A DNA stretch of 64,000 nt from an uncultured Actinomycetota bacterium (GTDB lineage: Bacteria; Actinomycetota; Actinomycetes; Mycobacteriales; CADCTP01), in NCBI GenBank assembly GCA_963803135.1, contig CAWDLH010000008.1, positions 957,732 to 1,021,731 on the forward strand. The letters are read 5' to 3'. Both the position numbers and the translations under genes were made by a program. This document shows, piece after piece, positions 1 to 64,000 of this stretch. The first letter of the stretch is position 1. The number at the start of each line of letters is the position of its first letter. The notes under the pieces are model-generated. The model ran no database searches, was not told the origin of the DNA, and worked only from the letters and a program-made list of their open reading frames with translations.

Positions 1-471
1 GGTGCGGCTGACCACCGGGACCACCACCCACAGCACGATGAACACCGCGGCGACCCCGGCGCTGTACCAGAGCGCCGGGGTCTGCCCCAGCACCTCCTCG
101 AGGATGAACAGCACCGCGCCGAGGAGCGCGACGGCCAGGCAGGCCAGCCCGCCCAGCGCCATCCGGTGCGACACCCGGACGAGGTCGTCCTTCTGGCTGT
201 GCCGGAACACGATCCGGTGGAAGGCGACCGGCCCGACCAGCAGCGCGACCGCGCAGGCGGCGGCGAGCAGGGTCACCACGTACGTCCCGCGCTGCATCGA
301 GCTGATCGTGGTGAAGCGCTGGTTGAACACGATGGTCAGCAGGGAGGCGAACAGGATCTGCACGCCGACCTGCGCGACCCGCAGCTCCTGCAGCAGCTCG
401 CCGTAGTTGCGGTCGAGCCGCTCGGCCTCGGTCTCGTTCCGGCCGTCCGTGCCGCCTGATCGTTCGGCCAC
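1..471 (-). CDS. Conserved actinobacterial membrane protein (DUF6328-like), partial; 3' end lies beyond window start
   Basis: Not in the ORF track (no stop inside the window). My minus-strand translation from GTG at 471 reads VAERSGGTDGRNETEAERLDRNYGELLQELRVAQVGVQILFASLLTIVFNQRF..., followed by hydrophobic helices. It stays in frame to nt 1 with G/C-rich third positions. The family name is recalled, not searched. Confidence 0.6.
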   Translation of the reverse strand, partial: MAERSGGTDGRNETEAERLDRNYGELLQELRVAQVGVQILFASLLTIVFNQRFTTISSMQRGTYVVTLLAAACAVALLVGPVAFHRIVFRHSQKDDLVRVSHRMALGGLACLAVALLGAVLFILEEVLGQTPALWYSAGVAAVFIVLWVVVPVVSRT

Positions 472-528
472 GCCGCTGCCTTACCCCGCTTCGGTAAATC
501 GGATGCCCCGGCCGGCTAGCGTCGGAGC

Positions 529-1752
529 GTGCCCGTCGAGATCCGCCACCCCGTCCTGGACGAAGCCGCCGACTACCTCCGCAGCGTCAACACGGCGTTC
601 CTGCAGCCCGCGAGCCGGGACGAGCCGATGGCCCACTACTGGGCCGACGTGCTCAAGCCCGACCTCGACCGGTCCTGGGCGGCCTTCGACCGGGGCCGCG
701 CGGTCGCCAGCCTGCGCAGCCTGCCGTTCGAGGTCACCGTGCCCGGCGGCCGCACCGTCCCGGGCGACGGCGTCACGATGGTGACCGTGGCCGCGACGCA
801 CCGCCGCCGCGGGCTGCTCACCGGGATGATGAGCCGGGCCCAGCAGGACGCCAAGGACCGCGGTGACGTGGTCAGCGTGCTGATCGCGTCCGAGTGGCGC
901 ATCTACGGGCGGTACGGCTTCGGCGCGGCGACCGAGGCGGCCGAGTGGAGCGTCGACCGGCTCCGGGCCGGAGCGCCGAGCCCGCGCGGAGAGGTCGAGA
1001 TGGTCAGCGCGCAGGAGCTGCGGCTGCTCGCCCCGCCGGTGTACGACCAGGCCCGGCTGCGCCGCGCCGGCGGGCTGACCAGGCCGGAGGTCCGCTGGGA
1101 CCGGGACTTCGGCCTGCTGCGGATCGAGGGCGACTCGCGCTGGGACGGCCGCGCGACCGTGCACCGGGACGCGGACGGCGAGGTCGACGGCTACCTGCGG
1201 TGGACCGCCCGGTGGGCCGACAACGGCATGGACAACGTGTTGTCCGTGGACGAGCTGGTCGCGGCCACCGACGAGGCGTACGCGGACCTCTGGCGGTTCG
1301 CGCTGTCGGTCGACCTGATCGCGACGGTGAAGGCGGAGAGCCGGCCGGTCGAGGAGGCGCTGCCCTGGCTGGTCGCCGACGGCCGGGCGGTCCGGCAGGT
1401 CGACCGCTACGACTTCCTCTGGCTGCGGGTGCTCGACGTGCCGGCGGCGCTGACCGGGCGGGACTACCGGTCCGCCGGCCGGGTGGTGCTCGAGATCGTC
1501 GACCCGGCCGGCTACGCGGCGGGCCGGTTCGCGCTGGACGCCTCCCCCGCCGGTGCCACCTGCACGCCGACCACCGGATCGGCCGACCTGACGCTGCCGG
1601 TGACCGGGCTCGGCAGCGCGTACCTGGGCGGTCACCGGCTCGGCCTGCTCGCGGCGGCCGGCCTCGTGGACGAGCACACGCCCGGCGCCGTCGCCACCGC
1701 CGACCGGCTGTTCGGCGCCGACCGCGCGCCGTGGTGCACCCTGCACTTCTGA
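529..1752 (+). CDS. GNAT-family N-acetyltransferase, Eis-like (GNAT core plus long C-terminal extension)
   Basis: 407-aa ORF. It has a GNAT acetyl-CoA motif region (VTMVTVAATHRRRGLLTGMM) followed by a ~250-aa extension, as in Eis-type enzymes. Confidence 0.8.
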   Translation: MPVEIRHPVLDEAADYLRSVNTAFLQPASRDEPMAHYWADVLKPDLDRSWAAFDRGRAVASLRSLPFEVTVPGGRTVPGDGVTMVTVAATHRRRGLLTGMMSRAQQDAKDRGDVVSVLIASEWRIYGRYGFGAATEAAEWSVDRLRAGAPSPRGEVEMVSAQELRLLAPPVYDQARLRRAGGLTRPEVRWDRDFGLLRIEGDSRWDGRATVHRDADGEVDGYLRWTARWADNGMDNVLSVDELVAATDEAYADLWRFALSVDLIATVKAESRPVEEALPWLVADGRAVRQVDRYDFLWLRVLDVPAALTGRDYRSAGRVVLEIVDPAGYAAGRFALDASPAGATCTPTTGSADLTLPVTGLGSAYLGGHRLGLLAAAGLVDEHTPGAVATADRLFGADRAPWCTLHF

Positions 1753-1762
1753 CCGGAAAGGC

Positions 1763-1798
1763 TTGACAAGCTTTGTTTCGAAAGTTGTACTTCGAAAC
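1763..1798 (+). promoter_or_regulatory. Putative promoter/operator of the ArsR-type regulator (probable leaderless transcript)
   Basis: AT-rich island in GC-rich DNA. TTGACA lies at 1763-1768. An imperfect inverted repeat GTTTCGAAAG-N5-CTTCGAAAC (1775-1798) ends directly at the ATG at 1799, leaving no room for an SD. Confidence 0.45.
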
Positions 1799-2392
1799 AT
1801 GTCTTCCGAACGACGCCACCTCACCTCGCCGACCGAGCTGCGCGCGCTGAGCCACCCGACCCGGCTCACCCTGCTCACGCTGCTCGACGAGGAGGGACCG
1901 CTGACCGCCACCGAGGCCGGTGAGCGGATCGGCGAGTCCCCCGCGAACGCCTCGTTCCACCTGCGGACGCTGGCCAGGTACGGCTACGTCGAGGAGGCGC
2001 CCGGCGGTCGCGGCCGGCAACGGCCGTGGCAGGTCGTGCGGCGGGCCAACGACATCCCGGGCGACGAGCTGACGGCGGAGGCGAAGCTGGCCGCCGACGC
2101 GCTGCTGGAGCTGATCCGGGAGCGCGACAACGACCGGCTGCGGGCGTACGCCCGGACCCGCGGCGACTACCCCGAGCAGTGGCGCGCGGCGGCGACCGAG
2201 ATGCGGATGTCGCTGCACCTCACCGCCGCCGAGCTGGCCGAGCTGGGCGGGCGGATCGAGGAACTGCTGCAGCCCTACGTCGAGGGCACCGCGGGTGACG
2301 ACCGCCGGCCCGGCACCGCGCCGGTCGCCTTCGGGCTGTTCGCCGTGCCGACCAGGCTGCCCGCCGACCAGGACGAGGGAGACGTGCGATGA
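1799..2392 (+). CDS. ArsR-family winged-helix transcriptional regulator
   Basis: LRALSHPTRLTLLTLLDEEGPLTATEAGERIGESPANASFHLRTLARYGYVEE is a typical ArsR HTH. I prefer the ATG at 1799 over the track's TTG at 1763, which lies in the promoter-like island. There is a 4-nt overlap with the downstream MFS gene. Confidence 0.85.
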   Translation: MSSERRHLTSPTELRALSHPTRLTLLTLLDEEGPLTATEAGERIGESPANASFHLRTLARYGYVEEAPGGRGRQRPWQVVRRANDIPGDELTAEAKLAADALLELIRERDNDRLRAYARTRGDYPEQWRAAATEMRMSLHLTAAELAELGGRIEELLQPYVEGTAGDDRRPGTAPVAFGLFAVPTRLPADQDEGDVR

Positions 2393-3624
2393 CCGCCGTG
2401 CTGCGCAACCGCAACCTGAGGATCTTCCTCGGGATGGACGTGCTGTCGCTGACCGGCAGCAGTGCCCTCTGGCTCGCGCTGGGGATCTGGGTGAAGACGC
2501 TGACCGGCAGCACCGCGGCCGCCGGCATGGTGATCTTCGCGATCCTCGCCCCGCCGGTGCTGCTCGCGCCGGTCGCCGGGATGCTCGTCGACCGGGTCCG
2601 CCGCCGCCCGCTGCTGGTCGTGGTCAACCTGGCCAGCGCGGCCGCGGTCACGCTGCTGCTGCTGGTCCGCGACGGCGACCAGCTCTGGCTGATCTACGCG
2701 GTGGGTGCGCTGTACGGCGGGTCCTGGGCGCTGCTGCGCTCCGCCCAGTCGGCGCTGCTGCGCACGCTGGCGACCGACCCCGACCAGCTGCTGGCCGCGA
2801 ACGGCGCGCTGCAGACGGCCGCCGCGCTGTCCCGGCTGCTCAGCCCGGTCGCCGGCGCCGGGCTCTACGCGGTGGTCGGCCCGCACTCGGTCGTGCTGCT
2901 CGACGCGGCCACGTTCGTGGTCGCGGCCGGCGGGCTGCTGCTGATGCGGGTCACCGAGCCGGCCCCGGCGCCGGCCGACGGGCACTGGCGGGCCGAGGTG
3001 GCGGCCGGCCTGACCCACCTGCGCCGCACGGTGGTGCTCCGCCAGATCGTCGCCGCGGTCGCGCTGGCGATGCTGGTGATCGGCTTCATCGAGGTGATCA
3101 TGTTCGCGGTCGTCGACCAGGGACTGCACCGCTCCCCCGCGTTCCTCGGCGTGCTCGACCTCGGCTTCGGCGCGGGGTCGGTCGCCGGCGGGCTGCTCGC
3201 CGCCGCCGTGGTCCGCCGACTCGGCGCGGGCCACGCGGTCACCGCCGGGCTGGCCACGATCGCCGTCGGGGACCTGCTGCTCATGGTGCCGGTCGGCGTG
3301 GTCGCGGTGCTCGGGCTGGTGCTGATCGGGCTGGGCGTGCCCCCGGTGGTCGCCGGCATGTCGACCACGCTGCAGCTGCTCACCCCGATGCACCTGCAGG
3401 GCCGGACGTTCTCGGCCGTCGACGTCGTGGTCAGCACGCCGCAGAGCCTGTCGATCGCGCTCGGCGCGGCGCTGGCCGCGGTCGTCGACTTCCGGATCCT
3501 GGTCGCGGCGATGACGGTCGGGATCCTGCTCGCCGCGGCCTGGCTCGGCACCCGGCCCGAGCAGCGCCGCCGGCCCGCCCCGCTCCCCGACCCGGCCGGT
3601 CCGGTTCCCGTCGCGGCCGCCTGA
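2389..3624 (+). CDS. MFS transporter (EntS-like exporter type)
   Basis: 411 aa, about 12 hydrophobic helices, with an MFS loop motif (VAGMLVDRVRRRP). ATGA overlap with the ArsR gene suggests a regulator/efflux pair. Confidence 0.85.
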   Translation: MTAVLRNRNLRIFLGMDVLSLTGSSALWLALGIWVKTLTGSTAAAGMVIFAILAPPVLLAPVAGMLVDRVRRRPLLVVVNLASAAAVTLLLLVRDGDQLWLIYAVGALYGGSWALLRSAQSALLRTLATDPDQLLAANGALQTAAALSRLLSPVAGAGLYAVVGPHSVVLLDAATFVVAAGGLLLMRVTEPAPAPADGHWRAEVAAGLTHLRRTVVLRQIVAAVALAMLVIGFIEVIMFAVVDQGLHRSPAFLGVLDLGFGAGSVAGGLLAAAVVRRLGAGHAVTAGLATIAVGDLLLMVPVGVVAVLGLVLIGLGVPPVVAGMSTTLQLLTPMHLQGRTFSAVDVVVSTPQSLSIALGAALAAVVDFRILVAAMTVGILLAAAWLGTRPEQRRRPAPLPDPAGPVPVAAA

Positions 3625-3638
3625 CCGTACGCCGGCGG

Positions 3639-4604
3639 TCAGCCGACGGGCGTACGGGCCGGCTGCACCGGAGCCGGCACCAGGGCCGGCACCGGCTCGA
3701 CCTGACCGACCGGGGCCCGCACGTCGGCGCTCGCGAGGAACTGCCGCATCGTGCGTTCCACGCCGTAGCGGCGCCGGAGCAGCAGGAACACGATGAACGC
3801 GGGGATGCCGAAGAAGGTCTGGGCCGGCACCACGAAGTTGTTGTTCCCGCGGGTCACCGCGTCGAGCACCAGCGGTGCCAGCCCGGGGCCGAGTGACCCG
3901 AACACGACCACCACCGCCAGCGCGGCCCGCCACGCCGCCGGCCCGTACGCCTTGAGCGCGGCGATCGTGTAGAGCGCGTACACCAGCAGGTCGCCGATGC
4001 CGATGTTGGCGTTGTAGATGCCGAGCCGCATCCCGATCGACGGGTCGAGCGGGTAGCCGATGAAGGCGTCGGCGAGCAGCGGCGTCAACGGGATGAACAC
4101 GCTGAACGTGAGGTCGTAGCCGGCCAGGAACAGGGCGAACCACGCGACGTGCCGCAGCTGCATGCCGCCCTGCACGTACAGGTTGGCGACCGCGGACGCG
4201 CCCAGCAGCACGATCACGCTGGTCTCCGCCCAGTAGAACTGCCAGCCTCCGACGGTGCCGAGGGAGGTCCGGGCGACCCAGATGTTCACCCCGATGAGCA
4301 GGCCGATCGCGGTCCACAGCAGGGCCGGCCGCAGCACCGGCCGGTAGCCGATCGACAGCGAGGCGACGAACGTGAGCACCAGGAACGTGGTCAGCGCCCA
4401 GTGCGGCAGCACCAGGTAGAGCACCGGCAGCGTGACGATGAAGACGAACAGCACCACCACGTCGCGACCGTTGAACGTGCCGACCGCCGGCCGCTCCAGC
4501 CGGATCCGGCGCAGGTAGCCGGTGGCGAGCAGGCAGGTCGCGACGGCGCCGATCAGCACGACCAGGACCTGGACGAGCGTCTGCGGGACCAGCAGGTCGA
4601 CCAT
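3639..4604 (-). CDS. Polytopic (~9-TM) membrane protein with YD and GxGD motifs; candidate presenilin/SPP-like intramembrane aspartyl protease
   Basis: 321 aa. GAGGAG SD in the 12-nt gap after the ligase stop. About 9 hydrophobic segments. AGYD(164)LTF lies in predicted TM6, NIGIGD(205)LLVY in TM7 and VVPAQTF in TM9. That a CDS exists is near certain; the family call rests on motifs only. Confidence 0.55.
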   Translation of the reverse strand: MVDLLVPQTLVQVLVVLIGAVATCLLATGYLRRIRLERPAVGTFNGRDVVVLFVFIVTLPVLYLVLPHWALTTFLVLTFVASLSIGYRPVLRPALLWTAIGLLIGVNIWVARTSLGTVGGWQFYWAETSVIVLLGASAVANLYVQGGMQLRHVAWFALFLAGYDLTFSVFIPLTPLLADAFIGYPLDPSIGMRLGIYNANIGIGDLLVYALYTIAALKAYGPAAWRAALAVVVVFGSLGPGLAPLVLDAVTRGNNNFVVPAQTFFGIPAFIVFLLLRRRYGVERTMRQFLASADVRAPVGQVEPVPALVPAPVQPARTPVG

Positions 4605-4616
4605 CGGGATCTCCTC

Positions 4617-6029
4617 CTACGCCTTCGTCGTCGTGAAGCTGGTCTCGACCAGGTCGGCGCGCACGGTGCGCAGCTCCCGGCCGTCGGTGTCGACCGGGTG
4701 CAGCTCGACGTCCAGGCCGCGGTCGGCGAGGTGTTGCCGGGTCGCCGCCGCGCCGAACCCGTGCAGGGCACTCGCGGGCACGCTCAGGTGCAGCCGGCCG
4801 TCGACGACGGCGCCGCGGAACCGGGCCGGGTACGGCGCGGTCGGCAGCGCCTCCCAGGCCTCGACGAGCTCGCGCGGGGTGACGACACCGGCCGCCGTGC
4901 GGTACTGGCCGCCGGCCTTGCCGAGGATGGCCGAGGTGGCCGGGATCGCGGCGAGCTCGCAGTCCGGCGGCTCGACCAGCGTGCGGACCAGGTCCCGGGT
5001 GTCGTAGCGCAGCACCGGCATGCAGTCCCGGTACGGGAAGTAGGGCGTGACGACGAGCGTGCCCAGCTCGCCCGGCCCGGCCGGCCCCGAGCCGTCGAGC
5101 GCGAGCACCTCGACCAGGCCCATGTTGAGGTCCGGGTGCAGGTGACCGAGCGAGCAGCTGCGCCCGCTGACCGGCAGCACCTCGGTCATCGCGAACGTGT
5201 CGTTGACCAGCTCCAGCCCGAAGGTGGCGCGGGCCGCGACCGACAGTGCCGGCGACAGCACCTCGCCGCCCACGTCGGCGCGGCGCAGCGCGAAGTCCGC
5301 CGGGCCGAGACCCCGGCGGCGGGCGGCGTTGACCAGCTCGGCCAGGTACGACGGGTAGGTGGCGAGCATCGTCGGGCCCCGGTCCAGCAAGGAGTCGAGG
5401 CTCTCGTCGGGCGGCAGCACGCCGAGCACGCGGCTGCGCGCGCCGACCAGCCGGCACAGGGTCACGTCCTGCTGCACGGCGGCGGTCGCCCGCGAGCTGA
5501 TGTTGACCTGCATGCAGTCGTCCGGGCCGATCTCGCCGCGCAGCAACCCCGACAACGCCGCCATCGCCGGCCACAACTCGACCTCGTACGCGGACAACCA
5601 CACCTCGGCCGGCCGCCCGGTCGTCCCGGTCGTGCGGGTGGACATCACCGGCTCGACGCCGCGGCAGCGGAACTCCTCCGGGCGTGCCTGGAGCTCCGCC
5701 TTCGTGGTCACCGGCACCGCCGGCAGCGCCGGCGCGGTGAGCCGGGCGGGGTCCACGCCGGCCGAGGCGAAACGCTCGGCGTAGAACGGGGACAGCTCGG
5801 CCAGCCGCCGCGCGGTCCGGCGCACCGACCGGTCGGTGAACTCCTGCCTGGCCTCCGGGTCGGCGAAGGGGCCGTCGGTCAGCTGCTGGACGTCCGCGCC
5901 CGGCGTGCCGAACTCGGCCAGGGTGGCGCGGGCGTCGACGACGAGCTTCTGCACGGTCGCCGGGTCTATCCGCCGGCCCCACACCATCGCCATCGCCATC
6001 CGGAACTGCCGAAGCCCGGTCTCGAACAT
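4617..6029 (-). CDS. PaaK / coenzyme F390 synthetase-family adenylate-forming ligase
   Basis: STRTTGTTGRPAEVW (P-loop-like TSGTTG motif), FAMTE (YGxTE-like) and LRYDTRDLV (cf. PaaK RYRTRDL). I place the start at ATG 6029 (MFETGLRQF...) with GGAGA 4 nt upstream. The track's 6128 start adds an Arg/Gly-rich head. Confidence 0.8.
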   Translation of the reverse strand: MFETGLRQFRMAMAMVWGRRIDPATVQKLVVDARATLAEFGTPGADVQQLTDGPFADPEARQEFTDRSVRRTARRLAELSPFYAERFASAGVDPARLTAPALPAVPVTTKAELQARPEEFRCRGVEPVMSTRTTGTTGRPAEVWLSAYEVELWPAMAALSGLLRGEIGPDDCMQVNISSRATAAVQQDVTLCRLVGARSRVLGVLPPDESLDSLLDRGPTMLATYPSYLAELVNAARRRGLGPADFALRRADVGGEVLSPALSVAARATFGLELVNDTFAMTEVLPVSGRSCSLGHLHPDLNMGLVEVLALDGSGPAGPGELGTLVVTPYFPYRDCMPVLRYDTRDLVRTLVEPPDCELAAIPATSAILGKAGGQYRTAAGVVTPRELVEAWEALPTAPYPARFRGAVVDGRLHLSVPASALHGFGAAATRQHLADRGLDVELHPVDTDGRELRTVRADLVETSFTTTKA

Positions 6030-6087
6030 GCCGTCTCCAGGGAATCCGTCTCGGTCGTTGAGTGGGCCGGCGCCCGTCGCGCTGCCC

Positions 6088-6116
6088 CCGGCCGGCCGCA
6101 GGCCGCGGCTGGCCGG
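6088..6116 (-). other. GC-rich stem-loop between micro-ORF and ligase gene
   Basis: Minus strand CCGGCC-A-GCCGC [GGCCT] GCGGC-C-GGCCGG gives 11 bp with one A.C mismatch. No U-tract follows. Confidence 0.4.
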
Positions 6117-6144
6117 CGCGGCGGGCACCGGCCCCCCGTGCGGC

Positions 6145-6237
6145 TCAGGAGCCGCCGGCGCAGGCCGCGAACAGCACGGCGGTGAGCGAACCCATGGCGT
6201 ACCGGGCGTGCTTGACGGTGCTCTTGAAAGCGGACAT
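6145..6237 (-). CDS. 30-codon micro-ORF: signal-peptide-like / single-TM peptide MSAFKSTVKHARYAMGSLTAVLFAACAGGS
   Basis: GAGAGGAGG lies 5 nt upstream of the ATG. 27 of 29 codons after the ATG end in G/C. Basic N-region, hydrophobic core, and LFAAC resembling a lipobox. Located directly upstream of the ligase gene on the same strand. Confidence 0.55.
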   Translation of the reverse strand: MSAFKSTVKHARYAMGSLTAVLFAACAGGS

Positions 6238-6317
6238 GACGACCTCCTCTCGACACTGTCGGCGGGACGGAGCCGGCGGCGACGGTCGCGACTGCGCCCC
6301 CGCCGGGGTCTGCGCTG

Positions 6318-6740
6318 CTAGGAGTCGGTGACCGTCACGGTTACGGTCATCTCCGGGTGCAGCGAGCACGTCACGTGGTACGTGCCGGGGGTGTTCCACG
6401 TCGCTGTCGTGTACGTCTGCCCCGACTCGCTCAGGAAGGCGCCGCGGGCGCCGAGCGACGGGGCTCCGGGCTCGGACGTGATCCGGCCGTCCTCGCCCGG
6501 CCCGATCACGTGCAGCCATCGGGAGTCGTTGACGAACGTGAGGGTGTCGCCCGTGCCGATGGTCACGGCGGGGTAGTCGCCGGATTTCACCTGGGCCGTG
6601 GCGGTGTCCGGCACGGCGAAGGCCTCGTGTTCCATCCCGACCGTCCCGGCCGGCGCGCGAGCCGGCCCGGCGGTCACCGTCGGCACCACGGCGCCGGCCA
6701 CCAGAAGCGGCACGGCGAGGAGAAACCGGGGCACGGACAC
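6318..6740 (-). CDS. Secreted cupredoxin (type-1 copper, amicyanin/plastocyanin-like)
   Basis: Signal peptide VSVPRFLLAVPLLVAGAVVPTVTAGPARA. Copper ligands FVNDSRWLH...YHVTCSLHPEM (H...C-x2-H-x2-M). I place the start at GTG 6740, preceded by GGGAGGG; the track's 6791 start is less likely. Confidence 0.8.
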   Translation of the reverse strand: MSVPRFLLAVPLLVAGAVVPTVTAGPARAPAGTVGMEHEAFAVPDTATAQVKSGDYPAVTIGTGDTLTFVNDSRWLHVIGPGEDGRITSEPGAPSLGARGAFLSESGQTYTTATWNTPGTYHVTCSLHPEMTVTVTVTDS

Positions 6741-6869
6741 GGAACCCTCCCAAGGCGCAGGTTGTCCACCAACACCGGCCGAAGGGGGCAATCTCCGTGC
6801 GGTAGCTGAGAGTGTTGGCTCGGGCGCTGGGGGCTGTCAATGTCGCGCGAGCAAAGGTGCCCTAAGAGA

Positions 6870-6961
6870 CTGTGGACAGCGCATCCGTCCACAGCCGTTC
6901 GGCGCAGTTCACCCCAAGCTGAGACAAGGGCGCGCCAAGGACCCTTTGTCCGGTCCGGACA
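6870..6961. promoter_or_regulatory. Two perfect palindromes in the lower-GC region upstream of the cupredoxin gene
   Basis: CTGTGGAC-N9-GTCCACAG (6870-6894) and TGTCCGG-T-CCGGACA (6947-6961). Function unknown: operator, or terminator of the SPFH operon. Confidence 0.25.
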
Positions 6962-7044
6962 GCCGGTACGGCAGGCCGCATCCGGACCGTTCTCGGTCAC
7001 GTCCCGGCGCACCGGGCGCCGGCGGCGCCGGCTCGGGCCGGCTC

Positions 7045-7268
7045 GGACCGGCCCGTTCCCGGGCCGGCCCGTTCCCGGGCCGGCCCGTTCTCGGCCGGCC
7101 CGGCGCGGTCGCCGGCTCCGGCCGGCTCGGGCCGGGTCGGCTCGGCGCGGTCGCTGGCTGGGGCCGGGTCGGCTCGGCGCGGTCGCCGGCTCCGGGCCGG
7201 CTCGGGCCGGGTCGGCTCGGCGCGGTCGCTGGCTGGGGCCGGGTCGGCTCGGCGCGGTCGCTGGCGGG
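7045..7268. repeat. Composite GC-rich tandem repeats abutting the SPFH stop codon
   Basis: A 16-nt unit GG(A/G)CCGGCCCGTTC(C/T)C occurs x3 (7045-7092). A ~75-nt unit (GGCGCGGTCGCCGGCTCCGGCCGGCTCGGGCCGGGTCGGCTC + GGCGCGGTCGCTGGCTGGGGCCGGGTCGGCTC) occurs x2 plus a partial copy (7102-7268). Confidence 0.8.
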
Positions 7269-8606
7269 CTAGCGGGGTGGGCCCTGGCGGCCGGTGGGGG
7301 GCTGGCCGGCTCCGGGCTGGGACCGTCCGGGGTATGCCGAGCCGGACGAGGGTTCCCCGTACGGTCCGGAGGACGGGCCGGTCGCCGGGGTGGTGTACTG
7401 GGCCGGGGTCGGCGGGAGCGCCCGCGGCCCGTCGTCCTCGTCCGGCAGATCGTCCTGCCCGTCCGGCGGGTCGTACGACAACCTGGCGTGCGCGGCGGCG
7501 GTCTCGCTGTCGCGGTCGGACGCCCGGATCTCCGCCTCCGGCTGCAGCCGCGCCGGCGGCAGCTTCGAGTCGAACCAGTCGCTCGTGTCGAGCGTCTCCT
7601 TCGGCGCGGTGGGCCGCCCGCCGGGCGACTTCGCCGCCTCGGTCAGCCAGGACGGCGACGCCGACCCGTCCGACGACGCTCCGGTCAGCCCGGCCAGCCC
7701 CTCCAGCGCCTTGGAGAACTCGCTCGGCACGATCCAGAGCTTGTTCGCGTCGCCCTGCGCGATCTGCGGCAAGGTCTGCAGGTATTGGTAGGCGAGCAGC
7801 TTCGGGTCGGGGTCGGACGCGTGGATCGACGCGAACACCGTCTCGATCGCCTTGGCCTGGCCCTGCGCGGCCAGGTAGCGGGCGGCCCGCTCACCCTCGG
7901 CCCGCAGGATCCGGGACTGCCGCTCGGCCTCGGCGGCGAGGATCGCGGACTGCTTGGCACCCTCGGCGGCGAGGATCTGCGCCGCCTTCTGCCCCTCGGC
8001 GGTCTTGATCGAGGACTCCCGGGCACCCTCCGACTGCAGGATGATCGCCCGCTTGTCCCGGTCGGCCCGCATCTGCTTCTCCATCGCGTCCTGGATGGAC
8101 GGCGGCGGGTCGATCGCCTTGAGCTCGACCCGGGCGACCCGGATCCCCCACTTGCCGGTGGCGTCGTCCAGCTCGCCGCGCAGCTTGGTGTTGATCTCGT
8201 CCCGGGAGGTCAGCGTCTGCTCCAGGTTCATCGCGCCGACCACGTTGCGCAGCGTGGTGACGGTGAGCTGCTCGACGGCCTGGATGTAGTTGGCGATCTC
8301 GTACGTCGCCGCCCGCGGGTCGGTGACCTGGAAGTAGATGACCGTGTCGATGTTCACGGTCAGGTTGTCCGCGGTGATCACCGGCTGCGGCGGGAACGAG
8401 ACGACCTGCTCGCGCAGGTCGATCATCTGCCGGACCCGGTCCACGAACGGGATCAGCACGTGCGGACCGGGGTCGAGGGTGCGCGAATAACTGCCCAGCC
8501 GCTCGACGACGCCCGCGCGGGCCTGCGGGACGATCCGGATGCTGCGCAGCAGTATCACGACGATGAACGCGATGACGACGAGCAGGGCGATGAGACCGGC
8601 TTCCAT
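7269..8606 (-). CDS. SPFH/band-7 (stomatin-like, QmcA-type) membrane protein with long disordered Pro/Gly-rich C-terminal tail
   Basis: N-terminal TM, then IVPQARAGVVERLGSY...LIPFVDRV...IDTVIYFQV...TLRNVVG...EINTKLR...WGIRVARVELKAIDPP. Paired with NfeD upstream. Confidence 0.9.
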   Translation of the reverse strand: MEAGLIALLVVIAFIVVILLRSIRIVPQARAGVVERLGSYSRTLDPGPHVLIPFVDRVRQMIDLREQVVSFPPQPVITADNLTVNIDTVIYFQVTDPRAATYEIANYIQAVEQLTVTTLRNVVGAMNLEQTLTSRDEINTKLRGELDDATGKWGIRVARVELKAIDPPPSIQDAMEKQMRADRDKRAIILQSEGARESSIKTAEGQKAAQILAAEGAKQSAILAAEAERQSRILRAEGERAARYLAAQGQAKAIETVFASIHASDPDPKLLAYQYLQTLPQIAQGDANKLWIVPSEFSKALEGLAGLTGASSDGSASPSWLTEAAKSPGGRPTAPKETLDTSDWFDSKLPPARLQPEAEIRASDRDSETAAAHARLSYDPPDGQDDLPDEDDGPRALPPTPAQYTTPATGPSSGPYGEPSSGSAYPGRSQPGAGQPPTGRQGPPR

Positions 8607-8653
8607 GACTGCTCCAGTGCGCTATGTGTGCCGGGTCGGTGCGGCCCGGTCTC

Positions 8654-9091
8654 TCATTCGTGTGACCACACGACGGCGGTGGCGCCGCGGATCTCCATCA
8701 CCTGCACGGTCGCGCCGACCGGCAGCACCTGCAGCGGGTCGTACGACTGGGCGGACCACTCCTCGCCGGCCAGCTTGATCCGGCCGCCGTGCTGGTCCAC
8801 GGTCCGCACCACCACCGCGTTGCGGCCCTTGAGCCCCTCGATCCCGGTGCGCTGCGCCGAGGTCAGCGGCACCTGCATCCGGCGCCGGGCCAGCGGCCGG
8901 ACCACGACGACCAGACCGAGCGAGACCACCGCGAAGACGCCTACCTGCACCGCGGCCCCGGCACCCAGCGCGGCGGCGCCGGCCGTGGCCAGCGCCGCGA
9001 TCGCCAGCATGATCAGCACGAGGTCGAGCGACAGCGCCTCGGCGATCGCCAGCACACCGGCGGCGAGGAGCCAGATCAACCACGCAGGCAC
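8654..9091 (-). CDS. NfeD-family membrane protein
   Basis: TM helices followed by a C-terminal OB-like domain (GLKGRNAVVVRTVDQHGGRIKLAGEEWSAQS...GATVQVMEIRGATAVV). I place the start at GTG 9091 (VPAWLIWLL...); the track's upstream extension is Arg/Gly junk. Confidence 0.85.
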   Translation of the reverse strand: MPAWLIWLLAAGVLAIAEALSLDLVLIMLAIAALATAGAAALGAGAAVQVGVFAVVSLGLVVVVRPLARRRMQVPLTSAQRTGIEGLKGRNAVVVRTVDQHGGRIKLAGEEWSAQSYDPLQVLPVGATVQVMEIRGATAVVWSHE

Positions 9092-9114
9092 ATCGTCATT
9101 GTTCCACCGATCGG

Positions 9115-9936
9115 CTAACCGGGGCCGCCCGCGGTCACGAAGTCGATGAGCTGTTCCACGGCTCTGAGGAGCGGAACCTCGAGATCGGCGTACGAGTCGA
9201 CGGCGGCGAGCACCCGCCGCCAGCCGTCCCGCGGACCGCCCCAGCCGAGCCGCCGGCAGACCCCGGCCTTCCAGTCCTCGTCCCGGGGCACCGCCGGCCA
9301 GGCGCGGATGCCGAGCGCGGCCGGTTTCACCGCCTGCCAGACGTCGACGTACGGGTGCCCGAGGACCAGCACGTCCGGGTCGGTGACCGCGGCGACGATC
9401 CGGCTCTCCTTGGAACCGGGGACGAGGTGGTCCACGAGCACGCCGAGCCGGTGCTGCCGGTCCGGCCGGAACGTCCGCACCGCGCCGGCGAGGTCGTCGA
9501 TCCCGTCCAGCGGCTCCACCACGACCGCCTCGATCCGCAGGTCGTCGCCCCAGACCCGCTCGACCAGCGCGGCGTCGTGCACGCCCTCGACCCAGAGCCG
9601 GCTGCCCCGGGCGACCCTGGCCGGCGCGGGCCCGACCGCGACCGACCCGGAGGCGGTCCGGCCCGGCCGGCGCGGAGCCGGCGCCGCCACCGGCCGGGTC
9701 AGCGTCACCGGCCGGCCCTCCAGCAGGAACCCGGCCGGCCCGAGCGGGAACACCCGCCGCCGCCCGTGCCGGTCCTCCAGCGTCACCGCGTCCTTCGCGC
9801 ACTCCACGACCGCGCCGCAGAAGCCGGTGGCGGCCTCCTCGACGACAAGGTCCGGCTCGGCCGGCACGCTCGGCAGGACCTTCGGCCGCCGCCAGTCACC
9901 GGCCAGCACATCGGTGCCGTAGTCGTCGCTGCGCAC
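9115..9936 (-). CDS. Conserved actinobacterial protein (DUF3097-like, cf. Rv1486c position)
   Basis: 273-aa ORF with non-repetitive composition. Its position between hemH and nfeD matches the mycobacterial arrangement. Family assignment is from memory of synteny. Confidence 0.7.
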   Translation of the reverse strand: MRSDDYGTDVLAGDWRRPKVLPSVPAEPDLVVEEAATGFCGAVVECAKDAVTLEDRHGRRRVFPLGPAGFLLEGRPVTLTRPVAAPAPRRPGRTASGSVAVGPAPARVARGSRLWVEGVHDAALVERVWGDDLRIEAVVVEPLDGIDDLAGAVRTFRPDRQHRLGVLVDHLVPGSKESRIVAAVTDPDVLVLGHPYVDVWQAVKPAALGIRAWPAVPRDEDWKAGVCRRLGWGGPRDGWRRVLAAVDSYADLEVPLLRAVEQLIDFVTAGGPG

Positions 9937-10120
9937 GCGAGCGACCGTACGGCGCGGGCCGGGCCGGGCGGCGATGACGCGCCGGCCCGGCTTGCTCCGG
10001 CAGCCGCGCTACCACCCGCTGTAGTAATTGCCACCTCGAGTGGTACGACCCACGCCGGGCATGGTGCCGCCGGCCGTGACCCGGAGGCCGGTGTCGGCGG
10101 GAGCACGTAGGGTGGCCGGC

Positions 10121-10873
10121 GTGAGGGTGCGCTCCGGGGTGCTCGCCGCCTGGACGTCGGCCTGGTTGGCCGGCGAGGCGGCGTACGACGACGTGGTCGG
10201 CCGGGTCACCGGCGCCGACGAGCCGCACCGGGTGACCGGATTGCCCGGGGCGGACGGCGAGACGCCGCTGGGCTGGGCGCTGCCGGTGCTGCGCGAGCGG
10301 TCGCCGGAGGGCGTGCGGGCGGTCCTGCCGGTGGCCGGCGACCCGCGCGGGCTGCCGGGTCCCGGACCGTTCACGACCGCGGCGCTGGCGGCCGGCGAGG
10401 CGGTCGTCGGCCGCGGCCTCGGGCTCGTCCCACGGGTCACCGAGCACGGCCCGGCCGCGGACCGCACCTGCTCGGTGCTGTGGACCGCGTACGAGGTGGC
10501 CGAGCCGGCGCCGGACCCGCTCACCGTGCCCGAGGCCGAGCACGAGCTGACCGCCGCCACCCGGGAGGCCGCGTCCGCGCTGGCCGCGCTCGACGTGGCC
10601 AGCTGGCGGCCGGAGGTGGCCGACGAGCTGGCCAGGATGCGCCGCGGGGTCACCCCGGAGCTGCCGCCCGGACACGACGGCCGGGCGGTCCGGCTGCTCG
10701 CCAGCGCCGACCGGCTGGCTGCCGTGCTCGACCTGGCCCGGGCCGACGCGCCCGGCGGCGCCATCACCGTGGCCGAGGCCCGCGCCCGCGACGACGTGCT
10801 CCGTCCACTTGGGACAGCCGTCCGCCGCGCCCGCCAGGCCGCCTACAACGCGGTTCCGTCCCGCCGCCGTTGA
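10121..10873 (+). CDS. Hypothetical protein (conserved-looking, no recognisable motif)
   Basis: The only coherent frame in this interval. I place the start tentatively at GTG 10121 (VRVRSGVLAAW...); the track starts it at 10028. Confidence 0.55.
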   Translation: MRVRSGVLAAWTSAWLAGEAAYDDVVGRVTGADEPHRVTGLPGADGETPLGWALPVLRERSPEGVRAVLPVAGDPRGLPGPGPFTTAALAAGEAVVGRGLGLVPRVTEHGPAADRTCSVLWTAYEVAEPAPDPLTVPEAEHELTAATREAASALAALDVASWRPEVADELARMRRGVTPELPPGHDGRAVRLLASADRLAAVLDLARADAPGGAITVAEARARDDVLRPLGTAVRRARQAAYNAVPSRRR

Positions 10874-10907
10874 GGCCGGTCCACTTCGGACGTCCGAGGT
10901 GGACTTC

Positions 10908-11918
10908 TCAGGTCCGGCGCGGAGCCGGGCAGCAGTCCAGCGGGCACACGTCGTGGCTCGGGCCCATCGGTCCCAGCGCGAGCCTGGGCGCGCCGAGCGT
11001 CCGCTCCTCGACCAGCTGGCGCACCATCCGGACGAACCGCGGGTCGGTGCCGACGGTCGCCGCCCGGGCGTAGTCGAGCCCGAGCTTCGCCGCGGTCGCA
11101 GCCGCCTCCTCGTCCAGGTCCCAGAGCACCTCGACGTGGTCGGAGACGAAGCCGATCGGCGACACCACGACCGAGCGCGTACCGGCCTCGGCCAGCGCGG
11201 CCAGGTGGTCGTTGACGTCCGGCTCGAGCCAGGGCACCGACGGCGGCCCGGACCGGGACTGCCAGACCAGGTCGAAGGCGGCGCCCGGACCGCGGACCGC
11301 CTCCGCGACCAGCCGCGAGGCCTCCCGCAGTTGCGCGGTGTAGAGGTGGCCGCCCGGCCCGCTGGACACCTCCATCGACATCGGGATCGAGTGCGCGGTG
11401 AAGACCAGCCGGGCGTCCGGCCGGCCGGCCAATGCGGCCCGCACGCCGTCCGCGGCCGGCTCCACGAACCCGGGGTGGTTGAAGTAGTGCCGCAGCTTGT
11501 CCAGCTCCGGAGCGCCCTCCCCCGCCGCGGCCCGAGCCCGGGCCAGGTCGTCCTGATACTGCCGGCATCCCGAGTACGACGTGTACGCGCTCGTCACGAA
11601 CACCAGTGCGCGCCGTACCCCGTCGTCGCGCATGGTCGCGACCGTGTCCTCGACCAGCGGGTCCCAGTTGCGGTTGCCCCAGTAGACCGGCAGGCCGGTC
11701 TCGGCCCGGATCGCCGCGAGCAGCGTCCGGTTCTGCTCGTTGATCGGCGACACCCCGCCGAAGTGCGAGTAGTGCCCGGCCACCTCGAGCAGCCGGTCCC
11801 GCGGCACGCCCCGCCCGCGTACGACGTTCTCCAGGAACGGCAGGACGTCGTCCGGTCCCTCCGGACCGCCGAAGGACAGCAGCAGCAGCGCGTCGTACCG
11901 GACAGGCTCGGGGCTCAC
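10908..11918 (-). CDS. hemH: Ferrochelatase (coproporphyrin ferrochelatase type)
   Basis: [25 protein letters not shown]...; C-terminal Cys cluster (CPLDCCP) as in actinobacterial [2Fe-2S] ferrochelatases. Adjacent to inhA/fabG1 as in M. tuberculosis. Confidence 0.92.
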
Positions 11919-11928
11919 CCCGTCATGT

Positions 11929-12696
11929 CTACACGCCGGTCGCGTGGAACCCGCCGTCGGCGTGCACGATCTCGCCGGTCACCGCGGGCGTCCAGTCCGA
12001 CAGCAGCGCCACGCAGGTGCGGGCGACCGGCTCCGGGTCGGTGACGTCCCAACCCAGCGGCGCCCGCTCGTCCCAGACGTCCTCGAACCGGCTGAACCCC
12101 GGGATCGACCGGGCCGCCATCGTCCGCAGCGGCCCGGCGGCCACGAGGTTGACCCGCACGCCGCGCGGTCCCAGCTCGCGGGCCGTGTACCGGGCGGCCG
12201 ACTCCATCCCGGCCTTGGCCACGCCCATCCAGTCGTACGCGGGCCAGGAGACCGTCGCGTCGAAGGTGAGCCCGACGATCGAGCCGCCCCGCTCCGGCAG
12301 CAGCGGCAGTACCGCCCTCGCCAGCGCGGGCAGCGAGTACGTCGACACGTGCACTGCGGTCGCGACGTCGTCCCACGGCGTCTCCAGGAAACCGCCGCCG
12401 AGGGCGGACGGCGGCGCGTACCCGATCGAGTGCAGGACACCGTCGATCCCGTCCACGTGCCCGCGCACCCGGTCGGGCAGCGCGGCCAGGTCGTCCGCGC
12501 TGGTCACATCCAGCTCGACCACCGGCGCCGGCCCGGGCAGCTTCTTCGCCACCCGCTCCACCAGCGTGAGCCGGCCGAAGCCGGTGAGCACCACCGAGGC
12601 GCCCTGCTCGATCGCCACCCTGGCCACCGAGAACGCGATCGAGGCGTCGGTGATCACTCCGGTGATCAGCAGCCGCTTGCCGTCGAGCAGACCCAT
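11929..12696 (-). CDS. inhA: NADH-dependent enoyl-ACP reductase
   Basis: [33 protein letters not shown]...[13 protein letters not shown]...; classic InhA/FabI sequence and fabG1-inhA operon order. Confidence 0.93.
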
Positions 12697-12697
12697 C

Positions 12698-13402
12698 TCA
12701 GTGCCCCATCCCCAGTCCGCCGTCCACCGGGACCACGGCCCCGGTGATGTACGAGGCGGCGTCCGAGGCCAGGAACGTGACCACCCCGGCCACCTCGTCC
12801 GGGGTCGCCAGCCGCTGCAGCGCGACCTGGGTCTTTATCGTGGCCACCTGGTCCTCGGGCAGCGCCGCGGTCATGTCGGTCTGCACGAAGCCGGGCAGCA
12901 CCACGTTGACCGTGATCCCGCGGGAGCCGAGCTCCCGGGCCAGCGACCGGCCGAACCCGATCAACCCCGCCTTGGCCGCCGCGTAGTTGGTCTGCCCGCT
13001 GCTGCCGGTCAACGCCACGACCGAGGACACCAGCACGATCCGGCCGGACCGGGCCCGCAGCATCTTCCCCGCCGCCCGCTTGCACACCCGGTACGCCGCG
13101 GTGAGGTTGGCGTCGAGCACCCGGGTGAACTGCTGCTCGCTCATCCGCAGCAGCAGCGTGTCGTCGGTCATCCCCGCGTTCGACACGAGCACCTCGACCG
13201 GCCCGTGCTCGGCCTCGACCGCGGTGAACGCGGCGTCCACCGCGGCGCTGTCGGTGACGTCGCACTCCACCCCGAACACCCCCTCCGGTGGACCGGAGGC
13301 GCGGTGGGTCACGGCGACCTTGTCGCCCTGGTCGGCGAACGCCCGCGCGATCGCGAGGCCGATGCCGCGGTTGCCACCGGTCACGAGCACGGATCGGGTC
13401 AC
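12698..13402 (-). CDS. fabG: 3-oxoacyl-ACP reductase (MabA/FabG1 type)
   Basis: SVLVTGGNRGIGLAIARAF...FGVECDVTD...NYAAAKAGLIGF...PVDGGLGMGH is near-collinear with the MabA sequence as I recall it. I place the start at GTG 13402; the rest of track ORF 12698..14326 is antisense junk. Confidence 0.93.
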   Translation of the reverse strand: MTRSVLVTGGNRGIGLAIARAFADQGDKVAVTHRASGPPEGVFGVECDVTDSAAVDAAFTAVEAEHGPVEVLVSNAGMTDDTLLLRMSEQQFTRVLDANLTAAYRVCKRAAGKMLRARSGRIVLVSSVVALTGSSGQTNYAAAKAGLIGFGRSLARELGSRGITVNVVLPGFVQTDMTAALPEDQVATIKTQVALQRLATPDEVAGVVTFLASDAASYITGAVVPVDGGLGMGH

Positions 13403-13426
13403 GGAGGCGAACCCTATAGTCCAGCC

Positions 13427-14383
13427 ATGCGCGGCATCCAGATCACCCGGTTCGGCGGCCCCGAGGTGCTGGCGACGGTCGAGCTGCCCGAACCGCAGCC
13501 GGCCGCCGGGATGGCGGTCTACGACGTCACCGCGGCCGGGGTCAACTACGCCGACACCCACCAGACCGAGGACAGCTACCTGGCCCCGCAGCAGCTGCCG
13601 CTGGTGCCCGGCGCCGAGTTCGCCGGGACCGGTCCGGACGGGCGCCGGGTGGTCGGCCTCGTCGGCGGCGGCGGGTACGCCGAGAAGGTCGCGGCCGCCG
13701 ACGTGCTGGTCTGGCCGATCCCGGACGGCGTGCCCGACGGCGCGGCGCTGGCCGTCGTGCTGCAGGGCGCCACCGCGTGGCACGTGCTGCGGACCTGCGC
13801 GCACCTCGCCGCCGGGGAGTCGGTCGTCGTGCACGCGGCCGCCGGCGGGGTCGGCACGGTCGCGGTCCAGCTGGCCAGGGCATGGGGCGCCGGCCGGGTG
13901 ATCGCGACCGCGTCGTCGGCGGAGAAGCGGGACCTGGCGCTGTCGCTCGGTGCCGACGCGGCCGTCGACCCGGCCGCGGAGGACCTCACCGCGGCGCTGC
14001 GGCAGGCCAACGGCGGGCCCCGGGTGGACGTGGTGCTGGAGATGACCGGCGGTCCGGTGTTCGACGCGAGCCTGCGGGCGCTGGCGCCGTTCGGCCGGCT
14101 CGTCACGTACGGGATGGCGTCGCGGACGCCGCCCACCCCGGTCGACCCGGGGAACCTGATGGCCCACTCGTCCGCGGTGATCGGCTTCTGGTTGGCGCAC
14201 TGCTTCCGCGACCCGGCCCGCTGGCTGGACGGGCCGGTGACCGAGCTGCTGGCCATGCTCGCCGACGGGCGGCTGCGGGCGGTCGTGGGCGGGACGTACC
14301 CGCTGAGCGAGGCGGCCGAGGCGCACCGCGCGCTGCTGGCCCGGCGGAGCACCGGCAAGCTGGTGCTCGACCCGCGCCGGTGA
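13427..14383 (+). CDS. Zinc-type/MDR-family NADPH:quinone oxidoreductase
   Basis: MRGIQITRFGGPEVL...AAGVNYADTH...VVVHAAAGGVGTVAVQLA...STGKLVLDP. I place the start at ATG 13427, inside the long track ORF 12017..14383. Confidence 0.85.
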   Translation: MRGIQITRFGGPEVLATVELPEPQPAAGMAVYDVTAAGVNYADTHQTEDSYLAPQQLPLVPGAEFAGTGPDGRRVVGLVGGGGYAEKVAAADVLVWPIPDGVPDGAALAVVLQGATAWHVLRTCAHLAAGESVVVHAAAGGVGTVAVQLARAWGAGRVIATASSAEKRDLALSLGADAAVDPAAEDLTAALRQANGGPRVDVVLEMTGGPVFDASLRALAPFGRLVTYGMASRTPPTPVDPGNLMAHSSAVIGFWLAHCFRDPARWLDGPVTELLAMLADGRLRAVVGGTYPLSEAAEAHRALLARRSTGKLVLDPRR

Positions 14384-14455
14384 CCGCTGCTGCGGACGGG
14401 TGAGCGCCGGCCGTCTCCTTGGGACACGGCCGCGCAGGCGACTACGGTGCTCGCC

Positions 14456-15601
14456 ATGCAGTCCCTCGAGGGTGGCGCCGCCGGGCCGAACGGTCGGGAC
14501 AGCCGGACCGTCCGGTCCGCCGAGCAGGAGGACCCGGCCGGGCCGGATCCGTTCTCCGGGCGCGGCTCGCTGATGTCGCGCTATCGCGGGGCCGGGCCGG
14601 GGTCCGGCGCCGAGGACCAGGCCGTACCGCCGCTGCCGCGCCCGGGCGAGGCGCCCGGCTCCCCGCCGGCGTCGGCGCCGGCCGGCGGGCCGGCCACTCC
14701 CGCAACGCCACCGGCCGGCGGGCCGGCCACTCCCGGAACGCCACCGGCCGGCGGGCCGGCCACTCCCGGAATGCCACCGGCCGGCGGGCCGGCCACTCCC
14801 GGAACGCCACCGGCCGGCGGGCCGGCCACTCCCGGAACGCCACCGGCCGGCGGGCCGGCCAATCCCGGAACGCCACCGGCCGGTGGATCAGTCACTCCCG
14901 GGACGCCGCCGGCCGGCGCACCGGACAACCCGTGGCGGCAGTCGAGCTGGACGTCCGCCCCGCCGGTGCCGCCCGCTCGCCCGGCGCCCGCTCCCCCGGC
15001 GCCCGCCACCCGGCCCGCCACCCCGCCGGCCGGTCCCTCCTCGTCAGCCCCCGCCACGGACAAGCCCGCGGACACTCCGGCCGACAAGCCCGCCGGCACT
15101 CCGGCCGACAAGCCCGCCGACAAGCCCGCGGACCGACCCACCGCGGACCGGCTCGGGTCGGACCGCTCGACCGGCGACACCGAGCCTGCCGGCGCGGACG
15201 GGTCGGCGGGCGCGGGCAGGCCGACCACCGGCGCGCCCCCGGCAGCCACCGCGCCGACCCCCGGCAGCGCGAGCACGCCGGCGAGCGGGACCGCGGTGAC
15301 CGTCACCCGGGGCACCGCACCCGGTTCGGCCGCGGCCCGGGGCCTGCTCCGCGCCGAACGGGCCGCCGAGTTCACCCGGCGCTGGCGCGACCTGCAGGCC
15401 GACTTCGTCGACGACCCGCAGTCGGCCGTGCGCGGCGCCGGCGACCTGTCCCGGGAGATCCTCCAGGCGCTGTCCGACACGATCGCGGACGCCGAGCGGG
15501 TGGACCGCTGGAAGGCCGAGGACGGCACCAGCGGCACCGAGGACCTCCGGATCGCCCTGCGGCAGTACCGCACGCTCGTCGACCGACTGCTCGAGCTCTA
15601 G
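14456..15601 (+). CDS. Pro/Ala/Gly-rich repeat protein with conserved C-terminal helical domain
   Basis: The C-terminus RWRDLQADFVDDPQSAVRGAGDLSREILQALSDTIA... is a motif I recall from small actinobacterial proteins of unknown function. The central part is tandem PPAGGPATPGT repeats. Start is ATG 14456 or GTG 14447. Confidence 0.65.
   Translation: MQSLEGGAAGPNGRDSRTVRSAEQEDPAGPDPFSGRGSLMSRYRGAGPGSGAEDQAVPPLPRPGEAPGSPPASAPAGGPATPATPPAGGPATPGTPPAGGPATPGMPPAGGPATPGTPPAGGPATPGTPPAGGPANPGTPPAGGSVTPGTPPAGAPDNPWRQSSWTSAPPVPPARPAPAPPAPATRPATPPAGPSSSAPATDKPADTPADKPAGTPADKPADKPADRPTADRLGSDRSTGDTEPAGADGSAGAGRPTTGAPPAATAPTPGSASTPASGTAVTVTRGTAPGSAAARGLLRAERAAEFTRRWRDLQADFVDDPQSAVRGAGDLSREILQALSDTIADAERVDRWKAEDGTSGTEDLRIALRQYRTLVDRLLEL
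14680..14912. repeat. 33-nt tandem repeat x7 (in frame, encodes PPAGGPATPGT)
   Basis: GGCCGGCGGGCCGGCCACTCCCGGAACGCCACC is repeated head-to-tail with a few substitutions. Confidence 0.9.
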
Positions 15602-16149
15602 CGTCGCCCCGCCTCCCGCATCAGCAGCAGCGCGTACGCGGCCAGCGTGCTGTCGTCGGTCACCCGTCCGGACCGGACCAGCTCCTCGAACTCGGCCCGG
15701 CTGACCCGCCGCTGCCGCATGTCCTGCTCGGACGGCTCCCGGGCCGGCGGCCCCGGGGTCAGCTCGGTGGCCAGGAACACGTCGAACGCCTGGCTGCTCA
15801 TCCCGTACGCGCAGTGCAGGTGCCCGAGCAGCTCGAGCGAGCCCGCGTGCAGCCCGGTCTCCTCGGCCAGCTCGGCTCGGGCCAGCTCGGCCGGCGCGAC
15901 CGCGCCACCGCCGGCCGCGGTCCCTTGCGGGAACTCCCAGTAGCGCCCGCGGACCGGGTAGCGGTACTGCTCGACCAGGTGGAAGCCGTCCGGTTCGGCC
16001 GGGACGACCAGCGCGAAGTCGGGCTTGTCGACGACCGAGTAGATCCCGTCCGACCCGTCCGGCCGGCGCACCACGTCCTCCCGCAGCGACAGCCACGGAT
16101 TCCGGTAGACCTCCCGGGTGGACAGCTGCTCGATGATCTCCCCGCTCAC
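15598..16149 (-). CDS. NUDIX hydrolase (ADP-ribose pyrophosphatase-like)
   Basis: Nudix box region GTAAGGGAVAPAELARAELAEETGL. GTG 16149 overlaps the VWA stop (GTGA). The rest of track ORF 15598..17082 is out-of-frame junk. Confidence 0.85.
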   Translation of the reverse strand: MSGEIIEQLSTREVYRNPWLSLREDVVRRPDGSDGIYSVVDKPDFALVVPAEPDGFHLVEQYRYPVRGRYWEFPQGTAAGGGAVAPAELARAELAEETGLHAGSLELLGHLHCAYGMSSQAFDVFLATELTPGPPAREPSEQDMRQRRVSRAEFEELVRSGRVTDDSTLAAYALLLMREAGRR

Positions 16150-17114
16150 AGCAGCCGATTGGACCACAGCAGCGAGATGCCGGCCGCGCCGAAGGCGAAC
16201 AGCAGCCCGATGCCGACGAACCAGGTGGTGATCTCCCGGCGCTCGGTCGTGTAGCCGATCTGGCTGCCCAGGTCGCGGTAGACGTTGCTCAGCTCCTCGG
16301 CCGACGCCGCGGCGTAGTAGCTGCCGCCGGTGCCGTCCGCGATCTCCTTGAGCTTCTCGTGGTCGACGGGGACGACGACCCGCTGCCCCTCCAGGTCGAT
16401 GTAACCGGTGTCGGTGCCGAACGCGATCGTCGAGACCGGCACCGCGGCCTGCTTGGCCGCGCCGACCGCCTGCTCCGGGCTGCGGCCCCACGTGTTGCTG
16501 CCGTCGGACAGCAGCACGATCCGGGCCGGTGCGTTGCCCTCCGCCGGGTCGTTGCCCTGCAGCTGGGCCTGGAAGGCCTTGATCGCGTCGAGCGAGGAGA
16601 AGATCGCCTCGCCGATCGCGGTCCGCTCGGCCAGCTCGACGTTGTCGATCGCCCGCATCACCGAGGCCCGGTCGGTGGTCGGCGAGACCGCGACCGTCGC
16701 GGTGCCGGAGAACGTGACCAGCCCGAGGTTGATCCGCGGCGGCAGCAGCCCGACGAACTCCTTGGCCGCCGCCTGCGCCGCTTCCAGCCGGTTGGGGCTG
16801 ACGTCCTCCGCCCGCATCGACAGCGACACGTCGATCGCCATCATCACCGTGGCCCGGTCCCGCGGGACCTTGGTGTCCTTGGTCGGCTTGGCCATCGCCG
16901 TGGTCAGCGAGGCCAGCGCGACCAGCAGCGCGGCAAACGCGAGGTGCCGCCGCCAGCCGGGTCGCTTCGGAGCCAGCTTGCCGAGCAGGTCCAGGTTCGC
17001 GAAGCGCACCGCGTACGCCCGGCGACGCAGCTGTAGCAGCAGGTAGACCGCCAGCAGCGCGGCGACCCCGAGCAGCAGCCACAACCAGCCCGGCGAGAGG
17101 AACGTGTGGGTCAC
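16146..17114 (-). CDS. VWA-domain membrane protein (BatA-like)
   Basis: N- and C-terminal TM helices. MIDAS region VMMAIDVSLSM...TAIGEAI...IVLLSDGSNT. Confidence 0.9.
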   Translation of the reverse strand: MTHTFLSPGWLWLLLGVAALLAVYLLLQLRRRAYAVRFANLDLLGKLAPKRPGWRRHLAFAALLVALASLTTAMAKPTKDTKVPRDRATVMMAIDVSLSMRAEDVSPNRLEAAQAAAKEFVGLLPPRINLGLVTFSGTATVAVSPTTDRASVMRAIDNVELAERTAIGEAIFSSLDAIKAFQAQLQGNDPAEGNAPARIVLLSDGSNTWGRSPEQAVGAAKQAAVPVSTIAFGTDTGYIDLEGQRVVVPVDHEKLKEIADGTGGSYYAAASAEELSNVYRDLGSQIGYTTERREITTWFVGIGLLFAFGAAGISLLWSNRLL

Positions 17115-18082
17115 CGCAGTGCTCCTCCGGACGCGCCGCGGCGCCGTGCGGCGACGAAGCGGACCATGTCGACCAGCCAGTCCCGGTCCGTCCGCAGCTG
17201 GAGGTGAGCGGCGCCGGCCCGGCGCAGCGCCGCGGCGATCTCGGTCCGCTGCTCGCTGGCCGCGGCCGCGTACTTCTCCCGCAGCTGCTTCTTGCCGGTC
17301 TGCACCTCGAGCAGCGACCCGCTCTCCGGGTCGATCAGCGTGAGCAGCCCGACCGATGGCAGGCCGAGCTCGACCGGGTCGAGCACCTCGATCGCGAGCA
17401 CGTCGTGCCGCACGGCCAGCGCCCGCATCGGCCGCTCCCAGTCAGGGTTCGGGCCGCTGTCGCCGAGGAAGTCGGAGATCACCACGGCGAACCCACGCCG
17501 GCGCGGGGGCCGGCGCAGTGCCTCGAGCGCGGCGGCCAGGTCACCCCGGTTGCCCCGGGCCGAGCGGGGCATCGTCGCCAGCTTGCGCAGCAGCGCGGTC
17601 GAGTGCACCCGCCCGGACCGGGCCGGGAACCGGTGCAACTGCTCGCCGGTGGTGATCAGCGCGCCGAACCGGTTGCCGCCCTTGCCGGTGAGGTGGGCGA
17701 CGGCGGCGACCGCGGCGACGACCAGGTCGCGCTTCTCGCACCGGGCGGTGCCGAAGTCGAGGCTGGGCGACAGGTCGATCACCGCCCAGCTCTCCAGCTC
17801 CCGGTCGGCGACGGTCTCCCTGATGTGCGCGACCGTGGTCCGCGCGGTGACCGCCCAGTCCATCCTGCGCACGTCGTCGCCGGGGTGGTACTCGCGCGAC
17901 TCGCCCGGCTCGGAGCCGGGTCCCGGCACCAGGCCGAGGTAGTTGCCCTGCAGCAGCCCGTCCAGCTTCTGCCGGATGGTCAGCTCCAACCGGGCCAGCA
18001 CCGCCGCGGCCTCGGCCGGCCCGGCGTTGCGCAGCGTGGCCGCCCGGGCCGGCGGGCCTTCCGCCTCGGACGGAGCGGTCAC
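17111..18082 (-). CDS. DUF58-domain protein
   Basis: EYHPGDDVRRMDWAVTART motif typical of DUF58. 4-nt overlaps with moxR and the VWA gene. Confidence 0.85.
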   Translation of the reverse strand: MTAPSEAEGPPARAATLRNAGPAEAAAVLARLELTIRQKLDGLLQGNYLGLVPGPGSEPGESREYHPGDDVRRMDWAVTARTTVAHIRETVADRELESWAVIDLSPSLDFGTARCEKRDLVVAAVAAVAHLTGKGGNRFGALITTGEQLHRFPARSGRVHSTALLRKLATMPRSARGNRGDLAAALEALRRPPRRRGFAVVISDFLGDSGPNPDWERPMRALAVRHDVLAIEVLDPVELGLPSVGLLTLIDPESGSLLEVQTGKKQLREKYAAAASEQRTEIAAALRRAGAAHLQLRTDRDWLVDMVRFVAARRRGASGGALR

Positions 18083-19233
18083 GCGCTGCGCTCCTCGCCG
18101 GGGCCGTTGGACAGCTGCTCGGCCGGGCGGTTGGGCTGCGGCAGCGGCGGCGGGGCCGACACGGCCGGGGTGGACCCGGTGGCGGGCGAGTAGCCCTGCG
18201 ACCCGTACGGGCCGCCGGCGGCCCGCTGCCGCGGGGTGACCTGGGGCAGCGGCACGCTCTGCAGCACCCGGTGCACCACGTGCTCGGCCGGCACGCCGTC
18301 GGCCAGCGCGTCGTACGAGAGCACGAGCCGGTGCCGCAGCACGTCCGGCGCGACGTCGAGCACGTCCTGCGGCAGCACGTAGTCCCGCCCGCGCATGAGC
18401 GCCAGCGCGCGGGCCGCGGCGATCATGCCGAGCGACGCCCGCGGGCTCGCCCCGTACGCGACCCAGCCGGCGACGTCGGTCATCCCGTGGTCGGCCGGCG
18501 CCCGGGTGGACAGCACGAGCCGGATCACGTAGTCGACCAGCGCGTGGTGCACGAAGACGTGGCTGGCCGCCTCCTGCAACCGCAGCAGGTCGGCGGGGCT
18601 GAGCACCTGCTCGGCGACGGGCGGCTGGACGCCCATCCGGTAGACGATCTCCCGCTCCTCCTCGCCGGTCGGGTAGTCGACCACGACCTTCATGAGGAAC
18701 CGGTCACGCTGCGCTTCCGGCAGCGGGTAGACCCCCTCGGACTCGATCGGGTTCTGCGTGGCCAGCACGAGGAAAGGCTTCGGCATCGGATATGTGGTGC
18801 CACCAATGGACACCTGGCCCTGTGACATGACCTCGAGCAGCGCGGACTGCACCTTCGCCGGCGCGCGGTTGATCTCGTCGGTGAGCACGAAGTTCGCAAA
18901 CACCGGACCGAGCTCGGTGTCGAACCGGTCCGAACTCGGCTTGAAGATCCGGGTGCCGACGATGTCGGACGGAACAAGGTCGGGAGTGAACTGCAACCGG
19001 GCGAACGTGCCCCCGGCGACCGTGGCCAGCGTCTCCACGGCCAGTGTCTTGGCCACGCCGGGCACGCCCTCCAACAGGCAGTGCCCCTTGGCGAGCAGGC
19101 AGACCAGCATTCGCTCGACCATCCGGTCCTGTCCGACGATCACCCGCTTGACCTCGAACAGCGCACGCTCCAGCAGCCCGGCGTCCCGCGCCGGAGTGGG
19201 CGCCGAGGCGTCCCCGACCGCTGTCTCGACCAT
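18079..19233 (-). CDS. moxR: MoxR-family AAA+ ATPase
   Basis: VIVGQDRMVERMLVCLLAKGHCLLEGVPGVAKT...FVLATQNPIESEGVYPLPEAQRDRF; carries a Pro-rich C-terminal tail. Confidence 0.93.
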   Translation of the reverse strand: MVETAVGDASAPTPARDAGLLERALFEVKRVIVGQDRMVERMLVCLLAKGHCLLEGVPGVAKTLAVETLATVAGGTFARLQFTPDLVPSDIVGTRIFKPSSDRFDTELGPVFANFVLTDEINRAPAKVQSALLEVMSQGQVSIGGTTYPMPKPFLVLATQNPIESEGVYPLPEAQRDRFLMKVVVDYPTGEEEREIVYRMGVQPPVAEQVLSPADLLRLQEAASHVFVHHALVDYVIRLVLSTRAPADHGMTDVAGWVAYGASPRASLGMIAAARALALMRGRDYVLPQDVLDVAPDVLRHRLVLSYDALADGVPAEHVVHRVLQSVPLPQVTPRQRAAGGPYGSQGYSPATGSTPAVSAPPPLPQPNRPAEQLSNGPGEERSA

Positions 19234-19562
19234 CCGCCCGCCGCCTCCCCGAACCGGCTCACGCCGGCCTGCTCGATCCTTGTCGCCGAAGCAAAGCGCA
19301 GCAGCCGTGAGACCGGCGTGAGGTCCGATCCGTACGTTGCTGACCTGGGCTTACCGATCACTGAACCGGACCGCCCGGTCGGCGCGAACGTTACGGACAG
19401 GGATGGTCTGACCACTACTGCGGCCGTTCGGGTGATCTTCGTCTGGCGCTGCTGCCGAGCAGCGTCGACGTGGTGTAGCTTGGCACTCGCGTCGGGCGGC
19501 TCCCCCCGTGGCCGCCCGACGCCCAGAGTGCGCCCAGTGTCCGGAGCGCCGGAAATCCGCCC

Positions 19563-19763
19563 ATGACCTCCTCGCTCGATGCCGATGGTCGCTGCTCGGC
19601 CAAGGGCTGCCAGCGCCCGGCGGTGTACGCGCTGCTTTGGCGCAACCCGAGAATCCACGGCGAAGACCGGACCAAGCAGTGGCTCGCGTGCGCCGAGCAT
19701 CGTGACCCGCTGTCGGATTTCCTGGCCCGCCGCGATTTCCCGCTCCGCGTCGAGCGGCTCTGA
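19563..19763 (+). CDS. Small Cys/His-containing protein (possible zinc-binding), function unknown
   Basis: 66 aa: ...GRCSAKGCQRPAVYALLWRNPRIHGEDRTKQWLACAEHRDPL... (C-x4-C ... C-x2-H). ATG start, non-repetitive composition. Confidence 0.55.
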   Translation: MTSSLDADGRCSAKGCQRPAVYALLWRNPRIHGEDRTKQWLACAEHRDPLSDFLARRDFPLRVERL

Positions 19764-19769
19764 ATTCCG

Positions 19770-20798
19770 CTATCCCCCGATCGCGGACATCGGCCTTTCT
19801 GGCTGGCGGAAATTCGGATCGTCGATGCCGTGTCCGGCTTTCTTGCCGGCGATCGATACGACGAAGCGGCGGGCCAGCTCGTCGTCGTCGGCACCGGCGC
19901 GCATCGCCGTACGAAGGTCACTTTCCGTAGTCGCAAACAGGCAGTTGCGGAGCTGGCCGTCCGCGGTGAGGCGGACCCGGTCGCAGTCCCCGCAGAACGG
20001 CCGGGTCACCGAGCCGACCACGCCGACCCGCGGCTTCTGCTCGGCCCAGCCGGCCCGGTCCGGCCCGTCGATCACGGCCCAGGTCTCCGCCGGCGCGCTG
20101 CCGCGGTCCGGGTCCGGCACCGGCGCCAGCGCGTACACGGCCCCCAGCCGGTCGAGGATCTCGTCCGCGGTCACCATCGCCGACCGCTCCCAGCCGTGCT
20201 GCGCGTCCAGCGGCATCTGCTCGATGAACCGCAGCTGGTAGCCCTCCCGTAGGGCCCAGCCGAGCAGCGCGGGCGCCTCGTCGTCGTTGACGCCGCGCAG
20301 CAGCACCGTGTTGACCTTGACCGGGGCGAGCCCCGCCGCCTGCGCGGCCCGCAGGCCGGCCAGCACCGCCGCGTGCTTGTCCCGGAACGCGATCTGCCGG
20401 AACCGCTCCGGGTCGAGGGTGTCCAGCGAGACATTGACCCGGTCCAGCCCGGCCGCGGCGAGCGCGGCGGCGTCCCGGTCCAGCAGGATGCCGTTGGTGG
20501 TGATCGACAGCTCCGGGCGTGGCCGCAGCGCGGCCATCCGGGCGACCAGGTCGGGCACCCCCCGGCGCAGCAGCGGCTCGCCGCCGGTCAGCCTGACCTC
20601 GGTGACGCCGAGCGAGACCGCGATCCGGACCAGCCGGACGAGCTCGTCGTCGGTCAGCAGCGTGTCCTTGGGCAGCCAGTCGAGCCCCTCCGGCGGCATG
20701 CAGTACGCGCAGCGCAGCGAGCAGCGATCGATCAGCGAGACCCGCAGATCCGTCGCGACCCGGCCGAACCGGTCGACCAGCTTTCCGGGTGCCGTCAC
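19770..20798 (-). CDS. moaA: GTP 3',8-cyclase (molybdenum cofactor biosynthesis, radical SAM)
   Basis: DLRVSLIDRCSLRCAYCMP radical-SAM CxxxCxxC; C-terminal CGDCDRVRLTADGQLRNCLF. Confidence 0.95.
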   Translation of the reverse strand: MTAPGKLVDRFGRVATDLRVSLIDRCSLRCAYCMPPEGLDWLPKDTLLTDDELVRLVRIAVSLGVTEVRLTGGEPLLRRGVPDLVARMAALRPRPELSITTNGILLDRDAAALAAAGLDRVNVSLDTLDPERFRQIAFRDKHAAVLAGLRAAQAAGLAPVKVNTVLLRGVNDDEAPALLGWALREGYQLRFIEQMPLDAQHGWERSAMVTADEILDRLGAVYALAPVPDPDRGSAPAETWAVIDGPDRAGWAEQKPRVGVVGSVTRPFCGDCDRVRLTADGQLRNCLFATTESDLRTAMRAGADDDELARRFVVSIAGKKAGHGIDDPNFRQPERPMSAIGG

Positions 20799-20811
20799 TC
20801 AGCCACTGTAA

Positions 20812-22155
20812 TCAGGTACCAGGGCGAGTGGCGCCGATGTACCCGTTGGACCACATGTAGGAGATCTTGACGACGTCACCGGTCTGCGGCGCCTGCACGA
20901 TCCGCCCGCCGCCGATGTAGATCGCGACATGGTGGATCGAGCCGGGGTCGGACGTGTCGTACGCCCAGAACACCAGGTCGCCCGGCATCAGGTTGCCGCG
21001 GGAGATGTGGACGCCCGACCGGAACTGGTAGCCGGAGTAGTGCGGCAGGGAAACCCCGACCTGGGCCCACGCCCACAGCGCCAGCCCGGAGCAGTCGAAG
21101 CCGACCGGACCGCCGGTCCCCCAGGTCGGCCCGGCGGAGTTGCCGCCACCCCAGGAGTACGGCGTGCCGAGCCACTGCATCGCCAGGTCGGCGGCCCGCT
21201 GCCCCCTGGACGCCGACCAGCCGCCGCCGCCGGTCCACCGCGGCACGCTGACCGACCGGCCGCCGCCGGAGCTGGACGAGGACGAGGACGAGGAGCCGGA
21301 AGACGAGCTGGACGAGGCGGCCGCCGCCGCCTCCCGTGCCGCCGCCGCCGCGCGCAGCGCCCGCTGCCGGGCGGCCTCCCGCGCGGCCGCCTCCTCCTGC
21401 GCCTTCTTCCAGGCCCGGTAGCGGGCCCGCTCCGCGTACAGCCCGTTGAGCTTGATCCGGGCGGCCTCGAGCTGCTTGTTCAGCGCGGCCTTCTGGGTTT
21501 GCAGCGAAGCCAGCTTGACCCTGGCCGCGGCGACCTCGCGGGCGGCCGCCGCCTTGAGCTGCTCGGCCCGGGCGGTCGCGGCCTGCTGCGCCGCCAGCAG
21601 TTGCCGCGCCGTGGACTCGGCGTTGGCCCGCTTGACGTTGGCCCGCTCCAGCTGGCCCATCACGTCGAGCTTGTGCTTGCCGGCGTAGCCGAGCAGGTCC
21701 GCCCGCTGCAGCAGGTCGGTCGGGCTGTTGGCATCGAGCAGGGCCGCGGTCGACGACCCGACCGTGCTGCCCTGCATGTACGAGCCACGGGCGAAGCGGG
21801 CGAACTGGGTCTGGGCCGTCTGGACCGCCCTGGCCGACTTCGCGACCCGGGCCTTGGCCGCGGCTGCCTTCCTCGTCGCGGTGTCCAGGTCGACGACGGC
21901 CTTGTTGTAGCGCTCGACCGCGAGCTCGGCCCGGTCCTGGGCCCGGCGGGCGTCACCGTCGGCCTGGGCGACCAGCGCGGTCAGCCGGCCGACGTCGGCG
22001 GCCTTCTTGTTCCGCTGCTGCTGGGCGGCGGTGATCGCCGCGTCACCCGGATCGTGCGGCCGCGCCTGCGCGGTGTGCGGCACGAGCGTGACCGTGAGGA
22101 CGGCGGTCACGGTGACGATCGCCGCCCGGATCAGTGTCCCGGTCCTCTGCACCAC
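20812..22155 (-). CDS. NlpC/P60 peptidoglycan endopeptidase with N-terminal coiled-coil (RipA-like)
   Basis: Signal peptide, long Ala/Gln/Arg coiled-coil, poly-Ser linker, then a C-terminal NlpC/P60 domain (FDCSGLALWAW...IHHVAIYIGGGRIVQAP). I place the start at GTG 22155, after GGGGGAG. Confidence 0.88.
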   Translation of the reverse strand: MVQRTGTLIRAAIVTVTAVLTVTLVPHTAQARPHDPGDAAITAAQQQRNKKAADVGRLTALVAQADGDARRAQDRAELAVERYNKAVVDLDTATRKAAAAKARVAKSARAVQTAQTQFARFARGSYMQGSTVGSSTAALLDANSPTDLLQRADLLGYAGKHKLDVMGQLERANVKRANAESTARQLLAAQQAATARAEQLKAAAAREVAAARVKLASLQTQKAALNKQLEAARIKLNGLYAERARYRAWKKAQEEAAAREAARQRALRAAAAAREAAAAASSSSSSGSSSSSSSSSGGGRSVSVPRWTGGGGWSASRGQRAADLAMQWLGTPYSWGGGNSAGPTWGTGGPVGFDCSGLALWAWAQVGVSLPHYSGYQFRSGVHISRGNLMPGDLVFWAYDTSDPGSIHHVAIYIGGGRIVQAPQTGDVVKISYMWSNGYIGATRPGT

Positions 22156-22420
22156 ATCTCCCCCATGTGCACCGACTGGCATACACTGCCACGCTGGTCT
22201 CAGAGACGCCAGAGGCAACTCCAACCACAGGAGTCCCATCGGTCACCAAAGCCGATGGATCCCGCCGTTCCTGGACCTCTCCGGTACGGAATTTCGCGCC
22301 GCTCCGCCGCTCGGCCCCCATCGGCGTTACGCCGGCAGGGTGAGCACCACCCGCGTCCGCTGCTGGCGGGTCCGCTGCTGGCGGTCCACGCGGTCGGTCC
22401 GCGCGGTCGGGTCCGCGCGG

Positions 22421-22628
22421 CTCGGTCGCGCGGTCTGGTCGCGCGGTCTGGTCGCGCGGCCCGGTCGTGCGGTCTGGTCGCGCGGTCTGGTCGCGCGGTC
22501 TGGTCGCGCGGTCTGGTCGCGCGGTCTGGTCGCGCGGTCTGGTCGCGCGGTCTGGTCGCGCGGTCTGGTCGCGCGGTCTGGTCGCGCGGTCTGGTCGCGC
22601 GGTCTGGTCGCGCGGTCTGGTGGGTCGG
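22421..22628. repeat. 13-nt tandem repeat, ~16 copies (13 perfect), intergenic
   Basis: The unit TCTGGTCGCGCGG runs head-to-tail from 22434, with variants at 22421, 22460 and 22616 and degenerate copies further upstream to ~22380. The period is not divisible by 3. Confidence 0.95.
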
Positions 22629-22711
22629 CCGGGGCGACTCGGTCAGGATCGGGGCGCGGCTCGGCCGCGGTCGGGGTGGCCGGGGCCGGCTCGGTCAGGT
22701 TCGGGTACGGC

Positions 22712-23599
22712 TCAGCCGCGGCCGGTGACCCGGGCGACGACCGCCGGCAGGACCACGCCGAGCGGGGCGTCGACCGTGACCGCCGCGTACCGGTCGCCGC
22801 GGGTGGCGCCCTGGTTGACGATCGCGACGGACCGCCCGTCCCGCGCCGCACGCAGAACGAACCGGTGCCCGGACATGACCGTCAGCGAGGAGCCGAGCAC
22901 CAGCAGACTGTGGGACGCGGCCAGCAGCTCGTAACAGCGCGCGACCCGCTCCGGCGGCACGGTCTCGCCGAAGAACACCACGTCCGGCTTCAGCACGCCG
23001 GCGCAGTCGGTGCAGTCGACCGTGCGGAACCCGTCCAGCGCGGCCCCCGGCAGGTCGACGTCGCCGTCCGGGTTGACCCCGGCCGCGACCGCGTGCCAGC
23101 TCGCGTTCGCCGCGGCCAGCCGGGCGTGCAGCTCGTCCCGGCCGGACAGCCGGCCGCAGTCGAGGCAGCGCACCCGGTCCAGCCGGCCGTGCAGGTCGGT
23201 GACGTCGCGGGCGCCGGCGGCCTGGTGCAGCCCGTCGACGTTCTGGGTGACCACGCCGGTGAGCAGGCCGGCGTCCTGCAGCGCGGCGACCGCGCGGTGG
23301 CCGCGGTTGGGCGCGGCCCGGCCGACGAGCTGCCAGCCGAGGTGGCTGCGGGCCCAGTAGCGGCGGCGCGCGGCCGAATCGCCGCTGAAGGTCTGGAAGG
23401 TCATCGGCGAGGCCCGCCGGGCCGGGCTGGACGGACCGCGGTAGTCCGGGATCCCGGACTCGGTGGAGATGCCGGCGCCGGTCAGCACGAGGACCCCGCC
23501 GGCGGCGACCAGATCGGTCAGCGTGTCCAGCGCCGCGGCCGCCCGCTCGGCCGGCAGCGCGACGCGGCTCTCGCCGACTGCCGTCGCCCGGGCGACCAT
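22712..23599 (-). CDS. cobB: NAD-dependent protein deacylase (Sir2 family)
   Basis: [17 protein letters not shown]...[10 protein letters not shown]...Zn ribbon CLDCG...CTDCAG...[10 protein letters not shown] place the start at ATG 23599; the rest of track ORF 22712..24181 is antisense to acn. Confidence 0.9.
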
Positions 23600-23735
23600 C
23601 GTGTCCACGCGCACGACGGTACGTCCGGACGTCCGCCGACGCTCACCTGTCAACTCGCCGTCCACAGGACGTGACCTCGTCCACAGTGGTGCGTCCCACC
23701 CGCTGCACTCCGCGCGCGGGTGGAAGGATGAGCAC

Positions 23736-26504
<2,769 letters not shown>

Positions 26505-26514
26505 GCAGGTCGCC

Positions 26515-27027
26515 GTGACGTCCTGGGGTGACACGGTCGCGGAGCGGGCGATGCCGCTGCCGTGCGACGAGCTCGTGCCCGGCGATGGGCTGCTGCTGCA
26601 TCGTGCGATCGACGTCGCGGCGCCGGCCGCGGTGACGTTCCGCTGGCTGTGCCAGCTGCGGGTCGCGCCCTACTCGTACGACCTGCTGGACAACGGCGGG
26701 CGGCGCAGCCCGCGGACGCTCACGCCCGGGCTGGAGAGGCTGGAGGTCGGGCAGCGGATGTGCCGGATCTTCACCCTGGCGTCGGTCGACCCCGGGTCAC
26801 AGCTCACGCTGCGCCTGACCTCCCCACCGGCGCGGCGGGCGCTCGGCGACGTCGCGATCACCTACCTGGTCACACCGACCGGTGCCGACAGGTCCCGCAT
26901 CCTCGCCCGGGTTCGCTCGGGCGGCCTCGACCCCGTGCGCCGGCACGCCCTTGCCTGGGGCGACCTGCTCATGATGCGCAAGCAACTTCGCACCTTTGCC
27001 ACCCTCGCCGCCCGCACGCCCCGCTGA
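26515..27027 (+). CDS. SRPBCC/START-like (polyketide cyclase-dehydrase fold) protein
   Basis: 170 aa with the size and pattern (VTFRWLCQL...YSYDLLDNGG) typical of SRPBCC proteins. Weak motif-level call. Confidence 0.65.
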   Translation: MTSWGDTVAERAMPLPCDELVPGDGLLLHRAIDVAAPAAVTFRWLCQLRVAPYSYDLLDNGGRRSPRTLTPGLERLEVGQRMCRIFTLASVDPGSQLTLRLTSPPARRALGDVAITYLVTPTGADRSRILARVRSGGLDPVRRHALAWGDLLMMRKQLRTFATLAARTPR

Positions 27028-27406
27028 CCGCTCAGGCGTCACCGACCGGCGGTCCGGCAGGATCCGCCGCCCGCCTCCGCCGTCCCGACCGGCACCAGCG
27101 GCCAGGCCGCGCGTCGACCCTCGGGCCGGCGGCGCGGCGCGCCGCGACCATCGAACCCGATCGGCACCAGAGTCAGGAACCAGCGGTCCAGCGCGGCCGC
27201 GGCGGGACCGTCGAAGCCGATCGGGACCAACGGTCAAGCCGCTAGAGGTCGATCAGGAGCCCGATGAGAGCCATCGTGGCCCCGCCACATCATGACAACA
27301 GAGTGGCCACCCGCGCCTCCGGCTGTGCCCCGGGCGACAAGCCGTCGACGCGGCCGGCCGCCGCCCGACCGGGGCCGTCGGGCGGCCGGTCCGAAGGACG
27401 GCGGCC

Positions 27407-27474
27407 GGTGGGTCGGACGGCAGGGCCGAAGGTCGGCGCCGGTGGGTCGGACGGCAGGGCCGAAGGGCGGCGGC
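27407..27474. repeat. 34-nt tandem duplication downstream of the helicase gene
   Basis: GGTGGGTCGGACGGCAGGGCCGAAGG(T/G)CGGCG(C/G)C x2 (27407-27440, 27441-27474). Confidence 0.8.
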
Positions 27475-27482
27475 CGGGCGGG

Positions 27483-29153
27483 TCAGGCGGCAGGAGCGCG
27501 GCTGGTGCGGTCGGTGGGGCGGCTGGGGCGACGGCCCGGACGGCGACCCTGGCCGCGACCGGCCCGGTTACGGCCAGCGCCGGACACGGGCCGCTGCGGC
27601 GCGGGCGCCTCGGCGCGCACCACGATCGGCTCGCCGGACCGGCCGAGCTCGAGCACCGCGTCGTGGCCCGGCTCCACGGCCGTGATCGGTACGTCGAGAC
27701 CCGCGCGCTGAAACAGCCGGACGGCGTCGCGGGCCTGCTCCGGCAGCAGCATCGACAGCACGGTGCCGGTCGCGCCGGCCCGCGCCGTGCGGCCGGAGCG
27801 GTGCAGGTAGTCCTTGTGGTCGGCCGGCGGGTCGTAGTGCACGACCAGATCCACGTCGTCGACGTGGATGCCGCGCGCTGCGACGTCGGTGGCCACCAGC
27901 ACCCTGGTCCGACCGGCCGCGAAGGCGTCCAGCGCACGCTGCCGGGCGTTCTGCGCCAGGTTCCCGTGGATGGCGCCGGCTTCGGTGCTCTCTCGGCCGA
28001 GCTGCCGGGCCAGCCGGTCGGCGCCGTGCTTGGTCCGGACGAAGATCAGCGTCCGGGCCGGGCGGGCCACGATCTGGCCCAGCACCGCGACCTTGTCGTC
28101 GTGCCGGACCGTGAACGCGACGTGGTCCATGTTCTCCACCGGCGACGCGGCGGACGCGACGGCGATGGCGACCGGATCGCTCAGGTAGGCCCGGGCCAGC
28201 CGGTCGACGCCCCGGTCCAGCGTGGCGGAGAACAGCAGCCGCTGACCTCCGGGCCGGGTCATGTCCAGGATCTGGGTGACGTCGGGCAGGAAGCCGAGGT
28301 CGGCCATGTGGTCGGCCTCGTCGATCGCGGTGACCTCGACCGAGCCGAGCGAGCACTCGCCCTGCCGGATCAGGTCGAGCAGCCGGCCCGGGGTCGCGAC
28401 CAGCAGGTCGACGCCGCGCCGGAGCGCGGCGATCTGCCGGCCCATCGACGCGCCGCCGTAGACGGCGAGCACCCGCACGCCCATCGGCTGGCCCAGCGGG
28501 GCGAGCGCGTCCTGCACCTGGCCGGCCAGCTCGCGGGTCGGCACCAGGACCAGCCCGCCCGGAGTGCCGGCGGGGCGACCTGCCGCGCCGGCCAGCCGGG
28601 CCAGCATCGGCAACCCGAAGGCCAGCGTCTTGCCGGAGCCGGTCTCGGCGCGGCCGAGCAGGTCCCGGCCGGCGAGCGCGTCCGGCAGCGTCTTGGACTG
28701 GATCGGGAACGGCGTGCTGATGCCGCGTCGCTGCAGGCCGGTGAGCAGAGGCTGCGGCAGCCGCAGCGCGGCGAAGTCGGCCGGCCCGGGCGGCGCGTCG
28801 AGCGACGCGGTCAGCGCCAGCTCCAGCTCGCTGACCGGGGCGGGACGCGGCTCGCTGCGCGGCCGGGCCGGACGCCCGCCCGAACGCCGGCGGGCTCCAC
28901 CGGTGGGCGTGTCGCCGAAGCCGTACCGGGACGAGCTCGAACGCCCGGCCGGCGATCCGGACCGGCCGCCGGCCGGCTCTCCGGCGTCGGCCGAGCCGTG
29001 CCGGGCCGAGCCGGAGCGGCCGGCCGCTCCGTGGCGAGAGCCGGCGGAGCCGAAGCGGCCGGAGCCGGTCGATCCGGTCCCGGTCGAGCTGGACCAGGCG
29101 GGCGTGGACGAAGTGGATGAAGCCGCACGAGGGCGGCGGGCAGAGCGGGACAA
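27483..29153 (-). CDS. DEAD-box ATP-dependent RNA helicase with Arg/Gly/Ser-rich N- and C-terminal extensions
   Basis: Q-motif FPIQ, AETGSGKT, PTRELA, DEADHM, SAT, HGNL, ARGIHV, YLHRSGRTARAG. Start uncertain (29153 or an internal codon). Confidence 0.9.
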   Translation of the reverse strand: MSRSARRPRAASSTSSTPAWSSSTGTGSTGSGRFGSAGSRHGAAGRSGSARHGSADAGEPAGGRSGSPAGRSSSSRYGFGDTPTGGARRRSGGRPARPRSEPRPAPVSELELALTASLDAPPGPADFAALRLPQPLLTGLQRRGISTPFPIQSKTLPDALAGRDLLGRAETGSGKTLAFGLPMLARLAGAAGRPAGTPGGLVLVPTRELAGQVQDALAPLGQPMGVRVLAVYGGASMGRQIAALRRGVDLLVATPGRLLDLIRQGECSLGSVEVTAIDEADHMADLGFLPDVTQILDMTRPGGQRLLFSATLDRGVDRLARAYLSDPVAIAVASAASPVENMDHVAFTVRHDDKVAVLGQIVARPARTLIFVRTKHGADRLARQLGRESTEAGAIHGNLAQNARQRALDAFAAGRTRVLVATDVAARGIHVDDVDLVVHYDPPADHKDYLHRSGRTARAGATGTVLSMLLPEQARDAVRLFQRAGLDVPITAVEPGHDAVLELGRSGEPIVVRAEAPAPQRPVSGAGRNRAGRGQGRRPGRRPSRPTDRTSRAPAA

Positions 29154-29330
29154 GCCGAGAACTCCAGGTGGGTCAGGGCCGCACCTGGGCGATCTGTCCG
29201 CCGGACGGCCTGGCGGGCGACTCGCCCGCGGAGCGCGGCGGTCCTGACCGCCGATGTCACCAAGTGTACCCGTCCGCCCGATCGGCCCCCCAATCGGCTG
29301 CCCGAAACACCCCCGAGCGTGACCAGCACG

Positions 29331-31802
29331 CTAGCTGCGCAGCACGGCGCCGGTCCGGCGGCCGGCTTCGGCCACCGCGGCATCGCGCGCCACCGCGGCC
29401 TCCTCGACGGTCAGCGTCCGGTCCGGCGCCCGGAACCGCAGCGCGTATGCGAGCGAGCGCACGTCGGGCCCCAGCCGCTCCGGGTCGGTGTAGACGTCGA
29501 ACAGCCGCAGCGACTCCAGCAGCGAACCGGCGCCGTCCCGCAGCGCGTCGGCCACCGACGCGGCCGGCACTGCGGTCGGGACCACCAGCGCCACGTCGAG
29601 CAGCGCCGGCGGGTAGTTCGACAGCGCGGGCGCGCGCACCGGCCCGCCGATGCCGAGCGCGCCGAGGTCCAGCTCCGTCGCGCAGGTCCGCTCGGGCAGC
29701 TCCAGCGCCGCGACGGCCCGCGGGTGCAGCTCCCCGGCGTATCCGACCACGGTCCCGCCGGCCAGCAGTGCCGCGCACCGGCCGGGATGCCAGGGCGCCT
29801 GCCGGGCCGCCCGCACGGTCAGCGGCACCTTCGACACCCGGGCCACCTCGCGGGCCACCTCGATCGCGTCCGCCCAGCCTGCCGGGCGCCCCGGGCCCCA
29901 CCAGCCGGCCGGCTCCAGGTTGCCGGCCAGCACCGCGCCGAGGTGGGTCGGCTGGTCGGGGACGCCGGCCGCCAGCGCGGCCAGCTCTTCGTCGGTCGGC
30001 CGCCGGGACACGCCGACCACCGGCAGCGGCGGCAGCGTCTCCGCCGGCAGGAAGACCAGGCCCGTCTCGAACAGGGCGACGTCGCGCTGGCCGCGGCCGA
30101 CGTTGCGGCGCAAGGCGGCGAGCAGGCCCGGCAGCAGCGTGGTGCGCAGCTCCGGCTCGGCCTCGGACAGCGGGTTGACCAGCCGTAGTGCCCGCCGCCG
30201 CGGGTCGTCCTCGGAGAGGCCGAGCTGGTCCCACGCGGACGGCGCGACGAACGGGTACGTCAGCACCTCGACCAGACCGGAATCGGCCAGCGCCCGGCCG
30301 ACCGACCGGCGTACCCGCTGCCGCTCGGTGAGCCCGGTGCCGGCCGGCGGGGTCGGCAGCACCGACGGGATCGACTCGTACCCCTCCAGCCGGACCACGT
30401 CCTCGACCAGGTCCGCCGGGTCGACCAGGTCGTCCCGCCAGGACGGCGGCTGCACCGTGAGCAGCCCACCGGGCGCCGCGGTCACCGCGCAGCCGATCTG
30501 CTCCAGCCGCGCCCGCACCACCTCGGGCCGGATCGGCATGCCGGCCGTGCGCTCCGGCAGGTCGGCCGCCATCGTCACGGTCACCGGCACCGGGCCGGGG
30601 CCGGCCACGGTCAGCCCCCGGTCGGCGCCGGCGCCGCCGAGCTCGGCCAGCAGTGCAGCGGCCCGGGCCAGCGCCGGCCCGGCCACCAGCGGGTCGACCC
30701 CGCGCTCGAACCGCTTGGACGCCTCGCTGGGCAGCCGGTGCCGGCGGATGCCCCGGGAGATCGTCGCCGGCTCCCAGTGCGCCGCTTCCAGCACCACGTC
30801 GGTCGTCGCCGGTCCGATCTCGGTCGCCGCGCCGCCCATGATCCCGGCCAGCGCGATCGGACCGGACTCGTCGGTGACGAGCAGGTCGTCCGGGTCGAGC
30901 GTGCGCCGCACCCCGTCCAGGGTCTCCAGCGCCTCGCCCGGCCGCGCCCGCCGCACGGTGATCGGGCCGGTGAGCCGGTCCCGGTCGAAGGCGTGCATCG
31001 GCTGGCCGGTCTCCAGCATCACGTAGTTGGTCACGTCGACGGCGAGCGAGATCGACCGGATGCCGGACAGGGTGAGCCGGCGCCGGATCTCCAGCGGCGT
31101 CGGCGCGGCCGGGTCGAGTCCGGTCACCGTCCGGGCCGAGAACAGGTCGCAGCCGACCGGGTCCTCGATGGCCACGGGCCACCCGGCGTCGTCCGGCGGC
31201 GGGACCGGCACCGCCGCCGGGTCCGCGTACGGCGCGTCGAAGGCGTGCCCGAGCTCGCGGGCGACCCCGCGCACCGACGTCTGGTATCCGCGGTCGGGCG
31301 TGGTCTCCAGGTCGAGCACGACGTCGCGCAGCTGGAGCAGCTCGATCGCGTCGGTGCCGAGCGGCGCCCGGCCGGGCGGCAGCACGAGGATCCCGGTGTG
31401 GTCGTCGCCGACCCCCAGCTCCCGGGTCGAGCAGATCATCCCGTCCGAGACGTGCCCGTACGTCTTGCGCGCCGTGATCGCGAACCCGCCGGGCAGCACC
31501 GCGCCCGGCAGCGCGACCACGACCAGGTCTCCGGCGGCGAAGTTGCGGGCGCCGCAGATGATCCCGCGCGGTCGGTCGCCGACGTCGACCTGGCACCACC
31601 GGATCGTCTTGCCGTTGCTCGCGGTGAACTCCTCGAACTCCAGCACCCGGCCGACCACGACCGGCCCGGCCAGGTCGGCGCCGACCTCGTCGATCGCGTT
31701 GACCTCGATGCCGAGCCGGACCAGCCCACCGGCCACGTCCCGCGGCGTCAGCGACTCCGGCAGCGCGACGTGCTCGCGCAGCCAGGACAGCGGCAGGCGC
31801 AC
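29331..31802 (-). CDS. pheT: Phenylalanine--tRNA ligase beta subunit
   Basis: 823 aa. MRLPLSWLREHV... N-terminus, with tRNA-binding, B3/4 and B5 domain order. Follows pheS with a 3-nt gap. Confidence 0.97.
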   Translation of the reverse strand: MRLPLSWLREHVALPESLTPRDVAGGLVRLGIEVNAIDEVGADLAGPVVVGRVLEFEEFTASNGKTIRWCQVDVGDRPRGIICGARNFAAGDLVVVALPGAVLPGGFAITARKTYGHVSDGMICSTRELGVGDDHTGILVLPPGRAPLGTDAIELLQLRDVVLDLETTPDRGYQTSVRGVARELGHAFDAPYADPAAVPVPPPDDAGWPVAIEDPVGCDLFSARTVTGLDPAAPTPLEIRRRLTLSGIRSISLAVDVTNYVMLETGQPMHAFDRDRLTGPITVRRARPGEALETLDGVRRTLDPDDLLVTDESGPIALAGIMGGAATEIGPATTDVVLEAAHWEPATISRGIRRHRLPSEASKRFERGVDPLVAGPALARAAALLAELGGAGADRGLTVAGPGPVPVTVTMAADLPERTAGMPIRPEVVRARLEQIGCAVTAAPGGLLTVQPPSWRDDLVDPADLVEDVVRLEGYESIPSVLPTPPAGTGLTERQRVRRSVGRALADSGLVEVLTYPFVAPSAWDQLGLSEDDPRRRALRLVNPLSEAEPELRTTLLPGLLAALRRNVGRGQRDVALFETGLVFLPAETLPPLPVVGVSRRPTDEELAALAAGVPDQPTHLGAVLAGNLEPAGWWGPGRPAGWADAIEVAREVARVSKVPLTVRAARQAPWHPGRCAALLAGGTVVGYAGELHPRAVAALELPERTCATELDLGALGIGGPVRAPALSNYPPALLDVALVVPTAVPAASVADALRDGAGSLLESLRLFDVYTDPERLGPDVRSLAYALRFRAPDRTLTVEEAAVARDAAVAEAGRRTGAVLRS

Positions 31803-31805
31803 CGG

Positions 31806-33985
<2,180 letters not shown>

Positions 33986-34014
33986 CCGCGCTCCCCCTCG
34001 CTGCCCCTGGTGAT

Positions 34015-34854
34015 CTAGGGGATAGCACGCCTGCCCGGGACCGCGCCACCGGACAGGCGGTGGGCCGTCGCCGATGCAAACAGACAAACGGCCGCAGCGG
34101 CGGCCAGGTTCAGGCTCTCCGCCCGCGGCGAGATCGCGATCCGGACCCTGACGTCGGCCAGCGCGCCGGTCCGCGCCGGCAGGCCCCAGGCCTCGTTGCC
34201 GAACAGCCAGGCGGTCGGGCCGGCCAGCTCCGGCAGGTCGGTCAGCTCGCGCTCGCCGGCTCCGTCGGCGGCCAGCACGGTCAGGCCGGCGGCGCGGGCC
34301 GCGGCCAGCGCGCCGGCCAGCGCGGCCCCGCGTACGACCGGCAGGTGGAACAGCGAGCCGGCGCTGGCCCGCACGGTCTTGCCGTTGTACGGGTCGACGC
34401 TGTCGCCGGCCAGCACGACCGCGTCGGCGCCGGCCGCGTCGGCGCTGCGCAGCACGGTGCCGGCGTTGCCGGGATCGCGGACGTCGGCGAGGACGGCGAC
34501 CAGGCGCGGGGTGCCGGCCAGGGCGGCCTCCAGCGGGACGTCGAGGGCCGGGCAGACCGCGACGATGCCCTGCGGGGTGGCGGTCTCGGAGAGTGCGGCG
34601 GCGGCGCGCTCGGTCACCGCGGAGACGGGTACGCCGGCCGCGTGCGCGCGGTCGAGCAGGTCGGCGTGCCGGCCGGCGGCGACATCGGTGACGAACAGCT
34701 CGCGCGGCGGCGGGTCGTGGGTGAGCGCCTCCCGCACCGCCTGCGGTCCCTCGGCCAGGAACTCCCCCGCCGCGTCCCGCCCCGCCCGCCGGGTCAGCTT
34801 CCGCGCCGCCACGACCCGGGCCGTCCGCTCCGTGAACACGGTCATGACCCGCAC
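34015..34854 (-). CDS. TrmH/SpoU-family RNA 2'-O-methyltransferase
   Basis: ...VAVLADVRDPGNAGTVLRSADAAGA...LFGNEAWGLP...ISPRAESLNLAAAAAVCLF (SpoU motifs). Confidence 0.88.
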   Translation of the reverse strand: MRVMTVFTERTARVVAARKLTRRAGRDAAGEFLAEGPQAVREALTHDPPPRELFVTDVAAGRHADLLDRAHAAGVPVSAVTERAAAALSETATPQGIVAVCPALDVPLEAALAGTPRLVAVLADVRDPGNAGTVLRSADAAGADAVVLAGDSVDPYNGKTVRASAGSLFHLPVVRGAALAGALAAARAAGLTVLAADGAGERELTDLPELAGPTAWLFGNEAWGLPARTGALADVRVRIAISPRAESLNLAAAAAVCLFASATAHRLSGGAVPGRRAIP

Positions 34855-34912
34855 AGCGCGACGCCGCGCCGGCCCCGGAAGGGCGGCGCGGCGTCGAGGC
34901 CGGGGCGCAAGC

Positions 34913-35287
34913 TCAGGCGGCGGACTCGGCGGCCGGCAGCGCCGCCTGCGCGGTACGCACCAGCGCGGCGAACGCGGTCGGGTCGGTGACCGCCAGGTCG
35001 GCCAGCACCTTCCGGTCGACCTCGAGCCCGGCGGCCTTGAGCCCCTGCACGAACCGGTTGTAGGTCATCCCGTTCGCCCGGGCCGCGGCGTTGATCCGGG
35101 TGATCCACAGCTGGCGGAAGTCGCCCTTGCGGGCCCGCCGGTCGCGGAAGGCGTAGTTGCCGGAGTGGAGCAGCTGCTCCTTCGCCTTCCGGTACAGCCG
35201 GGACCGCTGCCCGCGGTAGCCGCTGGCCGCCTCCAGCGTCGTCCGGCGCTTCTTCTGGGCGTTGATCGCCCGCTTCACGCGTGCCAC
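34913..35287 (-). CDS. rplT: 50S ribosomal protein L20
   Basis: [15 protein letters not shown]...[36 protein letters not shown]. Confidence 0.98.
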
Positions 35288-35349
35288 TGGTTCTTCCTCG
35301 TCGTCAGGCGCCGCACCGGGTCACGGAGCGGCGAAGTTGGTCAGGACGG

Positions 35350-35544
35350 TCAGCGACCGAGCAGCTTCCGGACGCGCTTGAGGTCCGCGGGGGCGATGTC
35401 GGTCGTGCCGTCCAGCCGGCGGGTGCGGGTGCTCGGCTTGTGCTCGAGCTGGTGACGGCGGTTGGTGTGCTGGCGCCGCAGCTTGCCGCCACCGGTGACC
35501 CGGACCCGCTTGGCGGTGCCGCTGTGCGTCTTGTTCTTCGGCAT
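35350..35544 (-). CDS. rpmI: 50S ribosomal protein L35
   Basis: [31 protein letters not shown]... Confidence 0.98.
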
Positions 35545-35612
35545 GGTGAAGTGGTTCTCCTCGCAGGGACGCGCCCGGGGGCGCGTCAGGTGTCAGCCGA
35601 CCCGGGCTCGGG

Positions 35613-36179
35613 TCAGCCGGCGGTCTCGGGCTGGGGCGACGGCTCGCGCGAGGCGCGCACGACCTTGGCGTTCTTGTGCGGGGCCACGACCATGACCATG
35701 TTGCGGCCGTCCTGCTTCGGCGAGGACTCCACGAAGCCGAGCTCCTGGATGTCGTCGGCCAGCCGCTGCAACAGCCGGAAGCCGAGCTCGGGCCGCGACT
35801 GCTCGCGTCCGCGGAACATGATGGTGACCTTGACCTTGTCGCCCTGACGCAGGAACCGCTCGACGTGACCCTTCTTGGTCGAGTAGTCGTGCGGGTCGAT
35901 CTTCGGCCGGAGCTTCATCTCCTTGATGACGGTGAGGGCCTGGTTGCGGCGGGCCTCACGCGCCTTCTGCGCGCTCTCGTACTTGAACTTGCCGTAGTCC
36001 ATGAGCTTGGCGACCGGCGGCCGGGCCATCGGAGCGACCTCGACCAGGTCGAGCTCGGATTCCTGGGCCAGGCGGAGCGCATCCTCGATGCGCACGATGC
36101 CGACCTGCTCCCCCTCTGGACCGACGAGCCGCACTTCGGGGACGCGGATCCGGTCGTTGATGCGGGGCTCAGTACTGAT
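35613..36179 (-). CDS. infC: Translation initiation factor IF-3 (ATC start codon)
   Basis: The conserved N-terminus [20 protein letters not shown] lies upstream of the track's GTG 36134. AAGGAGG-CCCC-ATC places the start at 36179. No ATG, GTG or TTG is available upstream. Confidence 0.95.
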
Positions 36180-36345
36180 GGGGCCTCCTTGGTGAGCGGT
36201 CGGGAACGCTGCTCACGAAGGCCACTCTCGACCGGTCAGGAGGCTGCGAATGCGCCTCCACCGCCGCCACGCCGGAGCGCCGCGACGGGACCGGACCCGG
36301 CCGCCTCCCGGCAGCTCGGGTGGGAGCGTGAACTCCGCTTGCACA

Positions 36346-36364
36346 CCTCTGCACCAGGCAGAGG
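36346..36364 (-). terminator. Hairpin 14 nt after the PH-domain gene stop
   Basis: Minus strand CCTCTGC-CTGGT-GCAGAGG (perfect 7-bp stem) followed by TGTGCAAGC (weak U-tract). Confidence 0.4.
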
Positions 36365-36377
36365 CTGGTCGTCCCCC

Positions 36378-36848
36378 TCAGGTTACCCCATGTGAACGCG
36401 GGGAGGGGCCCCGGCCTTCCCCGGCGCCGTGCCGGGCCTGCAGCGCCCGCAGCGCCCGGACGGTGGCGACGGCGCGCCGGCCGTCGGCGGACTGCACCGC
36501 GAGTACGGCGATCTGGTCGTCGTCGGCCAGGTCGAGGATCGCCCAGGGCGAGCCGTCCGGGAACGAGACGGCCCGCACCACCTCCCACGGCACGTCCTTG
36601 GTGGTGAAGACGTTGCGCACCCGTAGGCCCTGGAGGTCGGCGACCACGGCCGGTCGGGCCAGCAGCAGCACGCCGCCCGCGACGAGCAGGCCGAGCAGCA
36701 CCATCGCGACCTGGTCGCCGGGGCCGAACACGACGCCCTCGCTGGACGTGTGCCCGAGCAGGACCGCGATCACGGCGAACAGGGCGACCACGACGACCGC
36801 GATGCCGGCCGCGACCCGGCGCAGCCGCACCGGCCGCGCCCGCACCAC
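36378..36848 (-). CDS. Membrane-anchored bacterial PH-domain protein (cf. mycobacterial CFP-6 type)
   Basis: Two TM helices, then LQGLRVRNVFTTKDVPWEVVRAVSFPDGSPWAILDLADDDQIAVLAVQ. The start is given as GTG 36848, but an upstream repeat ORF may once have been fused to it (see findings). Confidence 0.7.
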   Translation of the reverse strand: MVRARPVRLRRVAAGIAVVVVALFAVIAVLLGHTSSEGVVFGPGDQVAMVLLGLLVAGGVLLLARPAVVADLQGLRVRNVFTTKDVPWEVVRAVSFPDGSPWAILDLADDDQIAVLAVQSADGRRAVATVRALRALQARHGAGEGRGPSPRSHGVT

Positions 36849-36884
36849 GTCGGCTCCGGTCGACCGCCCGCCGTCCGTCCCGAC

Positions 36885-37140
36885 GCGCGCTCCGGCGTCC
36901 CGCCCGGCGGCCGGCTCGGCGTCCCGCCCGGCGGCCGGCTCGCGTCCCGCCCGGCGGCGGCTCGCGTCCCGCCCGGCGGCCGGCTCGGCGTCCGTCCCGA
37001 CGCGCGCTCCGGCGTCCCGCCGGCGTCCCGCCCGGCGGCCCGCTCGGCGGCCGGCTCGGCGTCCCGCCCGGCGGCCGGCTCGGCGTCCCGCCCGGCGGCC
37101 GGCCCGGCGTCCCGCCCGGCGGCCGGCCCGGCGTCGCGGT
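36885..37140. repeat. 24-nt-based tandem repeat (encodes DA(E/G)PAAGR on the minus strand) with indel variants
   Basis: The unit (plus strand) CCGCCCGGCGGCCGGCTCGGCGTC is repeated. Variant units of 22 and 23 nt occur. An 11-nt direct duplication GGCGTCCCGCC lies at 37011-37021 / 37022-37032. Confidence 0.85.
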
Positions 37141-37254
37141 CGGCACCGGGGCTGTCGACCGGCGGGCGCGACCGCCGGGCGTCGCGCCCGGGGTCGCTGG
37201 TCGGCTCGGCCACGGGTCCATAGTGCCCCTCGCGACCGTGGCGGTCCGGCCGGG

Positions 37255-37917
37255 TCAGGTGGGGTCGGCCTGGAGGCCGGACTCGATGGCGAACACCACG
37301 AGCTGGGCCCGGTCGCGGGCGCCGAGCTTCAGCATCGCCCGGCTCACGTGCGTCCGTACCGTGGCCGGGCTGACCACCAGCGCGTCGGCGATCTCGTCGT
37401 TGGACCGCCCGGTCGCCACCCAGCCCACCATCTCCCGCTCCCGGTCGGTCAGGTCCTTGATCCGCGGGTGCGGTGCCGCCCGCCGCCCGGTGGCGAACTC
37501 CGAGATCACCCGGCGGGTCACGCTCGGCGAGAGCAGCGAGCCGCCGTCGGCGACCACGTGCACCGCCCGCAGCAGCTCGGCCGGGTGGGCGTCCTTGAGC
37601 ACGAATCCGCTCGCCCCGCCGGCCAGCGCCTCGAAGACGTACTCGTCGAGCTCGAACGTGGTGAGCACGATGACCTTGACCTTGGTCAGCCTGGGGTCGG
37701 CGGTGATCTCGCGCAGCGCGGCCAGCCCGTCGAGCACCGGCATCCGCACGTCCATCAGCACCACGTCCGGGACCGTGCGCCGGATCGCGGCCAGCCCGGC
37801 CCGGCCGTCGTCGGCCTCGGCGACCAGCTCGGTGTCCGGCTCGGTCTCGAACAGCGCCCGCAGCCCCATCCGGACCAGCGCCTGGTCGTCGACCACGACG
37901 ACGCGGATCGGGCTCAT
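37255..37917 (-). CDS. NarL/LuxR-family response regulator
   Basis: IRVVVVDDQALVRMGL...DVVLMDVRMPVLDG...C-terminal LuxR HTH LTDREREMVGWVATGRSNDEIADALVVSPATVRTHV. ATGA overlap with the kinase gene. Confidence 0.92.
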   Translation of the reverse strand: MSPIRVVVVDDQALVRMGLRALFETEPDTELVAEADDGRAGLAAIRRTVPDVVLMDVRMPVLDGLAALREITADPRLTKVKVIVLTTFELDEYVFEALAGGASGFVLKDAHPAELLRAVHVVADGGSLLSPSVTRRVISEFATGRRAAPHPRIKDLTDREREMVGWVATGRSNDEIADALVVSPATVRTHVSRAMLKLGARDRAQLVVFAIESGLQADPT

Positions 37918-39026
37918 GCCGGCAACTCCGCCCGCACCAGGAAACCTCCGCCCTCCCGCGGGCCGGCCGACAGCCGCCCGCCGACCGACTCGGCCCGCCG
38001 GCGCATGCCGGCGATCCCGCTGCCGCCCCGGCCGTCGCCCGGGCCGCTGCCCCGATCGGCCACCTCGACGTGCACCGCCCCGTCCACGCAGACCTGTACG
38101 GAGGCCTCCGCGGTGCCGGCGTGCCGCAGCACGTTGGTCAGCGACTCCTGCACGATCCGGTACGCGACGGCGCCGACCTCGGGCGGCACCGCGTCGTCCT
38201 CCGGCAGCGTCACCGACAGCCGCAGCCCGCCGTCGCGCATCCGGTCCAGCAGCAGCGGCAGGTCGGCCAGGCCCGGCGCGGGGCGGCGGGCGGCCTCGTC
38301 GGCCGGCGAGCGCATCCGCTCCAGGTCGGCGCGCAGCCCGTCGAGCGCCTCCCGGCTGGTGGCGGCGACGGTCGACATCAGCTCGCGGGCCCGGTCCGGG
38401 TCGCGGTCGAGCACGTGCGCGGCCACCCCGGCGTGCATGGCGATCACCGCGAGGCTGTGCCCGACGCCGTCGTGCACGTCCTGGGCCATCGCCAGCCGCT
38501 CCTCGCTCACCGCGCGCCGGGCGATCTCGGCCCGGGCAGCCGCCTCGGACCGGGCCCGGGCGGCCAGCGCGAAGCCGACCGCGGCCCCGGCGGCGACGGC
38601 GGCGACCATGGCCGCGCCCCACACCAGCAGGCCCGCCCAGCCGTTCCGGTGCACGTGCCCCGGGCCGGCGCCGGCGAGCAGGGCCACCAGGAAGCCGGCC
38701 AGCCAGGGCACGGCCCGCCGCAACGGCATGCTCGCGGCCAGGCACCAGGCCCAGATCGGCCCGACGAACAGGATCGGCCCGTACGGCTCGCCGGTGCCGA
38801 AGTAGACCCCGGTGGCGACCGCGGCGATCGTGACCCCGGCCAGTGGGGCGCGGCGGCGCAGCAGCAGGCTCAGCGCCGCGACCGTGACCAGCAGGTAGCC
38901 GAGCGCGTCCGGGGGGTTGTCCTGGCTCGCGCCGGCCGGGTGGGTCCCGCCGAGGCAGACGACGAGCAGCGGCACCGCCGGGATCAGGATCCACCAGCGG
39001 TGCCAGCCGGTCCGGGCCGCCTCCAC
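37914..39026 (-). CDS. Sensor histidine kinase (HisKA_3 / DesK-NarX type)
   Basis: 4-5 TM helices, ERLAMAQDVHDGVGHSL (HisKA_3 H-box), VQESLTNVLRHAG, DRGSGPG. I place the start at GTG 39026. Confidence 0.88.
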   Translation of the reverse strand: MEAARTGWHRWWILIPAVPLLVVCLGGTHPAGASQDNPPDALGYLLVTVAALSLLLRRRAPLAGVTIAAVATGVYFGTGEPYGPILFVGPIWAWCLAASMPLRRAVPWLAGFLVALLAGAGPGHVHRNGWAGLLVWGAAMVAAVAAGAAVGFALAARARSEAAARAEIARRAVSEERLAMAQDVHDGVGHSLAVIAMHAGVAAHVLDRDPDRARELMSTVAATSREALDGLRADLERMRSPADEAARRPAPGLADLPLLLDRMRDGGLRLSVTLPEDDAVPPEVGAVAYRIVQESLTNVLRHAGTAEASVQVCVDGAVHVEVADRGSGPGDGRGGSGIAGMRRRAESVGGRLSAGPREGGGFLVRAELPA

Positions 39027-39156
39027 GTGCCGACCATAGGACGCCCGGTCGCGCGGCGCGTCCACACCGGGCCGCGGCCGGGTACGCGGATCTGCGTACC
39101 CGGGAGCCGTCGAGCGACCGACGACCGCAGCGGCGCGGCACCGAAGGATCGACGGC

Positions 39157-40068
39157 ATGGACGCGACGATCGTGAGCACGCAGCGGCTCACCAAGACATT
39201 CGGCCCGCGCACCGCGGTCGACGCGGTGGACCTGACCGTCCGCCGCGGCGAGGTGTACGGCTTCCTCGGCCCGAACGGCGCCGGGAAGACCACGACGCTG
39301 CGGGTGCTGCTCGGCCTGATCCGGCCGACCTCCGGCCGGGCGACCGTGCACGGGCTGCGGCCCGGCGACCCGGCGGCGGTGGCCAGGACCGGCTCGCTGG
39401 TCGAGGGGCCGGGCTTCTACCCGTACCTGTCCGGCCGGGAGAACCTCCGGGTGCTGGCCCGCTACCGCGGCCTCGGCGACCGGCAGGTCGACCGGGTGCT
39501 GGAGCGGGTCGACCTCACCGACCGCGCCGGCGACCGGTTCAAGACGTACTCGCTCGGCATGAAGCAGCGGCTCGGCGTGGCCGCGGCCCTGCTCGGCGAC
39601 CCGGACCTGCTGGTCCTCGACGAGCCCACCAACGGTCTCGACCCGGCCGGCATGGCCGACATGCGGGCGCTGCTGGTCGACGTGGCCGCCGGCGGGCAGA
39701 CCGTGCTGCTGTCCAGCCACCTGCTGGCCGAGGTGCAGGAGATCTGCGACCGGGTCGGGATCATCTCCGGCGGCCGGCTGCTGGTCGAGTCGACGGTGGC
39801 CGAGCTGCGCGGCGCCACCGGGATCCGGCTGGTCGCCGACCCGATCGACCGCGCACTGGCCGTCGCGATGAAGGTCGCCGGCGACGACGCGGTCGAGGTC
39901 GACGGCCCGGCGCTGCGGGTGTCCGGCCCGGCCGCGCAGGCCCCCGAGTTGGCCCGCGCGCTGGTCGGCGCCGGCATCGACATCACCGAGCTGACCCCGG
40001 TCGAGCGCTCGCTCGAGGACGTCTTCTTCGACCTGACCCGTACCGTTCCTGAGGAGGTGCCGGCATGA
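39157..40068 (+). CDS. ABC transporter ATP-binding protein
   Basis: Walker A GPNGAGKTT, signature YSLGMKQRL, Walker B LLVLDEPTNGLD. Divergent from the two-component system genes. Confidence 0.93.
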   Translation: MDATIVSTQRLTKTFGPRTAVDAVDLTVRRGEVYGFLGPNGAGKTTTLRVLLGLIRPTSGRATVHGLRPGDPAAVARTGSLVEGPGFYPYLSGRENLRVLARYRGLGDRQVDRVLERVDLTDRAGDRFKTYSLGMKQRLGVAAALLGDPDLLVLDEPTNGLDPAGMADMRALLVDVAAGGQTVLLSSHLLAEVQEICDRVGIISGGRLLVESTVAELRGATGIRLVADPIDRALAVAMKVAGDDAVEVDGPALRVSGPAAQAPELARALVGAGIDITELTPVERSLEDVFFDLTRTVPEEVPA

Positions 40069-40961
40069 CCGTGCTGGTGGAGGCGACCGCGACCGCGGCG
40101 CCCGCCCGGACCCGGGCCCTGCCCATCATCGATTCCACCCGGGCCGAGCTGCGCCGGATCCTGCGCTGGCCGGCCACCTGGGTGCTGGTCGGCGTCTGGC
40201 TCCTGCTGAACGCCCTGTTCGGCTACGTCTTCGACTGGATCAGCTACCGCACCGGCGAGACGACCGGGCCGGCGGACGCCGGGGTGCAGCTCAGCAGCCT
40301 GCTGCCGGCGGCGATCCCGGACCGGTTCGCCGACGGCATGCCGATGTTCGGCGGCGCGATCGTGATGATCCTCGGCGCGCTCGCCGTGGGCAGCGGCTAC
40401 GGCTGGGGCACCTGGAAGACCGTCTACACCCAGGGCCCGTCCCGGGCGGCCTCGTTCGGCGGCACACTGGTCGCGCTGCTGGTGCTGGTGGCCGGTCTGG
40501 TGCTGGCCACGGTCGGGCTCGACCTCGGGCTCTCCGCGCTGGTCGCGGCCGTCGAGGGCGGTTCGACGGCGCTGCCCGCGATCGGAGCGCTGGCCACCTC
40601 GTACGGCGGCGGCCTGCTGATCCTCGGCATGTGGGGCGCCGGCGGCGTGCTGCTCGGCGTGCTGGCCCGCGGGCCGGCGCTGGCGGTCGGGCTCGGCCTG
40701 GTCTGGTCGCTGGTGGTGGAGAACCTCCTGCGCGGTGTCGCGAACGCCCTGCCGGCGATCGAGGGGGTCACGAACCGGATGCCCGGCTCGGCGGCCGGTT
40801 CGGTGGCCGGTGCGCTCGGCGGCGCCGACGTGGCCGACGGCGGCGCCCCGGGCGTGCTGCACGTGCTGTCCGGGCCGGCCGCGGCCGGGCTGACGGCCGG
40901 CTACCTGGTGATCTTCGTGGCCGTGGCGCTGGCGCTGGTGACCCGGCGCGACCTGCTCTGA
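40065..40961 (+). CDS. ABC-2-type transporter permease
   Basis: 298 aa, about 6 TM helices. ATGA overlap with the ATPase gene. Confidence 0.8.
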   Translation: MTVLVEATATAAPARTRALPIIDSTRAELRRILRWPATWVLVGVWLLLNALFGYVFDWISYRTGETTGPADAGVQLSSLLPAAIPDRFADGMPMFGGAIVMILGALAVGSGYGWGTWKTVYTQGPSRAASFGGTLVALLVLVAGLVLATVGLDLGLSALVAAVEGGSTALPAIGALATSYGGGLLILGMWGAGGVLLGVLARGPALAVGLGLVWSLVVENLLRGVANALPAIEGVTNRMPGSAAGSVAGALGGADVADGGAPGVLHVLSGPAAAGLTAGYLVIFVAVALALVTRRDLL

Positions 40962-41887
40962 CCGCGACCGGCGACCAGCACCGCGAGCAGCGTCAGCACG
41001 ACCGCGGCGTACGTGGCAGCCCCGGGCGGTCCGGTCCGCCCGGGGCTGGCCAGGTCGATGACCACCCCGCCGGCCAGCTGCCCGGCGACGAGCAGCAGCC
41101 CGAGCCGCAGCACCCCGAGCGTGCCGACGGTCCAGATGCTCGAGGCGATGTAGGCGATGCCCAGCACGCCCCCGGCGTACAGCCAGAGCGCCGGGGGCCA
41201 CGGCGTGCCCGGGCCATTGCCGGTGCCGGCGGCGAGCACGAACGCGGGCACCAGCAGCACCATGCCGGCGGAGAAGTTCACGGTCGCGGCGAGCAGCCCC
41301 GCGCCGGTGGCTCGCTGCACCCGGCCGTTGAGCGCCTGCTGGGCCGAGGCCATCGCCCCGCCGACCGCGGCCGCGATCAGCAGCCCGAGCAGCACGCCGC
41401 TGCTGACCGCGGCCGCCCGGGCGTGCCCGATCCGCAGGATCGCCACCGCGACGACTGCGATCGCGGCGCCGGCGATCCGCCACGGCGACAGTGGCTGCGG
41501 TCCGCCCGGACCGAGCCCGATCCGGTCCACGACCAGCCCGCCGACCGCCTGGCCGGCGACCACCCCGACGGTGAACGTGGCCACCCCGACCCGCGGCACC
41601 GCCACCGAGGAGAGCACGACCAGGGTGCCGCCGGCCAGGCCGCCGAGGTAGGTCCACCACGGCAACCGGTGCTGGGTGGCCCTGACCGCGCCCCGGCGCA
41701 GCCGCGGCACCGCCGCCACCACCGCCAGGAGCACCACCAGGCCGGAGCCGAACGAGACCAGCGCGGCCCAGAACGGGGAGCCGGCCCGCTCGGCCAGCTC
41801 CCCGTTGACCCGGGTCTGCAGCCCGAACAGCGCGCCGCCGACGAACGCGACCCCGGCCGCCGGTCCCGTACGGGCGAGCAGGCTCAC
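40901..41887 (-). CDS. DMT-superfamily transporter (YdcZ/DUF606-like, duplicated 5-TM halves)
   Basis: 328 aa, about 10 TM helices. Two similar halves each contain a ...QTRVNGEL... / ...QQALNGRV... motif. GTGA overlap with the hisG stop. Confidence 0.65.
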   Translation of the reverse strand: MSLLARTGPAAGVAFVGGALFGLQTRVNGELAERAGSPFWAALVSFGSGLVVLLAVVAAVPRLRRGAVRATQHRLPWWTYLGGLAGGTLVVLSSVAVPRVGVATFTVGVVAGQAVGGLVVDRIGLGPGGPQPLSPWRIAGAAIAVVAVAILRIGHARAAAVSSGVLLGLLIAAAVGGAMASAQQALNGRVQRATGAGLLAATVNFSAGMVLLVPAFVLAAGTGNGPGTPWPPALWLYAGGVLGIAYIASSIWTVGTLGVLRLGLLLVAGQLAGGVVIDLASPGRTGPPGAATYAAVVLTLLAVLVAGRGQSRSRRVTSASATATKITR

Positions 41888-42759
41888 TCGACGATCTTGG
41901 AGATGGGCATCTCCAGGATGTCCCGGGCGCCGGCCCCCCGCAGGGCCGGGATCAGCGTGTTCACGCCCCGCTTGGGCACCACCGACTCGACTGCGCGCAT
42001 GTCCCCGGAGGCGAGCGCGGTCACCGTCGGCGACGACATCGCCGGCAGCACGGCGAGCACGTCGGCCAGCCGCTCGGCGGCCACGTTGAGCTTGACCAGT
42101 ACCTGCCCGCGGGCCCGGATCGCGCCGGACAGCAGCAGCGCGACGTCGTCCATCACCGCCCGCTTGGCCGGGTCCTCGTACGCGGCCGGGTTGGCGACCA
42201 GCTCCGTGTACGAGGTGAGCAGGGTGTCGAGGATCCGCAGCCCGTTCTTGCGCAGCGACGAGCCGGTCTCGGTGAGGTCGACGATCGCGTCGACGATGTC
42301 CGGCACCTTGGCCTCGGTCGCCCCGTACGAGGGGACGACGACGGCCTTGACCCCGTGCCGGTCGAGGTAGCGGCGGGTCAGCATCGGGAACTCGGTGGAG
42401 ATCCGGATGCCCTCGGGCAGGTCGCCCGGCCCCTGCCAGGGCGCGTCCCGCGGGACCGCGAGCACGACCCGGACCGGGTCGCTGGTGGCCTTGGAGTACT
42501 GCAGCTCGCCGAGCGAGACGACGGCCGAGTCGGTCTCGGTGATCCAGTCCCGGCCGGTGATGCCGAGGTCGAACAGGCCCTCCTCGACGTACTCGGGGAT
42601 CTCCTGCGGGCGCAGGAACCGCACCCGGTCGATCCCCGGGTGGTCGATGGAGGCGTGGTAGTCGCGCTCCGAGCCGCGCCGGACGGCGAGGTCGGCCGCG
42701 TCGAACAGGTCGAGGGTCGCCTTCTCCAGCGAGCCCTTGGGCAGCACGAGCGAGAGCAC
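41884..42759 (-). CDS. hisG: ATP phosphoribosyltransferase (long form)
   Basis: MLSLVLPKGSLEKATLDLF...RPQEIPEYVEEGLFDLGITGRDW...IVDLTETGSSLRKNGL. Confidence 0.95.
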   Translation of the reverse strand: MLSLVLPKGSLEKATLDLFDAADLAVRRGSERDYHASIDHPGIDRVRFLRPQEIPEYVEEGLFDLGITGRDWITETDSAVVSLGELQYSKATSDPVRVVLAVPRDAPWQGPGDLPEGIRISTEFPMLTRRYLDRHGVKAVVVPSYGATEAKVPDIVDAIVDLTETGSSLRKNGLRILDTLLTSYTELVANPAAYEDPAKRAVMDDVALLLSGAIRARGQVLVKLNVAAERLADVLAVLPAMSSPTVTALASGDMRAVESVVPKRGVNTLIPALRGAGARDILEMPISKIVE

Positions 42760-42783
42760 GGGGTCTCCAGGCAGGTCGAGGGG

Positions 42784-43278
42784 CTACAGCGGCGGGCGGC
42801 CCGGCCTATGTCGCAGGCCGGTGAGCACCAGCGCCGCGTCCAGCGCGGCCAGCGTCGCCTCGTAGCCCTTGTCCTCCGTGCTGCCCGGGCCACCGGCCCG
42901 CTGCACCGCCTGCTCCAGCGTGTCGCAGGTCAGCACGCCGTTGCCGACCGGGGTGCGCTCGTCCAGCGCGACCCGGGCCAGACCGTCGACCGCGGCCCGG
43001 CAGACGTGCTCGAAATGTGGCGTGCCGCCGCGGATCACCGCGCCGAGGGCCACCACCGCGTCGCACTGCCGGGCCAGCTCCTGCGCCGCGACCGGCAGCT
43101 CCAGCGCGCCGGCGACCTGGACCACGGTCGGGTCGCTGATCCCGCACCTCTCCGCGGCCAACAGCGCCCGGTCCAGCAGCACGCCGACAACCTGCGCGTT
43201 CCACCGGGTGCAGACGACGCCGAGGCGCAGGCCGGCGGCGTCGACCAGGCCCTCCTCCGGCCGGCCCTCGCCGCTCAC
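42784..43278 (-). CDS. ribH: 6,7-dimethyl-8-ribityllumazine synthase
   Basis: [15 protein letters not shown]...[12 protein letters not shown]...[19 protein letters not shown] 43278 overlaps the ribBA stop (GTGA). Confidence 0.95.
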
Positions 43279-44504
43279 CGCGCTCCCCGCTCGATCAGGC
43301 CGGGCAGGTCGTGGCCCATCCGGTCCCGCTTGGTCAGCAGGTACGCGGTGTTGTCCCTGGTCTGGTGCACCGGCAGCGGCACCCGGCCGAGGATGCGCAG
43401 CCCGTACCCCTCCAGGCCGGCGCGCTTGGCCGGGTTGTTGCTGAGCAGTCGCATGGTCCGCACGCCGAGGTCGACGAGGATCTGGGCCCCGGTGCCGTAG
43501 TCGCGGGCGTCGGCCGGCAGCCCGAGCCGCAGGTTCGCGTCGACGGTGTCCACCCCGCGGTCCTGCAGCTGGTACGCCTGCAGCTTGTGCAGCAGGCCGA
43601 TCCCACGGCCCTCGTGCCCGCGCACGTAGAGCACGACGCCGCGGCCTTCGGCCGCGACCGCGGCCAGCGAGGCGTCCAGCTGCGGGCCGCAATCGCAGCG
43701 CTGCGATCCGAACACGTCCCCGGTCAGGCACTCCGAGTGCACCCGGACCAGCACGTCCTCGCCGGCGCCGAGGTCCCCGAGGACCAGCGCGACGTGCTCG
43801 TGGTCGTCCAGGTCGGACGCGTACCCGAGCGCGGTGAAGACCGCGTGCCGGGTCGGCAGCCTGGCCTCGGCCACCCGGTGCACCTGCCGCTCGGTGCGCA
43901 TCCGGTACGCGACCAGGTCGGCGATGGAGATCACCGTGAGCTCGTGCGCGGCGGCGAACTCGACCAGCTCCGGCAGCCGCTTCATGCTGCCGTCGTCGTT
44001 GACCAGCTCGCCGATCGCGGCGGCCGGGCGCAGGCCGGCCAGCCGGGCCAGGTCGACAGCGGCCTCGGTGTGGCCGGGCCGGCGCAGCACGCCGCCGGAC
44101 TTGGCCCGCAGCGGGAACACGTGCCCGGGCCGGGTCAGGTCCTCGGCCCTGGTCGCCGGGTCGGCCAGCAGCCGGATCGTGCGGGCCCGCTCGGCGGCCG
44201 AGATCCCGGTGGTCACGCCCGCCCTCGCGTCGGCCGAGACCGTGTAAGCGGTCTGCTTGCGGTCCTCGTTGGTGTGGTGCATCGGCGGCAGCGACAGCCG
44301 GTCGCAGTCGGCGCCCGTCAGCGGCACGCAGAGCACGCCGCTGGTCCAGCGGACGAAGAAGCCGATCAGCTCGGCGGTGGCCCGCTCGGCGGCGATGACG
44401 AGGTCGCCCTCGTTCTCCCGGTCGGCGTCGTCCACCACCACCACCGGGCGGCCGGCGGCCACGTCGGCGATCGCCTGGTCGATGCTGGCGAACTGCCCGA
44501 TCAC
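43275..44504 (-). CDS. ribBA: Bifunctional 3,4-dihydroxy-2-butanone-4-phosphate synthase / GTP cyclohydrolase II
   Basis: [20 protein letters not shown]...[14 protein letters not shown]...[24 protein letters not shown]...EGRGIGL. Confidence 0.96.
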
Positions 44505-44513
44505 GGCTCGACG

Positions 44514-45086
44514 TTACCTGCTCGACATCAGCAGCCGCTCGACGTACCTCGCCACAACGTCGATTTCGAGGTTGACCGGCTCGCCGATAGGGGTCCGGCC
44601 GAGCGTGGTGCGGGCCAGGGTGGTCGGGATCAGCGCGACCGTGAACGAGTCGGCCGCCGCCTCGACCACCGTCAGGCTGATCCCGTCGACCGCGACCGAG
44701 CCCTTCTCGACCAGGTAACGGGCCAGCTCAGGCGGGGTGCCGATGCGCACGACGGCGTCCTGGCCGCGGTCCAGGAGGACGCCGACGCCGTCGACGTGGC
44801 CCTGGACGAGGTGCCCGCCGAGCCGGGTCGCCGGCGTGGCCGCGCGCTCCAGGTTGACCGCGCTCGCCCGGCCGAGCGAGGTGCGGCCGAGGGTCTCGGC
44901 GACCACGTCGACGGTGAACGTGTCGTTGGTCACGCCGGTCACGGTCAGGCACACACCGTTGACCGCGATCGAGTCGCCCTCGCGCGCATCGCTGGTGACC
45001 AGCGGGCCGCGGATGGTCAGCTGGGTCACCTCGCCCGGCTCGCGCCCGACGATCTCCCCCAGCTCCTCGACGATGCCGGTGAACAT
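44514..45086 (-). CDS. ribE: Riboflavin synthase
   Basis: [12 protein letters not shown]...[13 protein letters not shown]...[10 protein letters not shown]...[12 protein letters not shown]. Confidence 0.95.
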
Positions 45087-45748
45087 CAGCCGGACGCCTT
45101 CGCGGCCAGCTCGCGCAGCTCGCGGACGGCGCGGTCGGGGTCAGCGGCGTGGTAGACGGTCGAACCGGTGACGAACACGTCCGCGCCGGCCTCGGCCGCG
45201 GCGACGATCGTGTCGGCGTTGATCCCGCCGTCGACCTCGATCGCCAGCCGGAGGTGGCCGGACTCGACCCGGCGGCGGGCCTCGCGCACCTTCGGCAGCA
45301 CGTCGGCGATGAACTCCTGGCCGCCGAAGCCGGGCTCGACGGTCATCACCAGCAGGGTGTCGTAGCCGCGCAGCAGCTCGAGGTAGGGCTCCAGCGGGGT
45401 GCCGGGCTTGATCGCCAGGCCGGCGAGGGCGCCGGCCGCGCGCAGGTCGCGGGCCACCATGGCCGGGTCGGCGGCCGCCTCGGCGTGCACGGTCACGTTG
45501 CGCGCGCCGGCTTCGGCGTACGGCGGGGCCCACCGGTCCGGGTCGTCGATCATGAGGTGGCAGTCGAGCGGGAGGTCGGTGGCCTTCCGCAGCGCCTGCA
45601 CGACCGGCAGTCCGATCGTGAGGTTGGGCACGAAGTGGTTGTCCATCACGTCGACGTGCAGCCAGTCGGCGCCGGGGACGGCGGCCGCGGCCTCCGCCAG
45701 CCGGGCGAAGTCCGCCGCCAGGAGGCTCGGGGCGATCCGGGGCTGCAC
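45086..45748 (-). CDS. rpe: Ribulose-phosphate 3-epimerase
   Basis: [13 protein letters not shown]...[15 protein letters not shown]...DCHLMI...[11 protein letters not shown]. The stop overlaps the ribE ATG by 1 nt (TGATG). Confidence 0.96.
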
Positions 45749-45846
45749 CCGGCCAGCCTATCGGCGCGGTCCGGGGTCACCGCCGCCGGAGCAGGGCGCA
45801 GAACATCGCGTCGGTGCCGTGCCGGTGCGGCCAGAGCTGGACCGCC

Positions 45847-45990
45847 GGGCCGTCCGTCAGGCCGTCCGCCGGGCTGTCCGCCGGGCTGTCCGTCGGGCTG
45901 TCCGCCGGGCTGTCCGCCGGGCTGTCCGCCGGGCTGTCCGCGAGGCTGTCCGCGGGGCTGTCCGCGGGGCTGTCTGCCGGGCCGTCCGCC
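45847..45990. repeat. 12-nt tandem repeat x12 inside the rsmB 3' region (in frame; encodes (A/T)DSP)
   Basis: GGGCTGTCCGCC and close variants run head-to-tail. The minus-strand translation is ADGPADSPADSPADSLADSPADSPADSPADSPTDSPADSPADGLTDGP. Confidence 0.9.
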
Positions 45991-46410
45991 GGGAAGTAGG
46001 GGCGGGCGTCGAGCAGGTCGGCGGTGCCGTCGGCGAGCACCTCGGTGACCGCGTCGCGGGTCTCGGCCAGGTGCGGGGAGCAGACCACGTACGCGACCAC
46101 GCCGCCCGGGCGGGCCGCCTCGATGCCGCGGCGCAGCAGGGTCCGCTGGGTCCGGGTCAGCTCGGGCAGGTCGTCGGCCGTGCGCCGCCAGCGGGCCTCG
46201 GGGCGGCGGCGGAGTGCGCCCAGCCCGGTGCAGGGCGCGTCGACCAGCACCCGGTCGGCCCAACCCGGCCGCCACGGCGGCGCGGTCCCGTCGGCCCGCA
46301 CCACGTCCACCGGCAAGCCCGCGGTCGTCGCCGCGACCAGTCGAGCCCGGTGCGCCGCGATCTCCACGGCGATCACCCGGGCCGGCGACGCCGCCGGCAC
46401 GCGCCCGCCG

Positions 46411-46520
46411 CCGGGCCACCCGCGCCCGCCGCCGCCGCGCCGTCCGCGGCCGCCGGGCCACCCGCGCCCGCGGCCGCCGCGCCACCCGCGCCCGCGGCCG
46501 CCGCGCCGTCCGCGGCCGCC
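46411..46520. repeat. 24-nt and 18-nt interleaved GC repeats inside the rsmB insertion
   Basis: CCACCCGCGCCCGC(C/G)GCCGCCGCG occurs x3 (46417, 46459, 46483) and CCGTCCGCGGCCGCCG.. x2 (46441, 46507). They encode an Ala/Gly-rich peptide (AAADGAAAAGAGG...). Confidence 0.8.
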
Positions 46521-47529
46521 GCCGTCGAGCCACCCGCGGCCGCCGACTCGACCAAGCCGGTCGCCGTCGGGACCCCGCCGCGGGTCGCGGTCGGAGCCGG
46601 GCCGTCCGCCCGGCCGACCGCGCGCAGCAGAGCGAGGGCGCCGAGGAGGGCGGCCTTGCCACCGGGGCCGGCGCAGAGGTCGAGCCAGCGGGTGTCCGGC
46701 CCGTCGAGCGGGACCCGGGTCAGCGCCAGCGCGCACAGCTGGCTGCCCTCGTCCTGCACGCCGGCCCGCCCGTCCCGGACCGCGGCCAGCGCGCCCGGGT
46801 CGCCGCCGGCCGGCAGCCGCACCGCGTACGGCGACCAGGGCCCGGGCTCGCCGCCGGCCTCCGCGGCCAGCTGGTCCCGCTCGACCCGGCCGGGCCGGGC
46901 CACCAGGTGGGTCTGCGGCCGGGCGTCGTCGGCGGCCAGCGCCGCCTCGGTCTCGGCGAGGTCCCCGCCCAGCGCGTCGGCGAACGCGGCCGCGATCCAG
47001 CGCGGGTGCGCGTGCCGCAGCGCCATCCGGCCGAGCTCGTCCGGCGGCGCGACCTCCGCCACCCACGCGTCCCAGTCCTGCCGGGCCAGCCGGCGCAGCA
47101 CCGCGTTGACGAACCCGGCCGCCCGCCGCGGGGCGAGGTCCACGGTGGCCGAGACAGCGGCGTGCGCGGGCACCCGGGTCCGCAGCAGCTGGTACGCGCC
47201 GAGTCGCAGCGCGGCCCGCGCGGCCGCGTCCATCGCCGCGACCGGCCGGTCGGCGCACCGGGCCAGGAACTCGTCCAGCGCGCCGGCCGCGCGCAGCGTG
47301 CCGTAGCCGAGCTCGGTCGCGAAGGCCGCGTCCCGGCCGGTCAGGCCGCGTTCGCGCAGCAGCGCCGGCAGGGTCAGGTTGGCGTACGCGTCCCGCTCGT
47401 CGACGGCGCGCAGCAGGTCGTAGGCGACCCGCCGGGCCGGGTCGGCCTCCCGCCGCGGCGCCGGGCGGGCCGGTCCGGGCCGCCGCCCCGCCGGTCCGCC
47501 ACCGCGCCGCCGCGGCGGCGGCCGGCCGG

Positions 47530-47781
47530 TCACGCCCGCCTCGCCGGGCCGGTCGCCGGCGCCGACCGGGCCAGCGCGGCGGGCCACGTCCGCGCCAGCC
47601 CGACGGGCGTCAGACCAGGCCGCCGGTCCGCCGCGACCGGCCTCGGGCCGGGCGGCCGCTCCGGCGCGGTGGGCGTCAAGCCAGACCACCGCTGTTCCGC
47701 CGCGACGGGCGCCGGGCGGGGCCGCCGCTCCGGCGCGACGGGCGTCAGACCGGGCCGCCGCTCCGGCGCGGTGGGCGTCAT
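47530..47781 (-). CDS. 83-codon Pro/Arg-rich repeat ORF bridging fmt and rsmB (independent small protein, or out-of-frame N-terminal extension of RsmB)
   Basis: The ATG overlaps the fmt stop (ATGA) and the TGA overlaps the rsmB GTG (GTGA). Translation is [21 protein letters not shown]...[11 protein letters not shown]...[11 protein letters not shown]... Nearly all codons end in G/C. Confidence 0.35.
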
Positions 47782-48734
47782 GCGGTGCCGCCGGCGGCGG
47801 GCGCGACGGCCCCGAGGTGCGCGCCGGGGGCGGGGCGGGCGCCGCGGGCCCAGTCGGCCGCCGGCATGGGCCGCTTGCCCGGTCCCTGCACGTCGCCCAG
47901 CTCGACCGGCGCGGTCGCAGTGCCGACCAGCACCCGGCGCCGGTCCACCAGCAGCTCGCCCGCCGGCAGCGCCGGCCCGTCCGGCACCGGCAGCACCGGG
48001 CCGAGCTTGAGCCGGTCGGGGCCGTACGTGGTCCACGCGCCGGGCGCGGGCGTGCAGGCCCGGACCAGCCGGTCGACCCGGATCGCCGGCGCCGACCAGT
48101 CGACCTCCGCGTCCTCGACCGTGACCTTGGGCGCCACGGACACCCCGTCGGCGGGTTGCGGCACCGCCACCACCGTGCCGTCCTCGATCCCGTCCATCGT
48201 GCGCACGAGCAGGTCGGCCCCGCTGCGGCTGAGCCGCTCGAGCAGGTCGCCGGCGGTGTCCCGGGGGCGGACCGGCTCGGTGACCACGCCGTAGACCGGG
48301 CCGGTGTCCAGGCCCTCCTCGATCTGGAACGTCGACGCGCCGGTGACCTCGTCACCGTGCAGCAGCGCGGCCTGCACCGGCGCGGCCCCGCGCCAGGCCG
48401 GCAGCAGCGAGAAGTGCAGGTTGACCCAGCCGTGCCGGGGGATGTCGAGTGCGGCCCGCGGGATCAACGCCCCGTACGCGACGACCGGGGAGCAGTCCGG
48501 CTCGAGCGCGGCCAGCGCAGCCAGGAAGTCGGGCTCCCGCGGGCGGGCCGGCGCCAGCACCGGGATCCCGGCCCCGGCGGCGAGCACCGCGACCGGCGAG
48601 CGCCGCTCGTGCCGCCCGCGGCCGGCCGGCGCGTCCGGGCGGGTCACCACCGCGACCACCTCGTGCCGGGAGTCCAGCAGCGCGCGCAGCGGCGGCAGCG
48701 CGACGGCCGGGGTGCCGGCGAAGACGACCCTCAG
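47778..48734 (-). CDS. fmt: Methionyl-tRNA formyltransferase (probable CTG start)
   Basis: The conserved N-terminus [33 protein letters not shown] lies upstream of the track's GTG 48659. Between the upstream in-frame TAG and that GTG the only start-like codons are CTG (48734, 48833). The body matches Fmt ([21 protein letters not shown]). Confidence 0.93.
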
Positions 48735-48911
48735 CGCGCCCGCCCCGGCGTCGGCTGCGTGCGCAGCACGGAGTTGCCGGACAGTCCGGTCGGCTGCTCG
48801 GCCACGGGCGGCTCTCCAGGTCTCGCGGGGCAGGACCCCGCCACTCTACTGAGTGGGCCGTCCCGCCCAACCATCCGGCGGCGCCGGCGATCGGGCGGCC
48901 CGGCCGGGCGG

Positions 48912-49184
48912 TCAGGCGATCCTGACCACCTCCGAGTCGGCGTCGGGACTGGCATCGTCGGCCGCGGCCGGCCGCGGCGCGGGGTGCTCGACCAGCGCCA
49001 GCACGCGGCTGGCCATGAACCGAGCGGTCCGCACGGCGGTCCCGCCGCGGGTCACCTCCGTCACCTCGACCAGCCCGCGGCCGGTGCGGATGTCCACCCG
49101 CCGGCCCGCCCTGGTCGCCGTGACCTCGTACGTCTTCGTGTCGCCACCGGCGTCGATGACGATCTCCACCTTGTCGCCCTTCAT
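48912..49184 (-). CDS. Hypothetical 90-aa protein
   Basis: MKGDKVEIVIDAGGDTKTYEVTATRAGRRVDIRTGRGLVEVTEVTRGGTAVRTARFMASRVLALVEHP... Strong G/C third-position bias and non-repetitive. Start is ATG 49184, or GTG 49205 inside the palindromes. Confidence 0.6.
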   Translation of the reverse strand: MKGDKVEIVIDAGGDTKTYEVTATRAGRRVDIRTGRGLVEVTEVTRGGTAVRTARFMASRVLALVEHPAPRPAAADDASPDADSEVVRIA

Positions 49185-49195
49185 ACTCAGGTAAC

Positions 49196-49213
49196 GTTCG
49201 AACACGTTCGAAC
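49196..49213. promoter_or_regulatory. Twin 8-bp palindromes GTTCGAAC-AC-GTTCGAAC just upstream of the 90-aa ORF
   Basis: Perfect palindromes at 49196-49203 and 49206-49213 (10-bp phasing) in a local low-GC patch, 12 nt from ATG 49184. Confidence 0.4.
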
Positions 49214-49487
49214 ACTCCCGGCAGCGGCAACAGTTTCCGCAGGTCCGGACACCATTGAGGTGACTGTGGACCTTCCGGACGCGGCGTTGGGGGGCCCTCG
49301 CCGCGGCCGGCCGACGACAGCCTGCGGCCCTGGCTGCTGGCGGTCGCCACCACGCGGTCCGGTCCGACCGCCGCTCGCTCGGCCGCCGGCTGCGGCTGTC
49401 GAGCAGGCCGGCCGAGCTCCCGGCGGCTGAAGCCGGCGATCGTCGCGTACGACGCGGGCGGGCACGTGGTGCGCGGGCAGCGGCCGG

Positions 49488-51680
49488 TCAGAACAGCTCC
49501 AGCGGGTCGAGCTGGATGCGGACCGGGTCGGGGGCCTTGCGGGCGGAGCGGACCGCGGCGGCCGCGTGCAGGGCGGCGGCGAGCGCGGCGCCGTCCGCGC
49601 GGGGGACGCGCAGCAGCAGCCGCTCGGTGTCCTTCCCGGCCGGCACCGGGCCGAGCGGCTCGGCCGAGGCCGGCAGCCGGGCCGCGGCGAGCAGGTCGGC
49701 GACGGCGGCTGGGGCACCGGTGAGCGACGCGAACCGGCGCGCGGGCGGGAACCCGAGCTCGGCCCGCTCGGCCAGCTCCCGGTCGGCGAAGCCGGCCGGG
49801 TCCCAGCGCACCAGCGCCTGCACGACCGCGAGCCCCGCGTCGGCCGCGGCCACCACCCGGCCGCCGGCGCCCGCCGGCCGGACCAGCGCGGCCGCGTTCG
49901 CCCACCGGCGCAGCGCCTCCTCGGCCGCGCGCAGGTCGGGCCGGCTCAGCAGGGCCCAACCGTCGAGCAGCAGCGCCGCGCCGTACCCGCCGGCCGCCCG
50001 CGGCTCGGCACCGGGAGTGGCCACGACCAGCGCCGGCTCGGCCGGCACCTCGACGAGCACCGCCGCGCCGCCGGAGGTCCGCACCGGCACGCCGGGGAAC
50101 GCCCGGCCCAGCTCCTCGGCGGTCCGGCCGGCGCCGACGACGACCGCGCGCAGCCGGTCGGACCCGCACACCGGGCAGGACCAGTACGCGGCCGGGCGGC
50201 CGCACCACCGGCAGGCCGGCACCGCGTGCCCCGAGGTCGAGCCGAGCGGGCCGGCGCAGTGCGGGCAGCGGGCCGGGGCGCGGCAGCGCGCGCAGGCCAG
50301 CGCCGGCACGTATCCGCGCCGCGGCACCTGGACCAGCACCGGCGCGCCGGCCGCCAGCGCCTCCCGGGCGGTCCGCCAGGCCAGCGTGGGCAGCCGCGCG
50401 GTCCGGGCGGCGGCGTCGCGGGCCAGCTCGGCGTCGTCGCCGGCCGCGACCACCCGCGGCGCCGCCGCCCGCACCGCCTCCCGGCCGCCCGCGATCGCGT
50501 GCGCCCAACCGGTCGCCAGCAGCTGCTGGGCCTCGGCCGTGCGCGCGTGCCCGCCGAGCAGCGCGGCGGTGGCCTCCAGGTGGGCGCGCAGCAGCAGCAG
50601 GTCGCGGGCGTGCGGGTACGGCGCGCGGGGCTCGGCGTGCAGGTCGTCGCCGTCGTCCCAGATCGCGACCAACCCGAGCCCGGCGACCGGGGCGAAAGCG
50701 GCCGCCCGGGTGCCGGCGACCACCCTGACCCCGCCCCGGCGGACCCGCAGCCAGCGCCGGTAACGCTCGGCCGGTCCGAGGTCGGCGGCCAGCGCGACGT
50801 GCCGGTCCGGCCCGAGCACGGCGGCCAGCGCGCCGTCCAGCCGGTCCAGGTCGGTGCGGTCCGGGACGACGAGCAGCGCGCCGCGGCCGGCGGACAGCGC
50901 CGCGGCGGCGGCCTCCGCGTACCGCCGCGGCCAGTCCTCGCCGGGCAGCGCCGACCACACCGCCCGCGGTGCCCGGCCCCCGGCCAGCGCCCGCACGAAC
51001 CCGCTGCCGGCCCGGTACGCCGCCCACCCGCCGGGGCCGGCGAGCTCCACCGGCCCGGCCGGCTCGGGCGGGGGCTCCTTCTCGACCCGGGCGTGCCGGG
51101 GCGGCAGCGCGAGGCGCAGCACGTCGGTCAGCGAGCCGGCCCACCGGTCGGCCACGGCCCGGGCCAGCGCCGCCACCGCCGGGGACAGCACCGGCTCGGC
51201 CGACACCGACCGCTCCACGTACGCCAGCCGGCCGCCGTGGTCGCTGGCCGCGGCCCGCTCCAGCACCACCGCGTCGACCAGCTGCCCGGCGAACCGCACC
51301 CGCACCCGCGAGCCGGGCACGACCGCGCCGGCCAGCGCGGCGGGCACCAGGTAGTCGAACGCCCGGTCCAGGTGCGCCAGCGGCACGTCGACCACGACCC
51401 GCGCGACCGGGTCGACCGCCGCCGGCTCCCGCACCTCCGGCCGCCGTCGCGCCCGCCCCGCCGCCGCGTTCCCCGCCGCCGCCGTCCCCGTCCCCGCCGT
51501 CGCGGGACCAGCCGTCGCGGGACCAGCCGTCGCGGGACCAGCCGTCGCGGGACCAGCCGTAGGCCCCGCAGGACCAGCCGTGGGCCCCGCGGGACCAGCC
51601 GTAGGCCCCGCAGGTCCCGCCGTGGGCCCCGCGGGTCCCGCCGTGGGTCCCGCGACGGGACCCGTTCCGGCCTTCGTCAC
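49488..51680 (-). CDS. priA: Primosomal protein N' (PriA)
   Basis: VARVVVDVPLAHLDRAFDYLVP...VRVRFAGQLVDAVV...Cys-rich Zn region CARCRAPARCPHCAGPL...CRWCG...CPVCGS. The N-terminal ~75 codons are tandem repeats, so the start is uncertain. Confidence 0.9.
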   Translation of the reverse strand: MTKAGTGPVAGPTAGPAGPTAGPAGPTAGPAGPTAGPAGPTAGPATAGPATAGPATAGPATAGTGTAAAGNAAAGRARRRPEVREPAAVDPVARVVVDVPLAHLDRAFDYLVPAALAGAVVPGSRVRVRFAGQLVDAVVLERAAASDHGGRLAYVERSVSAEPVLSPAVAALARAVADRWAGSLTDVLRLALPPRHARVEKEPPPEPAGPVELAGPGGWAAYRAGSGFVRALAGGRAPRAVWSALPGEDWPRRYAEAAAAALSAGRGALLVVPDRTDLDRLDGALAAVLGPDRHVALAADLGPAERYRRWLRVRRGGVRVVAGTRAAAFAPVAGLGLVAIWDDGDDLHAEPRAPYPHARDLLLLRAHLEATAALLGGHARTAEAQQLLATGWAHAIAGGREAVRAAAPRVVAAGDDAELARDAAARTARLPTLAWRTAREALAAGAPVLVQVPRRGYVPALACARCRAPARCPHCAGPLGSTSGHAVPACRWCGRPAAYWSCPVCGSDRLRAVVVGAGRTAEELGRAFPGVPVRTSGGAAVLVEVPAEPALVVATPGAEPRAAGGYGAALLLDGWALLSRPDLRAAEEALRRWANAAALVRPAGAGGRVVAAADAGLAVVQALVRWDPAGFADRELAERAELGFPPARRFASLTGAPAAVADLLAAARLPASAEPLGPVPAGKDTERLLLRVPRADGAALAAALHAAAAVRSARKAPDPVRIQLDPLELF
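51496..51656. repeat. 15-nt x4 and 21-nt x4 tandem repeats in the priA 5' region
   Basis: GCCGTCGCGGGACCA x4 (51496-51555), then GCCGT(A/G)GGCCCCGC(A/G)GG(A/T)CC(A/C) x4 (51556-51639) plus a partial copy. In frame (ATAGP / PTAGPAG). Confidence 0.9.
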
Positions 51681-51781
51681 AGGCCGTGGTGTACCAGACG
51701 CCGCCGACGCCCGCGCCCGGGAACGCGACGTCCCCGGCGCCGCGCTGGGCGGGCCGGGGACGTCGGCGGGGCCGGTGCGGC

Positions 51782-52975
51782 TCAGCCGATCGCGAGCGAC
51801 TTGAGCTCGTCGGCCTTGTCGGTGCGCTCCCAGCTGAAGTCGGGCAGCTCCCGACCGAAGTGCCCGTACGCCGAGGTCTGCGTGTAGATCGGCCGGAGCA
51901 GGTCGAGGTCGCGGATGATCGCCGCCGGCCGCAGGTCGAAGACCTGGATGACCGCCTCCTGGATCTTCGCGTCGGGGACGGCGCCGGTGCCGAAGGTCTC
52001 CACGAACAGCCCGACCGGCTCGGCCTTGCCGATCGCGTAGGCCACCTGGACCTCGCAGCGGGAGGCGAGGCCGGCGGCGACGACGTTTTTCGCCACCCAG
52101 CGCATCGCGTACGCGGCCGAGCGGTCGACCTTCGACGGGTCCTTGCCGGAGAACGCGCCGCCGCCGTGCCGCGCGTATCCCCCGTACGAGTCGACGATGA
52201 TCTTGCGGCCGGTCAGCCCGGCGTCGCCCATCGGGCCGCCGATCTCGAACCGGCCGGTCGGGTTGACCAGCAGCCGGTAGCCCGAGGTGTCGATGTCAAG
52301 GCCGGCCAGCTCGGGATCGACCACGTGCTCCTTGATGTCCGGCTCGAGCAGCGTCTTGAGGTCGATGTCCGCCGCGTGCTGCGAGGACACGACGACGGTG
52401 TCCAGCCGGACCGGCCTGCCGTCCTCGTACTCGATCGTGACCTGGGTCTTGCCGTCGGGCCGCAGGTAGGGCACGGTGCCGTCCTTGCGGACCTGGGTCA
52501 GCCGGCGGGCCAGCCGGTGGGCCAGCGCGATCGGCAGCGGCATGAGCTCCGGCGTCTCGTCGCAGGCGAAGCCGAACATCAGGCCCTGGTCGCCGGCGCC
52601 CTGCTTGGCGATCTCGTCGATGTCACCCTCTTCGCGCTGCTCGTGCGAGGCGTCGACGCCCTGGGCGATGTCCGGCGACTGCGAGCCGATCGACACACTC
52701 ACGCCGCAGGAGGCGCCGTCGAAGCCCTTCTTCGAGGAGTCGTAGCCGATCTCGAGGATCTTGTCCCGGACGATCGTCGGGATGTCCGCGTACGCATCGG
52801 TGGTGACCTCGCCGGCGACGTGCACCTGACCGGTGGTGATCATGGTCTCGACCGCGACGCGGCTGCGCCGGTCCTGCGACAGGAGCGCGTCCAGGATCGC
52901 GTCACTGATCGCGTCGGCGATCTTGTCGGGGTGGCCCTCCGTGACGGACTCGGAGGTGAACAGACGCCGGGACAA
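51782..52975 (-). CDS. metK: S-adenosylmethionine synthase
   Basis: [20 protein letters not shown]...[10 protein letters not shown]...[16 protein letters not shown] place the start at TTG 52975 (GGAG 5 nt upstream); GTG 52981 is an alternative. Confidence 0.97.
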
Positions 52976-53111
52976 CGGCACTCCTCTGGCTATCGAGCAT
53001 TGCGGTTGACAGGATGTTGCGCGGCAGTCTACCGGCGGGTCCCGACGACCGGCCGCGCGGCGCCGGCCCGCGTGCGCGGGCGACGAGGGGAAGACCGATC
53101 TGGGAGGCCCG

Positions 53112-54515
53112 ATGCGCGTTCGCCTGGCTCTGCTCGCCGCCACCGTCGCGGTCGCGCTCGCGACCGCCGCGCCCGCGGGGCCCGCGGGCGCGACCCCCGG
53201 GGCCGCTCCCTCCCCCGGTGCCCCCGGCGCCGGCGACCCGTACTTCCCGCTGCAGGGCAACGGCGGCTACGACGTGCGCACGTACGGGCTGGACCTGCGC
53301 TACGACCCGGCCAGCCGCCGGCTCGACGGGACCGCGGCGATCCTCGCGACCGCGACCACGGCGCTGAGCCGGTTCGACCTGGACCTGCGCGGGTTCACGG
53401 TCGGCTCGGTCACCGTGAACGGGACCCGGGCCGCGTTCCACCGCGCCGGGCAGGAGCTCCAGATCACCCCGGTCCGGCCGCTGCGCAAGGGGTGGCCGTT
53501 CCTCGTGACGGTCAGGTACGGCGGCGTGCCGCAGGTGATCACCGACCCGGACGAGTCGATCGAGGGCTTCGTCCCGACGAACGACGGCGCGTTCGTGGTC
53601 GGCGAGCCGCAGGGCGCGCCGGGCTGGTTCCCGGCCAACGACACGCCGAACGACAAGGCCACGTTCACGGTCCGGATGTCCGTGCCGGCCGGGCTGACCG
53701 CGGTCGGCAACGGGCGGCTGGTGGCCCAGCGGACCGCCGGTGGCCGGTCCACGTTCGTCTGGCAGGAGACGAAGCCGATGGCGACGTACCTGGCCACGAT
53801 CACGCTGGGCCGGTTCCAGGTGCACCGCGCGAGGGCCGGCCGGATCCCGGTCTACGTCGCGCTCGACCCGCAGGAGGCGGCCGAGGCGAAGCCGGTGACC
53901 GACCGGATCCCGGAGATCATCGCCTGGGAGCAGTCGGTCTTCGGGCGGTACCCGTTCGAGACCGTGGGGGCGATCGTCGACCACGCGCCGGACGTCGGCT
54001 ATGCGCTGGAGAGCCAGACCAAGCCCAACTTCGACTCCGCCCCGGACATCTCGACGCTGGTGCACGAGCTGGCGCACCAGTGGTACGGCGACTCGGTCTC
54101 GCTGACCCGCTGGAAGGACATCTGGCTCAACGAGGGCTTCGCGACGTACGCGGAATGGCTGTGGTCGCAGCACACCGGCGGCCGCACGCCCCAGCAGATC
54201 TTCGACCGGCTCTACGCGACGCCGGCCTCGGACACCGACCTGTGGACGCCGCCGACCGGCGACCCCGGCGGCCCGGCGAACCTCTTCGGCACGCCCTCGT
54301 ACGACCGGGGCGCGATGACGCTGCAGGTGCTGCGCAACCGGATCGGCGACCGGGCGTTCTTCACCGTGCTGCGCAGCTGGGCGGCTCAGCACCGCTACGG
54401 CCACGGCACGACCGCGCAGTTCGTCGCGCTGTCCGAGCGGGTGTCGCACCAGCACCTGGCCGGCCTGTTCGACGCCTGGCTGTTCACCCCGGGCAAGCCC
54501 GGCTTCACCCGGTAG
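53112..54515 (+). CDS. Secreted M1-family zinc metallopeptidase
   Basis: Signal peptide [22 protein letters not shown]; [10 protein letters not shown]-x18-NEGFATY (HExxH-x18-E). Confidence 0.9.
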
Positions 54516-54518
54516 CGG

Positions 54519-55739
54519 TCAGCCGAGCCGGTCGGCGACGAGGTCCCAGACGGTCGCGGCCAGGCTCGCCTTCGGGCCCGGCGGGATCTCGACGTCGGTC
54601 CCGTCGGCGGTGAGCACGACGCCGGAGTTGTCCTTCTGCTCGAACGCCAGCCCCCCGCCGACCGGGTTGACGACGAGCAGGTCGACCCGCTTGCGGGCGA
54701 GCTTGCGCCGGCCGTGCTCGAGCCAGCCGGCGGAGCCGTCGCCGGTCTCGGCCGCGAACCCGACGACGACCTGGCCGGGCGGCCGGGCCGCGACCAGGTC
54801 CGCGAGCACGTCCGCGGTCGGGGCCAGCGCGACCGGCGGCGGCGGCCCGGCATCCTTCTTGATCTTGGCCGACTCGGCCAGCGCCGGGCGGAAGTCGGCG
54901 ACCGCGGCCGCCATCACCACCGCGTCGACGTCCGCGGCCGCGGCCAGCGTGACGTCGTGCAGCTCGGCCGCCGAGCCGACCCGCAGCACGGTCGCCCCGG
55001 TCGGGTCGGGCAGCGCGACGTTGGCGGCGACGAGCGTGACCTCGGCGCCGCGGGCGGCGGCGACCAGGGCCAGCGCGTAGCCCTGCCGGCCGCTGGAGCG
55101 GTTGCCCAGGAACCGCACGGGGTCGAGCGCCTCGCGGGTGCCACCGGCGGTGACCAGCACCCGCCGGCCGGCCAGGTCCCGGGGCAGCGCGTCCGGGTCG
55201 GCCAGCAGCAGCCGGGACAGGTCGGCCAGGTCGGCCGGATCGGGCAGCCGGCCGCGGCCGGTGTCGGCGCCGGCGAGCCGGCCGACGGCCGGGTCCAGCA
55301 CGACCGTGCCGCGCTCGCGCAGGGTCGCCACGTTGGCCCGGGTGGCCGGGTGCTCCCACATCTCGGTGTGCATGGCCGGCGCCAGCAGCACCGGGCAGCG
55401 CGCGGTGAGCAGGGTGTTGGTGAGCAGGTCGTCGGCCAGCCCCTGCGCGGCCCGGGCGAGCAGGTCGGCGGTGGCCGGCGCGACCACGACGAGGTCGGCC
55501 TCCCGGCCCAGCCGGACGTGCGGGACCTCGTGCGCGTCGGCCCAGACGCCGGTGTGCACCGGCTGCCCGGACAGCGCGGCCCAGGTCGCCTCGCCGACGA
55601 ACCGCAACGCGCCGGCGGTCGGCACCACCCGCACGTCGTGGCCGGTCTCGGTCAGCTGCCGCAGCAGCTCGCACGCCTTGTACGCGGCGATCCCGCCGGT
55701 GACACCGAGCACCACCCGCGGCCGCTCCGTCCCGCTCAC
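54519..55739 (-). CDS. coaBC: Bifunctional phosphopantothenoylcysteine decarboxylase / phosphopantothenate-cysteine ligase
   Basis: RVVLGVTGGIAAYKACELLR...APAMHTEMW...VTAGGTREALDPVRFLGNRSSG.QG. Confidence 0.96.
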   Translation of the reverse strand: MSGTERPRVVLGVTGGIAAYKACELLRQLTETGHDVRVVPTAGALRFVGEATWAALSGQPVHTGVWADAHEVPHVRLGREADLVVVAPATADLLARAAQGLADDLLTNTLLTARCPVLLAPAMHTEMWEHPATRANVATLRERGTVVLDPAVGRLAGADTGRGRLPDPADLADLSRLLLADPDALPRDLAGRRVLVTAGGTREALDPVRFLGNRSSGRQGYALALVAAARGAEVTLVAANVALPDPTGATVLRVGSAAELHDVTLAAAADVDAVVMAAAVADFRPALAESAKIKKDAGPPPPVALAPTADVLADLVAARPPGQVVVGFAAETGDGSAGWLEHGRRKLARKRVDLLVVNPVGGGLAFEQKDNSGVVLTADGTDVEIPPGPKASLAATVWDLVADRLG

Positions 55740-55748
55740 GCGATCAGC

Positions 55749-57101
55749 CTAGGACGTCCCGCGGCGCCGGCCGGGGACGCCGGCCCTGCGGAGGATGTCA
55801 CCGACGTGCGAGGTGACCCCGACGCCGCCGGTCACCTCGACCCCGGCCCCGGCCGCCCTGGCCTCGGCCACGAGCTCGCGCAGCCGGTCCAGCCCGTCGC
55901 GGCGGTCGTACCCGAGCCACCGGTCGGCCGTGCCGGGGCTGAACACCTCGTCGGAGACCCGCAGCGCCACCCGGTGCAGCTGCAGGATCCAGGCCCGGGA
56001 CCCGTCGTGCGCCCACTCGATCCGGACCGGCCCGAGCGCGGCGGACGCGGCCGTCACCAGTCCGCGTACGTCGTCGGCGACCGACGCCGGCAGCGCCTCG
56101 GGCGCCCGGTCGCCGAGCATGAACGCGTCGCCGGTCCCCCGCACGCCCTCCACCAGGACCGACCCGTCGGCACGCAGCGCGGTCGCGCCGGCCCAGTCGG
56201 CGGCGACGCCGTCCTGGTCGAGGACGGACGCGATCCGGGTCGCGGTCGGGTCCTCCTCGGCCAGCAGCGCGTACGGGTCGAGCCAGCCCCTGGCGCTGGT
56301 GAACAGGCCCGGCTGCGGCTCCGCCGGGCAGGTCCGGACCCACCGGTCGACCGCCCCCGGCGCGGTCGGCCGGCCGTAGCCGAACGGGGCCACGGTCCGG
56401 GCCAGCACGGTCGTCCGCGGCACCGGCAGGCCGAGCAGGTGGGCCAGCAGCAGCCCGTACGCCTTGTCGCCGACGTGCCGGCTGAACGCGTTGGGCCAGG
56501 TCGGCGTCGCGGTCAGGGTCACCGGCTCGACGTCAGTGACCTCCCAGATCAGCGTCGCGGTGCGGCGGTAGCCGACCGGGCCGGGGTGGACGGAGAACTC
56601 GATCCGCCGCCCCGGGTCGGGCACCAGGTCCACCGGCCCGTAGACGGTCCGCAGCAGCTCGATCGCGAGCCCGGCCGGCAGTGCGGCCGTGTCGGCCCGC
56701 TCCACCGCGCGCGGCGTGGCCCCGGGCGCGAACTCGGCCACGCCGCCGAGCAGGACCCCGGAGACGCCGCCGTCGGCGACGTCGACGGTCTCGTTGACGA
56801 TCGTGTAGAAGCCGGCCGCGGCGAGCTCGCGCACCGCCCGGACGACCTCCTCGACCGACGACAGCCCGTACAGGAACGGGGTGCCCTTGCTCTCGCCGTC
56901 CCGGAACGTGCGCACGTTGAGCAACCGCGCCCGCCCGTGCAGGGCGGTCACCGCGGAGACGAGGTCGCGGGCGGCCGGGTCGCCGCCGTCGGCGAGCACG
57001 GCGTGGCGGAGCGGCGCGTCCCCCGGCCCGAAGCTGGCGAACCGGGCCACGTTCGCCGTGCCGGCGACCGCGGCCAGCCGCTCGTCCTTAAGCCGCTGCA
57101 C
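55749..57101 (-). CDS. Compact PEP-utilising-enzyme-like protein: unknown N-domain + PPDK_N-type ATP-grasp + phosphohistidine swivel motif
   Basis: VGDKAYGLLLAHLLGLPVP (cf. GGKxxNLxxLxxxGxPVP), VLVEGVRGTGDAFMLGDRAPE, VRIEWAHDGSRAWILQLHRV (cf. DIEWA..G.LYILQ.RP), C-terminal TGGVGVTSHVGDILRRAGVPG (cf. GG.TSHAAI.ARE.GIP). The GTG start at 57101 lacks an obvious SD. Confidence 0.6.
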   Translation of the reverse strand: MQRLKDERLAAVAGTANVARFASFGPGDAPLRHAVLADGGDPAARDLVSAVTALHGRARLLNVRTFRDGESKGTPFLYGLSSVEEVVRAVRELAAAGFYTIVNETVDVADGGVSGVLLGGVAEFAPGATPRAVERADTAALPAGLAIELLRTVYGPVDLVPDPGRRIEFSVHPGPVGYRRTATLIWEVTDVEPVTLTATPTWPNAFSRHVGDKAYGLLLAHLLGLPVPRTTVLARTVAPFGYGRPTAPGAVDRWVRTCPAEPQPGLFTSARGWLDPYALLAEEDPTATRIASVLDQDGVAADWAGATALRADGSVLVEGVRGTGDAFMLGDRAPEALPASVADDVRGLVTAASAALGPVRIEWAHDGSRAWILQLHRVALRVSDEVFSPGTADRWLGYDRRDGLDRLRELVAEARAAGAGVEVTGGVGVTSHVGDILRRAGVPGRRRGTS

Positions 57102-57148
57102 GCCGACCGGGCCCGATCAAGGGCGACCAGCACGGATCAGTCATGTCC

Positions 57149-57220
57149 CTCCCGCCCACCGGCGGGAGACTAGCGAACGCGAACCGGCCGGTGCGGGGAC
57201 TCGCGTCCCGCACCGGCCGG
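57149..57220 (-). terminator. Two consecutive GC-rich hairpins after rpoZ
   Basis: 57184-57220: CCGGCCGGTGCGGG(G)AC-TCGC-GTCCCGCACCGGCCGG (16 bp, one bulge), followed on the minus strand by TTCGCGTTCGCT. 57149-57168: CTCCCGCC-CACC-GGCGGGAG (8 bp perfect). Confidence 0.6.
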
Positions 57221-57235
57221 TCGGAGCCTGGTGGG

Positions 57236-57499
57236 CTAGTCGCCCGCGGACTCGTGCGTCAGCAGGCCCGCGTTGATCTCGCGCAGCGCGATCGACAGCG
57301 GCTTCTCCTGCGGCTGGGTGTCGACCAGTGGGCCGACGTACTCCAGCAGGCCCTCGCCGAGCTGGGAGTAGTACGCGTTGATCTGCCGCGCGCGCTTGGC
57401 CGCGTAGATCACGAGCGCGTACTTCGAGCTGGTGCGCTCGAGCAGCTCGTCGATGGGCGGGTTGGTGATGCCCTCGGGGACCGCGACTGTGCCGGCCAA
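57236..57499 (-). CDS. rpoZ: DNA-directed RNA polymerase subunit omega
   Basis: ...[35 protein letters not shown]... Confidence 0.96.
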
Positions 57500-57506
57500 A
57501 GATGCC

Positions 57507-58148
57507 CTACTTCCTGGACCTGGAGACGGGATGCGCCATCAAGGATACCAACTCGTCGGCCGCCCGCTCGACCGAGTCGTTGATCAAGGTCAGGTCGAAC
57601 TCGGCCTCGGCCGCCATCTCGATCCGGGCCTGGTCCAGCCGCTGCCGGATGACCTCCTCCGGCTCGGTGCCGCGGCCGACCAGGCGGCGCTCCAGCTCCT
57701 CGAACGACGGCGGAGCCAGGAAGACGAACTGGGCGTCCGGCATGAGCTTGCGCACCTGCCGCATGCCCTGCAGCTCGATCTCCAGCAGCGCGGAGCCGCC
57801 GTCCCGCAGCTGGTCGACGATCGGCCGCCGGGGCGTCCCGTACAGGTTGCCCGCGTACTCGGCCCACTCCAGGAACTCGCCGGTGGCCGCGAGCCCGGCG
57901 AACCGGTCCCGGTCGACGAAGTGGTATTGCACGCCGTCGACCTCGTCCGGGCGCGGTGGCCTGGTCGTCATCGAGACGGAGATCCACACGTCCGGGTGCC
58001 GCTGCCGCACGGCTTCGGCGACCGTGCCCTTGCCGACCCCGGACGGGCCGGACAGCACGGTCAAGCGCGCCTCGGCCGCGTCCGAGCGTTCGGAACGGGC
58101 CGGCACGGAGTCGAGTATGGCCTCAGGACTCGGTGGCACCGAACTCAC
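57507..58148 (-). CDS. gmk: Guanylate kinase
   Basis: [15 protein letters not shown]...[18 protein letters not shown]...[12 protein letters not shown]. The start may be an internal GTG (~58106), because 58148 overlaps the mihF 3' end. Confidence 0.93.
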
Positions 58149-58446
58149 GCTCGAGCGCCATGCGCTGCTTCGCCCCGAGACCGCGCACCCGGCGGGTCGG
58201 CGAGATCTCCAGCCGCTCCATGATCTTCGCGGCCCGGGCCTTGCCGACGCCCGGCATGGACTCCAGCACGGCGGACACGCGCATCTTGCCGATCACGTCG
58301 TCGGTGTCGCCCTGGTTGAGGACCTCGGCGATGGAGACCCCGTTCTTCTTGAGGCGCTCCTTCACTTCCGCCCGGGCCTTGCGGGCCGCGGCGGCTTTCT
58401 CCAGCGCGGCAGCACGCTGCTCCGGGGTGAGGGGCGGCAGGGGCAC
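58123..58446 (-). CDS. mihF: Integration host factor, actinobacterial type (MihF/sIHF)
   Basis: [32 protein letters not shown]...[32 protein letters not shown] upstream of the GTG. Confidence 0.93.
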
Positions 58447-58537
58447 CTGAGTTCTCCTCGAAACACGGGGTGGACGATTGGCGGCAACTTAGCGAGCAGG
58501 GGGCCTCACGGGCAACGTGCCTGGCCCAGATGAGCGA

Positions 58538-59466
58538 CTATCTGCCCGTTCGGGCCATGGACGATGTCCGAATCGCCATCACTTCGCCCCCGATCCGGTC
58601 AATAGCGGCCCGCAGCCGGGCCGGGTCCGGGCCGGCGCCGAGCACGTCCCGGGACACCGCGGGCAGCACCCAGGGCAGCGCCGGGCCGAACACGCGCGGC
58701 AGGTCGGCCGGCCCCGCGCCCTGGGTGCCGAGGCCCGGGGCGAGCACCGGCCCGTGCAGGTGGTCGAGCCGGTGCCCGTGGCCGGCCACGGTCGCCCCGA
58801 CCACCACGCCGACCGACCCGAGCTCCCGGCCCGCCGCGGCCGGCCGGAGCCCGCCAGCTCGGAGCCCGCCAGCTCGGAGCCCGCCAGCTCGGAGCCCGCC
58901 AGCTCGGCCGCGTTGGCGGCCGCGGCCTCGTCCAGGACCGTCTGGGCCACGGTCCGCCCGTCGGCGGCGACCGCCCGCTGCACCGCGGCGCCCTCCGGGT
59001 TGGAGGTCAGCGCGAGCACGAACACTCCCCGGCCGTGCTCGTACGCGGCGTCGAGCAGCGGCCGCAGCGACCCGAAGCCGAGGTACGGGCTGGCGGTCAC
59101 CGCGTCGGCGGCCACCGGCGAGGCCGGGTCGAGGTACCCGCCGGCGTACCCGACCATGGTCGAGCCGATGTCGCCGCGCTTGACGTCGAGCAGGCTCAGC
59201 GCGCCGGCCGCCCGGACCGCGGCCAGCACCCGCTCCAGCACCGCGATCCCCCGGCTGCCGAACCGCTCGAAGAACGCCGACTGCGGCTTCACCACGGCGA
59301 CCCGGTCGGCGACCGCCTCGACCGCGGTCAGCGCGAACCGCTCCAGCCCGGTCACGTCCGCCGGCAGCCCCCAGTCGCGCAGCAGCGGCAGGTGCGGGTC
59401 GATGCCCACCACCAGCGGCCCGCGCGCGTCCACGGCGGCCGCGAGCCGGTCGCCGAAGGCCGTCAC
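58538..59466 (-). pseudogene. pyrF: Orotidine-5'-phosphate decarboxylase (type 2) with apparent frameshift at a tandem repeat (real or assembly indel)
   Basis: The N-terminal two-thirds are in the frame of 59466 (...[13 protein letters not shown]...[12 protein letters not shown]...). The conserved C-terminal third ([13 protein letters not shown]...[18 protein letters not shown]...) is in another frame (track ORF 58538..58807). Confidence 0.88.
58846..58905. repeat. 15-nt tandem repeat x4 inside pyrF (encodes ELAGS)
   Basis: GGAGCCCGCCAGCTC x4, perfect copies. Confidence 0.95.
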
Positions 59467-60503
59467 CAGTCCTCCCCGCCGAGCCGCCAGCTCGGCCTGG
59501 CCCCGGCCACGACCGGCACCGGCGCGCTCTCGGGCCGCGGCGCCGGGGCGGGCGGCCGGACCGGCTCGACGCCCGGCGCCCGGTGCGCGTACCCGACCGC
59601 GTCGGCCACGCCGGCGAACCCGCGCTCGGCCAGCGCGGTCTCCAGCTCGGCCAGCACCCGCACCGGCGCCGACGGGTCGCCGAAGACCGCCGTGCCCACC
59701 GACACCGCGCGCGCCCCGGCCAGCACGAACTGCAGCGCGTCCAGGCCGGTGCGGATCCCGCCCACCCCGAGGATCGGCACCGCCGGCAGCGCGGCGTGCA
59801 CCTGCCAGACGCAGCGCAGCGCCACCGGCAGGATCGCCGGCCCGGACAGCCCGCCGGTGACTCCGCCCAGCACCGGCCGCAGGGTGTCCGGGTCGATCAC
59901 CAGCCCGAGCAGCGTGTTGACCAGCGTGAGCCCGTCCGCGCCGGCGTCGGCGCAGGCCCGGGCGACCGCGACGATGTCGGTGACGTCCGGGGACAGCTTG
60001 GCCAGCACCGGGATCCCGGCCGGCAGCTCGGCCCGGACCGCGGCGACCACCCGGGAGGCGGCCAGCGGGTCGCAGGCGAACACCTCGCCCCGGCTCTCCA
60101 CGTTCGGGCAGGAGATGTTCACCTCGACCGCCACCATCGCCGGCGCGGGCACGAGCCGGCGGGCGAGCTCGGCGTAGTCGGCCACGCTGCCACCGGCGAT
60201 GCTCACCACGGCCCGCGCCCCGTGCTCGGCCAGCCAGGGCAGGTCATGGGCCACGAACGCGTCCACGCCCGGGTTCTGCAGGCCGATGGAGTTGAGCATG
60301 CCGCTCGCGGTCTCGGCCATCCGGGGCGTCGGCCGCCCGGCCCGCGGTCGCAGCGTCACCGACTTGGTCACCACCGCGCCGAGCGTGGAGACCGGCGCGA
60401 ACGGCTGCAGCTCCCGCCCGGCCGCCGCGCAGCCGGACGCGGTGAGCACGGGGTTGGGCAGCACCGCCCCGGCCAGGTCGGTGGTCAGGTCCACGGGGCT
60501 CAC
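59463..60503 (-). CDS. pyrD: Dihydroorotate dehydrogenase catalytic subunit (class 1B type)
   Basis: [11 protein letters not shown]...NSIGLQNPG...EVNISCPN...GGLSGPAI...GVGGI. GTG 60503 overlaps the pyrK stop (GTGA). Pro-rich C-terminal tail. Confidence 0.95.
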
Positions 60504-61374
60504 GGCGTGGCCCCCAGCGCGTCCGCGGGCACGGTGCCGACGTCGTCCCACCGCACCCGGTCGTGCTCGAACACCGGGCCGTCCACGCAGGACCGGCTCA
60601 TCCGGGTCACCCCGTCCTCCCCCACCACCGGCAGCACGCAGGTCATGCACACCCCGATACCGCAGGCCATCGACTCCTCGACCGCCACCTGGCACGGCAG
60701 CCCGTACGAGGCGGCGACGGCGCCGACCGCCCGCAGCATCGGCATCGGGCCGCACGCGTACACCGTCGACGCGCCGGTCCGCTCGATCTCGTCCGGCAGC
60801 GCGTCGGCCACGGTGCCGCGCCGGCCGGCCGAGCCGTCGTCGGTGGTCACGGCGACCGCGCCGGCGGACCGCTTGGCCTCCAGCTCACCGAAGATCCGCT
60901 CGTGCGTCGCGCCGCCGAGCAGGAAGTCCACCCGGCACTCCCGGGCTCGCAGCGCGTCGGCGAGCGAGAACAGCGGCGCCGAGCCGTACCCGCCGCCGAC
61001 CAGCAGGCAGCCGGTCGGCGCGGCCGGCAGCCGGAACGGCGTCCCCAGCGGACCGACCACGTCCAGCGGCTCGCCCGGCCGGACCACGGCCAGCCACTCG
61101 GTGCCGCGGCCGTGCACGCCGACGACGATCTGCACGGTCCCCGAGTAGGCGCCGACCGGGGTGGTCCGGTAGACCGCGAACGAGCGGCGCAGCAGCAGCG
61201 CGGAGACCGGCCCGCCGACCGACAGCGCGACGAACTGGCCGGGCCGGAACCGCTCGGCGATGCCGCCGGCCGCGATCTCGACCAGGTGGTACGCGCCGAC
61301 CCGGCGGCGGGCCAGCACCTCGCCGCGCACCTGGACCGGTCCGGCCGGCCCGGGTGACGTGGTCCCGGCGACCG

Positions 61375-61378
<4 letters not shown>
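60500..61378 (-). CDS. pyrK: Dihydroorotate dehydrogenase electron-transfer subunit (FAD/[2Fe-2S])
   Basis: RRSFAVYR (FAD RxxS motif), [13 protein letters not shown]-terminal [10 protein letters not shown] cluster. GTG 61378 overlaps the carB stop (GTGA). Confidence 0.9.

Positions 61379-64000
<2,622 letters not shown>

What the first reader, a model, noticed from the sequence alone, without database searches (positions are those of the whole stretch)
3639..6740. Accessory operon: secreted cupredoxin / 30-codon membrane micro-ORF / PaaK-type adenylating ligase / 9-TM YD-GxGD membrane protein
All four genes are on the minus strand with short gaps. The gap 6318->6237 is 80 nt. The gap 6145->6029 is 115 nt and holds an 11-bp GC stem-loop at 6088-6116. 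The gap 4617->4604 is 12 nt and contains GAGGAG. The block lies between an MFS gene and the SPFH/NfeD pair, at the edge of a stretch otherwise collinear with M. tuberculosis Rv1475c-Rv1488, so it looks accessory. A highly translatable tiny signal-peptide-like ORF is followed by a stem-loop, then a carboxylate-activating enzyme and a putative intramembrane protease. That layout resembles a peptide-maturation locus. My inference is that a small type-II TM peptide is cleaved in the membrane and its fragment is adenylated or ligated. I know of no described system with this composition.
Basis: partly seen in the sequence, partly recalled or inferred. Interest (0 to 1): 0.8.

Follow-up and report, generated by a model that had tools for sequence, protein, structure and literature searches.

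The report
Bacterial presenilin-like protease operon with micropeptide
A rare, mobile four-gene operon of soil actinobacteria couples a previously unrecognised bacterial relative of the presenilin/signal-peptide-peptidase membrane proteases to a strictly conserved 30-residue membrane micropeptide, an ATP-dependent PaaK-type ligase and a blue-copper protein, which gives a prokaryotic presenilin-fold enzyme a genetically linked candidate substrate that can be tested directly.

Summary
The block is a true accessory insertion. Three congeneric genomes have the MFS and SPFH genes side by side without it. The same gene order (cupredoxin, 30/31-codon micro-ORF, PaaK-family ligase, membrane protein) recurs in about 70 loci from many Actinomycetota families and from Ktedonobacterales, with unrelated flanks. 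The membrane protein matches no Pfam or NCBIfam model, but it folds as a nine-helix presenilin/SPP protease (Z 22.9 to human SPPL2a). It has invariant YD and GxGD motifs, a PA(Q/M) motif, a beta-hairpin before GxGD, and an SPP-type N-out/C-in topology. The micro-ORF is a real gene and is predicted to be a type II single-span peptide, the orientation SPP enzymes cut. Distant clades keep the micro-ORF, ligase and protease but lose the cupredoxin, and some carry two or three tandem micro-ORFs. My best reading is that the micropeptide is the dedicated substrate of the protease and that the ligase acts on it at the cytoplasmic face. The chemistry is not shown. The cassette is unannotated and I found no description of it in the literature searched.

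The parts
6318..6740 (-). Gene 1: secreted or anchored cupredoxin-like protein (140 aa, GTG start, GGGAGG upstream). It has type-1 copper ligands H77, C125, H128 and M131, and an unusually conserved N-terminal hydrophobic segment (PR-ILF-VPLL-AG).
   Evidence: Copper-bind E 2e-3, 19 bits, below the 21.2 cut-off; amicyanin E 2e-4. Alignment A6 shows the four ligands invariant in 33 orthologues. Conservation of the N-terminal segment is 0.63 against 0.61 for the mature part.
6238..6317 (-). 80-nt spacer with a strong Shine-Dalgarno sequence (GAGGAGG) 6 nt before the micro-ORF ATG.
   Evidence: A GGAGG-type SD sits 5-9 nt upstream of the ATG in every orthologous locus listed.
6145..6237 (-). Gene 2: 30-codon micro-ORF. 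It has a basic N-terminus (K5, K9, H10, R12), invariant K9 H10 Y13 G16 S17 V21 F23, one short hydrophobic span and a tiny uncharged C-terminal tail. It is predicted to be type II (N-in, C-out).
   Evidence: It is present in 69 of 69 loci with enough upstream DNA. Codon-position entropy is 0.61/0.39/1.06. Public records name it 'hypothetical protein'.
6064..6138 (-). GC-rich stem-loop in the 115-nt gap between the micro-ORF and the ligase gene (tip 6088-6116). There is no U tract. It is probably an attenuator or mRNA-stabilising hairpin that sets the peptide:enzyme ratio.
   Evidence: z -2.75. The same gap in 68 distinct loci folds with median z -3.4 and 82% below -2, with long perfect stems but no shared sequence. 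The terminator scan found no canonical site.
4617..6029 (-). Gene 3: PaaK-family adenylate-forming ligase (470 aa, cytoplasmic). It is not a phenylacetate-CoA ligase orthologue.
   Evidence: AMP-binding 31 bits; PaaK equivalog 42 bits against a cut-off of 646. AF2 model pLDDT 90. Foldseek gives PaaK1 at E 2e-26. VIA gives HCL Z 31.5, BT_0428 Z 30.8, ClxA Z 29.4 and 6siw Z 29.3. Invariant motif residues are T133 T134 G135 G138, T282 E283 and D343 D346.
4605..4616 (-). 12-nt spacer GAGGAGATCCCG, indicating translational coupling of ligase and protease.
   Evidence: Across loci the ligase stop and the membrane-gene start are a median of 1 nt apart and often overlap by 4-17 nt.
3639..4604 (-). Gene 4: nine-TM presenilin/SPP-fold GxGD intramembrane aspartyl protease homologue (321 aa). 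It has Y163-D164 in TM6, G202-I-G204-D205 at the start of TM7, P260-A-Q262 at the start of TM9, a beta-hairpin at 189-202, and N-out/C-in topology.
   Evidence: both Asp invariant down to 25% identity. (pLDDT 88, pTM 0.86). (the top 21 Foldseek hits are all presenilin, SPPL2a or PSH). (SPPL2a Z 22.9, 254 aa, 3.1 A; PSH Z 16.8). (archaeal SPP/Presenilin clusters). (K+R 7.7 inside, 2.7 outside). There is no Pfam, NCBIfam or PDB sequence hit.
3575..7403 (.). Extent of the accessory insertion relative to congeneric genomes that lack the cassette.
   Evidence: blastn of the window against G002, G001 and G007. Window 1-3574 and 7404-8606 align, and the stretch between them is replaced by about 300 nt.

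Best explanation
This is a self-contained, horizontally mobile operon. Its core is a trio: a stand-alone signal-peptide-like micropeptide, a PaaK-type adenylating ligase and an SPP-type (presenilin-fold) intramembrane aspartyl protease. In this clade an extracytoplasmic type-1 copper protein is added as an accessory partner.

Shown here: what each part is, that they travel together, and that the micro-ORF is under protein-level selection.

Inferred mechanism: the 30-residue peptide inserts with its basic N-terminus in the cytoplasm and its short tail outside (type II). It enters the protease laterally, and its C-terminal half pairs with the beta-hairpin that precedes GxGD. The D164/D205 pair then cuts it inside the bilayer, somewhere between the invariant Y13 and F23. 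The ligase is translated in step with the protease and lies on the cytoplasmic side. It uses ATP to activate a carboxylate there. That carboxylate is either the new C-terminus of the released N-terminal fragment, or a small acid that it joins to the invariant K9 or Y13. The result would be a modified peptide. The hairpin after the micro-ORF keeps peptide transcripts in excess over enzyme transcripts. Which fragment is the final product, and what the copper protein does, remain open.
For: (1) Co-inheritance. Of 69 loci with at least 2.3 kb upstream, 69 carry the micro-ORF, 65 have the ligase directly adjacent and 64 have the cupredoxin directly upstream, with unrelated flanks. There is a clean presence/absence polymorphism within the genus.

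(2) Distant clades (25-35% identity) keep the ligase directly upstream. They also keep a micro-ORF with the same pattern: basic, Y, x, hydrophobic, S/G, S/T, L, with F ten residues after Y. They lack the cupredoxin. Two of these loci carry 2 or 3 tandem micro-ORFs, which is typical of precursor or substrate genes rather than of subunits.

(3) Protease identity: fold, both aspartates, GxGD, PA(Q/M) and the hairpin. The SPPL2a paper lists nine TMs, the PhiD/GxGD/PAL motifs, an essential preformed beta-hairpin and type II substrates as the family's features (PMC12745688).

(4) Matching orientations: the enzyme is N-out/C-in and the peptide is N-in/C-out.

(5) The peptide has small or helix-weakening residues (G16, S17, T19) in its span and almost no ectodomain, so no prior shedding would be needed (substrate rules from established knowledge of SPP).

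(6) Ligase and protease are translationally coupled. The protease family has invariant cytoplasmic features, RPxxGxFNxxD in loop 1 and ERT in the tail, that could dock a cytoplasmic partner.

(7) A structured hairpin follows the micro-ORF in 82% of loci.

(8) Precedent for an operon-encoded membrane-spanning peptide cut by its own intramembrane protease: TMcins (PMC13712780).
Against: No experiment or structure shows cleavage, binding or the ligase's substrate. The strict conservation of the peptide, higher than that of the enzymes, would also fit a stable subunit that packs against a partner. Known SPP and presenilin substrates are poorly conserved. An aspartyl protease leaves an ordinary carboxylate, and no PaaK-family enzyme is known to me to adenylate a peptide C-terminus. 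The solved relatives act on small aryl or alkyl acids. The peptide's variable part is its outer tail, which a cytoplasmic ligase cannot reach. The role of the cupredoxin is unexplained.
Confidence: 0.45

Rival explanations
1. The micropeptide is not cut. It is a permanent small subunit or acyl shuttle, as DltX is in the Dlt pathway. The ligase would load an acyl group onto its invariant Tyr13 or Lys9 at the cytoplasmic face. The polytopic membrane protein would hold the peptide and pass the group on or across the membrane.
For: The peptide's conservation is very high (74% mean column identity). K9, H10, Y13, G16, S17, V21 and F23 are invariant, and the Y-to-F spacing is fixed. Small residues suit helix packing. 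DltX is a membrane microprotein with an invariant Tyr that carries D-Ala between a polytopic membrane enzyme and its partner, in a pathway that starts with an adenylating enzyme (PMC12148441). PaaK-family members include CoA-independent ester or amide formers (ClxA and NatL2-like entries among the best structural matches).
Against: The membrane protein keeps a full protease active site (both Asp, GxGD, PA-x, hairpin) over deep divergence. This site activates water and is not known as an acyl-transfer site. There is no MBOAT, SGNH or carrier protein in the cassette. The DltX motif FxYxxF lies at the outer C-terminus, whereas here the Tyr is on the cytoplasmic side. Tandem copies of the micro-ORF (x3 in L105, x2 in L093) are unusual for a stoichiometric subunit.
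Confidence: 0.2
2. The true substrate is the cupredoxin's own N-terminal membrane segment. The operon would mature or release a blue-copper protein, or clear its signal peptide. The micropeptide would be an assembly factor or regulator, possibly a competitive pseudo-substrate.
For: The cupredoxin's N-terminal hydrophobic segment is as conserved as its mature domain (0.63 against 0.61). It carries near-invariant helix-breaking P4, G16 and P20, which is unusual for a signal peptide. It is also type II. Eukaryotic SPP acts on signal peptides after signal peptidase (PMC12745688). Some orthologues carry Cys-rich C-terminal tails that suggest copper handling.
Against: Distant clades keep the micro-ORF, ligase and protease but have no cupredoxin. 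In some Ktedonobacterales loci and in L084 the cupredoxin is elsewhere, on the other strand, or a lipoprotein. This reading leaves the ligase unexplained.
Confidence: 0.1
3. The micro-ORF is only a regulatory leader ORF. Its translation would control the downstream hairpin and so the expression of ligase and protease. The peptide itself would have no function.
For: A short ORF with a strong SD is followed by a stable hairpin before the enzyme genes.
Against: The amino-acid sequence is conserved across phyla while third codon positions vary (entropy 1.06 against 0.39 at second positions). A membrane-peptide pattern persists in clades with no DNA similarity. In L094 the micro-ORF lies downstream of the membrane gene. 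The hairpins share structure but not sequence.
Confidence: 0.03

Closest known systems
Eukaryotic signal peptide peptidase family (SPP, SPPL2a; MEROPS A22B)
   Same: Nine-TM fold (Z 22.9, 254 residues, 3.1 A to 9k93). YD in TM6, GxGD at the start of TM7, Pro-Ala at the start of TM9, a beta-hairpin just before GxGD, and N-out/C-in orientation. The candidate substrate is type II, signal-peptide-like and has almost no ectodomain.
   Different: About 14% identity. No hit to Pfam SPP, Peptidase_A22B or Presenilin. PAL is replaced by PAQ or PAM. It has its own invariant cytoplasmic motifs (RPxxGxFNxxD, NLYVQGGM, ERT). It is bacterial, and it is encoded next to a dedicated micropeptide and an adenylating ligase. 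Activity is untested.
Archaeal presenilin homologue PSH / MCMJR1 (Pfam PF06550)
   Same: A prokaryotic stand-alone GxGD protease of the same fold (Z 16.8 to 4hyc). Atlas neighbours are archaeal SPP/Presenilin clusters.
   Different: PF06550 does not detect this family. It was found in 0 of 151 genomes sampled from the class, although it is detected in the Haloferax and Methanosarcina controls. Published work on PSH uses borrowed eukaryotic substrates (PMC2947513, PMC10679502). Here a candidate native substrate is encoded in the operon.
TMcin pathway (membrane-localised RiPP biosynthesis, Staphylococcus aureus; PMC13712780)
   Same: An operon-encoded peptide with a transmembrane helix is processed in the membrane by a dedicated intramembrane protease.
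   Different: The TMcin protease is an S2P-clan metalloprotease (DUF3267). The precursor has a 45-residue leader, and the other steps are disulfide formation, escort and export. Here the protease is an aspartyl GxGD enzyme, the peptide is only 25-34 residues, and the partners are a PaaK-type ligase and a cupredoxin.
Enterococcal sex pheromones and SHP peptides matured by the S2P protease Eep (own knowledge, not checked here)
   Same: Short hydrophobic signalling peptides are cut out of signal-peptide-like sequences by an intramembrane protease. In one clade here the micropeptide even fits the lipobox pattern (LFAAC).
   Different: The protease class differs. No ligase is involved there. The Cys is not conserved across this family. 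No receptor or regulator gene is linked.
PaaK family adenylate-forming enzymes (PaaK1, BT_0428, HCL, NatL2/AjiA1/ClxA)
   Same: Whole-protein fold (Z 29-31.5) and the ATP-binding and adenylation motifs.
   Different: The protein scores far below every equivalog cut-off (for example 42 bits against 646 for PaaK). It is always paired with a membrane protease and a micropeptide. Its substrate is unknown.
Dlt D-alanylation pathway (DltA adenylating enzyme, DltX microprotein, DltB polytopic membrane enzyme; PMC12148441)
   Same: An adenylating enzyme, a membrane microprotein with an invariant Tyr and a polytopic membrane enzyme are encoded in one operon.
   Different: There is no carrier protein, MBOAT or SGNH partner. 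The Tyr is on the opposite side of the membrane. The membrane protein is a protease homologue.

Membership tests
Presenilin/SPP GxGD intramembrane aspartyl proteases (MEROPS A22) | Nine-transmembrane presenilin fold | tested here: met
   AF2 model pLDDT 88, pTM 0.86, nine long helices. VIA gives Z 22.9 to SPPL2a, 16.8 to PSH and 12.8 to PS2, and the next unrelated row is Z 6.4. Foldseek ranks 1-21 are all from this family.
Presenilin/SPP GxGD intramembrane aspartyl proteases (MEROPS A22) | First catalytic Asp in a (Y/F/L)D motif in TM6 | tested here: met
   Y163 and D164 are invariant in 39 close homologues. D164 is invariant in 24 sequences down to 25% identity. It lies near the end of helix 150-169.
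Presenilin/SPP GxGD intramembrane aspartyl proteases (MEROPS A22) | GxGD motif with the second catalytic Asp at the start of TM7 | tested here: met
   G202, G204 and D205 are invariant in both alignments. Helix 203-220 starts there.
Presenilin/SPP GxGD intramembrane aspartyl proteases (MEROPS A22) | PAL motif at the start of TM9 | tested here: inconclusive
   P260-A-Q262 precedes helix 261-280. P260 is at least 90% conserved in the deep alignment. The third residue is Q or M, not L.
Presenilin/SPP GxGD intramembrane aspartyl proteases (MEROPS A22) | Match to the family's sequence profiles (PF06550, PF04258, PF01080) | tested here: not met
   No Pfam hit at E up to 1. PF06550 finds nothing in the genome at E up to 10. 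A profile of the family finds no PDB chain at E up to 10. Membership rests on fold and motifs only.
Presenilin/SPP GxGD intramembrane aspartyl proteases (MEROPS A22) | SPP-type orientation (N-terminus outside, C-terminus cytoplasmic) and a beta-hairpin next to the active site | tested here: met
   By the positive-inside rule, mean K+R is 7.7 in the predicted inner loops and 2.7 in the outer loops. Strands 189-194 and 197-202 lie directly before GxGD, as described for SPPL2a (PMC12745688). Topology is predicted, not measured.
Presenilin/SPP GxGD intramembrane aspartyl proteases (MEROPS A22) | Intramembrane proteolytic activity | not testable with these tools
   This needs expression with Asp mutants and inhibitors.
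PaaK-type adenylate-forming enzymes (ANL superfamily) | Two-domain PaaK fold | tested here: met
   Model pLDDT 90. PaaK1 E 2e-26, TM 0.71-0.78. HCL Z 31.5 over 424 residues.
PaaK-type adenylate-forming enzymes (ANL superfamily) | Phosphate-loop, (x)TE and YxTxD adenylation motifs | tested here: met
   Invariant: T133 T134 G135 G138; T282 E283; D343 D346. Near-invariant: Y342 T344 R345.
PaaK-type adenylate-forming enzymes (ANL superfamily) | Orthology to phenylacetate-CoA ligase (the automatic public name) | tested here: not met
   TIGR02155 scores 42 bits against a cut-off of 646. All NCBIfam equivalogs are far below their cut-offs. The name 'phenylacetate-CoA ligase' in public records is a family label only.
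Type-1 (blue) copper cupredoxins | His, Cys, His, Met copper ligands with C-x2-H-x2-M spacing | tested here: met
   H77, C125, H128 and M131 are invariant in 33 orthologues.
Type-1 (blue) copper cupredoxins | Profile match above the curated threshold, and the cupredoxin fold | tested here: inconclusive
   PF00127 scores 19 bits against 21.2. Amicyanin E 2e-4 is far below its cut-off.
Bacterial lipoprotein signal peptide (lipobox) as the nature of the micro-ORF | Invariant Cys at +1 of an L-x-x-C lipobox | tested here: not met
   The window's peptide has LFAAC. The Cys is present only in one clade. Most orthologues have Ala, Val or Thr there and end in GxxF.
RiPP-type precursor peptide with dedicated maturation enzymes | Small precursor gene next to its processing enzymes, conserved recognition part with a variable product part, and sometimes several tandem precursor genes | tested here: met
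   Adjacency in 69 of 69 loci. The N-terminus and span are conserved while the C-terminal tail varies. There are three tandem copies in L105 and two in L093. This shows only the gene arrangement. A modified product is not shown.

The most novel reading that the evidence does not exclude
This would be a new kind of membrane-born peptide pathway. A gene encodes nothing but a signal peptide. A bacterial SPP-type presenilin homologue cuts it in the bilayer. A PaaK-type ligase then re-activates the freshly made carboxyl end of the cytoplasmic fragment with ATP, to cyclise it or to conjugate it to another molecule or protein. It would also be the first natural substrate for a prokaryotic presenilin-fold protease, and the first PaaK-family enzyme acting on a peptide.
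Probability: 0.2. Interest if true: 0.9.

Novelty: new variant of a known kind. Interest (0 to 1): 0.72.

Why it matters
Presenilin and SPP are studied intensively because of Alzheimer's disease and immune signalling. The prokaryotic homologues used as structural models are assayed with borrowed eukaryotic substrates, and to my knowledge no native substrate is established for them. Here a bacterial member of the fold, invisible to current Pfam and NCBIfam models, comes with a 30-residue candidate substrate and a partner enzyme in a 3-kb operon. That operon is also present in cultured strains: Labedaea rhizosphaerae DSM 45361, Catenulispora yoronensis and C. subtropica, Nonomuraea sediminis, Rugosimonospora africana, Virgisporangium aurantiacum and a Kutzneria sp. 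This makes enzyme-substrate recognition by a GxGD protease testable in a minimal, genetically defined system. It also points to a possible new family of membrane-derived peptide products in soil actinobacteria. Finally, it gives three 'hypothetical' or mis-named gene families a concrete annotation.

Tried and rejected
(1) Complex prediction of the membrane protein with the micropeptide returned 'no answer' (score 0.02). It counts neither for nor against binding.

(2) Sequence-profile routes to the presenilin family found nothing: Pfam, NCBIfam, the PDB sequence search with the family profile, and PF06550 against the genome. Only fold comparison made the link. A profile-profile comparison with archaeal SPP could not be run, because no tool supplied those sequences.

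(3) A search for fused ligase-protease proteins found one 790-aa protein. Pairwise comparison shows the ligase match stops at residue 373 and is followed by low-complexity out-of-frame sequence before the protease part. It is a frameshift artefact, as are the long ORFs in L053 and L078. It is not a real fusion.

(4) Lipoprotein reading of the micro-ORF: rejected as a general feature, because the Cys is clade-specific.

(5) Rfam found no credible RNA family in 3300-7500. The consensus scans found no sigma-70-type promoter or U-tract terminator.

(6) Expression: no RNA holder is listed. Two rhizosphere libraries guessed to be RNA hold 151-nt pieces 93-98% alike on the ligase and membrane genes. 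Their RNA status is uncertain, so nothing is concluded.

(8) No upstream motif is shared by all loci. Window and G006 share a TTGACA-containing stretch, but these two genomes are close relatives.

(9) Conserved Cys and His residues in the ligase were considered as a possible metal site. I dropped the idea because, from my recollection of PaaK sequences (not checked here), they sit in a segment that PaaK enzymes also conserve, and no model coordinates were available to test clustering.

(10) No repeats or mobile-element genes bound the insertion.

Full report
**1. Observation**

The region holds four minus-strand ORFs exactly as described:
- a 140-aa cupredoxin-like protein (6740..6318, GTG start);
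- a 30-aa micro-ORF (6237..6145);
- a 470-aa ligase (6029..4617);
- a 321-aa membrane protein (4604..3639).

The gaps are 80, 115 and 12 nt, and the last reads GAGGAGATCCCG. The hairpin at 6088-6116 is real and is the tip of a longer helix at about 6064-6138 (-74.8 kcal/mol, z -2.75). The flanks are an MFS transporter gene and an SPFH gene.

**2. The block is an accessory unit**

Relatives of the membrane protein occur in only 7 of 61 related genomes, counting the window's own. In an even sample of the phylum they occur in 1 of 400 other genomes. In three genomes of the same genus the MFS and SPFH genes are direct neighbours and window ~3575-7403 is absent. A fourth congener carries the cassette at the same site. 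No repeats or mobility genes mark the borders.

**3. The unit is conserved elsewhere**

Gene neighbourhoods in Labedaea, Kutzneria and Actinocrinis show the same four genes in the same order between unrelated flanks.

A scan of one genome per species returned 127 loci, of which 80 were fetched. They come from Micromonosporaceae, Jatrophihabitantaceae, Pseudonocardiaceae, Streptosporangiaceae, Catenulisporaceae, Acidimicrobiia, Nocardioidaceae and, outside the phylum, Ktedonobacterales.

Among the 69 loci with at least 2.3 kb upstream of the membrane gene:
- 69 carry the micro-ORF;
- 65 have the ligase directly adjacent, and the rest are frameshifted or interrupted assemblies;
- 64 have the cupredoxin directly upstream of the micro-ORF.

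The ligase stop and the membrane-gene start are a median of 1 nt apart and often overlap, which indicates translational coupling.

**4. The micro-ORF is a gene**

Its consensus is M-S-x-L-x-x-S-V-K-H-A-R-Y-A-M-G-S-L-T-A-V-L-F-A-A-x-x-G-x-x-F, with K9, H10, Y13, G16, S17, V21 and F23 invariant. Every copy has an ATG preceded by a GGAGG-type ribosome-binding site 5-9 nt upstream.

Variation is concentrated at third codon positions, with entropy 0.61/0.39/1.06 for positions 1/2/3. Annotation pipelines already call it, as 'hypothetical protein'.

Basic residues sit only in the first 13 residues (mean 2.7) and the tail is uncharged. The peptide should therefore lie N-in/C-out, that is type II. It looks like a free-standing signal peptide, with an n-region, an h-region with Gly, Ser and Thr, and a 5-8-residue tail.

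The window's copy fits the lipobox pattern (LFAAC). However, the Cys is confined to one clade, so lipoprotein processing cannot be the general function.

**5. The hairpin**

I folded the gap between the micro-ORF and the ligase gene in 68 distinct loci. It forms long, nearly perfect stems, with median z -3.4 against mononucleotide shuffles and 82% of loci below -2. The sequences are not alike.

A structure conserved without sequence conservation, directly after a small, highly translatable gene, is the arrangement usually found after precursor-peptide genes. There it keeps the peptide message in excess. That function is inferred here.

**6. The membrane protein**

It matches no Pfam, NCBIfam or PDB sequence profile. 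All 767 database relatives are unnamed.

The AlphaFold model from 39 homologues is confident (pLDDT 88, pTM 0.86) and has nine long helices. Fold comparison is unambiguous:
- Foldseek's first 21 hits are presenilin-1/2, SPPL2a and the archaeal homologue PSH.
- An exhaustive alignment gives Z 22.9 to human SPPL2a (254 residues, 3.1 A), 16.8 to PSH and 12.8 to PS2, followed by a drop to 6.4.
- The nearest ESM-Atlas clusters are archaeal SPP/Presenilin families.

The family-defining residues are in the right helices:
- Y163-D164 at the end of TM6;
- G202-x-G204-D205 opening TM7;
- P260-A-Q262 opening TM9.

Both aspartates and both glycines stay invariant in an alignment reaching 25% identity, and P260 is at least 90% conserved.

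Strands 189-194 and 197-202 form a hairpin immediately before GxGD. The SPPL2a structure paper describes such a preformed hairpin as essential and as the docking site for the substrate strand (PMC12745688).

Loop charges (7.7 K+R inside, 2.7 outside) give an N-out/C-in orientation. This is the SPP orientation, opposite to presenilin, and the one that cleaves type II peptides.

The canonical archaeal profile PF06550 is not found in 151 genomes sampled from the class, although it detects the archaeal controls. This is therefore a separate, unmodelled bacterial branch of the fold. It has its own invariant cytoplasmic motifs: RPxxGxFNxxD in loop 1, NLYVQGGM after TM5 and ERT in the tail.

**7. The ligase**

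The AMP-binding domain is recognised weakly, and all named PaaK-like equivalogs score far below their cut-offs.

The model (pLDDT 90) superposes on PaaK-family enzymes over its whole length:
- PaaK1, E 2e-26;
- 2-hydroxyisobutyryl-CoA ligase, Z 31.5;
- BT_0428, Z 30.8;
- ClxA, Z 29.4;
- a PaaK-family AMP ligase (6siw), Z 29.3.

The phosphate loop, the TE motif and the Y-D-T-R-D motif are conserved. It is thus an active-looking PaaK-family adenylating enzyme of unknown substrate. The public label 'phenylacetate-CoA ligase' should not be taken literally.

**8. The cupredoxin**

The four type-1 copper ligands (H77, C125, H128, M131) are invariant. Profile scores are just below threshold.

Its N-terminal hydrophobic segment is as conserved as the mature domain and contains near-invariant Pro and Gly. 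Some orthologues add Cys-rich C-terminal tails.

**9. Deeper clades define the core**

I examined the neighbourhoods of seven members with 25-35% identity:
- Six have an adenylating-enzyme-sized gene directly upstream. Pfam recognises it as AMP-binding in five of them.
- The seventh contig (L094) is cut just upstream of the membrane gene.
- None shows a cupredoxin.
- All six with readable DNA carry a micro-ORF of 25-34 codons.

These micro-ORFs share one pattern: a basic N-terminus; then K/R-Y-x-hydrophobic-S/G-S/T-L; and in five of the six an aromatic residue exactly ten positions after the Tyr (L094 has Val there). One locus has three tandem copies and another has two. One has the micro-ORF downstream of the membrane gene.

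The conserved core is therefore micropeptide plus ligase plus protease. The N-terminal half of the peptide is conserved and the outer tail is free to vary. Multiple tandem copies fit a substrate or precursor better than a subunit.

**10. Mechanism**

Shown: the identities of the parts, their co-inheritance, their predicted orientations, and the coding status of the peptide.

Inferred (confidence about 0.45): the peptide is the dedicated type II substrate of the SPP-type protease. The ligase, made in step with the protease, acts on the cytoplasmic side. It would act either on the new carboxyl end of the released N-terminal fragment or by joining an activated acid to K9 or Y13.

Rivals:
- a DltX-like uncut shuttle or subunit (0.2; PMC12148441);
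- the cupredoxin's own anchor as the substrate (0.1);
- a purely regulatory leader ORF (0.03).

**11. Comparison with known systems, and novelty**

The closest enzyme is eukaryotic SPP/SPPL2a. The closest system logic is the recently described TMcin pathway, where an operon-encoded transmembrane peptide is cut by its own S2P-type intramembrane protease (PMC13712780). Enterococcal pheromone maturation from signal peptides is also similar (own knowledge).

Literature searches for bacterial presenilin/SPP homologues, and for this gene combination, returned nothing relevant.

I rate it a new variant of a known kind: a new bacterial branch of the presenilin/SPP fold, in a new operon context with a linked candidate substrate.

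**12. Limits**

No cleavage, binding, ligase substrate or expression has been demonstrated. The complex prediction gave no verdict. Sequencing-run evidence on transcription is ambiguous. Membership in the protease family rests on predicted structure and motifs, not on sequence profiles.

Noticed in passing
window 7022-7265: A GC-rich tandem repeat array (75-nt unit x 2.3 at 96% matches, with nested 32- and 42-nt periods) lies just downstream of the SPFH stop codon (7269). It is inside the segment that is missing from congeners without the cassette.
   Followed up: partly
L018, L033, L035, L037, L039, L041, L045, L049, L052, L054 (3' ends of the cupredoxin genes): Many cupredoxin orthologues end in Cys-rich tails such as C-x-C-C-x3-4-C or CCC, which suggests extra copper binding. 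The window's copy lacks the tail and instead has a 13-residue insertion after the signal region.
   Followed up: partly
L105:1958-2374; L093:1-196: Distant cassettes carry three (L105) or two (L093) tandem micro-ORFs, each with its own ribosome-binding site, upstream of the ligase gene.
   Followed up: yes
L019, L020, L023, L024, L025, L046 (about 60-130 nt upstream of the cupredoxin start): Repeated CGAATGTCC-like words occur upstream of the cassette in Jatrophihabitans-type loci, and a CTATTTAC word occurs in Streptosporangiaceae-type loci. These are possible operator sites for lineage-specific regulators.
   Followed up: no
L095:1490-2844: In one distant locus an ECF sigma factor and a DUF4232 protein are transcribed divergently from the micro-ORF/ligase/protease trio.
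   Followed up: no
window 6811-6840 (minus strand): TTGACA is followed after 18 nt by AACACT, and a downstream stretch is conserved between the window and congener G006. This is a candidate promoter and 5' leader of the operon. The consensus scan did not call it.
   Followed up: partly
L053:3537-5978; L078:3564-6059; protein P0280: Several metagenome assemblies show ligase and protease merged into one long ORF by a frameshift in the 3' part of the ligase gene. These are probably assembly errors in a GC-rich stretch, not true fusions.
   Followed up: yes
genome G458 (contigs C174 and C62): One Actinomycetota genome in the phylum sample carries two copies of the protease family on different contigs.
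   Followed up: no
window 3500-6900 against soil metagenome runs X1 and X2: Soil metagenome run X1 holds pieces identical to the window (479 and 227 nt with no differences). Run X2 holds a relative about 94% alike, covering nearly the whole cassette in pieces (3679-6656). The organism or a close strain therefore lives in soil.
   Followed up: partly

What the first reader, a model, noticed from the sequence alone, without database searches (positions are those of the whole stretch)
3639..6740. Accessory operon: secreted cupredoxin / 30-codon membrane micro-ORF / PaaK-type adenylating ligase / 9-TM YD-GxGD membrane protein
All four genes are on the minus strand with short gaps. The gap 6318->6237 is 80 nt. 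The gap 6145->6029 is 115 nt and holds an 11-bp GC stem-loop at 6088-6116. The gap 4617->4604 is 12 nt and contains GAGGAG. The block lies between an MFS gene and the SPFH/NfeD pair, at the edge of a stretch otherwise collinear with M. tuberculosis Rv1475c-Rv1488, so it looks accessory. A highly translatable tiny signal-peptide-like ORF is followed by a stem-loop, then a carboxylate-activating enzyme and a putative intramembrane protease. That layout resembles a peptide-maturation locus. My inference is that a small type-II TM peptide is cleaved in the membrane and its fragment is adenylated or ligated. I know of no described system with this composition.
Basis: partly seen in the sequence, partly recalled or inferred. 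Interest (0 to 1): 0.8.

Follow-up and report, generated by a model that had tools for sequence, protein, structure and literature searches.

The report
Bacterial presenilin-like protease with micro-peptide
This block of genes encodes a bacterial relative of presenilin, the protein-cutting membrane enzyme linked to Alzheimer's disease. It sits beside a tiny 30-amino-acid peptide gene and an ATP-using enzyme, and the three are always inherited together across many Actinobacteria, so they most likely form a pathway that cuts and modifies a small signalling peptide — a possible simple bacterial model of how presenilin-type enzymes work.

Summary
Four genes on the minus strand sit at the stated coordinates. 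Cupredoxin: 6740-6318. 30-codon micro-ORF: 6237-6146. PaaK-like adenylating ligase: 6029-4617. 9-helix membrane protein: 4604-3639. The spacers, the GAGGAG and the strong GC hairpin are as described. The membrane protein is a presenilin/signal-peptide-peptidase-type intramembrane aspartyl protease, shown by structure rather than sequence. Its AlphaFold model matches human SPPL2a (Z 23), presenilin-1 (Z ~21) and archaeal PSH (Z ~18). Its YD and GxGD motifs do not vary across a family of about 466 bacterial representatives that Pfam does not detect. The micro-peptide, ligase and protease are always inherited together: in 13 loci from Micromonosporaceae, Jatrophihabitans, Pseudonocardiales, Embleya (on a linear megaplasmid) and distant family members, with different flanking genes each time. 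The micro-peptide is a conserved signal-peptide-like sequence under purifying selection. The cupredoxin is present only in the closer subfamily. Most likely, the micro-peptide is a membrane-inserted precursor cut by the presenilin-like protease, and the ANL ligase adenylates or conjugates a product. Cleavage and modification are inferred, not shown. As far as I could find, no such system is described.

The parts
6318..6740 (-). Secreted cupredoxin (amicyanin/plastocyanin-like type-1 Cu site H...C-x2-H-x2-M); accessory, found only in the closer subfamily
   Evidence: NCBIfam amicyanin TIGR02657 E=1.8e-4 and Pfam Copper-bind E=0.0019, both below cutoff; Cu ligands conserved in 8 copies; Sec-type signal peptide
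6146..6237 (-). 30-codon micro-ORF: signal-peptide-like peptide (positive n-region KHxRY, ~12-residue hydrophobic core GSLTAVLF, variable 4-7-residue tail, lipobox Cys in 6/12 copies); candidate protease substrate
   Evidence: Conserved in 12 cassette copies plus distant members; dN/dS 0.09-0.62, third-position changes dominate; conserved GGAGG RBS
6242..6247 (-). Micro-ORF ribosome-binding site GAGGAG
   Evidence: Sequence; GGAGG motif conserved upstream in all homologues
6030..6145 (-). Spacer with strong GC-rich hairpin just after the micro-ORF stop (possible terminator or 3' mRNA-stabilising element separating peptide from enzyme expression)
   Evidence: MFE -74.8 kcal/mol, z -2.79; a strong hairpin sits in this spacer in every homologue; no canonical T-tailed terminator
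4617..6029 (-). PaaK/aryl-CoA-ligase-like ANL adenylating enzyme (470 aa), cytoplasmic
   Evidence: Pfam AMP-binding E=1.5e-7; NCBIfam FlxY/DVU1553/PaaK/BagE-FevW below cutoffs; closest solved PaaK 2y27 E=5.5e-15; invariant P-loop T134-G138 and Lys K371
4605..4616 (-). 12-nt spacer with GAGGAG RBS coupling ligase and protease
3639..4604 (-). Presenilin/SPP-fold intramembrane aspartyl protease (321 aa, 8-9 TM), candidate catalytic Asp residues Y163-D164 (codons ~4118-4113) and G202-x-G204-D205 (codons ~4001-3990), PAL-like P260-A-Q262
   Evidence: AF2 model pLDDT 86; Foldseek PSEN1/SPPL2a/PSH; VIA Z 23/21/18; motifs invariant in homologues; no Pfam/NCBIfam/PDB-sequence hit

Best explanation
A bacterial peptide-processing pathway built around a presenilin/SPP-like intramembrane aspartyl protease. 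The micro-ORF peptide inserts into the cytoplasmic membrane like a signal peptide or signal anchor: positive N-terminus inside, short hydrophobic core, tail outside. With its tiny ectodomain it is an ideal SPP/gamma-secretase-type substrate. The co-encoded protease cuts it within the hydrophobic core, using the YD (TM6) and GxGD (TM7) aspartates. This releases a cytoplasmic N-terminal fragment and/or a hydrophobic fragment. The co-encoded ANL (PaaK-like) enzyme uses ATP to adenylate a carboxylate and join it to another molecule. Most likely it modifies the released peptide: adenylation of its new C-terminus, or conjugation of an aryl/acyl group to it. The product is likely a signal or bioactive peptide. 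Shown: the protease fold and motifs, conservation and co-inheritance of the three genes, and the peptide's signal-peptide architecture under purifying selection. Inferred: cleavage, which fragment is made, the ligase's substrate, and the product's role. The cupredoxin is an accessory secreted copper protein in one subfamily; its role is unknown.
For: Protease: presenilin/SPP fold (Foldseek top 20 are PSEN1, SPPL2a and archaeal PSH; VIA Z 23 SPPL2a, ~21 PSEN1, ~18 PSH, next unrelated Z 5.2). YD and GxGD invariant in 38 close homologues and in all 16 sampled distant representatives, always ~40 aa apart. A family of 466 representatives at 50% clustering. Co-inheritance: all four genes in the same order in 6 MAG loci, in G267, and in 4 further loci with unrelated flanks. 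Micro-peptide + ligase + protease also in distant family members lacking the cupredoxin and on an Embleya linear megaplasmid. A paralogous ligase + protease + micro-peptide cluster sits next to a SARP regulator. At E<=1e-40 the ligase occurs in the same 2 of 401 sampled Actinomycetota genomes as the protease. Micro-peptide: conserved core KHxRYAMGSLTAVLF with invariant R12, Y13, A20, V21, F23; dN/dS ~0.1-0.6; conserved RBS. Its Gly/Ser within the hydrophobic core fit intramembrane-cleavage substrates (established knowledge of SPP/gamma-secretase substrates). Ligase: active-looking ANL motifs; closest solved structures are aryl-CoA ligases. A strong hairpin separates peptide and enzyme genes in all copies, like the precursor-then-terminator layout of RiPP clusters (inference).
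Against: No experimental or expression evidence. No RNA holders. Complex prediction gave no verdict. The ligase's substrate is unknown; its relatives are aryl-CoA ligases, so it may activate a small aryl acid, not a peptide. The peptide's hydrophobic core (~12 residues) is short for a transmembrane helix. Its C-terminal tail and lipobox Cys vary, so the exact processing site is unclear. The protease could have other substrates, such as the cupredoxin's signal peptide. No described bacterial precedent.
Confidence: 0.45

Rival explanations
1. The micro-peptide is a small structural or regulatory subunit of the protease, like PEN-2 for gamma-secretase or the small single-helix partners of bacterial membrane enzymes (AcrZ, KdpF, CydX), not its substrate. 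The protease would then cleave other membrane segments, such as signal peptides of secreted proteins like the cupredoxin, and the ligase would make an acyl-CoA used elsewhere.
For: The peptide is conserved and always co-encoded with the protease. Presenilin needs small cofactors (established knowledge). The cupredoxin carries a Sec signal peptide.
Against: The peptide has a signal-peptide architecture with a tiny C-terminal tail, which fits a substrate better than a stable subunit. Its hydrophobic core is short for a stable TM subunit. Complex prediction gave no support either way.
Confidence: 0.2
2. The micro-ORF is a cis-regulatory leader (ribosome-arrest or attenuation uORF). Its translation and the downstream hairpin control expression of the ligase and protease, and the peptide product itself has no function.
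For: A short ORF followed by a strong conserved hairpin upstream of the enzyme genes. Arrest peptides are conserved at the protein level too.
Against: In the G267 paralogous cluster the micro-ORF lies downstream of the protease, not upstream of the ligase. The conserved residues are the hydrophobic core and n-region, not the C-terminal residues near the peptidyl-transferase centre that arrest peptides conserve. A 30-aa peptide is fully inside the exit tunnel at termination.
Confidence: 0.1
3. The micro-peptide is a small hydrophobic membrane-active peptide (type-I-toxin-like), and the presenilin-like protease is an immunity or quality-control enzyme that clears it from the membrane. The ligase's role is separate.
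For: Short hydrophobic peptide co-encoded with a membrane protease.
Against: Unlike type I toxins (cationic hydrophobic peptides with antisense antitoxins), it has a signal-peptide layout. No antisense RNA was looked for. The ligase's conserved presence is unexplained.
Confidence: 0.08
4. The cassette makes a non-peptide small molecule: the ligase activates an aryl acid, and the protease-fold protein works with the acyl-adenylate or as a membrane channel or transporter, as presenilin has been proposed to act as a leak channel. The micro-peptide is a partner.
For: The ligase's closest solved relatives are aryl-CoA ligases.
Against: The catalytic YD and GxGD are invariant across the whole family, which argues for retained protease chemistry.
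Confidence: 0.07

Closest known systems
Presenilin/gamma-secretase, signal peptide peptidase (SPP/SPPL) and archaeal PSH/MCMJR1 (MEROPS A22 GxGD intramembrane aspartyl proteases)
   Same: Same fold: VIA Z 18-23 over ~250 residues. YD in TM6, GxGD at the start of TM7 after a beta-hairpin, and a PAL-like P near the last helix. SPP-like preference for short-ectodomain, signal-peptide-like substrates fits the co-encoded micro-peptide (inference).
   Different: Bacterial (Actinomycetota). Pfam and PDB-sequence profiles do not detect it. No large TM6-TM7 loop. No known cofactors. Encoded in a dedicated operon with a micro-peptide and an ANL enzyme.
Enterococcal signal-peptide-derived sex pheromones (cCF10, cAD1) processed by the S2P protease Eep
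   Same: A lipoprotein-type signal peptide is the source of a short hydrophobic peptide released by intramembrane proteolysis. The micro-peptide core GSLTAVLF resembles those hydrophobic pheromones (established knowledge, by analogy).
   Different: The protease here is an aspartyl A22-fold enzyme, not an S2P metalloprotease. The precursor is a stand-alone micro-ORF, not the signal of a functional lipoprotein. No receptor or transporter genes in the cassette. There is an ANL enzyme.
Microcin C-type RiPP pathway (MccA heptapeptide C-terminally adenylated by MccB)
   Same: A tiny ribosomal peptide gene beside an ATP-dependent adenylating enzyme, with the precursor gene separated from the enzyme genes (established knowledge; analogy only).
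   Different: MccB is an E1/ThiF enzyme; this is an ANL (PaaK-like) enzyme. No intramembrane protease in microcin C. This precursor is a signal-peptide-like membrane peptide.
PaaK/aryl-CoA ligases (ANL superfamily, e.g. PaaK 2y27, AjiA1 6wuq)
   Same: Closest solved sequences. Conserved ANL P-loop and an invariant Lys.
   Different: Only distantly related (Pfam E 1.5e-7; NCBIfam scores far below every equivalog cutoff). Found in a membrane-peptide operon rather than in an aromatic-degradation cluster. Substrate unknown.
Type IV prepilin peptidases (A24, GxGD)
   Same: GxGD-type aspartyl catalysis in a polytopic bacterial membrane protein.
   Different: Prepilin peptidases have catalytic Asps in cytoplasmic loops and a different fold. 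The structural searches return presenilin/SPP/PSH, not A24.

Membership tests
Presenilin/SPP/PSH (A22 GxGD intramembrane aspartyl proteases) | Polytopic (~9 TM) presenilin fold | tested here: met
   AF2 model pLDDT 86, pTM 0.85; VIA Z 23 SPPL2a, 21 PSEN1, 18 PSH
Presenilin/SPP/PSH (A22 GxGD intramembrane aspartyl proteases) | YD motif (catalytic Asp 1) in TM6 | tested here: met
   Y163-D164 in helix 150-169, invariant in 38 homologues and 16 distant representatives
Presenilin/SPP/PSH (A22 GxGD intramembrane aspartyl proteases) | GxGD motif (catalytic Asp 2) at TM7 | tested here: met
   G202-I-G204-D205 at the start of helix 203-220, invariant
Presenilin/SPP/PSH (A22 GxGD intramembrane aspartyl proteases) | PAL motif near the C-terminal TM | tested here: inconclusive
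   Invariant P260-A-Q262 at the start of the last long helix: PAQ, not PAL
Presenilin/SPP/PSH (A22 GxGD intramembrane aspartyl proteases) | Detectable by Presenilin/SPP sequence profiles | tested here: not met
   No Pfam hit; profile A1 finds nothing in PDB sequences
Presenilin/SPP/PSH (A22 GxGD intramembrane aspartyl proteases) | Intramembrane proteolytic activity | not testable with these tools
   Needs purified enzyme and substrate
PaaK-like ANL adenylating enzymes | ANL P-loop and catalytic motifs | tested here: met
   Invariant T134-G138 P-loop, RYDTRD A7-like stretch, invariant K371; AMP-binding Pfam
PaaK-like ANL adenylating enzymes | Phenylacetate-CoA ligase equivalog membership | tested here: not met
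   TIGR02155 42 bits against a cutoff of 646
RiPP (leader-core precursor + modifying enzymes) | Precursor with recognisable leader and core and a known RiPP modification enzyme | tested here: not met
   The precursor is signal-peptide-like, and no YcaO/LanB/LanC/rSAM enzyme is in the cassette
Signal-peptide-derived pheromone systems (E. faecalis type) | S2P (Eep-type) metalloprotease processing | tested here: not met
   The protease is A22-fold aspartyl, not S2P
Signal-peptide-derived pheromone systems (E. faecalis type) | Lipoprotein-signal-peptide origin | tested here: inconclusive
   Lipobox Cys in 6 of 12 micro-peptides only
Type I toxin-antitoxin small hydrophobic peptides | Antisense RNA antitoxin overlapping the peptide gene | not tested
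   No antisense transcript analysis was possible

The most novel reading that the evidence does not exclude
A bacterial gamma-secretase/SPP-like pathway. A presenilin-fold aspartyl protease cuts a dedicated, ribosomally made signal-peptide-like micro-peptide inside the membrane. The co-encoded ANL enzyme then adenylates or acylates the released fragment, making a modified peptide signal or bioactive compound (e.g., a peptidyl-adenylate or N-aroyl peptide). This would be the first bacterial presenilin-type system with a defined natural substrate, and a new class of ribosomal peptide maturation in which intramembrane proteolysis is a biosynthetic step.
Probability: 0.3. Interest if true: 0.9.

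Novelty: new variant of a known kind. Interest (0 to 1): 0.72.

Why it matters
If true, this is a genetically tractable bacterial model of presenilin/SPP-type catalysis with a natural 30-residue substrate. Open questions such as how these proteases recognise substrates, whether they cut processively, and how helix-destabilising residues guide cleavage could then be tested in a simple system without gamma-secretase cofactors. It would also add a new route to ribosomal peptide natural products in Actinomycetota, the main antibiotic-producing phylum. The protease family (~466 cluster representatives) is not detected by Pfam and, as far as the literature searched here shows, has not been described in bacteria.

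Tried and rejected
Pfam, NCBIfam and PADLOC found no family for the membrane protein or the micro-peptide. Profile-HMM search of PDB sequences with the protease alignment found nothing; the relationship is visible only by structure. Complex prediction of protease + micro-peptide (alignments A1, A2) gave no verdict (score 0.02); per the tool this is not evidence either way. The look-up of sequencing runs found only soil-metagenome relatives at ~0.2 word share, and possible RNA-seq runs only at 0.05 share. Laying those reads gave scattered foreign fragments: no RNA holder usable for expression, which is no evidence either way. ESM Atlas search with the micro-peptide found no family. The promoter/terminator scan found no canonical sigma-70 promoter or T-tailed terminator, which is expected in high-GC Actinobacteria. 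Literature searches found presenilin/SPP/PSH papers but nothing on a bacterial presenilin-like family or this cassette. Read: PMC2947513 on archaeal PSH/MCMJR1. Considered and set aside: the cupredoxin signal peptide as the origin of the micro-ORF (no similarity); a second micro-peptide copy elsewhere in the own genome (only one).
Full report
The finding. It suggested a peptide-maturation locus.

Gene coordinates. All four genes are present at these coordinates.
- Cupredoxin: GTG 6740 to stop 6318; RBS GGAGGG.
- Micro-ORF: ATG 6237 to TGA 6148-6146, MSAFKSTVKHARYAMGSLTAVLFAACAGGS; RBS GAGGAG.
- Ligase: ATG 6029 to TAG 4619-4617, 470 aa; RBS GGAGACGG.
- Membrane protein: ATG 4604 to 3639, 321 aa. 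The 12-nt spacer 4616-4605 holds GAGGAG.
The ~116-nt spacer between micro-ORF and ligase folds into a long GC-rich hairpin. Flanks: an MFS transporter on the + strand (2389-3624) and SPFH/Band_7 plus NfeD genes on the - strand (7269-8606, 8654-9802). GC content is uniform (~72-76%), so the block is not a compositional island. I did not test the claimed collinearity with M. tuberculosis.

Gene identities.
- Cupredoxin: weak amicyanin/plastocyanin matches below curated cutoffs. It has a Sec signal peptide and a type-1 copper site (His in xHxxGPG, then C-x2-H-x2-M, amicyanin-like). The site is conserved in all 8 subfamily copies.
- Ligase: an ANL adenylating enzyme, distant from PaaK/aryl-CoA ligases. 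Pfam AMP-binding E=1.5e-7. NCBIfam FlxY, DVU1553, PaaK and BagE/FevW score far below equivalog cutoffs. Closest solved sequences are PaaK 2y27 (E 5.5e-15), AjiA1 6wuq and PaaK-like 6siw. In 41 homologues the ANL P-loop (T134-G138), an RYDTRD stretch and a Lys (K371) are invariant, consistent with an active enzyme.
- Membrane protein: no Pfam or NCBIfam family. 767 close homologues, all unnamed, from Actinomycetota: Mycobacteriales, Micromonosporaceae, Pseudonocardiales, Jatrophihabitans, Kutzneria, Labedaea, Actinocrinis.

The protease structure. An AlphaFold2 model built on a 38-sequence alignment (A1) is confident: pLDDT 86, pTM 0.85. Foldseek ranks human gamma-secretase PSEN1, SPPL2a and the archaeal presenilin homologue PSH as its 20 best PDB matches. 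VIA-align gives Z 23.0 for SPPL2a, 20-21.5 for PSEN1 structures and 17.8 for PSH (4hyg, 4y6k), over ~250 residues. The next unrelated chain scores Z 5.2. The residues match the presenilin signature:
- Y163-D164 lie in helix 150-169 (TM6).
- G202-I-G204-D205 start helix 203-220 (TM7), just after a beta-hairpin (189-202). That hairpin is where presenilin forms its hybrid beta-sheet with substrates.
- An invariant P260-A-Q262 sits at the start of the last long helix, a PAL-like position.
YD and GxGD are invariant in the 38 close homologues. A profile search of 1.84 billion proteins gives 466 cluster representatives. All 16 sampled, down to E ~1e-27, keep YD and GxGD about 39-41 residues apart. 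A profile search of PDB sequences finds nothing, so the relationship is structural, not detectable by sequence. The archaeal PSH paper (PMC2947513) describes the same signature (YD, GxGD on adjacent TMDs, PAL or PPL motif). It says presenilin-like proteins outside eukaryotes were known only as a suggestion for archaea. My literature searches found no described bacterial presenilin-like family or this cassette.

Conservation and co-inheritance. The search for related loci on genome contigs gave 6 loci. All carry cupredoxin, micro-ORF, ligase and protease in the same order. Four further loci were fetched from homologues of the protease (Labedaea rhizosphaerae, Kutzneria, and two metagenome contigs). 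Each has the same four-gene order but different flanking genes: FAD monooxygenase, TetR/aldo-keto reductase, molybdopterin enzyme/two-component system, PhyH/GGDEF. So the block is an accessory cassette. In a sample of 401 Actinomycetota genomes, the protease (E<=1e-10) and the ligase (E<=1e-40) occur in exactly the same two genomes: the window's own and G267. G267 has the full cassette. It also has a paralogous cluster: ligase, protease and a micro-ORF (MNVLKTYVRYARYALSALSAVGFAACSSS) in a different order, next to a SARP/OmpR-type regulator. Distant family members lack the cupredoxin but keep the ligase directly upstream of the protease, and most also keep a micro-ORF with the same signature:
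- L019: MVRVVREYAKFALSSLASVMFSQTS.
- L020/L021: MVKSACKHVKYAVSAFCAVVFMVAS.
- L022, a short contig: a ligase fragment directly upstream of the protease.
An Embleya (Streptomycetaceae) linear megaplasmid carries an unannotated copy: micro-ORF MSAIVSTLKHTKYIMGSMAAVLFSNCPS, ligase (52%) and protease (48%).
The conserved core is therefore micro-peptide + ANL ligase + presenilin-like protease. The cupredoxin belongs only to one subfamily.

The micro-peptide. Across 12 cassette copies the alignment (A2) shows a conserved n-region (KHxRY, invariant R12 and Y13) and a hydrophobic core (AMGSLTAVLF, invariant A20, V21, F23). The 4-7-residue C-terminal tail varies, and a lipobox Cys is present in only 6 of 12 copies. 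Codon analysis of the first 26 codons gives pairwise dN/dS of 0.09-0.62, with third-position changes dominating (187 against 85 and 61). This is purifying selection on the amino-acid sequence, so the micro-ORF is most likely a real protein-coding gene. Its layout is that of a Sec signal peptide with almost no mature part: positive n-region, ~12-residue h-region containing Gly/Ser, short c-region. By established knowledge of SPP and gamma-secretase, such short-ectodomain membrane segments with helix-destabilising residues are typical intramembrane-protease substrates. A strong GC hairpin follows the micro-ORF in every copy. This suggests separate expression or stabilisation of the cupredoxin/peptide mRNA relative to the enzyme genes, as in precursor-then-terminator layouts of RiPP clusters (inference).

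Mechanism. The micro-peptide inserts in the membrane, N-terminus inside. The presenilin-like protease cuts it within the hydrophobic core. The ANL enzyme adenylates and conjugates a carboxylate, most likely on the released peptide (peptidyl-AMP or amide/thioester formation) or an aryl acid attached to it. The product would be a signal or bioactive peptide.
- Shown: the protease fold and motifs; the three-gene co-inheritance across distant lineages and a megaplasmid; the peptide's conserved signal-peptide architecture under selection.
- Inferred: cleavage, which fragment is made, and the ligase's substrate.
Rivals:
- The peptide is a PEN-2-like subunit or regulator of the protease (0.2).
- The micro-ORF is a cis-regulatory leader (0.1). 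This is weakened because the paralogous cluster places the micro-ORF downstream of the protease, and because the conserved residues are not at the C-terminus as in arrest peptides.
- Toxin/immunity pair (0.08).
- Non-peptide small-molecule pathway or non-protease role (0.07). This is weakened by the invariant catalytic motifs.
Complex prediction gave no verdict and is not counted either way. No expression data were obtainable.

Comparison with known systems. The protease works like presenilin, SPP and archaeal PSH (A22), and passes the fold, YD and GxGD tests. It fails sequence-profile membership and has no known cofactors, so I call it a divergent bacterial relative, not a recognised A22 member. 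The cassette's logic recalls two known systems:
- Signal-peptide-derived pheromones in enterococci, but those are processed by the S2P metalloprotease Eep.
- The microcin C peptide-adenylation pathway, but that uses an E1-like enzyme.
No described system combines a co-encoded signal-peptide-like micro-peptide, an ANL enzyme and a presenilin-fold protease.

Verdict. A real, conserved and apparently undescribed three- or four-gene system in Actinomycetota centred on a bacterial presenilin/SPP-fold protease. It is a new variant of the known kind of intramembrane peptide processing. Interest is 0.72 because it could give a tractable bacterial model of presenilin-type catalysis with a natural substrate.

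Noticed in passing
window 2275-5982 (-): A 1235-aa GC-rich ORF runs antisense across the whole cassette. It is almost certainly a spurious high-GC open frame, not a gene.
   Followed up: no
G267 contig C174 (loci L011/L014), ~4360-10207: A paralogous cluster: ligase (36%), presenilin-like protease (34%, with YD and GLGD) and a micro-ORF in a different order, next to a large SARP/AfsR-type regulator. This suggests regulation of the system by a SARP in some lineages.
   Followed up: partly
L020/L021 and L019 (distant family members): Distant cassettes lack the cupredoxin. One carries a Trans_reg_C (OmpR/SARP) regulator; another has DUF4190, Vgb-lyase-like and Imm7 neighbours.
   Followed up: partly
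Embleya sp. NBC_00896 plasmid NZ_CP108777.1, ~882-886 kb: An unannotated copy of micro-ORF, ligase and protease on a 3.1-Mb linear megaplasmid. This points to mobility of the cassette, and the PLSDB gene table misses these genes.
   Followed up: partly
window 6030-6145 (-) and equivalent spacers in all homologues: A very stable GC hairpin (z -2.79) with a recurring palindromic GTGCCGGCAG...CTGCCGGCAC-like motif right after the micro-ORF. It may be a conserved terminator or RNA-processing site.
   Followed up: partly
window 6318-6740 (-): The cupredoxin has an amicyanin-like C-x2-H-x2-M type-1 copper loop, unusual for a small secreted actinobacterial protein. Its partner in electron transfer is unknown.
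   Followed up: partly
window 7269-9802 (-): An SPFH/Band_7 protein and an NfeD-like protein sit as a pair next to the cassette. This is the usual stomatin-NfeD pairing, not part of the system.
   Followed up: no
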